A stretch of 32,000 bases of DNA from NCBI RefSeq assembly GCF_007748075.1, contig NZ_CP036280.1, forward strand, positions 900,001-932,000, read 5' to 3'. This document shows positions 1-32,000 of the stretch, one piece after another (position 1 is the stretch's first letter; each line of letters begins with the position of its first letter). Below the pieces are notes generated by a model. It saw only the letters and a program-made list of their open reading frames with translations, was not told the origin of the DNA and searched no databases. The DNA is from Mucisphaera calidilacus (GTDB lineage Bacteria > Planctomycetota > Phycisphaerae > Phycisphaerales > Phycisphaeraceae). The position numbers and the translations under genes are program-made.

Positions 1-1
1 G

Positions 2-232
2 GGGATTCTGCCTCAGATGCGGCGGCTGTGGCGTCGTGATCAGACCGACCCCGGGCTGTTGCTGGAGATGGCGACGGTGCGTGGGGCGCGGGCGTTGGGT
101 CTGGATGAGGGGCTTTTTACTTTCGAATCGGGGCCGATCGCGGGTATGCTTTTCGCAGGGCTTGACGGGTCTGATGAGGAAGACGGCCTGCGGCGCGTAC
201 TGGACGGAGAAACGGCGGCCAAGCCGCTGTAG
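2..232 (+). CDS. Amidohydrolase-family protein, C-terminal fragment (gene begins upstream of the window)
   Basis: The open frame runs from the window edge (frame of ORF 17..232) to TAG at 230-232. The tail ...LLEMATVRGARALGLDEGLFTFESGP... resembles the C-terminal MAT-x-GA-x-ALG segment of metal-dependent amidohydrolases/deaminases. Motif-level recognition only. Confidence 0.45.
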   Translation, partial: GILPQMRRLWRRDQTDPGLLLEMATVRGARALGLDEGLFTFESGPIAGMLFAGLDGSDEEDGLRRVLDGETAAKPL

Positions 233-240
233 GATCGATC

Positions 241-624
241 ATGCTGCTGGAACCGGAACAGCCAGAGACCGGAGGGGACGTGGCGCGTAAGGCGGATAAG
301 GTTCGCGGCCTGGAGGTTCGCTTCCCGGACGAGTATGCGTGGTTCGTGCTGGTGTCGTCGATGGACCTGATGTTCACGTGGCTGATTCTGAACCTCGGGG
401 GGAGTGAGGCGAATCCGCTGGCGAACTGGGTCTACCTGCGGCTGGGGTTCAACGGGCTGGTGATTCTCAAGTTTGCGGTGGTGATTCTGGTGGTGCTGAT
501 CTGCGAGCTGCTGGCGCGTCTGCGTGAGCCGACGGCGCGGCTGCTGGCGCGTGCGGCGGTGGTGATCAGCGCGTTCCCGTCGGTGTGGGCGTTGTCGTTG
601 TTGTTTCGGTTTGTGATGGGGTGA
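241..624 (+). CDS. Small polytopic membrane protein, DUF5658-like
   Basis: 127-aa ORF starting 9 nt after the previous stop. It has three or four hydrophobic segments and an SEANPLANW motif like the E-x-NP signature of DUF5658 proteins. GC-rich third positions are consistent with native coding. Confidence 0.55.
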   Translation: MLLEPEQPETGGDVARKADKVRGLEVRFPDEYAWFVLVSSMDLMFTWLILNLGGSEANPLANWVYLRLGFNGLVILKFAVVILVVLICELLARLREPTARLLARAAVVISAFPSVWALSLLFRFVMG

Positions 625-642
625 GGGCGGACCGCGCAAGAG

Positions 643-830
643 GGGAGGCAAGCAGTGTCCACGGACGTCCGTCCGTGGATCGCGAAGGCAGGGGGTGGGG
701 CACCGTTTCTAGTATTGAGATGGATGGTGGGGCGTTGGTTGCGATGTACCCGGCCCCCTTCGCCCGAAGGGGGCTCGTTTGCGGGTGGGGTGTTGGAGAG
801 AGTGATCAGATCGTGAGGGGATGAGGGTGG
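643..830. repeat. 188-bp G-rich structured direct repeat, copy 1
   Basis: Hand alignment to 2101-2288 at a constant offset of 1458 nt gives no indels and about 7 mismatches in 188. It contains two 10+10 palindromes: TCCACGGACG-TC-CGTCCGTGGA (658-679) and GCCCCCTTCG-CC-CGAAGGGGGC (753-774). Confidence 0.9.
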
Positions 831-935
831 GCGCCGGTTGAGGCGGTCGGCCGGGCCTACGCCCCTGCGCCTTGCATTGATAGCGTATTGCCCGATTGCA
901 AAATATAGGCTTGAGACGCCAGCACAGGATCTGAG

Positions 936-1457
936 CTACTGTTCTAGAGGCTGAGTGATATGGGGCGACTGGCCGCCGCGATATACAAAACGCCATATGT
1001 TAATACATATTATGCAGACAGCGAAGACGAGCACAGCGAGCGATATGACCGAGAGAATTGCCATTCTGAGCATCGAAGAATGCGGACCAAAACGCGCATC
1101 TCGTGGATCATCAGGGTTATATCGTAGCCGGACTTCACTACCAATAGGATATGCCGCCAATTGATAGTCTATATCATCTAGGTCGCCCGAGTAGTATATC
1201 CGCCCTTGGTATGCCTTATCTAAAACGCTGTAGGATGCCGTATAGCGTAGACTTCTATATGTTCTCCGGGTAGTAGATGGCACATTCATCGTGTGTACTT
1301 CGACCTGAGCATCGACGATTGTCGCTGTCGTCACAGGCCATGACCTTGAGTGTAAATTGGCTGCTGTTCCATGGAGTAGTACTACAGGAAGGACAATCGC
1401 AACTGCAAGAAATTGTATAGCTACGATATAATGCGCTAATTTCATAATCAAAGACAT
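936..1457 (-). CDS. DUF3592-like membrane protein (TM, beta-rich middle, TM)
   Basis: 173-aa ORF with an N-terminal TM (YIVAIQFLAVAIVLPVVLL), a central segment (...YTASYSVLDKAYQGRIYYSG...GSEVRLRYNPDDP) and a C-terminal TM, which is the typical DUF3592 architecture. Hand-counted GC of the lines covering 961-1500 is 38-52%, well below the flanks. Confidence 0.6.
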   Translation of the reverse strand: MSLIMKLAHYIVAIQFLAVAIVLPVVLLHGTAANLHSRSWPVTTATIVDAQVEVHTMNVPSTTRRTYRSLRYTASYSVLDKAYQGRIYYSGDLDDIDYQLAAYPIGSEVRLRYNPDDPRDARFGPHSSMLRMAILSVISLAVLVFAVCIICINIWRFVYRGGQSPHITQPLEQ

Positions 1458-1849
1458 GATATTTCCCCTAGACTGACATTTCCCGTTTGACCACCCAGGC
1501 TACAGCCGCTGGGGTTCTTTTGAACGAAGTCTATTGCGCGGGCCGCTCTGGCCGAAGCCCCGAGCCGCCAGAATCCGGTTGCCTCGAACCGCTGATCGGG
1601 ATCGGAGTGCATGAGCCGGCAGGCTGCGATCACATCATCGGCTGCGTTGTCCGTCTGGGGAGACGGGAAGGAGGTCTCGAGTTCGGCGAGCGTAATGGGC
1701 AGTCCCTGAGTGCGGACGTGCTGGATTTCTGCGTTGATGCTGATCTGGATCCAGACGCGTACAAGCGTGTATGCGGAGAGGAGGAGAACGAGCGTGAGGA
1801 ATGGAAGTTTCCACCACCTGCCGGTTTTGAGTGAGAAGAGTTTTTTCAC
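1448..1849 (-). CDS. N-terminally membrane-anchored hypothetical protein, possibly truncated or chimeric
   Basis: GTG start at 1849 preceded by GAGGA at 7 nt. It has one TM (WWKLPFLTLVLLLSAYTLV). Its stop overlaps the ATG of the downstream ORF by 10 nt. The base composition shifts from high to low GC inside its 3' third. Confidence 0.45.
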   Translation of the reverse strand: MKKLFSLKTGRWWKLPFLTLVLLLSAYTLVRVWIQISINAEIQHVRTQGLPITLAELETSFPSPQTDNAADDVIAACRLMHSDPDQRFEATGFWRLGASARAARAIDFVQKNPSGCSLGGQTGNVSLGEISCL

Positions 1850-2100
1850 GGTGGATCCTCGCGTTGTTTGTTGAGTCTGAGGCTGTTGGATGTGATTTTA
1901 GAGAAAGAACTGGCGGAATGGGTTCGAGGGATTGAGGATGTGCACTCTGACGTTCCTGCCGGGATCGTTGTTGGATGAGTATTGTTACGAGGGTGGGATG
2001 AGCACTGACCTACTACGTTGCACTTCGCAGGTCAGTGGCACCGAGGAAGTGAGATCACAGATCGGTGGGGAGGCGCGGCAAGGGGGGAGCCGGAAGGGGA

Positions 2101-2288
2101 GGGAGGCAAGCAGTGTCCACGGACGTCCGTCCGTGGCTCGTGAAGGCAGGGGGTGGGGCACCGTTTCTAGTATTGAGATGGGAGGTGGGGCGTTGGTTGC
2201 GATATACCCGGCCCCCTTCGCCCGAAGGGGGCTCGTTTGCGGGTGGGGTGTTGGAGAGGGTGATCAGATCGTGAGGGGATGAGGGCGG
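2101..2288. repeat. 188-bp G-rich structured direct repeat, copy 2
   Basis: Same orientation as copy 1. The palindromes lie at 2116-2137 (one arm base changed) and 2211-2232 (perfect). Confidence 0.9.
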
Positions 2289-2461
2289 TTGTTGTGGGTT
2301 GTACGTATCTGAAGATATGTGGCACCTGGAGCATACGGATTGGGAGGGGTGAGGTTCCGTGGCCAACACGTTGACCACGGCCACCCATGATTTCGATGCT
2401 GAGATGACTGCACACCGGGCTTCGCGCCCGGGGCTCGTTGGAGATATTTTTGGTTGAGTGA

Positions 2462-4096
2462 TCAGGCGGTGAGGGGTTGTGCGTCTTCGGCTTCGACGGG
2501 TGTGGTGATGAGTGACTGGAGGTATTCGGGCTGGCTGCGGTCGACCCACATGCCGAAGGATTCGTCGTCGTCGGCGCGTTCGTCGAGGTAGTGGTCGATG
2601 AGGTTTTTGAGGGCGAGGTGGATCTTGTCGCCTTCGACCTTTTTGGCGATGACCTCGCCGAAGCGTGGGTCGGTTCCGAGTCGTGCGCCGAGGAGGACCT
2701 TGTAGCCATCGACCTTGAGGGGTTTGCCGTCGGGGCCTTTTTTGTCCTTGAGGACGACGGGGATGCCGGTGAGGCCGATGTCGGCGACCTGGTACTGGGA
2801 GCAGGCGTTGGGGCAGCCGGTGAAGTTGATGGCGATGTCCTGGTCGAGGTCGGTGTGTTCTTCGAGGTATCGGAGGACGCGTCCGGCGCGGTGTTTGGTT
2901 TCAACGACGGCGAGGTTGCAGAACTCGGATCCGGTGCAGCTGATGAGCATGTCGCGGAGGCGGTGTGCGTGGGGTGTGAGTCCGGCGGCGTCGAGTTCCC
3001 GGGTGAGGGGCTCGACGTTCTGTGCGGGGATATCGAGCAGGATCATGTTCTGCTTGCCGGTGAGACGGATGCGTTTTTCGCCGGTGCCGTACTTCTCGGC
3101 GAGTTCGGCGGCGTCGGCCATGTTTTTGGCGGTGAGTCGTCCGCGTTCGATGGGGATGCCGACGAATCGGCTGCCGTCTTTCTGTTCGCCGATGCCCATG
3201 TGGTCGTGGTGGGTGGCGGGCGGGCTGACGAGGGAATCGTCATGGATGAGTTTCTTGTCGAGGACGTGCTCGATGGCGTCGCGGGTCCACTGCCAGCCCT
3301 TGTCGGCGACGAGGAACTTGAGTCGTGCGCGTGTTCGTTTGTCGCGGTAGCCGTGGTCGCGGAAGACGATCGCGATGGCTCGTGCGACGTCGAGGACCTG
3401 ATCGGGCTTGATGAAGGCGCGCATCGGCTGTCCGAAGTGGGGTGTTGAGGAGAGCCCGCCGCCTACGAGGAGGCCGTAGCCGGGTTCGCCGTCGTGTGTT
3501 GCGCCGTAGAAGCCGAAGCAGTTGATCTGTGGCTGGTGGCAGTGGAGCTTGCAGCCGCCGATGGAGGGTTTGAACTTTCTGGGGAGGTTGGAGAACTCGC
3601 GGCCGGCCTCGACGAACATGTCGGAGATCTGTCGCGCGTGCTCGGAGGAGTCGATGATCTCGTCTTTGAGGACGCCTGCGAGGGGGCATCCGACGACGTT
3701 GCGTGGTGCGTCGCCACAGGCGAATTGGGAGGAGAGGCCGATGTCCCAGAGTGCCTGGAGGATGCCGCGGAGGTCGCTGATGGTGAGCCAGTGGAACTGG
3801 AGGGTCTGTCGTGTGGTGATGTCGCCGAAGCCGCGTGCGTACTGGTCGCAGAGCTGGGCGATGACCTTGAGCTGGCTGGGGACGAGCTGTCCGGCGGGGA
3901 TGCGGAGTCGGATCATGAAGTGGCCGGTATTGGGCTTCTGGCGGTAGATGCCGAACCACTTAAACCGTTGTGCTACATCATCTTCGGGGATTGCGTCGTA
4001 ATCTCCGGCGTCGGAGTAGTTGAGGAGGTCCTGGAGGACGTCGAAGCCGTCCTTGGCCTTTTTGAGTTCTTCAACCTTGTTGACTTTGGTCGCCAT
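2462..4096 (-). CDS. Ferredoxin-dependent sulfite/nitrite reductase (siroheme-[4Fe-4S] hemoprotein, Sir/NirA family)
   Basis: The true start is taken as ATG at 4096 (MATKVNKVEELKKAKDG...), giving 544 aa. It carries the NIR/SIR repeat architecture and the cluster/siroheme cysteine motifs CTGSEFC ... CPNAC. The upstream 517 aa of track ORF 2462..5650 is an Arg/His-rich antisense read-through of ugd and is rejected. Confidence 0.85.
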   Translation of the reverse strand: MATKVNKVEELKKAKDGFDVLQDLLNYSDAGDYDAIPEDDVAQRFKWFGIYRQKPNTGHFMIRLRIPAGQLVPSQLKVIAQLCDQYARGFGDITTRQTLQFHWLTISDLRGILQALWDIGLSSQFACGDAPRNVVGCPLAGVLKDEIIDSSEHARQISDMFVEAGREFSNLPRKFKPSIGGCKLHCHQPQINCFGFYGATHDGEPGYGLLVGGGLSSTPHFGQPMRAFIKPDQVLDVARAIAIVFRDHGYRDKRTRARLKFLVADKGWQWTRDAIEHVLDKKLIHDDSLVSPPATHHDHMGIGEQKDGSRFVGIPIERGRLTAKNMADAAELAEKYGTGEKRIRLTGKQNMILLDIPAQNVEPLTRELDAAGLTPHAHRLRDMLISCTGSEFCNLAVVETKHRAGRVLRYLEEHTDLDQDIAINFTGCPNACSQYQVADIGLTGIPVVLKDKKGPDGKPLKVDGYKVLLGARLGTDPRFGEVIAKKVEGDKIHLALKNLIDHYLDERADDDESFGMWVDRSQPEYLQSLITTPVEAEDAQPLTA

Positions 4097-4273
4097 GCGA
4101 GGGCTTTCGTGGGTGGGGATTGGCTTGGAATTCGGGTGTGGAACCCGACAGCAATCTTCATCGTAGCAACGCGAACGCGGACGGTCGGTAAACTGCCTAG
4201 CCCGCCGGGATTTGGGCCTCTGATCGTCCGATAGGAGAGGGGCCCCGAGAGCCGTTATTGAGGAAGACGACGC

Positions 4274-5638
4274 ATGCGTATCACGATGGTTGGAACGGGT
4301 TATGTGGGTCTGGTGACGGGCACGTGCCTGTCGAACACGGGCAATGACGTGACCTGTCTGGATGTTGATCCTGCGAAGATCGAGAAGCTGAATCGCGGTG
4401 AGTCGCCGATCTACGAGCCGGGTCTGGATGAGTTGCTGGAGCGGAACAAGGCTGCGGGTCGTCTGGCGTTCACGCTGGACAAGGCGGCGGCGTACGGGCC
4501 GGCGGAGGTGATTTTCATCTGTGTGGGCACGCCTTCGGACGAGCAGGGTCGAGCGGATTTGAAGTATGTGCTGGCGGCGGCGCGTGACATTGGTGACGCG
4601 ATCGAGTCGGCGGAGGGTCCGACGGGTCTGGGTGCGAGCGACAAGGCGAAGATCGTGATCGTGAAGTCGACGGTTCCGGTGGGGACAAACGCGAAGGTTC
4701 GCGCGGAGATCGCGTCGCGGACGAGCAAGCCGTTCCACATGGCGTCGAACCCGGAGTTCCTGAAGGAGGGTGCCGCGATCAACGACTTCAACAAGCCGGA
4801 CCGCGTGGTGCTGGGTGTTGATTCGGAGGACGCGGGCAGCCGATTGCGTGACCTGTATGCGCCGTTTGTGCGTCAGGGCAACCCGATTTTCACGATGGAC
4901 ATTCCGTCGGCGGAGATGGTGAAGTACGCGTCGAACGCGATGCTGGCGACGAAGATCTCGTTCATCAACGAGATCGCGGGCCTGTGCGAGTTGTATGGCG
5001 CGGACGTGGACGAGGTGCGTCGGGGGATGTGTGCGGACGCGCGGATCGGCAACAAGTTCCTGTATCCGGGTCTGGGTTATGGCGGGTCGTGCTTCCCGAA
5101 GGACGTGCTGGCGTGCATCTCGATGGGCGATGAGGTGAATCGGCCGACGGACCTGCTGGCGGCGGTGCACAAGGTCAACCAGGACCAGCGGATTCGTTTT
5201 CTCGAGAAGGTGGATGCGCACTTCGGTTCGGGTTCGGGGCCCGCGGACCTGAGCGGGATGAGGATCGGGGTGTGGGGGATCGCGTTCAAGCCGGGGACGG
5301 ATGACATTCGTGAGGCGCCGTCGATCACGCTGATGAAGGCGTTGCTTGAGCGTGGCGCGGAGGTGGTGGCGCACGACCCGGTGGCGTTCGAGACGTGCCG
5401 GGGGGTGATGGGCGATTCGATCACGTATGCGGGCGGGATGCTCGACGTGGTGGAGGGTGCGGACGCTCTGCTGGTGTGCACGGACTGGGACGAGTACAAG
5501 CACCCCGATTTTGGTGCGATTCGCGCGAAGATGCGTGCACCGGTGGTCTTTGACGGTCGGAACCTGTATCGGCCTGCGTCGATGCGTGAGGCGGGTTTTG
5601 TGTATCACTCGGTGGGTCGTGAGGCGGTGACGGGTTGA
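4274..5638 (+). CDS. ugd: UDP-glucose 6-dehydrogenase
   Basis: N-terminal Rossmann motif MVGTGYVGL, catalytic-Cys motif GYGGSCFPKD, and 454 aa, typical for the UDP-glucose/GDP-mannose dehydrogenase family. GAGGAAG lies upstream of the ATG. Confidence 0.9.
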   Translation: MRITMVGTGYVGLVTGTCLSNTGNDVTCLDVDPAKIEKLNRGESPIYEPGLDELLERNKAAGRLAFTLDKAAAYGPAEVIFICVGTPSDEQGRADLKYVLAAARDIGDAIESAEGPTGLGASDKAKIVIVKSTVPVGTNAKVRAEIASRTSKPFHMASNPEFLKEGAAINDFNKPDRVVLGVDSEDAGSRLRDLYAPFVRQGNPIFTMDIPSAEMVKYASNAMLATKISFINEIAGLCELYGADVDEVRRGMCADARIGNKFLYPGLGYGGSCFPKDVLACISMGDEVNRPTDLLAAVHKVNQDQRIRFLEKVDAHFGSGSGPADLSGMRIGVWGIAFKPGTDDIREAPSITLMKALLERGAEVVAHDPVAFETCRGVMGDSITYAGGMLDVVEGADALLVCTDWDEYKHPDFGAIRAKMRAPVVFDGRNLYRPASMREAGFVYHSVGREAVTG

Positions 5639-5664
5639 GCGTGTGTCCATCCTGAGACAAGAAA

Positions 5665-5690
5665 AGCCCCGGAGCGGTCCGGGGCTTGTT
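5665..5690. terminator. Bidirectional intrinsic terminator between convergent ugd and the PfkB gene
   Basis: AGCCCCGGA (5665-5673), loop GCGG, TCCGGGGCT (5678-5686): a 9-bp GC-rich stem. The minus-strand transcript is followed by UUUUCUUGU (good). The plus-strand transcript is followed by UGUUGGGG (weak). Confidence 0.6.
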
Positions 5691-5717
5691 GGGGTGCGGG
5701 TTGGTTGACGGCGCGTT

Positions 5718-6620
5718 TCAGATGCTGACGATCTGTGTGAAGTGGGCGAGGCGTTTGTCGATGTTGTCGCGGGTGAGTGTTTTCATGCGGTTGAGGGAGA
5801 AGTCTTCGATATTGAAGCTGGCGGTGACGGTGCCGTAGGCGAGTGCCTTGCGGAGACCGATGAGCGAGGTGTCGCCTGTCTCGGTGAGGTAGCCCATCAT
5901 GGCGCCGGCGAAGGAGTCGCCTGCGCCGGTGGGGTCGACGACCTTGTCGGCGGGGTAGGCGGGGAGTGCGGCCCATCCGTCGCGGTGTTTCATGACGACG
6001 CCGTGTTCGCCCTTCTTGATGATGATGAAGGCGGGTCCGAGTTTTTCGAGTTCGGCGGCGGCGACGATGGGGTTTCGATGTCCGGTGAGAGCGTGTGCCT
6101 CGGAGTCGTTGATGATGAGTCCGTCGACTTTTCGGATGACCTCGAGCAGCTCGTCGCGGTTCTGGTTGATGTAGAGGTCGATGGTGTCCATGACGGTGAG
6201 GGTGCTGTCGGGGACGGCGTTGAGGAGGTTGAGCTGGTTGGAGGGTCGGTCGACGGCGAGGAAGACGACTTTGGAGTCGGCGTAGAAGTCGGGGAGTGCG
6301 GGGGGTTCTTCGAGGAGGACGTTGAGTTCGATGCCGACGGTGTCGCGGCCGTTCATGTTCTCGTGGTACTTGCCGTGCCAGCGGAAGGTCTTGGATCCTT
6401 TTCGGATTTCGAGTCCGCGTCGGTCGATGTTGAAGTGGTCGAAGGTGGCGAGGAAGTCGTCGGGGAAGTCGTCGCCGACGGCGGCGAGGACGCGTGGTTG
6501 CGTGAAGAAGGAGGCGGCCGCGGGGAAGTAGATGCCCGACCCGCCGAGGAGGTTCTCTGCGGTGCTGCTGGGCGTGGTGATGGTGTCGATGCAGACGGCG
6601 CCGGTGACGATCAAAGACAT
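5718..6620 (-). CDS. PfkB-family (ribokinase-like) sugar/nucleoside kinase
   Basis: Start ATG at 6620 (MSLIVTGAVCIDTI...) with GAGGA upstream, 300 aa. It has the GG dipeptide (LLGGSG) and the C-terminal ATP/anion-hole motif DPTGAGDSFAG. The upstream part of track ORF 5718..7049 is rejected as low-complexity Arg/Pro-rich. Confidence 0.8.
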   Translation of the reverse strand: MSLIVTGAVCIDTITTPSSTAENLLGGSGIYFPAAASFFTQPRVLAAVGDDFPDDFLATFDHFNIDRRGLEIRKGSKTFRWHGKYHENMNGRDTVGIELNVLLEEPPALPDFYADSKVVFLAVDRPSNQLNLLNAVPDSTLTVMDTIDLYINQNRDELLEVIRKVDGLIINDSEAHALTGHRNPIVAAAELEKLGPAFIIIKKGEHGVVMKHRDGWAALPAYPADKVVDPTGAGDSFAGAMMGYLTETGDTSLIGLRKALAYGTVTASFNIEDFSLNRMKTLTRDNIDKRLAHFTQIVSI

Positions 6621-6664
6621 AGGGGTTCCTCGGGTTGGGATTGGACAGGCACGCTTGGGGTGGC

Positions 6665-7084
6665 TTATGCCTTGAATCCGCCCATTTTGCAGATTTGCTT
6701 CCACTCTGCAGCGGTGACGGGCTGGACGGAGAGTCTTGAGTTGTTGACGAGGACCATGTCCTCGAGTTTGGGTTCGGCTTTGATGTCGGCGAGTTCGACG
6801 GGGTTGGTGAGGGGGCCGACGGCCTTGACGTCGACCATGACGAACTGTCCTTTTTCGTCGGAGGGGTCGGGGTAGGCTTCTTTGACGACTTCGACGACGC
6901 CGACGATGCGTTTTTCCTTGACGGAGTGGTAGAAGAAGCAGCGGTCGCCTTTTTTCATGGCGTTGAGGTGTTGTTTGGCCTGGTGGTTTCGGACGCCGTC
7001 CCAGTGTGTGCGTTGTGCGCGGGCGGCGGTCTGGTCGTCCCAGGACCACGTGGAGGGTTCGGTTTTGAGGAGCCAGTAGGCCAT
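6665..7084 (-). CDS. EVE (PUA-like/ASCH-fold) domain protein
   Basis: MAYWLLKTEPSTWSWDD...WDGVRNHQAKQHLNAMKKGDRCFFYHS... matches the canonical EVE/thymocyte-nuclear-protein-1-like signature. 139 aa. It starts 12 nt after the gltX stop. Confidence 0.8.
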   Translation of the reverse strand: MAYWLLKTEPSTWSWDDQTAARAQRTHWDGVRNHQAKQHLNAMKKGDRCFFYHSVKEKRIVGVVEVVKEAYPDPSDEKGQFVMVDVKAVGPLTNPVELADIKAEPKLEDMVLVNNSRLSVQPVTAAEWKQICKMGGFKA

Positions 7085-7096
7085 GGGTGGTTCTCG

Positions 7097-8830
7097 TCAG
7101 GGTGCGGTGGTCTGGTTGGCGAAGTGGGTGAGGCAGGCGTCGATGCGTGCGAGGGTTTGTTGTTTGCCGAGGATGGTGAGGGTGGCGTCGATGGGTGGTG
7201 TGACGGCGTTGCCGGAGAGGGCGACGCGGAGGGGCTGTGCGACGGAGCCCATGTTCTTGAGGTTGTGGTCGGCGGTGTAGGTTTCGAGGGTGTTCTGGAG
7301 GGAGGCGGGCGACCAGTCGTCGATGTCGGCGAGGATGGCGCGGATGGCGTTGAGGTGGGTGAGGCCTTCGCCTTCGTTCTTGAGGAGGTTTTTCTTCGCG
7401 GCCTTGGGGTTGTAGTCGGTGGGGGCCTGGGCGAAGAAGTGTCCGGCGGTGACGGGGTCTGCGAGTGTGGTGAGGCGTTCGCGGTAGGCCTCGGCGAAGA
7501 GGGTCATGTTGTCGCTGATGGCGTCCTGGAAGAGGGTGTGGAAGGTGTGGAGGTAGTTGTTGAGGTGGGCTTCGAGTTGGGGGATGTCCATCTTCTGGAG
7601 GGTGTCTGCGGAGAAGGCACGGAGTTTGTCGCGGTCGAATTTGGAGTTGGCCTTGTTGACGCGGTCGAAGTCGAAGCGTTGGATGAGGAAGTCGCGGTCG
7701 AAGCGTTCGACGTCGTCGCCCGGGTTCCAGCCGAGGAGGGCGAGGTAGTTGAGCAGGGGTTCGGGGAGGTAGCCGCTGTGGCGGAAGTCGGCCACGTTGA
7801 TTTCGGGCAAATTCGCTTTGAGATAGATTGCGATCAGCTGTGCAACGTAGAGGCTGTCATTTTCTTTGTTGAGGAATGCATCGATTTCCTCTTGTGTAAC
7901 CTCTTTGTCGTAATAGATTTTAAATCTGTCACTGAACTGATTCGTGCCGGGGATATGCTTTAGACCTCTTCTCGTGGCCTCTCGCCTTGATTGACGTACC
8001 CTGTCACCTCTAGCGTTTGGGTCGTCGATTTCTTGAATGGCCTGAATTATCTCTTTTCGGTGTTCATTCTTTTCGAGTGCTAGTTTTCGGGCGGTTTTGG
8101 CCTTGTCGCGTTTGGACATCTTGGAGCCGTCGGGGTTCATGATGGAGGGGAGGTGTGCGTAGACGGGTCGTGCGTAGGTGGTGGTGTCGCCTGTGATCTC
8201 GGCGAGGGCGTCGACGATGGCGACGTGCTTGGGTGTGTTGGCGAGGTGTTCCTGACCGCGGATGACGTGGGAGATGCGCATGAGGGCGTCGTCGACGGTG
8301 ACGGCGAGGTGGAAGGTGGGGAAGGCCTTGCCTTGAGCGTCGGGTGCCTTGCGGATGACGAAGTCTTCGAGGTCGTCGGCTTTGACGGTGATGTCGCCAT
8401 AGACGGCATCGGTGAAGCTGATGTCGCGGTCCATGCGGAAGCGGACGATCTCGGGTTCGTCGTCGGGGACGTAGGCGAAGCCGGCGTTGATGAGTTTGTC
8501 GATGTGGTCGTTGTAGATGTCGAGCCGTTCGGACTGGCGGTAGGGGCCGTGGCTGCCCTGGTCGGCGTCGGTTTCGGTGGGGTTGTCGGTTGCGGGTCCC
8601 TCGTCCCAGTCGAGGCCGAGCCACCGGAGGTCGCGGACGATGTCGATGAGGGATTCGTCGGAGGATCGTTTGCGGTCGGTGTCTTCGATGCGGAGGACGA
8701 ATTGTCCGTGGTGTTTTCGTGCGTAGGCCCAGGCGAAGAGGGCGGTCCGGACGCCTCCGATGTGGAGGGCGCCGGTGGGCGAGGGTGCGAAGCGTGTTCG
8801 GACGGGTTTGGATGATGGGGTTTGATTCAT
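7097..8830 (-). CDS. gltX: Glutamate--tRNA ligase carrying an insertion of about 95 aa after the KMSKS loop
   Basis: It has RFAPSPTG-ALHIGG (HIGH), KMSKR (aa 237-241) and GYLPEPLLNYLALLGW. At 577 aa it is longer than typical bacterial GluRS because of the low-GC insertion at about nt 7793-8107. Confidence 0.9.
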   Translation of the reverse strand: MNQTPSSKPVRTRFAPSPTGALHIGGVRTALFAWAYARKHHGQFVLRIEDTDRKRSSDESLIDIVRDLRWLGLDWDEGPATDNPTETDADQGSHGPYRQSERLDIYNDHIDKLINAGFAYVPDDEPEIVRFRMDRDISFTDAVYGDITVKADDLEDFVIRKAPDAQGKAFPTFHLAVTVDDALMRISHVIRGQEHLANTPKHVAIVDALAEITGDTTTYARPVYAHLPSIMNPDGSKMSKRDKAKTARKLALEKNEHRKEIIQAIQEIDDPNARGDRVRQSRREATRRGLKHIPGTNQFSDRFKIYYDKEVTQEEIDAFLNKENDSLYVAQLIAIYLKANLPEINVADFRHSGYLPEPLLNYLALLGWNPGDDVERFDRDFLIQRFDFDRVNKANSKFDRDKLRAFSADTLQKMDIPQLEAHLNNYLHTFHTLFQDAISDNMTLFAEAYRERLTTLADPVTAGHFFAQAPTDYNPKAAKKNLLKNEGEGLTHLNAIRAILADIDDWSPASLQNTLETYTADHNLKNMGSVAQPLRVALSGNAVTPPIDATLTILGKQQTLARIDACLTHFANQTTAP

Positions 8831-8901
8831 ATCGCCGATTCTAACGGTCGGCGGGAGCGAGCGGCGTGCGTGGGAGGGCGAGCTATGGGAGACTGTGATT
8901 T

Positions 8902-10590
8902 ATGACCCAGACCGAAGAACGAGCGTTGAATTTCATCGAGCAGGCGATTGAGGAGCACAACCGCGTGGGGCGGTTTGGCGGGGCGGTGGTGACGCGTTTT
9001 CCGCCTGAGCCGAACGGTTTTCTGCACATCGGGCACGCGAAGGCGATCTGCATCGATTTTGGTCTGGCGGCGAAGTATGGGGGTCGTTGTCACCTGCGTT
9101 TTGACGACACGAACCCGGCGAAGGAGGAGCAGGCGTACATCGACGCGATCCGGGAGGACGTGCGTTGGCTGGGTTTTGACTGGGGGGAGCACGAGTATTA
9201 CGCGAGTGATTATTTCGAGCAGTTGTACCTGTGGGCGGAGCGGTTGATCGAGGCGGGGCAGGCGTATGTTGAGGACCTCTCGATGGAGGAGATCCGGGCG
9301 CATCGCGGGACGCTGACGGAGCCGGGTCGGCCGAGCCCGTACCGTGATCGTTCGGTGGAGGAGAACCTGGATTTGTTCCGGCGGATGCGTGCGGGTGAGT
9401 TTCCCAACGGGGCGCGGGTGCTGCGTGCGAAGATCGACATGGCGTCGCCTAACCTGAACCTTCGCGACCCGGTGATGTACCGGATTCTGCACGAGGCGCA
9501 CCCGCGGACGGGTGATGCGTGGTGTCTTTACCCGATGTACGACTGGGCGCATGGCCAGAGTGATTCGATCGAGGGCGTGACGCACTCGCTTTGTTCGCTG
9601 GAGTTCGAGGCGCACCGTCCGCTGTACGAGTGGTTCGTGGAGCGGCTTGGGATTCACGCGCCGCAGCAGATGGAGTTTGCGCGGGGGAACATCACATACA
9701 TGATCACGTCGAAGCGCAAGCTTCGTCGGCTGATTGACGAGGGGATCGTGTCGGGCTGGGACGATCCGCGGATGCCGACGCTCCGGGGGATGCGTCGCCG
9801 GGGTTACACGCCTGAGGCGATTCGTCGTTTCTGGGACGAGGCGGGCGTGGCGAAGCGTGTGAACAACATCGCGTTTTCGAAGCTCGAATCGGTATTGCGT
9901 GACGACTTGAACAAGCGGTCGCAGCGTCGGATGGCGGTTCTGGACCCGATCCGCGTGGTGATCACGAATTACCCGGAGGGTCAGGTGGAGATGATGTCGG
10001 TGGTGAACAATCCGGAGGATCCGGGTGCGGGTAGGCGTGAGGTGCCGTTCTCGGGTGCGTTGTTCATCGAGCGTGACGACTTCATGGAGGACCCGCCGAA
10101 GAAGTTCTTCCGCCTGGGGCCGGGCCGCGAGGTGCGGCTGCGGAGCGGGTACTGGATCCGCTGTGAGGATTATGTAAAGGATGCGGAGGGGAAGGTGACG
10201 GAGCTTCGGTGCACGTACGACCCTCAGACGCGTGGCGGCGAGAGCCCGCCTGCGGATGCGGAGGGGAAGGTTCGGAAGGTGAAGGGGACGCTTCACTGGG
10301 TGAGTGCGGCGCACGCGGTGGATGCGGAGGTGCGTGTTTACGACCACCTGTTTACGCGGGAGAACCCGGAAGAGGGTGAGTTGGCGGAGAACGTGAACCC
10401 GGATTCGCTGCGCGTGCTGACCGGTTGCAAGCTGGAGCCGGCGTTGTCGGAGGCGGGAGTGGGTGAGCCGGTTCAGTTCGAGCGACTGGGATACTTCACG
10501 AAGGACCCGGATTCGTCGGCGGGAGGTCTGGTGTTCAACCGGACGGCGACGCTGAAGGATTCGTGGGCGAAGGCTCAGAAGAAGGGTTGA
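8902..10590 (+). CDS. glnS: Glutamine--tRNA ligase
   Basis: Near-colinear with E. coli GlnRS from memory: [65 protein letters not shown]. 562 aa. Confidence 0.93.
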
Positions 10591-11170
10591 GTTCGCGGGT
10601 CATGTTGATGACGCTTTTGAAGGGGAAGAAGCGTTTGAGGGCGCCGAGGTGTTCGGTCTTGGAGGTGGTGAATCCGTTGCGTTCGTAGAGCGCCTGGGCG
10701 CGGGGGTTGGTGTCGATCACGCTGATGCTCATCTGTGTTTTTCCGAGTTCGCGGGCGCGTTGTTCGGCGGCGTCGAGGAGCATGGTGCCGATGCCCTGGC
10801 CGCGTGCGTCCTCGTGGACGACGAGGCTGTCGACGAGGAGCCCGTTGCTGCGGTTCATGCTGTCGAGGATGAGCAGGCCGAGGATGCGTAGGGGTGCTGA
10901 GATGCCGTACTCGTTCCAGAAGCGTTTGAGGGTGAGGTTGCGGTTGATGATGCCCCTGCCGTCGGCCTTGTAGCCAGCGACGCCCAGGAGTTGGTCGTCG
11001 CGGAGCGCGATGATGGCGCGGTCGGGCTCGAAGGCGGGTGTGAGGAAGGCGGTGGCTCTGGGGATGTCGCCGAGGATTGGCGTGATTTTCTCGTGGAGGG
11101 CTCGGCAGAAGAGTGCTGCTGCGGCGGGGGTGTGCCGGGGCGTGAGGCCGTGCTGGATGGTGATGCTCAT
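10535..11170 (-). CDS. GNAT-family N-acetyltransferase
   Basis: Acetyl-CoA motif [19 protein letters not shown] and ...ALYERNGF. 211 aa. The last 56 nt overlap the 3' end of the convergent glnS, giving a Pro/Ser-rich tail. Confidence 0.75.
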
Positions 11171-11199
11171 GGGGGTTGGTCTGGGGTGGTGGTGGAAGA

Positions 11200-11694
11200 T
11201 TACGCGGTCATGTGCTGGAGGAGTGTTTGGGTGAGGATCATGAGGCGGAGTGGGTTGTGTTCGAGTGGGACGAGGCCGTATCGGGTGTAGAAGTTGGCGG
11301 CGTTGTCGTCGACGGCGTCGACGATGAGTGCGAAGGTGCCGATTTCGCGTGAGGCTCTGAGGACGGTCGAGAAGGCGTGGAAGAGGAGGATTTCGCCGAG
11401 GTGCCGGCCCTGATGGCGGCGGTCGACGGCGAGCCGTCCGAGCAGGGAGCAGGGGACGGGGTGTCGTGGGAGGCGTTTTCGGATTCGGTGGGGGAGGGAC
11501 TGGGTGTCGAGGGCGTGCTGGCTGATGGCGTAGAAGCCTGTGATGGGGCCGTTGGGTTGTTCGACGGCGACCCAGTGTTTGGCGAGCCGGTTGCGTTCGT
11601 ACTGGCCAAGGTGTCTGGCGGCGTAGGTGTTGAGGTCGGGGTGGCCGCAGTCGAAGGCTGAGCGGTCGTGACTGGCGTAGGGCTCAATGATCAT
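11200..11694 (-). CDS. GNAT-fold toxin of a DUF1778/GNAT type II toxin-antitoxin pair (TacT/KacT-like)
   Basis: N-terminal H-x4-FDCGHPDLNTY motif, CoA-binding LAVDRRHQGRHLGEILL, and C-terminal NFYTRYGLVPL with the conserved Tyr. 164 aa. Its ATG overlaps the stop of the upstream DUF1778 gene by 11 nt. Confidence 0.75.
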   Translation of the reverse strand: MIIEPYASHDRSAFDCGHPDLNTYAARHLGQYERNRLAKHWVAVEQPNGPITGFYAISQHALDTQSLPHRIRKRLPRHPVPCSLLGRLAVDRRHQGRHLGEILLFHAFSTVLRASREIGTFALIVDAVDDNAANFYTRYGLVPLEHNPLRLMILTQTLLQHMTA

Positions 11695-11962
11695 CCTGTG
11701 TGCTCTGCCAGTGTTTGAATCGGTTGAGGCCTTGCTTGAACTCGGAGGTGGCCTCCTGCTCGGCCATTTTGAAGAGCTTGTCCATGTCGCGTGCGGTGAC
11801 GGCGATGAGGTTATTTTCGTAGAGGGACTGGCGTGCGGCCTCGACGGCGACGCGTCGGACGAAGTCGCTGACGCTCTGGCTGCAGTGGTCGGCGGCGAGG
11901 GCGAGGAGGGCCTTGTCTTCTTCGGAAAGTCGGAATTCCATGCGGGCGTTGGAGGTGGTCAT
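11684..11962 (-). CDS. DUF1778 (ribbon-helix-helix) antitoxin, TacA-like
   Basis: Start chosen at ATG 11962 (MTTSNARMEFRLSEEDKALLALAADHCSQSVSDFVRR...) with GGAG 9 nt upstream, 92 aa. The R-L/F-S-x-E-x-K-x-L ... S-x-S-x-F-v pattern is typical of DUF1778. The longer track ORF (to 12091) runs into AT-rich promoter DNA. Confidence 0.75.
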   Translation of the reverse strand: MTTSNARMEFRLSEEDKALLALAADHCSQSVSDFVRRVAVEAARQSLYENNLIAVTARDMDKLFKMAEQEATSEFKQGLNRFKHWQSTQDDH

Positions 11963-11977
11963 GGTGCGGCTCCGATC

Positions 11978-11996
11978 GTACGGAAAATTGACGTAC
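11978..11996. promoter_or_regulatory. Palindrome GTACG-N9-CGTAC (candidate operator 1)
   Basis: GTACG GAAAATTGA CGTAC lies 16 nt upstream of the antitoxin ATG. It directly abuts a minus-strand TAAAAT box (11997-12002). Confidence 0.4.
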
Positions 11997-12066
11997 ATTT
12001 TATCGTTCTCAGGTATATCAAGCTTAATCTCGGGGTCTTGATCGTCAAGAGGTTGGCGGAGAATGT

Positions 12067-12085
12067 GTACGGATATTTTACGTAC
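12067..12085. promoter_or_regulatory. Palindrome GTACG-N9-CGTAC (candidate operator 2)
   Basis: GTACG GATATTTTA CGTAC. The half-sites match operator 1 and 6 of 9 spacer bases are shared. Centre-to-centre distance is 89 bp. It lies 11 nt upstream of the TTGACA box of the radical-SAM gene. Confidence 0.4.
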
Positions 12086-12096
12086 TTTCAAGCCGG

Positions 12097-12125
12097 TTGA
12101 CAGGCCGTCTTGTTCGCATTATGTT
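12097..12125 (+). promoter_or_regulatory. Sigma-70-like promoter positioned for a leaderless radical-SAM mRNA
   Basis: TTGACA (12097-12102), 17 nt, TATGTT (12120-12125), 6 nt, then ATG at 12132. There is no Shine-Dalgarno sequence upstream of that ATG. Confidence 0.4.
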
Positions 12126-12131
12126 AGGTTT

Positions 12132-13328
12132 ATGTCCAGTGGTGAAGACAAGCTCCCGGCGGAGGATTGTTCGGGATCATCGGGGCCGAGGCTGCGTTGG
12201 AGGGGGCGTGGCTCGGCCCTGAACCCGGGCAACCGTTTTGAGGGGCGTGAGGTGGAGGCGGATGGTGAGACGCTGGACGCGGACCTTGCGGAGCAGACGG
12301 GTGAGGCGATGGCTCGGCATGGTGCGTGTCTGGGCGGGGTGTTGAAGGATGAGGGGGGGCGGACGCTGCCGCTGCGTGTGGTGGAAACGGAGGTTTTCGA
12401 GGATGACACGAAATCGATTCTGAATCGCGTGAACTCGCCGGACCTGAATTTCCGGTGGACGCTGAACCCGTACCGGGGTTGTGAGCACGGGTGTGTTTAC
12501 TGCTATGCGCGGCCGGACCACGAGTACCTTGGGTTTTCGTCGGGTCTGGATTTTGAGACGAAGATCGTGGCGAAGCCTCGGGCGGCGGCGTTGCTGCGGG
12601 CGTCGCTGGGGCGTTCGAGTTGGATCGCGGAGCCGATCGCGTTGTCGGGGGACACGGATTGTTATCAGCCGCTGGAGGCGAAGCTGCGTCTGACGCGTGC
12701 GTGCCTGGAGGTGATGGCGGAGGCCCGCCAGCCGGTGTCGGTGATCACCAAGAGTCGTCTGGTGCTGCGTGATGTGGATCTGTTGTCGTCGCTGAACCGG
12801 TTCGGGTGCGTGCACGTGGCGGTGAGTCTGACGACGCTTGATCCGCGGTTGTCGGGTTTGATGGAGCCACGGGCGGCGAGTCCGGCGCACCGGCTGGAGA
12901 CGATTCGTGTGTTGTCGGAGGCGGGGTTGCCGGTGGCGGTGATGACGGCGCCGGTGGTGCCGGGGCTGAATGATCGTGAGTTGCCGTCGCTGCTGGAGGC
13001 GGCGGCGGAGGCGGGGGCGCGGTCGGCGGGTTATGTGCTGTTGCGTCTGCCGCATCAGATCAAGGCGTTGTTTCTGGATTGGCTGGAGCGTGATCTGCCG
13101 AGGAGTGCGCAGCGGATCGAGAGCCTGATCCGTCAGACGCGGGGCGGGCGTTTGTATGACTCGGCGTTTGGTGTGCGTGGTCGGGGCCTGGGTCCGGTGG
13201 CGGAGCAGATCGGGGCGTTGTTTGCGGCGATGGCGCGCAAGCATGGTCTGGACCGCGGGATGCCGGCGTACGACCCGAGTCACTTTCGGCGTCCGGAGAA
13301 GGACGGGTCGCAGGGGCGGTTGTTTTAG
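12132..13328 (+). CDS. PA0069-family radical SAM protein (SplB-like, COG1533 type)
   Basis: N-terminal GRGSALNPGNRFE signature, the radical-SAM cluster motif CEHGCVYC, and LNPYRGC preceding it. Start taken at ATG 12132 (MSSGEDK...) rather than track start 12063, which lies inside the promoter/operator DNA. Confidence 0.8.
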   Translation: MSSGEDKLPAEDCSGSSGPRLRWRGRGSALNPGNRFEGREVEADGETLDADLAEQTGEAMARHGACLGGVLKDEGGRTLPLRVVETEVFEDDTKSILNRVNSPDLNFRWTLNPYRGCEHGCVYCYARPDHEYLGFSSGLDFETKIVAKPRAAALLRASLGRSSWIAEPIALSGDTDCYQPLEAKLRLTRACLEVMAEARQPVSVITKSRLVLRDVDLLSSLNRFGCVHVAVSLTTLDPRLSGLMEPRAASPAHRLETIRVLSEAGLPVAVMTAPVVPGLNDRELPSLLEAAAEAGARSAGYVLLRLPHQIKALFLDWLERDLPRSAQRIESLIRQTRGGRLYDSAFGVRGRGLGPVAEQIGALFAAMARKHGLDRGMPAYDPSHFRRPEKDGSQGRLF

Positions 13329-13614
13329 AAGTTATGGATGTCGTTTGAGCGCCGGTCAGTGTGAATGTGTTTCACGGCGAGGGGTATCTGCCAGAACAGC
13401 AGGTTATATCGGTCTTGGGGTTACAGAACGCGTGTGGTTGGGCGAGCGGGCTGTGCTGAACCGCCGATAGGGGGGCTAGGGTGTGGATGTTTGTGTCGAA
13501 GCTGGATGGAAAGCTCTGGCATCGCGGTTGCATAGATATCCGCGTACCTCGAACGGCCTACTATGTTGGTCGTTCCCACAGAGGCGTCCTCACGAGGCGC
13601 AGGAAGCAGCGAGC

Positions 13615-16146
13615 ATGTTTGAACGCTTCACAGATCGAGCCCGCAAGGTGATGGCCTTGGCCAACCAGGAGGCTCAGCGGTTTAACCACGAGTACATCGG
13701 CACCGAGCACGTGTTGCTGGGTCTGGTGAAGGAGGGTTCGGGTGTCGGTGCGAACGTGCTGAAGAACCTGGACGTTGACCTTCGGAAGGTTCGTCTGGAG
13801 GTTGAGAAGCTGGTGAAGTCGGGCCCGGACATGGTGACGATGGGGAAGCTTCCCCAGACGCCACGGGCGAAGAAGGTGATTGAGTATGCGATCGAGGAGG
13901 CGCGGAACCTGAACCACAACTACGTGGGGACGGAGCACGTGCTTCTGGGGTTGCTGCGTGAGCACGAGGGCGTTGCGGCTCAGGTTCTGATGAACCTGGG
14001 GCTGAAGCTCGAGGAGGTCCGCGAGGAGGTGTTGAATCTCCTGGGCGCGGGCGTTGAGCCCGAGGAGGCGACGTCGAGCGGGAGCAAGTCGTCGGACGAG
14101 CCGTCGAGCAAGGGCGGCAAGAGCAAGACGCCTGCGTTGGACTCGTTTGGTCGCGACCTGACGGAGTTGGCGAAGGAGGGCACGCTTGACCCGGTGATCG
14201 GCCGTGCGGACGAGATCGAGCGTCTGGTGCAGATTCTCTGCCGTCGTTCGAAGAACAACCCGGTGCTGCTGGGTGAGGCGGGCGTGGGCAAGACCGCGAT
14301 CGTCGAGGGTCTGGCGCAGCGGATCATTGGCAACGAGGTGCCTGACATCCTCGCGGACCGTCGGATCGTGGTGCTGGACCTGGCGATGATGGTGGCGGGC
14401 ACGAAGTACCGCGGCCAGTTCGAGGAGCGGATCAAGGCGGTGATGAACGAGGTGCGTCGCGCGAAGAACGTGCTGCTGTTCATCGACGAGCTGCACACGC
14501 TGGTGGGTGCCGGTGGCGCGGAGGGCGCGATCGACGCGAGTAATGTGCTGAAGCCGGCGTTGTCGCGCGGCGAGATCCAGTGCATCGGTGCGACGACGCT
14601 TGACGAGTACCGGAAGTACATCGAGAAGGACGGCGCGTTGGAGCGTCGGTTCCAGACGATCATGGTCGAGCCGCCGAACAAGGCGGACACGGTCCAGATT
14701 CTGCGTGGGCTGCGTGATCGTTACGAGGCGCACCACCGCGTGCGGATCACGGACGAGGCGTTGGAGCAGGCGGTGGAGTTTTCGGAGCGGTACATCACGG
14801 CGCGTGTTCAGCCGGACAAATCGATCGACGTGATCGACGAGGCGGGTGCGCGGATCCGTTTGAAGTCGATGACGAAGCCGCCGAACCTCGCGGAGCTCGA
14901 GGAGCAGATCGAGCGTCTGCAGATCGAGAAGGACGAGGCGGTGAAGGCGGCGGACTACGAGCACGCGGCGGAGCTGCGTGACCGGGCCGAGAGCCTGCGT
15001 GCCGAGAAGGACCAGATCCAGCAGGAGTGGCGTGCGAAGTCGCAGGAAGTGGACGGGGTTGTCGACGAGGAGGTCATCGCCGAGGTGGTCTCGAAGATGA
15101 CCGGCGTGCCGCTGACGCGTCTTGAGAAGGCGGAGAGCCAGCGTCTGCTGCAGCTCGAGGACGAGTTGCACAAGCGTGTGATCAGCCAGGACGAGGCGAT
15201 CAAGGCGATCAGCAAGTCGATCCGTCGTGCGCGATCGGGTTTGAAGGACCCGCGTCGTCCGATGGGTTCGTTCATCTTTATCGGCCCGTCGGGCGTGGGC
15301 AAGACGCTGTTGAGCAAGGCTCTGGCGGAGTTCATGTTCGGCGACCAGGAGGCGTTGATCCGCATCGACATGTCGGAGTACATGGAGAAGCACAACGTGA
15401 GTCGTCTGATCGGCGCGCCTCCCGGGTACGTCGGGTATGAAGAGGGCGGTCAGCTGACGGAGCAGATCCGTCGCCGGCCTTATTCGGTGGTGCTGCTCGA
15501 CGAGATCGAGAAGGCGCACCCGGACGTCTTCAACATGCTGCTGCAGATCATGGAAGAGGGCGAGCTGACGGACTCGTTCGGCCGGCACGTGTCGTTCCGC
15601 AACGTGATCATCATCATGACGTCGAACATCGGCGCGGACCTGATCAAGAACAAGGCGGGTTTCGGTTTCGCGAAGCGGACCGAGGAGGCGGATTACGAGA
15701 AGATCAAGAAGACGCTGATGACGGAGATCGAGCGTTACTTCCGTCCGGAGTTCATCAACCGTCTGGACGAGACGATCATCTTCCGCCCGCTGAACAAGGA
15801 GGACCTTGTCTCGATCGTCGAGTACGAGTTGAAGCAGGTCTTCAAGCGTCTCGAGGAGCGTGACATGTCGCTTGAGGTGGATCAGCCGGCGAAGGATTTC
15901 CTGATCGACAAGGGCTACAACCCGGACTTCGGTGCCCGTCCGCTGCGTCGTGCGATCGAGCATTATGTTGAGGATCCGTTGTCGGAGTCGATCCTGCGTG
16001 AGGACTTCGGCCCGGGTCACGTCGTGCGTGTGACGCGTAAGGAAGACGAGGATCACCTTTCGTTCTCTTCGTCGTTGAAGCCGAAGGCGGAGCCGGATGC
16101 TGATTCGTCGGCGTCGGAGGTCGCGGAGGCGGCGGAGAAGGGTTGA
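13615..16146 (+). CDS. clpC: ATP-dependent Clp protease ATP-binding subunit ClpC
   Basis: Canonical N-terminus [23 protein letters not shown], two Clp_N repeats, Walker A motifs GEAGVGKT and GPSGVGKT, a UVR-type linker ([16 protein letters not shown]) and a G-F-G-F loop. AGGAAG lies 8 nt upstream. 843 aa. The in-frame upstream extension from 13483 is rejected. Confidence 0.9.
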
Positions 16147-16204
16147 GCCGAGGGCTTGCCTGAGGTCTGGCCGGTTTGTAGCGGTTACAACGGATTTTCC
16201 TGTG

Positions 16205-16234
16205 AAAGGGGCGGCGATAAGCCGTCCCTTTTTT
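16205..16234 (+). terminator. Intrinsic terminator downstream of clpC
   Basis: GGGGCGGC (16208-16215), loop GATAA, GCCGTCCC (16221-16228) with one G-U pair, followed by TTTTTT (16229-16234). Confidence 0.7.
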
Positions 16235-16369
16235 GCGTTCTCGGGTCGCTGCGCAGGGGGAGAATTGTGTAAGGGTTAGCCGTGGGGTGTGAAGGGTCGA
16301 GCGTGGCTGGACGATTTTGGAGTTACAGGGTGTGCCTGGCGTCCGTCTCTTCAGGAGTGCTGCGTCTCG

Positions 16370-17863
16370 ATGGACAGGGACCTTCTTGAATCGCTGTTGG
16401 AGTCACCCCGCCTGCCGAGTCTTCCGGCGGTTGCGGTTGAGGTGATCTCGCTGGTTCAGGACGAGGACGTGAGCATTGACCGTCTGGCGGCGAAGATCCA
16501 GATGGACGCGGCGATGGCGGGGAAGATTCTCAAGACGGCGAACTCGAGTCTTTACGGCTTGGCGGAGCCGGTGTCGACGATCTCGGCGGCGCTGGTGGTG
16601 TTGGGGTTGAACACGGTCAAGACGCTGGCGCTGGGTTTCAGTCTGCTGGGGAATTTCCAGGAGCAGCCGGACGACGGTTTTGATCGTGACGCGTACTGGA
16701 AGCGTTCGCTTTACTCGGCGACGTCGGCGAAGGTGATCGGCACGCGTCTGTCGCTGCCGTTCCAGGAGGAGATTTTCCTGGCGGGGTTGTTGCAGGACAT
16801 GGGCATCATCGCGATGCGTCAGGTTCTGGGTTCGCGTTACGAGGATCTTCTGGATCAGGCGGGTGGTCATCACCCGATTCTTGTGGAGCTTGAGCGTGCG
16901 GCTTTCGACCTGGATCATGCGGCTGTGGGTGCCGAACTGGCACAGTCCTGGAATGTTCCGGAGATTCTGACGGTGCCGATCCGGTACCACGAGGAGCCGG
17001 AGGAGGCTCCGGAGGCGTTCCGTCAGGGCGCGATGTGCGTGGCGTTGGGCAACCGTGTCGCGGACATGTTCATGCACGAGGAGTCGGGCAACGCGCTGGA
17101 GTTGTTCAAGGCGGGTGCGAAGGAATGGTTCGGGATCGAGGAAGACCGGGTGGAGCCGCTGCTCAAGGAGATCCACGAGCAGGCGGATGAGATCAAGCGA
17201 TTGTTCGCGTTGCCGATGGGTCAGCTGGACAACTTCGAGTCGACGCTGGCGCGAGCGACGGAGCAGCTGCTGAGCATCTCGATCACGACGCAGCAGGAGA
17301 CGACGCGGCTGGCGCAGGAGAACGAGGCGCTGGCGAAGGAGGTTGAGTCGGATGCGCTGACGGGGGTGGCGAACCGGCGGAAGTTCAACGAGATCGTGAC
17401 GGAGGCGTTTGGTCTGACGACGCAGAACGGCGTGGCGGTGAGTCTGATGTTTTTTGATGCGGACCACTTCAAGAGTTTCAATGACACGTACGGGCACCAG
17501 CTGGGTGACCGCGTGCTGATCGAGCTGGCGGGGAAGATCACGGCGACGCTGCCGGACCACGCGACGGTGTGTCGTTACGGCGGCGAGGAGTTCGCGGTGA
17601 TCCTGCCGGGCACGGACCGGAAGCAGGCGTCGAAGCTGGCGGACGTGGTGCGTGAGGCGATCGGGAGCAAGCCCTTGCTGGAGTACGAGGGCGAGTCGAT
17701 GCACGTGACGGTGAGTATTGGTGTGTCGACGCACGAGGGTCAGACGTTTGTGCGGCCGGAGCAGTTCATCAAGGCGGCGGACATGGCGGTGTACGCGGCG
17801 AAGCAGGCGGGGCGGAATTGTGTGCGTGTGTTTACGCCTCGGGTGCGTCCGGCGGCGGCGTGA
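16370..17863 (+). CDS. HDOD domain - coiled coil - GGDEF diguanylate cyclase
   Basis: The N-terminal LPSLPAVAVEVISLVQDEDVSIDRLAAKIQMDAAMAGKILKTANSSLYG is an HDOD signature. The C-terminal DALTGVANRRKF...FFDADHFKSFNDTYGH..GD...RYGGEEFAVIL is an intact GGEEF active site. No RxxD I-site lies five residues upstream of GGEEF. Start at ATG 16370, with AGGAG upstream. Confidence 0.85.
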   Translation: MDRDLLESLLESPRLPSLPAVAVEVISLVQDEDVSIDRLAAKIQMDAAMAGKILKTANSSLYGLAEPVSTISAALVVLGLNTVKTLALGFSLLGNFQEQPDDGFDRDAYWKRSLYSATSAKVIGTRLSLPFQEEIFLAGLLQDMGIIAMRQVLGSRYEDLLDQAGGHHPILVELERAAFDLDHAAVGAELAQSWNVPEILTVPIRYHEEPEEAPEAFRQGAMCVALGNRVADMFMHEESGNALELFKAGAKEWFGIEEDRVEPLLKEIHEQADEIKRLFALPMGQLDNFESTLARATEQLLSISITTQQETTRLAQENEALAKEVESDALTGVANRRKFNEIVTEAFGLTTQNGVAVSLMFFDADHFKSFNDTYGHQLGDRVLIELAGKITATLPDHATVCRYGGEEFAVILPGTDRKQASKLADVVREAIGSKPLLEYEGESMHVTVSIGVSTHEGQTFVRPEQFIKAADMAVYAAKQAGRNCVRVFTPRVRPAAA

Positions 17864-17868
17864 ATGGA

Positions 17869-18531
17869 TCAGGCTGTCTGGGGGAGTGCGGTCATGGCGT
17901 CGAGGATGTCCTGGGTTTCTCGGAGGTATTCGGGGATGTCGGCGGGTTTGATGCGTTTGCCAGAGATGAAGAAGACGAAGCTGCCGAACAGGATCTGGAC
18001 GGTCCAGTAGGGGGTCTTGAGCAGGAGCCTGCGGGTTCTGGGGTCGAGGACGGCGCGGGCATCGATTTCGTTTTCGGCTTTGACCCAGTAGCGTTTTGAG
18101 AACCCGGGGTCTTCGGTGAAGTCGATGTCCTTCTTGCCAAAGAGGTTGTCGATGAAATCATCGAGGTTTTCGGGGCGTGCTTCGATTTTTGGGTATCTGA
18201 GGCCGGGCAGCTGATGGACGAAGACGGTTTGTCGTTTGAGGACTCTGGCTCTGGGGGCTGTGGGCTTGTACTGGTAATCGAAGATGAGGAGGGTGTTGGG
18301 GCCGTCATTCCTGAGGACATTGAGGGAGCGGCGTTTCTCGCCGCTTTGGAAGATGGGTGCGAAGCAGTGCATGGCCGTGCGATGGTCATAGGTTTCGATG
18401 TCGTATGACATCCCGAGTTCCACGGCGAGCCGTGTCATGGCCGCGCGTCGTCGACGTGTGGAGATGATGTCTTTGAGGATCAGGTAGGCGAGCCCCGCAA
18501 GGATCAGACTGATAACGACTGCCGGCGCCAT
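17869..18531 (-). CDS. Hypothetical protein with an N-terminal membrane anchor
   Basis: 220-aa ORF with a single N-terminal TM (VVISLILAGLAYLIL) and no motif I can assign. It begins 14 nt after the asd stop on the same strand. Its codon composition resembles that of its neighbours. Confidence 0.55.
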   Translation of the reverse strand: MAPAVVISLILAGLAYLILKDIISTRRRRAAMTRLAVELGMSYDIETYDHRTAMHCFAPIFQSGEKRRSLNVLRNDGPNTLLIFDYQYKPTAPRARVLKRQTVFVHQLPGLRYPKIEARPENLDDFIDNLFGKKDIDFTEDPGFSKRYWVKAENEIDARAVLDPRTRRLLLKTPYWTVQILFGSFVFFISGKRIKPADIPEYLRETQDILDAMTALPQTA

Positions 18532-18545
18532 GCACAGGTCCGTGG

Positions 18546-19619
18546 TTAGAGGAGTTGTTCGGCGATCTGCACGGCGTTGAGGGCGGCGCCTTTTCGGATC
18601 TGGTCGCCACAGATGAAGATGTCGAGACCGGTGTTGCCCGGCTGGCTGATGTCGGTTCGGATGCGTCCGACGTAGACGTCGTCGCGGTCACTGGCGTCGA
18701 GGGGCGTCGGGAATCGGTTGGCGTCGCGGTCGTCGATGATGGAGATGCCGGGCGCCTCCTCGAAGATCGCTAGGGCCTGTTGTTCGGTGAGGGGTTTGTC
18801 GAGGGTGAGGTTGATGGCTTCGCTGTGGGCGCGGAGGACGGGTACGCGGACGCAGGTGGCGGTGATGGCGGTCTGCTGGTCTTCGGGCTGGTTCCAGATC
18901 TTGTGGGTCTCGCGGACGAGTTTCATTTCTTCGGTGTTGTAGCCTTCGGGCCCGATGTCGGAGTTGTGGCTGAAGACGTTGAAGGCGTACTGGCGGTCGA
19001 AGATCTCGCAGGTGGGTGGTTTGCCCTCGAGGACCTCGCGGGTCTGGAGTTCGAGTTCGGCCATGGCGGCGGCGCCGGCGCCGCTGGCGGCCTGATAGGT
19101 GCTGACGACCATGCGTTTGACGCCTGCGGCGCGGTGAATGGGTGTGACGGCGACGAGGGCGATGATGGTGGAGCAGTTGGGGTTGGCGATGATGCCGGGT
19201 TTGGAGCCGATGGCGATGTCGGCCATGGCTTCGGGGTTGACCTCGGGGACGACGAGGGGGACGCCTGGGGTCATGCGGAATGCGGAGGAGTTATCGATAA
19301 CGATGGCGCCGGCGTCGACGGCCTTCTGGGCGAACTGTTTGGAGATGCCGCCGCCTGCGCTGAAGAGGGCGACGTCGATGCCCTCGAAGGTTTCTTCGGC
19401 GAGGTCGCGGACGACGAGGTCTTTTCCGGCGAAGGTCATGGACTTGCCGGCGCTGCGGCTGCTGGCGAGGAGGCGGAGCTCGTTGATGGGGAAGTTCCGC
19501 TGCTCGAGGACGCGGAGGAACTCCTGCCCGACGGCTCCGGTGGCTCCCGCGATCGCCACGTTGAGGGTGGCGGAGGAGGCGGGGGCGTTGCTGGATGGGG
19601 CCGGGTTCGAGGCGGGCAT
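18546..19619 (-). CDS. asd: Aspartate-semialdehyde dehydrogenase
   Basis: NADP motif IAGATGAVGQEF, active-site NPNCSTI, and STYQAASGAG. Start chosen at ATG 19619 (MPASNP...), with AGGAG 9 nt upstream. 357 aa. Confidence 0.9.
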   Translation of the reverse strand: MPASNPAPSSNAPASSATLNVAIAGATGAVGQEFLRVLEQRNFPINELRLLASSRSAGKSMTFAGKDLVVRDLAEETFEGIDVALFSAGGGISKQFAQKAVDAGAIVIDNSSAFRMTPGVPLVVPEVNPEAMADIAIGSKPGIIANPNCSTIIALVAVTPIHRAAGVKRMVVSTYQAASGAGAAAMAELELQTREVLEGKPPTCEIFDRQYAFNVFSHNSDIGPEGYNTEEMKLVRETHKIWNQPEDQQTAITATCVRVPVLRAHSEAINLTLDKPLTEQQALAIFEEAPGISIIDDRDANRFPTPLDASDRDDVYVGRIRTDISQPGNTGLDIFICGDQIRKGAALNAVQIAEQLL

Positions 19620-19701
19620 GGCGGTCTGCTCCTGAGCGGTTATGGATAAAGGGATCATTGTAGCCGTCTGCGTCGATCTGTCTGCTGCCGAGCGTCGTAC
19701 C

Positions 19702-22700
19702 ATGGGGGTGATGCGACGCTGGTGTTCGATCTTCGGGTGTCTTTGTGTGGTGCTGCTGTCGGCGGTGTCGGCCCGTGGGCAGGGTGCGGTGGTCTACCTG
19801 CCTGAAGATACGGAGATCGATGTCCGTATCGAGGGGATCGAGGATCTGGTGTCGTCGGGCCGGTGGGTGTCGGCGGCGCGGATGGTTCACGGGCTACTGG
19901 TGGAGCACGGGGAGGATCTGGCGCGGGTGGAGGCGGGTTTGCTGCGAGGGGTTCCGGAGGTGGTGTGGTCGGGTGTGGGGGCGTCGGATGAGCTTCGGCG
20001 GGCGTATCGGCGTCTGTACGGGACGCGTGCGGAGGCGGCGTTGGCGGGCGTTGAGCCGGGGCTGGGGGGGCGTGCTGCTTTGGAGCGTATCCGGCGTGTT
20101 TATCGGCCGACGGCGGCGAGTGCGGAGGCGTCGCTGCGTCTGACGGCGATGCATCTTGAGGCGGGTCGGTTGTTGGAGGCGGGGCGTGAATTGGCGCGGG
20201 TGCGTGGGGATCTGGTCGAGCCCGCGATGATGTCGCGGCACGAGCGTCTCGTGGACGCCTTGGACCGGCTGTTGCTGTTTGAGCCTTTGGTGGCAACACC
20301 TGCGGGCGTCGGGGGTGACCGTGGGCGTTGGGGGCCTTCGCCCGGGGTGATCGGTCCGATGGAGGGTACGCCTCTGTGGTCGTTGTCGTGGTCGTCTCTG
20401 ACGGGGGGGGCGTTGGAGGCGGGCAACGAGCAAGAGCGGGCGCGTCGGCTCCAGATGCTGCATCAGGGTTTGCTGGTTCTGCCGGATCCGGTTCTCAGCG
20501 GGGACATGGTTTTTGTGAACACGGGGCGGTTTGTGGTGGGGCTGGATCGGTTTTCGGGCGGGATGCGTTGGCGTGTCAAGGCAGAGGAGGTTGAACCGGT
20601 GGCGGCTGTGGTGGGGAATCAGCGTGTGGTGATCGGTCGTCGTCGGCCGTTGTTGCCTGCGGGGTTGTCGGTTGGTGGTGATCGGGTGTTTGCGGTGCTG
20701 GGCGGCAATGGTCTTGGTGGTGACCCGCGTGCTGCTGCGGTTGCGGGTGGTCGTCAGCTGGTTTGCGTGGGTCGCGAGGCGGGCGTGGTGTTGTGGTCAG
20801 CGGGTGCGGAGGTTTTCGGGGATGCGTCGGTGACGGGTCAGGTGGCGGGGGATCCGCTGGTGCTGGGTGACCGTGTTGTGGTTCAGCTGATTCGCCTGCA
20901 GGCGGGGACGCTTTCTGAGATCGAGATTGTGTGTCTGTCGGCGGAGACGGGTGCGTTGCTCTGGCGTCGTTTCGTGGGGACGGTGGGTGTGGGTCGGGTG
21001 GGGATGCCGAGGTTTCAGGCGGACCTTGGGCTGACGCACGGCGGCGAGCGTCTTGTGGTGGTGCATGGAGCGGGGTTGGTCGCGGTGCTGGACCCCGAGG
21101 ACGGGACGCTTGGGTGGGTGACGTCGCTGGGTGATCGGGCGGATGGGGGCGCGGCGGATGTGCGGTCGGGTCGTCCGTCGGCCGGGCTGCGTTCGGGATC
21201 GATCTGGTCGACGTTGCCCGGTGCTGTGCTGGTGTTGTCGGGTGGGGAGCGTCGTTTGCGCGTGCTGGATCCTGAGCGGGGTCGTCTGCTGGATCGGGAG
21301 GTGCCTGAGGGGTTCGGCGAGGGCGTGACGGCGATGATCCAGTTGGATGATGGGCGGGTGTTGTCGGTGGGGCGTGGTTATCAGGTGTTGGACGAGTCGT
21401 TGGGTGTCGAGCGGTCGTGGGGGTCTGATCCGCGAGAGGCGGCGGGGGAGGGGGATGCTCGGCAGGGCCTGTGGCTGTTGCATCAGCAGGGTCTGGTGTG
21501 GGTTGATGTCGAGGCGGGTCGTGTGGAGCGCTGGGGTGACGTGGCGGAGCTGGTTCGATGGGCGGCTCATCCTGAGCAGTTGCTGTTGGCAAAGCCTGAG
21601 GGGTTGTCGGCGTACATGGCCTGGCCCTTGGCGCGTGCGCGGCTGATTGAGTCGATTGAGGGGGGCGGAGCGGATCCGTCGGTGGCGTTGCGTCTGGCGG
21701 AGGTGGCGTTGGGGCAGGGGGATCGTGAGGCGGTGGCGCTTGGTTTGTCGTCGACGTCGGCGGCGCTTGGTGAGCTGGGTGTTGCGCTGCTGCCGGATGA
21801 GCAGCGGGTGGACCTGGTGGACCGGCTGGTGCGTCTGGGGTTGAGCAGTCCGTGGTCGGGGGGTGAGATTTCGGGTGTGTTGCAGGGGATGCTGGAGTTG
21901 CTGGTGGAGTCGCCTTCGGAGCGAGCCGTGACGGCGTTGCTGCGGGCGGAGGATCTGTCGGCGTCGGGCGAGGTGGTTGAGGCGGTCGGGGTATACCAGT
22001 CGGTGTTGCTGGACGGGACGTTGTCTTCGGCGGTGGTGTCGTGGCTGGGGCCGGGCACGCGTGCGGGCCGTCGTGCGGCGGAAGAGGTTCGCGTGCTGGT
22101 TTCGGTTCACGGTCAGGGTGTTTATGCGGCGTTTGACGATCGGGCGTTGCTGGAGTTGGAGGCGGCGCGTGATCGGCATGATGCCGAGGCTTTAGCGCAG
22201 ATCGCGGTTCGTTATCCGGGTTCGCGTTGGATCCGTCCGGCGTTTGAGTTGGCGGGTGATCTGGCGGCCGGTCGGGGTCGGGTGCTGGAGGCGACGCTTT
22301 ACCTGAGGCAGGCTTATCGGTTTGCCGAGACGGGTTCGGAGGCTCGTTCGCTGGTCGAGCGGCTGATCGGTGTGTACGAGGATGCGGGCATGGCGCGTCG
22401 GGCGTTGGCGTGGGTTCGTCGTTTTGAGCGGGACTACCCGGATGAGGTGCTGGTGCTCGATTCGTCGTCGCTGACGGGTGCGGGGGGGGCGTTGGTGTCG
22501 GACGTGGCCTGGGGGCGTCTGGACGGCGGCGGCTGGACGTCGACGAAGCAGGTGATGATGCCGAGCCGGGGTTCGGAGGTGATCGTGCTGCACGCGGGTC
22601 AGGGGGTGACGCTGATGCGCCAGGCGGCGGGTGAGGCGGAGCCGGTGACGGTGGCGGATCGGGCGTTGAATCCGCCGATCCTGCCGACGGTGAGTGACGA

Positions 22701-23850
22701 GCGTGACGTGCTGGTGATGCAGTTGAACCCTCCTTCCCTGCGTTGTCTGGATCGGGCGACGGGTGAGGAGCGATGGTTGCGGGAGGACGTGTTTGAGGCG
22801 GGGAAGGTTGAGGCGGGGGCGGGGGTGATACAGGGTCAGGTCAATCCGCTGCTGCGGCAGCAGATTTTCGTTCGGCCTGGTCGTGGCGGGTCTCGGGTGA
22901 CGGGGGCGTGGTTTTCGGATTTTCGGTTGGTGGTGATGGGGCAGCAGGGCGAGGTTGCGGGTCTGGATCGTGAGACGGGGGAGACGGTGTGGACGCATCG
23001 GGTGGCGGGGAGTGTGCTGCGCGGGGTGTCGGTGAGTGAGTGGGTGGTGGCGTTACAGCGTCAGCGTCGTGATCCGTCGGGGGCGGTGCGTTGGGACGTC
23101 GAGGTGCTGGACACGCTGACGGGCGAGGTGCTTCACGAGGGGTTGTCGTCGAACGTGCCGGTGTTCAAGGTTGAATTGACGGGTACGGATCAGCTGGTGG
23201 TGCTGCGTCAGGATGGTGTGATGGCGTACAGCGTTCCGGAGGGCGTGTTGCTGTGGCATTACCGTCCGGAAGGGGAGGTGTTTTCGGCGCCGTTCTGGGT
23301 TGAGGATGGGTATGTGGCGTTGCAGAGCAACAAGGGCATTCTGCACGTGGTGGACGTGGATGATGGTGGGGTGCTGCTGACGGCGATGTCGGCGACGCGT
23401 CGGAATGAGGCTTTGTCCCCGATCCGCGTGTCGGGTGATGTGGTGTATGTGCGGTGGGGTGGGATGCTGGCGGCGCTGGACCGTGGCGGGCGGGTGTTGT
23501 GGCGGAATGCGGCGGGTCCGATCGGCCAGCAGCTTCGTGCGCACTGGCTGACACGGGATCGTTTGCTGGTGTGGGCGGACCCGTTTGAGGAGGCGGTGTT
23601 GCGTGAGCGTCCTCACCTGCTGTCGTACGATCGTCGGACGGGCCGGTTGCTGGGGGTGCGTCCGCTGGAGCCGTCGTGGCGGCAGGTGAATCTGAGCATG
23701 AGCGGTCTGAGTGCGGGGGGGCTGGTGTTGAATCTGCGTGGGCATGGCACGGCGGTGCTGAGCGGGGCGGCGGACGGGGAAGACCTTGAGGAGGCGGGTA
23801 TGGGTGATGATGGGTTGGGGGGGCTTCCTGATCGCGGGATGCTGCCTTGA
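19702..23850 (+). CDS. Large secreted repeat protein (PQQ-like beta-propeller blades plus helical/TPR-like segments)
   Basis: Signal-peptide-like start MGVMRRWCSIFGCLCVVLLSAVSARGQGA. It has recurrent G-x-x-x-W blade motifs (GALLWRR, GTLGWVT, GEERWLR, GETVWTH, GVLLWHY, RVLWRN). About 1382 aa. The exact start is uncertain (19702 or 19711). Confidence 0.7.
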   Translation: MGVMRRWCSIFGCLCVVLLSAVSARGQGAVVYLPEDTEIDVRIEGIEDLVSSGRWVSAARMVHGLLVEHGEDLARVEAGLLRGVPEVVWSGVGASDELRRAYRRLYGTRAEAALAGVEPGLGGRAALERIRRVYRPTAASAEASLRLTAMHLEAGRLLEAGRELARVRGDLVEPAMMSRHERLVDALDRLLLFEPLVATPAGVGGDRGRWGPSPGVIGPMEGTPLWSLSWSSLTGGALEAGNEQERARRLQMLHQGLLVLPDPVLSGDMVFVNTGRFVVGLDRFSGGMRWRVKAEEVEPVAAVVGNQRVVIGRRRPLLPAGLSVGGDRVFAVLGGNGLGGDPRAAAVAGGRQLVCVGREAGVVLWSAGAEVFGDASVTGQVAGDPLVLGDRVVVQLIRLQAGTLSEIEIVCLSAETGALLWRRFVGTVGVGRVGMPRFQADLGLTHGGERLVVVHGAGLVAVLDPEDGTLGWVTSLGDRADGGAADVRSGRPSAGLRSGSIWSTLPGAVLVLSGGERRLRVLDPERGRLLDREVPEGFGEGVTAMIQLDDGRVLSVGRGYQVLDESLGVERSWGSDPREAAGEGDARQGLWLLHQQGLVWVDVEAGRVERWGDVAELVRWAAHPEQLLLAKPEGLSAYMAWPLARARLIESIEGGGADPSVALRLAEVALGQGDREAVALGLSSTSAALGELGVALLPDEQRVDLVDRLVRLGLSSPWSGGEISGVLQGMLELLVESPSERAVTALLRAEDLSASGEVVEAVGVYQSVLLDGTLSSAVVSWLGPGTRAGRRAAEEVRVLVSVHGQGVYAAFDDRALLELEAARDRHDAEALAQIAVRYPGSRWIRPAFELAGDLAAGRGRVLEATLYLRQAYRFAETGSEARSLVERLIGVYEDAGMARRALAWVRRFERDYPDEVLVLDSSSLTGAGGALVSDVAWGRLDGGGWTSTKQVMMPSRGSEVIVLHAGQGVTLMRQAAGEAEPVTVADRALNPPILPTVSDERDVLVMQLNPPSLRCLDRATGEERWLREDVFEAGKVEAGAGVIQGQVNPLLRQQIFVRPGRGGSRVTGAWFSDFRLVVMGQQGEVAGLDRETGETVWTHRVAGSVLRGVSVSEWVVALQRQRRDPSGAVRWDVEVLDTLTGEVLHEGLSSNVPVFKVELTGTDQLVVLRQDGVMAYSVPEGVLLWHYRPEGEVFSAPFWVEDGYVALQSNKGILHVVDVDDGGVLLTAMSATRRNEALSPIRVSGDVVYVRWGGMLAALDRGGRVLWRNAAGPIGQQLRAHWLTRDRLLVWADPFEEAVLRERPHLLSYDRRTGRLLGVRPLEPSWRQVNLSMSGLSAGGLVLNLRGHGTAVLSGAADGEDLEEAGMGDDGLGGLPDRGMLP

Positions 23851-23857
23851 GACGGCT

Positions 23858-23886
23858 TTGCCCGGCGAGGTGGTGAGGCGTAGTAT
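23858..23886 (+). promoter_or_regulatory. Candidate sigma-70-like promoter of glyA
   Basis: TTGCCC (23858-23863), 17 nt, TAGTAT (23881-23886). This would give a leader of about 23 nt containing GGAGG (23906-23910). Confidence 0.3.
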
Positions 23887-23915
23887 GTTGTGTTCCCTTG
23901 ATTTTGGAGGCTTTG

Positions 23916-25199
23916 ATGACACAGTCGACGACGGCACCGAGTACCGGCCTGCCGATGAGCGTGCTGCAGGATCAGGATCCTGATGCGTATCGGATTATTT
24001 CGGCGGAGGCGCAGCGTCAGGAGAACACGCTGGAGCTGATCGCGTCGGAGAACCACGTGTCGCAGGCGGTGCTTGCGGCGATGGGTTCGGTGCTGACGAA
24101 CAAGTACGCGGAGGGTTATCCGGGCGCGCGGTATTACGGCGGGTGTCAGTTCCACGACCAGGTGGAGGATCTGGCGCGGGATCGTGCCAAGGAGCTGTTC
24201 GGCTGCAAGTTCGCGAATGTCCAGCCGCACTCGGGCGCGAACGCGAACGTTGGTGCGTTCATGGCGCTGCTGTCGCCGGGTGACACGGTGCTGTCGCTGC
24301 CGATCGATTCGGGCGGTCACCTGTCGCACGGTTTGAAGGTGAACTTTTCGGGTCACTTCTACAACATCGTGGACTACCGGCTGGACCCGGAGTCGGAGCT
24401 GATTGATTACGACCACGTGCGTAGTCAGGCGCTGGAGCACAAGCCGAAGATGATCATCTGCGGTTACTCGGCTTATCCGCGGACGATTGATTTCGCGCGT
24501 TTCCGTGAGATCGCGGACGAGGTGGGGTCGAAGCTGCTGGCGGACATTTCGCACATCTCGGGTCTGGTGGCGGCGGGCGTGCATCCTTCGCCTTTCCCGC
24601 ACGCGCACCTGGTGAGCACGACGACGCACAAGACGCTGCGTGGCCCGCGTGGCGGGCTGCTGCTGACGAATGATGAGGAGGTCGCCAAGAAGGTGGACCG
24701 GCGTATCTTCCCGGGTTCGCAGGGTGGGCCGCTGATGCACATCATTGCTGCGAAGGCGGTGGCGTTCGGCGAGGCGCTGCGTCCGGAGTTCAAGGGCTAC
24801 GCCAAGGCGGTGGTCGAGAATGCGCAGGCGTTGGCGGGTGCGTTGGCGTCGCTGGGTTACCGGCTGGTCTCGGGTGGTACGGACAACCATCTGATGCTGG
24901 TGGATCTGCGGCCGAAGTCGGATGATCTGACTGGCGCGGATGCCGAGCGCTGGCTCGAGTCTGCGGGGATCATCTCGAACAAGAACGGGATCCCGAATGA
25001 TCCGCGTCCGCCGAAGGTGACCTCGGGTCTGCGTCTGGGTTCGCCGGCGCTGACGACGCGCGGCTTTGGTGTTGCGGAGATGAAGCAGGTGGGGCAGTGG
25101 ATCGACGAGGTGCTTGCGTCGAAGGGCGATGAGGCTGTGGCCGATCGCGTGCGTGAGCAGATCGTTGACCTGTGCGGGCAGTTCCCGATGCCTCACTGA
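23916..25199 (+). CDS. glyA: Serine hydroxymethyltransferase
   Basis: [27 protein letters not shown], and the PLP-lysine motif [13 protein letters not shown]. Start at ATG 23916, with GGAGG 5 nt upstream. 427 aa. Confidence 0.93.
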
Positions 25200-26080
25200 T
25201 CGGCGAGGGTTTTCGTCGCGACGGCGTCGAGTTTGAGCCGGTCGGTGATCTGTGTGGCGATGGTGTGCGCCTCGCTGTCGTCGCGGGCGATGACGTAGAG
25301 GGTGCTGCCCGAGCCGGTGATGTGGACGGGGCGTTCGATGCAGTTTGTGATGCGCTGGTGCTGATCGCGGAGGGCGGGCTGGGCGTGCATGGCGGGGCGT
25401 GCGAGGTCGTTGAAGGGCTGGTCGTGGCCGAGGGGCTGGCTGTTGATGAGGTTGCGGACAGCGGGGAGGTTGACGGCGGCGTTGGGGTTGAGCTGATCGA
25501 AGGTTTTGTAGACGGGTCCGGTGGGAGCGCCGATGCCCGGCCAGATAAGAACGAGTGACAGCGGGTGTGGGTGGGGTGCCGGCGTGAGTTGTTCGCCGTA
25601 GCCGGTCGCGAGGCAGGAGGGGCGGCCCTGGAGTGCGTCGATGAAGAAGGGGACGTCGGAGCCGAGTTGCGCGGCGTGTGACTTGAGGGTTGTGTCGGAG
25701 AGTTTGAGGTCGAGGTATTGATTGGCGGCGACGAGGAGTGTGGCGGCGTTGCCTGAGCCTCCGCCGAGCCCGCCGCCGGGCGGGATGCGTTTTTCGACGG
25801 TGATGCGGAGGGGGTGTTGGTGGCCGGTGTGTTGTGCGAGGAGCAGGAGGGCGCGCCAGGTGAGGTCTTTATCGGAGGGCCAGTCGACGGTGTGTTGGCC
25901 GAGGGCATCGCTGGCGAAGCGGACGTCGAGTGATGGCCGGTCGGCGTGTTCGAGGGTGAGGGTGTCGTGGAACTCGGTGGCGACCATCCAGCTGGCGAGC
26001 GGGTGGTAGCCGTTCGCGTCGGGCGCACCGACAGATAGCGCAAGATTGAGCTTGGCGGGGCTTGCGCGTGTGAGGGTCAC
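25193..26080 (-). CDS. ispE: 4-diphosphocytidyl-2-C-methyl-D-erythritol kinase
   Basis: N-terminal [14 protein letters not shown] motif and GHMP-kinase loop [17 protein letters not shown] start at 26080, 6 nt after the TetR stop. It overlaps the glyA 3' end by 7 nt (convergent). Confidence 0.88.
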
Positions 26081-26086
26081 CGTGGG

Positions 26087-26788
26087 TCAGCCGACCTGTG
26101 CTTCGCTGGCTGCGGGCGCGGCGTCGACGACGACGGGCGACTTGGGCAGCATGACGGGGCGTGAGGCGGGTTCGACGCCCATGCGGCGTAGGACACGGCC
26201 GGCGAGGTCGTGCTGCTTGATGCCGATCATGAGTCCGCCATGGATGGTGCACCAGGCTTCGTCGATCTGGTCGGCGGAGGCGTCGGTCTGCTGGGCCCAG
26301 GTGGCTAGGATCTGCTCGATGATGGCGGGCAGGGGGCGTTCGGCCTGGGTGTCGCTGAGGCTGGCGAGCCAGAACATGAGCCGGTACTGCTCGGGCTCGC
26401 TGGCGGCGAGTTCGATGTACTTCTCGACGGCGGCCGGGAGTGTCTGCGGGTTGGCGGAAAGCTCGATCACAGGTTGAAACCGGCGTTGGGTGACGGCGGC
26501 GAGGAGGTCGCGTTTGTCTTTGAAGTAGCGGTAGATGGATCCGACGGCGCAGCCGAGCTGCGAGGCGATCTTGCGGATCGTGGTTCCGTCGTAACCGAGT
26601 TCACTCAGGCAGATCTGTGTGGCGTCGAGGATCTGATCACGGCTCAGCGGGGTTCGCTGGCGTGTCTTGGTTTCGTCGGAAGCCTGAGGGGCGTTGTCGT
26701 TGTTAGTCTTTGTTGGATCGTCGTTTAGATTCGATTCAACAACAACGGGTCGTTCTGGCAGGTGCCAGGGTTTAGCAGCAGTGTTCAT
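26087..26788 (-). CDS. TetR/AcrR-family transcriptional regulator
   Basis: HTH region SRDQILDATQICLSELGYDGTTIRKIASQLGCAVGSIYRYFKDKRDLL. Start chosen at ATG 26788 (MNTAAK...) because GGAGG (26797-26801) lies 8 nt upstream. It has a low-GC N-terminal tail of about 45 aa before the HTH. Confidence 0.8.
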   Translation of the reverse strand: MNTAAKPWHLPERPVVVESNLNDDPTKTNNDNAPQASDETKTRQRTPLSRDQILDATQICLSELGYDGTTIRKIASQLGCAVGSIYRYFKDKRDLLAAVTQRRFQPVIELSANPQTLPAAVEKYIELAASEPEQYRLMFWLASLSDTQAERPLPAIIEQILATWAQQTDASADQIDEAWCTIHGGLMIGIKQHDLAGRVLRRMGVEPASRPVMLPKSPVVVDAAPAASEAQVG

Positions 26789-26815
26789 TTTGTTCACCTC
26801 CATGCGAACCTCGTC

Positions 26816-26844
26816 AGTCTGGACGCAGATGGGGCTGGTGTCAA
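26816..26844 (-). promoter_or_regulatory. Candidate promoter of the tetR-ispE unit
   Basis: On the minus strand: TTGACA (26844-26839), 17 nt, CAGACT (26821-26816). The -10 element is weak. Confidence 0.3.
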
Positions 26845-26971
26845 CCGTGATCGGCCCTGAATACGAGGTGAGTAGGGTTCATGTTGTCGCTTTCTTCCCT
26901 GCAAAGGGCGATAACTCGCATAGCTTAGGGCAGACGGGCGAAGGTTGCTAGGCCGGTGTTTGTGAGTTTCG

Positions 26972-28663
26972 TCAGGCGTCGGTGACGCAGCCCTGGGAGG
27001 CGTTTTTGACGGTCTTGATGTACTTCCAGAGGGTTCCGCGGCTGGCCTTGTAGGGGGGCTGGTGCCAGGCGGTTTTGCGTGAGGCGAGTTCATCGTCGGT
27101 GAGGTCGACGGAGATGGTGTGGGTTTCGTCGTCGATGGTGATGCTGTCGCCGTCGTTGACGAGGGCGATGGGTCCGCCTTCCTGGGCCTCGGGGACGACG
27201 TGTCCGACGATGAAGCCGTGGGAGCCGCCTGAGAAGCGTCCGTCGGTGATGAGAGCGACGTCGTCGAGGAAGCCTGCTCCGGCGAGTGCGGAGGTGGGCG
27301 TGAGCATCTCGGGCATGCCGGGGCCGCCGGTGGGTCCCTCGTAGCGGATGACGATCACGTCGCCTGACTGGATTTTTCCGGCTTCGAGACCGGCGATCAT
27401 GTCTTCTTCGGAGTCGAAGACGCGTGCGGGTCCGGTGAACTTGAGTCCCTGCTTGCCGGTGATCTTGCCGACGGCGCCTTCGGGGGCGAGGTTGCCGCGG
27501 AGGATGGAGATGTGTCCGCGGGGTTTGAGGGGCTTGCTGACGGGGTGGATGATGTCCTGGTCGTCGGGCAGTCCGGGGAGGTCGGCGAGGTTCTCGGCGA
27601 GTGTTTTTCCGGTGACGGTCATGCAGGAGCCGTCGATGAGACCTTCGGCGAGGAGGTATTTCATGACGGCGGGGACGCCGCCGATCTTGTGGACGTCTTC
27701 CATGACGTACTTGCCGGAGGGTTTGAGGTCGGCGAGGAGGGGGATGCGGTTGCTGACGGCGAGGAAGTCGTCGATGGTGAGTGGGACGTCGACGGAGCTG
27801 GCGATGGCGATGAGGTGGAGGACGGCGTTGGTGGATCCGCCCATGGCGGTGGCGACGACCATGGCGTTTTCGAAGGCGGCGCGAGTCATGATGTCGCGTG
27901 GCTTGATGTCGTTTTCGAGGCAGGTGCGGATGGCTTTTCCGGCGCGTCGGCACTCGTCGATTTTGCCCTGGTCTTCGGCGGGTGTGGAGGAGGAGTAGGG
28001 GAGGCTCATGCCGAGGGCTTCGATGGCGGCGGCCATGGTGTTGGCGGTGTACATGCCGCCGCAGGCGCCGGCGCCGGGGCAGGATTTTCGGACGATGGTC
28101 TGTCGTTCTTCCTCGGTGATGGATCCGGCGATGGCCTGCCCGTAGCTCTGGAAGGCGGAGACGACGTCGAGGGTTTCGTCCTTGCCCTTGATGGAGGCGC
28201 AGCCGGGCTTGATGGTTCCGCCGTAGACCATGATGCCGGGACGGTTGAGTCGTCCCATGGCGATGATGCAGCCGGGCATGTTCTTGTCGCATCCGGGGAG
28301 CGCGATGACGGCGTCGTACCACTGTGCGCCCATGACGGTCTCGATAGAGTCGGCGATGAGGTCGCGAGACTGGAGTGAGAAGGACATGCCGTCGGTGCCC
28401 ATGGAGATGCCGTCGGAGACGCCGATGGTGTTGAATCGGAGCCCGATCATGCCGGCGTCGTTGACGCCTGTCTTGACCTCGCCGGCGAGGTCGAGGAGGT
28501 GCATGTTGCAGGGGTTTCCCTCGTACCAGACGCTGGCGATGCCGATCTGGGGCTTGTCCATGTCCAGCTCGGTCATGCCGGTGGCGAAGAGCATGGCCTG
28601 TGAGGCACCCTGGCTGCGGGGCTGCGTGATGCGTGAGGAATACGGGTTGAGCGTTTTGGGCAC
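26972..28663 (-). CDS. ilvD: Dihydroxy-acid dehydratase
   Basis: [44 protein letters not shown], and 563 aa. GTG start at 28663, with AGGAG 8 nt upstream. Confidence 0.93.
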
Positions 28664-28711
28664 GGGGTCACTCCTGGGAATGTCGGAGGGAAGATTGTAG
28701 GGAGAATCGCG

Positions 28712-29392
28712 TCAGCCCATCGGGCGTCGGGTGGGGTTGATGAGCATGTTGTCGTGGCCGGGGATGATGACATCGGCGATCTCGATGGCCTCGGCGAGGG
28801 ATTCGCGGGCCTGTTCGATGTTGAAGGCGGCTCGCTGGACGCGTCCCTGTTCGAGGTGTTCGGCGGAGGCGACGGCGTCGCCGGCGACGAGGATGGTGGT
28901 GCTGGTGAGGGGCAGGAGGAGGCCGCAGGTGCCGGGCGTGTAGCCGGGCAGGGGGAAGAGGTCGACCCTGGGTGCGACCTGATCGGGGGCGGCCTCGAAT
29001 CTCTGGAGCAGGGCGATTTCCTGCCGGAGTGTTTCGCGGGTCTGGTCGTCGGGTGCCTCCTGGAACTGCTGGACGAGGAGGTTGCCGACGGCCTCGCGTT
29101 CGGCCTCGGCGATGAGCCATTTGGCGTTGGGGAAGGCGAGGAGGCCCCAGCGGTGGGCGGGTCGGAAGTTGGTGAGGAAGACGTCGGAGATATCGGCGGG
29201 TGTGAGTCCGGATCGCTCGGCGAGTCGTGCGGTGATGACCTCGGGGGGCAGGCCGGGGTCGACGAGGATCGTGCGGTTCTCGGTGCGGATGAGGGTGCAG
29301 GTGGCGTGGGGTGTGCGTGCCGGTCCCTGCTGCTTCCAGAGTTCGTGGACGCTGAGGGCGCCGATGCTGATGATGCGGTACTCGAAGGTCAT
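28712..29392 (-). CDS. Metallo-beta-lactamase-fold protein with degenerate metal-binding motifs
   Basis: MBL-like order of motifs: ILVDPG, then VFLTNFRPAH where HxHxDH is expected, LPGYTPG where GHTPG is expected, then VAGD and IIPGHD. 226 aa. It is coupled to the upstream ORF (TAG-CCC-ATG). Confidence 0.6.
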   Translation of the reverse strand: MTFEYRIISIGALSVHELWKQQGPARTPHATCTLIRTENRTILVDPGLPPEVITARLAERSGLTPADISDVFLTNFRPAHRWGLLAFPNAKWLIAEAEREAVGNLLVQQFQEAPDDQTRETLRQEIALLQRFEAAPDQVAPRVDLFPLPGYTPGTCGLLLPLTSTTILVAGDAVASAEHLEQGRVQRAAFNIEQARESLAEAIEIADVIIPGHDNMLINPTRRPMG

Positions 29393-29395
29393 GGG

Positions 29396-30055
29396 CTACT
29401 GGTTTATGGGGGGTGAAGGGGGGATGAGGACGTGGACGGCGGTGACTTCAGCGCGCTGTTTGAGGGCTTCGAGTTCGAGCTCGGTGCGGTAGATGTCCTT
29501 GCGAAGCTGGGTGCGGAATTCGGGGAGGGGGTCTTCGATCTGGGCTGCGACGGCCTGCGTGAGGAGGTTTCCCTCTTCGTCGGGTGTGAGTTGCTCGAGG
29601 TGCTTGCGGCAGACAGCGAGTCTGGCTTCGAGTTCAGCCTGCTGGCGAGCGATGTCGGATGCGTGCTGCTTGTTGAGTATGTCGGTGACGATCGCGATGT
29701 GTTGTAATACAACTGTGTTTATTGCGGATCGAAACACAGGGTTTTCGGTCGAGACCACGATGCGGATGAGATTCGTCTGATAGCTGGTTCTTCCGTCTTT
29801 GTACTCGATGCGTTCGGCAACGATGTGTCCGTCGAAGTCAGTGCCTACGTCTTCGACAACCACTGCTCGAGCGGTCGCGGCGATGGCGGGTTCGTTGAGG
29901 ATCACCAGCGCGGTCAATAAGGCGTTCGGGCTGTCGTCGATGAGTTTGATGATGCTGACGGATTCCCAGCGTTTGTCCTGGGCTTGTGCCTGCAGGGCTG
30001 TTGATGAGGCCAGGAGAGCGAGGATTGCTGTGAAGCTGATCAGAAGACGTTGCAT
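29396..30055 (-). CDS. Secreted hypothetical protein with a C-terminal coiled-coil-like region
   Basis: Signal peptide MQRLLISFTAILALLASSTALQAQA. The C-terminal half is rich in heptad-like E/L/Q/R (ARQQAELEARLAVCRKHLEQL...ELELEALKQRAE). No assignable family. It contains a lower-GC patch at 29700-29800. Confidence 0.55.
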   Translation of the reverse strand: MQRLLISFTAILALLASSTALQAQAQDKRWESVSIIKLIDDSPNALLTALVILNEPAIAATARAVVVEDVGTDFDGHIVAERIEYKDGRTSYQTNLIRIVVSTENPVFRSAINTVVLQHIAIVTDILNKQHASDIARQQAELEARLAVCRKHLEQLTPDEEGNLLTQAVAAQIEDPLPEFRTQLRKDIYRTELELEALKQRAEVTAVHVLIPPSPPINQ

Positions 30056-30082
30056 GGCTGATCTCCGGAAGGGTTGGGGGTG

Positions 30083-30631
30083 TCATTCCTTGAAGTGGTC
30101 GACGTGTGCCCAGGGGAGGTTGCCGCCGTTCTCCCGTTTTTTCTGCTTGAGTTTCTCGATGACGATGTGGGGCAGGAGCTGGTGGAGTCGGTCGATCTCG
30201 CCGCCTGCCGCGATCTGCTTGATGAGTGTGGAGCTGGTGAAGGCGTAGTGTTCGCCTGTCATGATGAAGACGGTCTCGATGCTGGTGAGTGCGCGGTTGG
30301 TGAGTGCGAGCTGGAACTCGAAGTTGAGGTCGGTGACGTTGCGGAGTCCTCGGACGATGGCGTTGGCCTTGATGGACTTGGCGTAGTCGATGGTGAGACC
30401 TTCGAAGCGGTCGACCTCGACGTTGGGGAGGTCGGAGACGAGTTCCTCGATGATGGCGACGCGTTCGACGGAGGGGAAGATGGATTTCTTGGCGGGGTTT
30501 CGAGCGACGGCGACGATGAGGCGGTCGAAGAGGGGGCAGGCGCGTCGGATGATGTCGAGGTGTCCGCTGGTGATGGGGTCGAAGGTGCCGGGGAAGAGGG
30601 CGGTCTTGGGGTGGTGGGGGTAGTCGGTCAT
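30083..30631 (-). CDS. coaD: Pantetheine-phosphate adenylyltransferase
   Basis: PGTFDPITSGHLDII (T/HxGH nucleotidyltransferase motif), IVRGLR, and SSTLIKQI (the usual coaD SSSxxR element is degenerate here). 182 aa, with a basic C-terminal extension of about 20 aa. Confidence 0.9.
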   Translation of the reverse strand: MTDYPHHPKTALFPGTFDPITSGHLDIIRRACPLFDRLIVAVARNPAKKSIFPSVERVAIIEELVSDLPNVEVDRFEGLTIDYAKSIKANAIVRGLRNVTDLNFEFQLALTNRALTSIETVFIMTGEHYAFTSSTLIKQIAAGGEIDRLHQLLPHIVIEKLKQKKRENGGNLPWAHVDHFKE

Positions 30632-30642
30632 GGGAGGAACAG

Positions 30643-30671
30643 TTTAGCAGGGGCGTGGTGAGCCGATAGAA
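30643..30671 (+). promoter_or_regulatory. Candidate promoter of tRNA-Leu
   Basis: TTTAGC (30643-30648), 17 nt, TAGAAT (30666-30671). The mature tRNA 5' end is 11 nt downstream of the -10 box. Confidence 0.3.
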
Positions 30672-30681
30672 TAAGGGTCGC

Positions 30682-30765
30682 CGCGGGTGTGGCGGAACTG
30701 GCAGACGCGCGAGATTTAGGTTCTCGTGGGATAAAACCCGTGCAGGTTCGATTCCTGTCACCCGC
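30682..30765 (+). tRNA. tRNA-Leu (anticodon UAG), class II with long variable arm, CCA not encoded
   Basis: Hand fold: acceptor GCGGGTG/CACCCGC plus discriminator A. Anticodon stem CGAGA/TCTCG with loop TTTAGGT, giving anticodon TAG. Variable arm GGG-ATAAAA-CCC. T arm GCAGG-TTCGATT-CCTGT. Confidence 0.9.
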
Positions 30766-30797
30766 ATTGTTGACGCTTTGAATGAAGGGCTGTTTTG

Positions 30798-31649
30798 ATG
30801 AACCGACGCCGATTCCTGCGGGTCTTGTTGTCGTTTGTGCTGGTGGTGGTGCTGCCTGGGTCTCTGGCTGCGGAGCCGGTGCGGGTGTTGTTCGTGGGGA
30901 ACAGCTACACGTATTTCAACAATCTGCCGGAGCAGGTTCGTCAGATGGCGGCGTCGCGTGGGATCGAGGTGGAAGTTCATCGCGCGTTGCACGGGGGTTA
31001 TTCGTTCGAGCGGCATTGTGTGGAGGAGGATGGTTCGCCTGGGGATGCGTGGGCTCGGATTGCTGAGGGCGGCTGGGACGTCATTGTGATGCAGGAGATG
31101 AGCACGGGGACGCTCTGGGATCGGCGGCCGCGTTTTTTTGAGTATGGCGAGAAGCTGGTGGGTCATGTGCGGGCGCACGAGGAGGCGGAGGATCCGGCGA
31201 GGATCGTGCTGTACATGACATGGGCACGTCGGTGGATGCCCGAGACGCAGCCGTGGATCACGCAGGGGTATTCGGAGCTGGCGACGGAGTTGGGTCTGGA
31301 GGTGGCGCCGGTGGGTTTGGCGTGGGAGCGCAGCCGTGTGGAGCGGCCGGATCTGGAGTTGTTCGATCCGGACCAGACGCACCCGGGGCCGAGCGGTTCG
31401 TATCTGGGGGCGTGTGTGTTCTTCCAGGTGATGTTCGACGAGCGTCCGGTGGGGTTGCCGCGGCGGATGGAGGGGAAGAAGTGGCAGCCGAAGGACGGTC
31501 TGCCGACGCTGGTGGATCTGAGCGCGGAGGATGCGAGGTATTTTCAGCGTCTGGCGGAGGAGGTTGTGGGGTCGTACGACCCTTCGGAGCACGTGGGTGA
31601 TCTGGGCGAGGCTCCGCCCTGGCGTAACCCGCCGAAGCGGCCGGAGTGA
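30798..31649 (+). CDS. Exported SGNH/GDSL-type hydrolase
   Basis: Twin-arginine-like signal MNRRRFLRVLLSFVLVVVLPGSLAA. Block I is VLFVGNSYT (nucleophile Ser) and block V is DQTHPGPSG (D-x-x-H). ATG at 30798 is preferred to the TTG at 30795. Confidence 0.7.
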   Translation: MNRRRFLRVLLSFVLVVVLPGSLAAEPVRVLFVGNSYTYFNNLPEQVRQMAASRGIEVEVHRALHGGYSFERHCVEEDGSPGDAWARIAEGGWDVIVMQEMSTGTLWDRRPRFFEYGEKLVGHVRAHEEAEDPARIVLYMTWARRWMPETQPWITQGYSELATELGLEVAPVGLAWERSRVERPDLELFDPDQTHPGPSGSYLGACVFFQVMFDERPVGLPRRMEGKKWQPKDGLPTLVDLSAEDARYFQRLAEEVVGSYDPSEHVGDLGEAPPWRNPPKRPE

Positions 31650-31682
31650 TGTGAGGAACGTGCAGGTTGTTCGGGGTTCGAC

Positions 31683-31710
31683 TTGACGCGGGGTCGTGGG
31701 CGGTCATACT
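31683..31710 (+). promoter_or_regulatory. Sigma-70-like promoter positioned for a leaderless mini-ORF transcript
   Basis: TTGACG (31683-31688), 16 nt, CATACT (31705-31710), 6 nt, then ATG at 31717. Confidence 0.4.
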
Positions 31711-31716
31711 TCGGGC

Positions 31717-31788
31717 ATGGACATGGTCTTTAGCTGGTTTTTTGGCTATTGGTTTACGCGGCGAGCGGCCGTGGCGGTGTCCATCTAA
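31717..31788 (+). CDS. Candidate 23-aa leader peptide MDMVFSWFFGYWFTRRAAVAVSI (aromatic-rich)
   Basis: ATG...TAA is read directly from the sequence. Seven of nine consecutive codons (31729-31755) are Phe/Trp/Tyr. The ORF sits between a promoter and an intrinsic terminator. It is too short for composition-based coding evidence. Confidence 0.45.
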   Translation: MDMVFSWFFGYWFTRRAAVAVSI

Positions 31789-31816
31789 CCCTTGATTGAT
31801 TTAAGGCATTGACGGA

Positions 31817-31846
31817 CCCCGACGCGGCTGAGCGTCGGGGTTTTTT
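31817..31846 (+). terminator. Strong intrinsic terminator (proposed attenuator terminator)
   Basis: CCCCGACGC (31817-31825), loop GGCTGA, GCGTCGGGG (31832-31840), then TTTTTT (31841-31846). Confidence 0.8.
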
Positions 31847-31968
31847 GTTGTCATTGGGCCTGGCGTTCAGGTTCAAAGCCCCGACGAGTCTGATTCTGCC
31901 GATAGAGGTACTTCGTTGGCAGATCGGTCAGCCCCGGCTGGAAAGCCTGAAAGCAGAAGGAAACGGCC

Positions 31969-32000
31969 ATGATCATTGTGATGCGTGCGGGAGCCCGTCA
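31969..32000 (+). CDS. 5' end of a gene truncated by the window edge; the N-terminus resembles class I-beta DAHP synthases with an N-terminal regulatory domain
   Basis: AAGGAA is followed by ATG at 31969, and the translation is MIIVMRAGAR... Only 10 residues are visible. The resemblance to MIVVLKPG-type DAHP synthase N-termini is from memory and is weak evidence. Confidence 0.3.
   Translation, partial: MIIVMRAGAR

Follow-up and report, generated by a model that had tools for sequence, protein, structure and literature searches.

The block at positions 618 to 2288 of the window (the whole 32-kb stretch of Mucisphaera calidilacus Pan265 DNA that was analyzed) is best explained as a Campbell-type integration scar, or mini-islet, that lacks an integrase and lies at the 3′ end of a DUF5658-family gene, a reading to which we assign a probability of roughly 0.48, just short of even odds. 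Two or more steps probably went into its construction, and the event is ordinary in kind, with several small examples present in the same genome. As proposed, a circular DNA would have joined the chromosome by a reciprocal single crossover into the DUF5658 3′ end to give the block, and the two 188-bp direct repeats (R1 and R2) would represent duplicated junctions, each composed of an element arm with two REP-like modules followed by a degenerate target-gene end. The analysis directly demonstrates the repeats, the lack of the block in sister species, the mixed composition of the insert, the assignment of the hairpin modules to a family, and the break at the end of the DUF5658 gene. We infer the circularity of the incoming DNA, the occurrence of more than one event, and the catalyst of the crossover, for which we favor a tyrosine recombinase acting in trans, with RecA and the 188-bp homology as a further possibility. 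Recombination between R1 and R2 is predicted to be still capable of deleting the 1458-bp unit.

The repeat pair and its site in sister species

A repeat search of the window returned a 188-nt direct repeat with copies at 643–830 (R1, plus strand) and 2101–2288 (R2, plus strand), spaced 1458 bp start to start, and base-by-base comparison gave seven mismatches (679, 683, 724, 725, 746, 801, and 828) and no indels (96.3% identity), exactly the number approximated in the first-pass annotation, which had also given the same spacing. The likeness breaks off sharply at both edges, and a whole-genome search with R1 recovered R2 at E=1.3e-84, excluding chance. R1, which ends in GGGGATGAGGGTGG, begins 18 nt past the DUF5658 stop codon (622–624), and R2, which ends in GGGGATGAGGGCGG, lies 173 nt from the reductase stop codon (2462–2464), in keeping with the placement of both copies next to the flanking genes in the first-pass annotation. 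The repeat is noncoding; the longest ORF across it contains five of the R1/R2 differences, four of them nonsynonymous.

R1 and R2 are the sole two copies in the 3.49-Mb M. calidilacus genome by sensitive blastn. Searches of 60 relatives found no copy, those of 400 genomes from the phylum returned matches at noise level only, and the repeat was absent from exact-word scans of metagenome and genome contigs and from plasmid and phage collections. The element is accordingly neither high-copy nor dispersed, as the first-pass annotation had allowed it might be. Neither a donor locus nor a circle carrying the repeat was found among the phylum, contig, plasmid, and phage collections searched, and the collections searched yielded no conspecific genome or metagenome contig. 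Rfam covariance models, also proposed as a check in the first-pass annotation, gave no match at E≤1 on either strand of positions 400–2700, and folding of the whole repeat was no better than that of shuffled sequence on either strand (z = −0.4 and −1.1). A dispersed mobile repeat of MITE or IS type was considered and set aside, given that there are two copies only, with no terminal inverted repeats and no transposase.

In the same-genus genomes G001 and G002, the DUF5658 and reductase genes are separated by 25 bp and approximately 100 bp, respectively, with no repeat in either gap; the entire ∼1.67-kb block (618–2288) is thus peculiar to the M. calidilacus lineage among the Mucisphaera genomes compared. 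The proposal that the segment is an insertion is upheld by this comparison, and the relatives do not carry the arrangement expected if it were old and stable. Direct repeats at both ends and empty sites in sister species, the occupied-versus-empty pattern by which site-specific elements are recognized, were both seen. A further suggestion, that a single ancestral element resided in the spacer, found no counterpart: the empty sites hold no copy, the repeats being lineage-specific. Nor do the empty sites hold a single att copy, as the G001 and G002 spacers are unrelated to the repeat and their gene ends differ from position 618 on.

To the right of R2, a residual ancestral spacer (2289–2461, plus strand) includes a stretch at 2366–2390 that is orthologous to the sister spacer (CACGTTGACCACGGCCACCCATGA aligns to that of G001, while the 188-bp repeat does not) and a hairpin+CTCGTT module at 2415–2442 that matches the covariance model weakly (20 bits). 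Derivation of the repeat from the ancestral spacer was rejected, since only 2366–2390 matches the G001 spacer. The right-flanking ferredoxin-type sulfite/nitrite reductase gene (2462–4096, minus strand) is unaffected and is 84% identical to its orthologue in a Mucisphaera sp. MAG.

Gene-end motifs and composition of the insert

The probable target of integration is the DUF5658-family gene at 241–624 (plus strand; Pfam PF18902, 1.1e-9), the G001 and G002 orthologues of which are 75% identical. Homology with the sister species stops after TTTGTGAT at position 617, and the last codons, from 618 on, differ from both, such that the M. calidilacus protein terminates in FVMG as compared to FVIQHS and FLIEHTP in the sisters. 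The left junction therefore falls within the last codons of the DUF5658 gene. A 13- to 14-nt motif, the left copy of which (GGGGTGAGGGCGG, 618–630, plus strand) was read from the sequence and is a candidate crossover core, recurs at the 3′ ends of R1 and R2, giving three att-like ends in direct order (618–630, 817–830, and 2275–2288) with the motif GGGG(A)TGAGGGCGG, where TGAGGGCGG corresponds to the last 9 nt of R2 and to the DUF5658 stop codon plus 6 nt. The resemblance extends upstream. Alignment of repeat positions 130–188 with window positions 568–630 scored 19.5, a value attained by none of 500 shuffles and by 0.1% of windows drawn at random from the genome, with approximately 68% identity over 62 nt including gaps, in a G/T-rich sequence and noticed post hoc. 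Each repeat, as judged from this ∼68% post hoc match, appears to end in a diverged or degenerate version of the 3′ end of the DUF5658 gene. Derivation from the reductase 3′ end was also considered, and the match was weak (10 of 500 shuffles) and poorer than that to the DUF5658 end.

Three serial att-like ends may reflect two related integrations in tandem (accretion) or one integration into an earlier scar. Two tandem integrations of the same family should leave matching left arms, and the sequences following the first two ends, ACCGCGCAAGAG (631–642) and GCGCCGGTTGAG (831–842), display no convincing likeness. The surroundings of the locus count against the integration reading in two further respects: no recombinase gene was found within 500 kb, the nearest of the six PF00589 recombinases of the genome being more than 500 kb away, and no tRNA gene was found within 28 kb. 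A remnant, or a unit mobilized in trans, would be expected to lack a recombinase.

The 1270 bp between R1 and R2 contain two minus-strand ORFs overlapping by 10 nt, one of them DUF3592-like, as the first-pass annotation had described. The low GC content that it had noted is likewise evident: the 600-nt bin at 1201–1800 has both the lowest GC (0.535) and the lowest GC skew of the 32-kb window, and 872–1485 has 46.4% GC as compared to 63 to 64% in the flanks. GC skew delimits the compositionally foreign core more closely, to 831–1640, where it is near zero throughout (0.00 to 0.03, below the 1st percentile of same-size windows) versus 0.27 ± 0.07–0.11 in the surrounding 52-kb domain. R1, R2, and 1641–2100 retain the local skew (0.31–0.41 versus +0.27 for the domain), with a composition break near 1640, and the foreign DNA begins at the right edge of R1. 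The description of the insert as foreign consequently holds for 831–1640, where the skew is lost, and not for 1641–2100, which looks native and contains the truncated start of a gene together with a repeat particular to the species. Since only 831–1640 is foreign, at least two events are needed.

The only clearly recent cargo is the intact DUF3592 membrane-protein gene (936–1457, minus strand; 173 aa; Pfam PF12158, 6.8e-11), which is preceded by GGGGA 7 to 8 nt upstream of its ATG and has a GC3 of 0.43 as compared to 0.82 for the reductase gene. In a collection of 1.8 billion cluster representatives, the best relative of its product shares 31% identity with it. Both insert ORFs are singletons, the DUF3592 protein in a 5.8-billion-cluster collection; no close homologue of either was found, and neither had a match in PADLOC, PHROGs, or NCBIfam. 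The second ORF (1448–1849, minus strand; 133 aa), with GAGGA 7 nt upstream of its GTG start, is a 5′ stump of approximately 90 aa that reads through into foreign DNA: relatives match residues 4–93 only, and full-length relatives are membrane-anchored proteins of 160 to 470 aa. Its origin as a displaced piece of the atpD-adjacent gene found in G002 was rejected, as identity is only 33 to 34% and the M. calidilacus site holds other DNA. Also within the native-looking segment is hairpin element H (1961–2053, plus strand), with a stem at 2003–2037 followed by GGCACCGAG and five relatives in the genome at 72 to 77% identity, four as tandem 112-bp units (C1:1536069–1536496) and one at C1:58772–58865. 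Element H was not found in G001 or G002. Under the preferred reading, young foreign DNA (831–1640) bearing the DUF3592 gene cut off a resident-looking gene, leaving ∼90 codons; either the interior was reworked after integration, or the block came as a ready patchwork.

Duplication during replication or repair that involved no circular DNA is a rather unlikely alternative for which several routes can be envisioned: capture of a linear fragment at a staggered break with fill-in, entry of a linear piece exceeding one unit in length from a 1458-bp concatemer, or tandem duplication followed by loss of the second interior. Such routes would likewise give a unit length equal to the insert plus one repeat and would call for no recombinase gene nearby; the hairpin-rich region could stall replication or be cut, and the genome does build tandem intergenic arrays (e.g., 112 bp × 4.2). 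However, microhomology spans none of the four junctions, a second interior leaves no trace after R2, and an insertion exactly at the boundary of a preexisting tandem pair has a prior of approximately 1 in 376. Duplication by repair also leaves unexplained both the copy of the DUF5658 3′ end within the repeat and the gene-3′-end repeats of three other islets in the genome.

REP-like hairpin modules within the repeats

The 188-bp element is not anonymous sequence. It resolves into two REP-like modules, each a hairpin with CTCGTT (659–679 and 753–774 in R1; 2117–2136 and 2211–2232 in R2), followed by what appears to be a degenerate DUF5658 3′ end; CTCGTTTG accompanies the second hairpin. The module family is present in three of three Mucisphaera genomes at 18 to 26 copies each, and almost no other genus searched has members. 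Across the family, whose members share only ∼20 to 30 nt, the 8-bp stem has five of its eight pairs altered on both sides, pairing holds in 98.6% of cells, and CTCGT is invariant, counts that are partly built in because the alignment was made from sequences picked for perfect hairpins. A stem-loop, an invariant flanking motif, and many extragenic copies are consistent with membership of the modules in a REP-like extragenic palindrome family. Like the REP and BIME sequences of the RAYT literature (PMC2817692, PMC3116915), the modules are short GC-rich extragenic palindromes in which the stem adjoins an invariant linear motif, and they share with them compensatory stem changes, clustering in convergent-gene spacers, and restriction to one genus. 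Unlike them, they number only ∼20 copies per genome, for the most part have a direct orientation instead of an alternating one, and are linked to Y1 genes in one of three Mucisphaera genomes. That the modules are simply terminators was considered, and a crude orientation survey proved inconsistent; they are called terminator-like or REP-like only. Because the hairpin modules are sequence types resident in the genus, the repeat could have originated as spacer sequence of the locus and not as the arm of an element.

The modules raise the possibility, which we regard as improbable, of a hairpin-directed event by a single-strand HUH (Y1) transposase, the R1 and R2 modules serving as left and right ends of a nonautonomous cargo element of IS200/IS605 or REP/RAYT type. 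The compensatory stem changes and copy number of the hairpin family fit such an event, as do two IS200-like Y1 transposase genes (PF01797; C1:770861–771340 and C1:2510885–2511340) in M. calidilacus, each located directly behind a module. It also fits that IS200/IS605 ends bear subterminal hairpins on the same strand and generate no target duplication (PMC6006769). However, the Pfam scores of these genes are weak (21–33 bits), the stem covariation is in part a product of sequence selection, and G001 and G002, with just as many modules, lack the two genes, their single Y1 matches lying near no module. Ends of the IS200 type share hairpins, not 188 bp at 96% identity, and the supposed element has no second copy.

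Alternatively, the repeats might not be products of insertion at all. Preexisting module clusters could have been made alike by gene conversion over 188 bp, or a mobile 188-bp unit could have landed twice nearby, scenarios that we consider more improbable still. Module clusters do expand in convergent spacers of M. calidilacus relative to G002 (285 versus 43 bp and 469 versus 215 bp), and in G001 two 35-nt modules with 97% identity, 572 bp apart, flank a minus-strand GNAT gene. Yet the ∼20 to 30 nt that family members share are too short to start a conversion tract over 188 nt of otherwise unique sequence, and the genome search returned no third copy anywhere. The coincidence of the R1 right edge with the foreign DNA start is as expected if duplication and insertion were linked.

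Other islets and comparison with known systems

Three further integrase-less islets of 1.5 to 2 kb were detected in the M. calidilacus genome, flanked by 43- to 54-nt copies of gene 3′ ends. One lies at a GNAT gene 3′ end, with a perfect 46-nt repeat, a 1988-bp unit, a DarT and macro-domain pair, and an empty site in both sister species; a second lies at the 3′ half of a tRNA, with a perfect 43-nt repeat and two overlapping minus-strand ORFs in an 1887-bp unit; and the third lies at the 3′ end of a gene, with a 54-nt repeat (98% identity) and a PEP-CTERM-like gene in a 1525-bp unit. The genome also has classical islands, which carry integrases and have tRNA-derived repeats 41 to 123 nt long. 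The three islets support a single crossover with circular DNA. The analogy is imperfect, as their short perfect or near-perfect repeats include the real gene end, whereas the long repeat at the present locus starts 18 nt past the stop. Other candidate parallels were discarded: a repeat array at 1.09–1.11 Mb consists of IS-end remnants, and most other nearby direct repeats are tandem paralogous genes. Taken with the absence of the insertion from the sisters, these comparable islets leave the single crossover proposed in the first-pass annotation as the best reading of the block, shorn of the ancestral lone element and of a uniformly foreign insert.

A working integron-like capture site, at which the repeat would act as an attC-like site served by a recombinase elsewhere, is very improbable. 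Cassette-sized content, directly oriented repeats, several islets of 1.5 to 2.0 kb in the genome, and conserved hairpins with an invariant CTCGTT that recalls the attC G|TT crossover site are all reminiscent of cassette arrays. However, the repeat does not fold as a single hairpin and contains no RYYYAAC/GTTRRRY pair, the other islets use unrelated repeats, there is a single ‘cassette’ only, and no integron-type integrase lies nearby. A more general proposal, speculative and unlikely, is that M. calidilacus hosts recombinase-less cassettes of 1.5 to 2.0 kb carrying one or two genes, which would insert at gene 3′ ends, leave long direct repeats, and be served in trans either by a tyrosine recombinase resident in the genome or by a Y1 transposase that hairpins direct; the 188-bp pair would then mark one such cassette with an unusually long REP-like arm.

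Under the preferred reading, a Campbell-type scar at the DUF5658 gene end, the locus represents a small strain-level gain, namely a DUF3592 membrane protein of unknown role between two housekeeping genes. To our knowledge, genetics is little developed in Planctomycetes, and descriptions of their mobile elements are few; the block would offer a clean, datable example of single-gene uptake by a planctomycete chromosome at the ends of genes. Inside a single islet, the strong GC skew of the region tells young DNA from resident DNA in the manner of an internal clock. The by-products may be worth more, comprising a genus-wide REP-like family and four integrase-less islets, one with a DarT/DarG pair. 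Should the islets be mobile, their repeats could serve as handles for delivering or deleting genes in Mucisphaera.

For comparison with known systems, we take as the relevant ones attL/attR-flanked integrative islands, CIMEs (cis-mobilizable elements), decayed islets, and tandem accretion, as named in the ICE/IME literature. The block resembles CIMEs and decayed islets in that direct repeats flank low-GC cargo at a gene 3′ end, the repeat appears in part to mimic the gene end, three att-like sites stand in series, no recombination gene is found inside, and the genome has islets at tRNA and other gene ends. It differs from them in that its 188-nt repeats, which lie immediately beyond the coding sequence, are unusually long, they share only ∼68% identity with the real gene end, and most of the repeat consists of resident REP-like modules. 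Integron cassettes and CALINs (attC clusters without an integrase) are likewise cassette-sized with direct-oriented structured repeats; in contrast to these, the block is a single unit with no attC architecture and no integron integrase. Homologous Campbell integration, in which a nonreplicating plasmid enters by a single crossover, differs in requiring a circle that already bears the repeat, none having been found in the collections searched. It matches the block in that the unit comprises the insert and a single homology segment, the two copies of the homology have the same orientation, and recombination between the repeats would reverse the integration.

A repeat pair at the end of the DUF5658 gene

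Two copies of a 188-nt direct repeat, R1 (643-830) and R2 (2101-2288), were located by a repeat search of the window, 1458 nt apart from start to start. Base-by-base comparison gave seven mismatches (679, 683, 724, 725, 746, 801, and 828), no indels, and 96.3% identity, with an abrupt end of similarity at all four edges. The first-pass annotation had described the repeats and the interval between them accurately (188 nt, about seven mismatches, spacing of 1458, two ORFs, and low GC). An assembly artefact is very unlikely to be the source of the pair because the copies differ at seven sites and the genome is closed and single-contig (the window being C1:900001-932000). In a whole-genome search R2 scored E = 1.3e-84, and no third copy was present in the 3,486,541 bp; this, together with a starting homology that is too small, makes it distinctly improbable that the copies arose separately or were made alike by gene conversion. 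The repeat is non-coding; four of the five differences within the longest ORF across it alter an amino acid. No match to it was found in Rfam, and the repeat as a whole did not fold better than shuffled sequence. Two perfect hairpins with 10-bp stems lie inside it, intact in both R1 and R2. A capture site like that of an integron is highly improbable, since attC features are absent.

The DUF5658 genes of Mucisphaera calidilacus (241-624, plus strand) and of two sister Mucisphaera species (G001 and G002) align through TTTGTGAT, whose last base is at 617. Past this point both sisters read (Q/E)-H-(S/TP)-stop and M. calidilacus reads G GGG TGA, which places the left junction inside the gene. The 13 nt at 618-630, GGGGTGAGGGCGG, recur at the end of R1 as GGGGATGAGGGTGG and at the end of R2 as GGGGATGAGGGCGG, and thus three gene-end-like sequences follow one another in direct order. 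Repeat positions 130-188 align with window positions 568-630 at ∼68% identity and a score of 19.5; none of 500 dinucleotide shuffles scored as high, and 0.1% of random windows from the M. calidilacus genome did. The gene-end likeness of the repeat tails may be taken as a modest signal, noticed after looking and supporting rather than proving.

In both sister species, the 3′ side of the DUF5658 gene almost directly meets the 3′ end of the ferredoxin-type sulfite/nitrite reductase gene (2462-4096, minus strand), with a spacer of ∼100 bp in G001 and 25 bp in G002. Neither spacer contains repeat-like sequence, and the ancestral site with a single repeat copy that had been proposed was not seen. 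The sole part recognizably orthologous to the G001 spacer is 2366-2390. Because the sister spacers are short and repeat-free, the entire block (618-2288), both repeats included, is lineage-specific. The two flanking genes are not neighbors beyond the genus, and the nearest public relative of the reductase gene belongs to a Mucisphaera sp. MAG.

Composition of the interior

The interval between the repeats carries two minus-strand ORFs that overlap by 10 nt, one (936-1457) matching DUF3592 (6.8e-11) and the other (1448-1849; 133 aa) matching no family. The window lies in a GC-skew domain of +0.27 that runs from near 898.7 kb (C1:898700) to ∼960000; such domains, of tens of kb and ∼±0.3, change sign ∼95 times over the 3.49-Mb chromosome (SD of 0.21 in 5-kb windows). 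They are independent of gene orientation, with a genome-wide mean of ∼0. Nowhere in the 32-kb window is GC lower than between R1 and R2, where 872-1485 stands at 46%, below the minimum of the surrounding skew domain. The skew of 831-1640, hereafter the foreign core, is ∼0, under the first percentile of same-size windows, and the skews of R1, R2, and 1641-2100 (0.31-0.41) resemble resident DNA. The DUF3592 gene in the core is intact (GC3 of 0.43) and has a good ribosome-binding site. Its product, with transmembrane segments at either terminus, has 388 distant relatives among 1.8 billion cluster representatives, the closest at 31% identity. The match of the 133-aa ORF is confined to the first ∼90 residues of 160-470-aa proteins in relatives. 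Since its composition shifts near 1640, this ORF is a stump whose reading frame continues into foreign DNA. Together, the patchwork composition and the stump suggest that the islet records at least two events, the low-GC piece being the youngest. A homologue of the 133-aa ORF was also observed in G002, at the position where M. calidilacus, just 3′ of atpD, has two small ORFs in lower-GC DNA (C1:3121960-3122990).

The DNA upstream of the stump contains a hairpin element, H (1961-2053), with the layout GAGCAC-stem-loop-GTGGCACCGAG. It has five relatives in M. calidilacus, four forming a 112-bp × 4.2 tandem array in a convergent spacer (C1:1536022-1536496) and one standing singly in another spacer (C1:58772-58865). 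The element is species-specific, with none found in G001 or G002; both of the other spacers that hold it are much shorter in G002.

REP-like modules and Y1 transposases

Both hairpins of the repeat belong to a family of modules with an 8-bp stem (CCCnnnnC/GnnnnGGG), a 4-nt loop, and then CTCGT(T/A/G)GGGG. In an alignment of nine sequences, 98.6% of cells were paired and both sides changed in five of eight pairs, figures that overstate the case since the input was picked for having hairpins. A covariance model identified 18-25 members in M. calidilacus, 26 in G001, and 23 in G002, and modules were almost absent from 22 other genera of the family. By this layout and distribution the modules are a REP-like element that occurs in each of the three Mucisphaera genomes. 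The 188-bp repeat is a dimer of modules with a gene-end-like tail. Modules in the window lie at 659-679, 753-774, 2117-2136, 2211-2232, 2415-2431, and 5658-5704, and elsewhere at C1:58856, 771390, 771440, 2511351, 3124894, and 3130783; a GTGTGGCACCCCAAGC... subfamily lies at C1:263524, 273280, 610719, 2934123-2934259, and 2942941-2943137. Expanded clusters also occupy other convergent spacers of the M. calidilacus lineage. Two direct 35-nt modules of 97% identity, 572 bp apart, bracket a single minus-strand GNAT gene in G001 (C2:1418182-1418788; locus L094, 383-989).

Two IS200-like Y1 (HUH) transposase genes of 50% mutual identity (C1:770861-771340, minus strand; C1:2510885-2511340, plus strand) are each directly preceded by a module and an AT-rich stretch. 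Transposition by such an enzyme, directed by the hairpins, is nevertheless an improbable origin of the islet, as the link between enzyme and module is seen in one genome only; both genes are absent from G001 and G002, whose module numbers are just as high. Direct repeats of 32 nt, spaced 591 bp apart, lie on either side of the second Y1 gene. A RAYT-type Y1 gene (282706-283527 within C1:282159-283894) has arrays of 55-bp tandem repeats on both sides, a layout resembling a REP/RAYT unit, but its repeat family differs from the modules.

Comparable islets and origin

The genome was compared with itself to look for the same geometry of nearby direct repeats; most candidates were rejected as tandem paralogues or IS remnants. 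Three other small units share the repeat-flanked layout without an integrase. The first (1988 bp, low GC; C1:3453858-3455891; locus L102, 2359-4392) is flanked by perfect 46-nt repeats consisting of the final 38 nt and stop codon of a GNAT gene, encodes DarT (4e-53) and a DarG-like macro-domain protein (1e-22), and corresponds to short empty spacers in both sister species. The others, of 1887 bp (C1:239293-241222) and 1525 bp (C1:3409751-3411329), are flanked by a perfect 43-nt repeat of a tRNA 3′ half and by a 54-nt repeat (98%) of the 3′ end of a protein gene, respectively. M. calidilacus also has integrase-bearing islands whose repeats, of 41-123 nt, are derived from tRNAs. This chromosome thus habitually takes in DNA at the 3′ ends of genes, with direct repeats left behind, and small integrase-less units are common in it. 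Separately, a 20-kb mosaic with low-GC patches (C1:1090400-1110400) holds seven copies of a 130-235-nt repeat ending in transposase C-terminal codons (...GGLLNHDYRKAA*), probably IS-end remnants.

The explanation that we favor, with a probability of slightly under one half, is a Campbell-type integration into the end of the DUF5658 gene, on its 3′ side. Each 188-bp repeat would then be one of the duplicated junctions and consist of an element arm and a core. The presence of three gene-end-like sites points to a pair of related integrations in tandem, or to integration into an older scar. The foreign core, in turn, suggests that the interior was remodelled later or that the donor DNA was a patchwork to begin with. 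Recombinase genes were not found closer than 500 kb to the islet, nor tRNA genes closer than 28 kb. Duplication by replication or repair is an unlikely origin, as it would leave the gene-end copies and the sister islets unexplained. The feature is real and falls into a known class, that of integration scars or mini-islets that sit at gene ends between repeats; its own repeats are unusually long and made of REP-like modules.

Follow-up and report, generated by a model that had tools for sequence, protein, structure and literature searches.

In Corynebacterium glutamicum, a leader peptide, aroR, precedes the DAHP synthase gene aroF (Mentz et al., 2013, PMC4046766; PMC11802643). Stalling of the ribosome on aroR raises expression of the downstream gene according to Neshat et al. 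(2014), as relayed in PMC11802643, and that article reports a response of the system to Phe, not to Tyr. In mycobacteria, short leaderless ORFs with polycysteine stretches serve as attenuators that respond to cysteine (Canestrari et al., bioRxiv 10.1101/834739), and in Escherichia coli the DAHP synthase genes are under the control of the TyrR and TrpR repressors (PMC11802643). For Planctomycetes or Phycisphaerae, our literature search found nothing specific on either attenuators or leaderless mRNAs and, to our knowledge, gene regulation in Planctomycetota is almost unstudied.

Here we describe a candidate attenuator from Mucisphaera calidilacus, a member of the Phycisphaeraceae (Planctomycetota), located at the end of the window (i.e., the whole 32-kb stretch of DNA analyzed). 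Judging from sequence, we put at roughly 0.85 the probability that this element is a ribosome-mediated (leader-peptide) transcription attenuator, which would set DAHP synthase expression by the supply of charged tRNA-Phe, tRNA-Tyr and tRNA-Trp. The locus has the components expected of such a system: a cluster of aromatic codons in a short leader ORF, an intrinsic terminator, a mutually exclusive antiterminator at the 3′ end of this ORF, and a matching geometry. An initial sequence-only reading had proposed an aromatic-supply sensor controlling an aromatic-pathway gene, and sequence comparison supports this proposal, as those of its consequences that can be checked in silico all came out in its favor.

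The gene in question opens with MIIVMRAGAR at ATG 31969 on the forward strand, as previously read, and continues past the window end (31969–32000 lie within the window, with a start that aligns with those of orthologues). It is preceded by a Shine-Dalgarno sequence, AAGGA (31957–31961, forward strand), which is invariant in alignment A1. Its suggested identity, given at first as a possibility, was borne out, since syntenic orthologues carry both PF18152 (DAHP_snth_FXD) and PF00793 (DAHP_synth_1), and we assign the gene to the type-I DAHP synthases that have a ferredoxin-like domain at the N terminus. Exact-sequence searches with proteins of the window gave no match, and related loci were gathered via homologues of the hydrolase encoded upstream. 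Of 83 Phycisphaeraceae loci searched with a covariance model of the unit spanning 31683–31846, 71 have a single copy ahead of DAHP synthase (10 of these 71 were not used in building the model); the remaining 12 DAHP synthase loci are without the element. The unit always directly precedes DAHP synthase in the same orientation, it stays with this gene even where the upstream neighbor gene differs, and the model found no copy elsewhere in the 32-kb window.

At its 5′ end, the unit includes a sigma-70-like promoter on the forward strand, detected by a consensus scan, in which a −35 hexamer TTGACG (31683–31688), a 16-nt spacer and a −10 hexamer CATACT (31705–31710) are followed by 6 nt (tcgggc) and then by ATG 31717, with no Shine-Dalgarno sequence in between; each of these elements had been correctly located from the sequence beforehand. 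Promoter-like sites are scarce in this region, with two found between 30500 and 32000 vs. 0.2 expected from shuffled sequences. The second of the two drives a tRNA-Leu gene. Among 61 related loci, TTGACx was found at equal spacing in 56, and the gap between the −10 hexamer and the ATG was 6–11 nt in 56, while a Shine-Dalgarno 4-mer was detected ahead of only 5/61 leaders vs. 61/61 DAHP synthase genes. With only 6 nt between the −10 hexamer and the ATG, transcription is predicted to start at or next to the A of this codon, and the leader mRNA is predicted from these features (a −10 hexamer abutting the ATG, and no Shine-Dalgarno sequence) to be leaderless. The leader ORF would then be translated directly from the 5′ end of its mRNA.

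This leader ORF (31717–31788, forward strand) has 23 codons, reads MDMVFSWFFGYWFTRRAAVAVSI followed by a stop, and is the 3′ part of a longer GTG ORF. Gene calls are available for three related loci, and none of them includes this ORF. Its regulatory codon run, F-S-W-F-F-G-Y-W-F (31729–31755, forward strand), includes 7 aromatic codons out of 9 (four TTT, two TGG and one TAT), and we confirm that every Phe codon in it is TTT and the single Tyr codon TAT. The impression that these codons are disfavored nearby also holds, with TTT:TTC = 5:40 and TAT:TAC = 8:21 in five neighboring genes, and the preference of the leader for them extends to the family, where TTT:TTC is 188:82 in the leaders vs. 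42:254 in the DAHP synthase genes. Phe, Tyr and Trp codons are all present in 56 of the 61 leaders. More broadly, the ORF, its frame, the aromatic run and the stop position are conserved in 61–71 of the 83 Phycisphaeraceae loci, the peptides differing by synonymous and aromatic-to-aromatic changes, with N-terminal residues that are not conserved. Of the 83 loci, 55 carry an ORF with at least 6 aromatic residues in 9 within 450 nt upstream of DAHP synthase, whereas none of 2078 background short ATG ORFs drawn from 656 kb of flanking sequence reaches this density, which excludes the possibility, raised in the sequence-only reading, that the mini-ORF is there by chance.

Downstream of the ORF lies the strongest terminator-like site of the 32-kb window (31814–31846). 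The 9-bp GC stem originally noted at 31817–31825/31832–31840, with its T6 tract (31841–31846, forward strand, conserved in alignment A2), is indeed present and extends to 12 pairs (31814–31843), formed between region 3, the terminator 5′ arm (31814–31825, forward strand), and region 4, the 3′ arm (31832–31843, forward strand). Across the family, 95% of the alignment cells of the terminator stem are paired, and both partners have changed in 7 of 10 pairs. This hairpin is located ~165 nt past the stop codon of an SGNH/DUF4886 hydrolase gene on the same strand, and might as such be nothing other than the terminator of that gene, accompanied by a chance mini-ORF. However, the hydrolase gene is found upstream of DAHP synthase in only three loci, which are the closest relatives, vs. 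71 loci with ORF and terminator; the unit remains attached to DAHP synthase instead, a conserved promoter separates the hydrolase gene from the hairpin, and the background count (0/2078) leaves no place for a chance ORF. Terminating the hydrolase transcript is hence excluded as the sole role of this hairpin, and we regard this explanation as exceedingly improbable.

Region 3 can pair with either region 4 or region 2, the 5′ strand of the antiterminator (31766–31782, forward strand), which falls on the final sense codons of this leader and is supported by covariation and RNAalifold. The duplex between 31766–31782 and 31814–31830 is estimated at −24.9 kcal/mol, vs. −23.3 kcal/mol for the terminator hairpin. 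The hand pairing first proposed for this duplex withstood a base-by-base check, with 17 positions including 2 mismatches (31774/31822 and 31778/31818) and 2 G-U pairs. The position given for the stop codon (31786–31788) likewise stands, and only the distance separating it from region 2 has to be amended: the gap is 3 nt (31783–31785), the “4 nt” first reported being a count to the first base of the stop. From the folds, a small spacer hairpin (CCUUGA...UUAAGG, 31790–31806, forward strand) would form the apical part of the antiterminator loop, and a similar small hairpin is predicted at the spacer position in single-sequence folds of L001, L002 and L003.

The alternative pairing is conserved in the family with compensatory changes. 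In the antiterminator core (alignment columns 69–83), 83% of the cells are paired, a figure that drops to ~40% if the partner columns are shifted along the alignment, and both partners have changed in 7 of 10 pairs. Column pair 77/145, for instance, is G-C in 48 sequences and A-U in 10, and column pair 80/142 is G-C in 44, G-U in 10 and A-U in 5, although the covarying sequences are phylogenetically related, so that such compensatory cell counts exceed and thus overstate the number of independent events. When the alignment was ended before region 4, RNAalifold recovered the same antiterminator helix (−27 kcal/mol), i.e., without any contribution of the terminator 3′ arm. A possible outer antiterminator helix (columns 58–63/159–164) was rejected: it is 74% paired, almost without compensatory change, and was put down to the similarity between regions 1 and 3.

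Region 1 (AUGGACAU, 31717–31724, forward strand) is clade-specific, and pairs with 31776–31783 (GUGUCCAU) in minimum-free-energy folds. The corresponding GGACA/UGUCC pairing is conserved in four Mucisphaera-clade sequences, and this clade also pairs 31757–31762 with 31768–31773. On a ribosome-free RNA, the folds suggest that region 1 would act as an anti-antiterminator by pairing with 31776–31783. No consistent region 1:2 helix was found for the family as a whole by RNAalifold on the family alignment (−5 kcal/mol), the register differing between clades.

Two alternative helices are by themselves silent on what selects between them, and the switch could be real but governed by a protein or small ligand (TRAP-like, T-box or riboswitch) instead of by a ribosome, a scenario to which the missing family-wide 1:2 helix also lends some weight. 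Yet the interval from the ATG to region 2 is without a conserved structure able to form an aptamer, and a switch of this type needs none of the conserved frame, the conserved stop position, the synonymously varying aromatic run or the abutment of promoter and ATG. Moreover, at gathering thresholds the only Rfam matches in the window are to tRNA, with no leader, riboswitch or T-box family (Phe_leader, Trp_leader, His_leader, Leu_leader, Thr_leader and the leu/phe leader included). A switch operated by a protein or ligand is therefore, in our view, very unlikely. Relaxing the Rfam search to E ≤ 10 over 31500–32000 yielded only weak matches, all to small-RNA models of unrelated kinds (anti-hemB, RybB, C0465 and the rnk leader), which were discarded as they cover the terminator hairpin only.

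The spacing of the elements, by comparison, is compatible with ribosome-mediated attenuation. The aromatic run is separated from the region 2 core by 14 nt in 52 of 60 sequences, this core from the stop codon by 7 nt in 41/60, and the stop codon from the terminator arm by 28–31 nt in 43/60. We modeled the ribosome as a mask on the RNA and found that, in nascent transcripts, the ORF sequesters the terminator arm in 90–98% of sequences if the ribosome sits on an aromatic codon, vs. 28% if it has reached the stop codon. At full-length equilibrium, a ribosome at the stop codon gave the terminator in 100% of sequences. For the window sequence itself, the minimum-free-energy fold switches to the antiterminator once the ribosome is placed at F5, W7 or F9. 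With the ribosome on the last aromatic codons, however, the terminator still forms in equilibrium folds, and the model hence leans on the order of co-transcriptional folding; we consider the nascent-transcript calculation more relevant than the equilibrium fold of the full leader, although this is still a weakness of the model. Ribosome-free nascent transcripts mostly adopt the antiterminator, which suggests that the default state of an untranslated leader would be read-through, unlike in the E. coli trp leader.

Taken together, we propose the following mechanism for the leader-peptide attenuator. Transcription would begin at the A of ATG 31717 or a few nt from it, and the leader ORF would be translated from a leaderless mRNA. 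When aromatic aminoacyl-tRNAs are plentiful, the ribosome would pass the F/W/Y run and reach the stop codon at 31786, where its footprint would cover region 2; region 3 would then pair with region 4, and the terminator hairpin with its T6 tract would halt RNA polymerase ~120 nt before the gene. If any one of Phe, Tyr or Trp were short, the ribosome would instead stall within 31729–31755 and leave region 2 uncovered (region 2 starts 10 nt past the last codon of the run, and its conserved core 14 nt past), so that region 2 could pair with region 3 as soon as the latter is made, no terminator would form, and the polymerase would enter the DAHP synthase gene. We infer from this arrangement both that the ribosome stalls on the run and that each of the three amino acids elicits a response.

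The same unit could also be viewed as an independent small gene, which would produce a hydrophobic aromatic-rich peptide or a trans-acting small RNA, with DAHP synthase transcribed separately. It does have its own promoter and a strong terminator, its RNA is highly structured (z-score of −4.5 for the fold of 31717–31850), and terminated attenuator RNAs and leader peptides are known to act in trans in Sinorhizobium (PMC6614838, PMC7298713). Separate transcription of DAHP synthase is nevertheless hard to accommodate, as the consensus scan detected no further promoter-like site between the terminator and the gene (31847–31968), and the gap from terminator to ATG is only 30–45 nt in several loci, leaving no room for a promoter. 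Over the family, this stretch ranges from 30 to 220 nt and is variable in content, so that no second family-wide element lies there. A free-standing gene would also not account for the constant position of the unit just upstream of DAHP synthase on the same strand, nor for a peptide whose C-terminal half is explained by RNA pairing and whose N-terminal residues are not conserved, and a preference for rare codons is unexpected where the product matters. We thus judge an independent small gene to be a poor candidate, with little probability left to it.

As an attenuator, the element offers a testable cis-regulatory system with 71 natural sequence variants, in a cultured planctomycete species, and implies transcription-translation coupling as well as leaderless translation in this lineage. 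The design would be compact, with a single mixed Phe/Tyr/Trp sensor governing the committed step of aromatic biosynthesis. The element is missing from Rfam. Its covariance model and anatomy can be used to annotate Phycisphaerae genomes, and both could provide a template for biosensors of aromatic amino acids. It is tempting, if on balance doubtful, to go further and see here the first family of ribosome-mediated attenuators in Planctomycetota, one that is Phycisphaeraceae-wide and lacks a conserved 1:2 hairpin, and that releases a ~130-nt leader RNA that is possibly trans-acting. Its mRNA would be leaderless, the loading of a ribosome on the emerging 5′ AUG coupling transcription to translation, and its mixed run of 6–8 Phe, Tyr and Trp codons would amount to a three-input OR gate on the sole entry enzyme of the shikimate pathway. 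Such a terminated leader RNA, if abundant, could act in trans like the Sinorhizobium rnTrpL.

Whether the pairing of a leaderless leader with attenuation is as unusual as first suggested depends on the scale considered. The combination appears new for Planctomycetota, but not new in kind, given the leaderless attenuating leader peptides of Actinobacteria. The mycobacterial polycysteine ORFs resemble the M. calidilacus element in being leaderless short ORFs with a run of one kind of codon, used as a ribosome-stalling sensor for a downstream operon, but they sense cysteine and belong to Actinomycetota. With the enterobacterial trpL, pheL and hisL leaders, the element shares the codon run, the terminator, the exclusive antiterminator whose 5′ strand is at the end of the leader ORF, and a stop codon near region 2. 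Those leaders differ in having a 5′ UTR with a Shine-Dalgarno sequence, as well as a conserved 1:2 pause or anti-antiterminator hairpin that gives superattenuation without translation; each of them also responds to a single amino acid, and the operons under their control are those of terminal branches (pheA, trpE) rather than DAHP synthase. At the entry of the shikimate pathway, E. coli relies on three isoenzymes and two repressors.

The closest known system is the C. glutamicum aroR-aroF attenuator, in which a short leader peptide with aromatic codons (Phe-Tyr-Phe in aroR) is likewise found directly upstream of a DAHP synthase gene, in a bacterium that makes extensive use of leaderless transcripts, as is predicted for the M. 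calidilacus leader. The two differ in their inputs, with three regulatory codons and no Trp in aroR vs. 6–8 codons here, nearly always including Phe, Tyr and Trp, and in their hosts, C. glutamicum being a member of the Actinomycetota. The enzyme encoded by aroF also belongs to another DAHP synthase subclass than the type I enzyme with a ferredoxin-like domain found here. Given such distant phyla and such short elements, an independent origin of aroR and of the Phycisphaeraceae element seems the more likely explanation for their resemblance.

The gene opening at position 31969 with MIIVMRAGAR, guessed in the sequence-only reading to be a DAHP synthase, is one, since the corresponding gene in two relatives (a second Mucisphaera species and a Phycisphaeraceae metagenome genome) carries PF00793 along with PF18152, the DAHP synthase ferredoxin-like domain, and the relatives' start, MIVVMR(P/A)GA, aligns with that of the window. 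For the third relative, represented by a short contig of metagenomic origin, no Pfam domain is recorded for this gene, but the beginning of the gene lines up with those of the other DAHP synthases. These three relatives share the gene order hydrolase-leader-next gene, and an AAGGA Shine-Dalgarno sequence before the DAHP synthase start is invariant in the closest-relative alignment. The product of the window's hydrolase gene, which directly precedes the leader, matches a Mucisphaera calidilacus protein at 100% identity, M. calidilacus being a member of the Phycisphaeraceae (Planctomycetota).

Reading 30400-32000 recovered every promoter, ORF and terminator feature claimed earlier, all on the + strand: a -35 hexamer TTGACG (31683-88, also found by a consensus scan), a -10 hexamer CATACT 16 nt further on (31705-10) that ends 6 nt before the ATG at 31717, a leader ORF (31717-31788, peptide MDMVFSWFFGYWFTRRAAVAVSI followed by the stop), and an intrinsic terminator (31814-31843; 12 pairs, 8 of them G-C, then a T6 tract), which is the strongest terminator-like site across the 32-kb window. 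The 134-nt leader folds far more stably than its own shuffles (z = -4.5), and Rfam families searched over the leader region gave no match. Between 30500 and 32000, the consensus scan found only the leader's promoter and one other site, where shuffles give 0.2; this second site (30644-30672) precedes a tRNA-Leu gene (anticodon TAG, 30683-30766) located between coaD and the hydrolase gene. The sole other strong intrinsic-terminator-like hairpin of the window (5664-5687, - strand; AAGCCCCGGACCGCTCCGGGGCTT, then a T-rich tail) sits between ORFs ending near 5650 and starting near 5718. A 584-codon minus-strand ORF across coaD, tRNA-Leu and the hydrolase (29838-31592) was rejected as a gene, as were similar long ORFs antisense to real genes, all being artefacts of high G+C.

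Among the four closest sequences, the promoter hexamers, ATG, frame, stop position and terminator are all kept, and the peptides (MDMVFSWFFGYWFTRRAAVAVSI in the window, MDTLFAYFFSYWFTRPRAVLVSI in L003, MDNVFAYFYGFWFTRLRAVAVSS in L001, MDTLFSYFFSYWFTRRQAVLVSA in L002) differ by synonymous and aromatic-to-aromatic changes. Scanning the DAHP synthase protein against species-representative genomes yielded 80 Phycisphaeraceae loci (69-100% protein identity), and hence 83 non-redundant loci (the window, L001-L003 and 79 scan loci; L004 was left out as a duplicate of L001). A leader ORF, defined as an ATG-initiated frame within 450 nt upstream, 17-28 codons long and with 5 or more aromatic residues in 9, was present in 61/83 loci (e.g., MSGTSFFFGYFWFDRTRTALGMK and MTHRAFYFGYFYFDLADAAQGHV). 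A covariance model built from 60 of these 61 matched exactly once, on the same strand upstream of DAHP synthase, in 71/83 sources, and had no further match anywhere in the window; 10 of the 71 loci had been absent from model building, some of them with GTG/TTG starts or fewer aromatic codons. The mini-ORF is thus conserved in relatives by both measures. That it might be a chance ORF is ruled out by the background, as the 2078 short ATG ORFs counted across 656 kb of flanking DNA include not one with 6 or more aromatic residues in 9, vs. 55/83 loci with at least that many upstream of DAHP synthase. Twelve of the 83 loci lacked a match to the leader model (L013, L023, L026, L034, L035, L039, L040, L043, L047, L057, L063 and L082). 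In L034, L035, L043 and L057, a same-strand upstream coding region ends ~50-80 nt before DAHP synthase, and in L040 and L047, where the aromatic leader is absent, a tRNA-like sequence close to the window's tRNA-Leu lies just upstream of the gene.

The hairpin could also have been merely the terminator of the SGNH/DUF4886 hydrolase gene, which precedes it in the window. This is ruled out because the hydrolase lies upstream in the three closest relatives only; elsewhere the neighbour varies and the promoter-ORF-terminator unit stays with DAHP synthase. Sequence comparison assigns the unit to DAHP synthase rather than to the hydrolase. The gap between terminator and DAHP synthase start ranges from 30 to ~220 nt among loci, with no conserved content found family-wide, and gaps of 30-45 nt leave no space for a separate promoter, so that the gene must be transcribed through the terminator in these loci; no promoter-like site was found between 31847 and 31968 of the window.

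Several local structures occur within this gap. A hairpin at 31856-31874 (GGGCCUG, loop GCGUU, CAGGUUC), ~10 nt past the terminator T tract, is kept in the four Mucisphaera-clade sequences despite changes in the stem (CCUG/CAGG, UUCG/CGGA, UCCG/CGGG, CCCG/CGGG), the loop being similar in all of them (G-Y-G-K-U). It did not turn up in the wider family, and it might stabilise the read-through mRNA or be a site of its processing. The segment CCCCGACG at 31879-31886 repeats the terminator 5' arm (31817-24) and could pair with the terminator 3' arm in read-through transcripts, or may be a coincidence; L003 has a matching segment carrying one compensatory change, L002 a weaker one and L001 none. In one subclade (L005, L006, L009, L012, L016-L021), an additional hairpin, long and GC-rich (cgggcgggggcg...cgcccccgcccg) and with caggaacaccaaggag after it, stands just ahead of the start codon and could represent a second, clade-specific regulatory or stabilising structure.

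The alternative pairing of 31766-82, within the ORF (region 2), with 31814-30 is exactly as drawn by hand in the sequence-only reading (17 positions, 2 mismatches, 2 G-U), with a duplex energy of -24.9 kcal/mol vs. -23.3 for the terminator hairpin, and it proved conserved with compensatory changes. In the alignment of 60 sequences, pairing stands at 95% for the terminator helix and at 83% for the antiterminator core (columns 74-83 x 139-148, equivalent to 31770-79 x 31817-26), where it drops to ~40% when partner columns are slid; both-side changes occur at 7/10 pairs in each helix (counts that include related sequences). At column pair 77/145, 48 sequences have G-C and 10 have A-U; at pair 80/142, 44 have G-C, 10 G-U and 5 A-U. 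The antiterminator strand in the ORF tracks changes of the terminator 5' arm. At 77/145, all 10 changed sequences keep a full Watson-Crick pair in the antiterminator, and the terminator's own 3' arm is mostly G-U there (U-G in 7, U-A in 2). RNAalifold, given the alignment ended before the terminator 3' arm, returned exactly the antiterminator helix unprompted. This pairing also accounts for the conserved peptide end ("AALG"/"AVLV"), which reflects an RNA rather than a protein constraint.

The window's terminator and antiterminator states lie 5 kcal/mol apart (-57.8 and -52.6), and about one quarter of relatives already have the antiterminator as the minimum-free-energy fold of the single sequence. 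A family-wide helix between regions 1 (31717-24) and 2 was not detectable in the alignment; Mucisphaera-clade leaders pair their 5' AUGGACAU with GUGUCCAU at the ORF end, and other clades have small local hairpins in differing registers. As most nascent leaders (i.e., RNA before the terminator 3' arm, region 4, exists) fold as antiterminator without a ribosome, the untranslated default may be read-through.

The last codon of the aromatic run lies 14 nt from the region 2 core in 52/60 sequences, which puts this core just past the reach of a ribosome stalled there, and the core lies 7 nt from the stop codon in 41/60, well within a terminating ribosome; the stop codon is 28-31 nt from the terminator arm start in 43/60. 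The ribosome was simulated as a blocked 28-nt stretch during folding. In nascent transcripts, ORF nucleotides hold the terminator arm in 90-98% of sequences for a ribosome on the first, middle or last aromatic codon, vs. 28% for one on the stop codon. Full-length folding at equilibrium yields the terminator in 100% of sequences if the stop codon is occupied, compared with 44% if the first aromatic codon is; in the window, placing a ribosome at F5, W7 or F9 makes the antiterminator the minimum-free-energy fold, and one at the stop codon gives the terminator. Ribosomes on the last aromatic codons still yield the terminator at equilibrium, and the model therefore needs the terminator 5' arm (region 3) to meet region 2 first: region 3 would pair with region 2 before region 4 is synthesised.

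A strong sigma-70-like promoter (TTGACx, 16-17 nt, xATAxT; in most cases matching the consensus at 9-11 of 12 positions) ends 6-11 nt before the ATG in 56/61 loci, a distance that puts predicted transcription initiation on the A of the ATG or at most ~4 nt ahead of it. Of the leader ORFs, 5/61 are preceded by a 4-mer complementary to the anti-Shine-Dalgarno, vs. 61/61 DAHP synthase genes, and these patterns support a predicted leaderless start. In L027, L042, L072 (GTG) and L079 (TTG), the leader ORF apparently begins directly after the -10 box. Non-AUG starts on leaderless mRNA are inefficient in E. coli and common in mycobacteria; given the former, such starts in these four loci would be notable. 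Leaders contain a mean of 4.4 Phe, 1.4 Tyr and 1.1 Trp codons, all three residues being present in 56/61, and favour the rare synonymous Phe and Tyr codons: TTT:TTC is 188:82 in leaders and 42:254 in DAHP synthase genes, and TAT:TAC is 51:36 and 57:289, respectively. Five window genes (5:40 and 8:21) bear out the earlier impression that TTT and TAT are disfavoured nearby. This preference fits a sensor tuned to pause.

Taken together, the ORF, terminator, antiterminator covariation, geometry and DAHP synthase linkage support, at the level of sequence comparison, the proposed ribosome-mediated attenuator of DAHP synthase acting as a sensor of aromatic supply. Our literature search found no description of such an attenuator in Planctomycetota, making this a well-conserved new instance of a known regulator class in a phylum for which we found no report; leaderless start, mixed Phe/Tyr/Trp sensing and control of the entry enzyme are each known elsewhere, and their joint occurrence is undocumented. 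The logic is that of trpL/pheL/hisL attenuation; a read-through default in the untranslated state would differ from the E. coli trp leader. E. coli regulates its DAHP synthase genes through the TyrR and TrpR repressors instead of attenuation (PMC11802643), and the leaderless sensory short ORFs documented in mycobacteria control translation, not termination (bioRxiv 10.1101/834739). The closest described case is aroR of Corynebacterium glutamicum, a leader peptide that contains Phe-Tyr-Phe and precedes aroF, a DAHP synthase gene; it was discovered by RNA-seq (PMC4046766) and is reported to respond when Phe is limiting (Neshat et al., 2014, according to the summary in PMC11802643; also PMC7356990).
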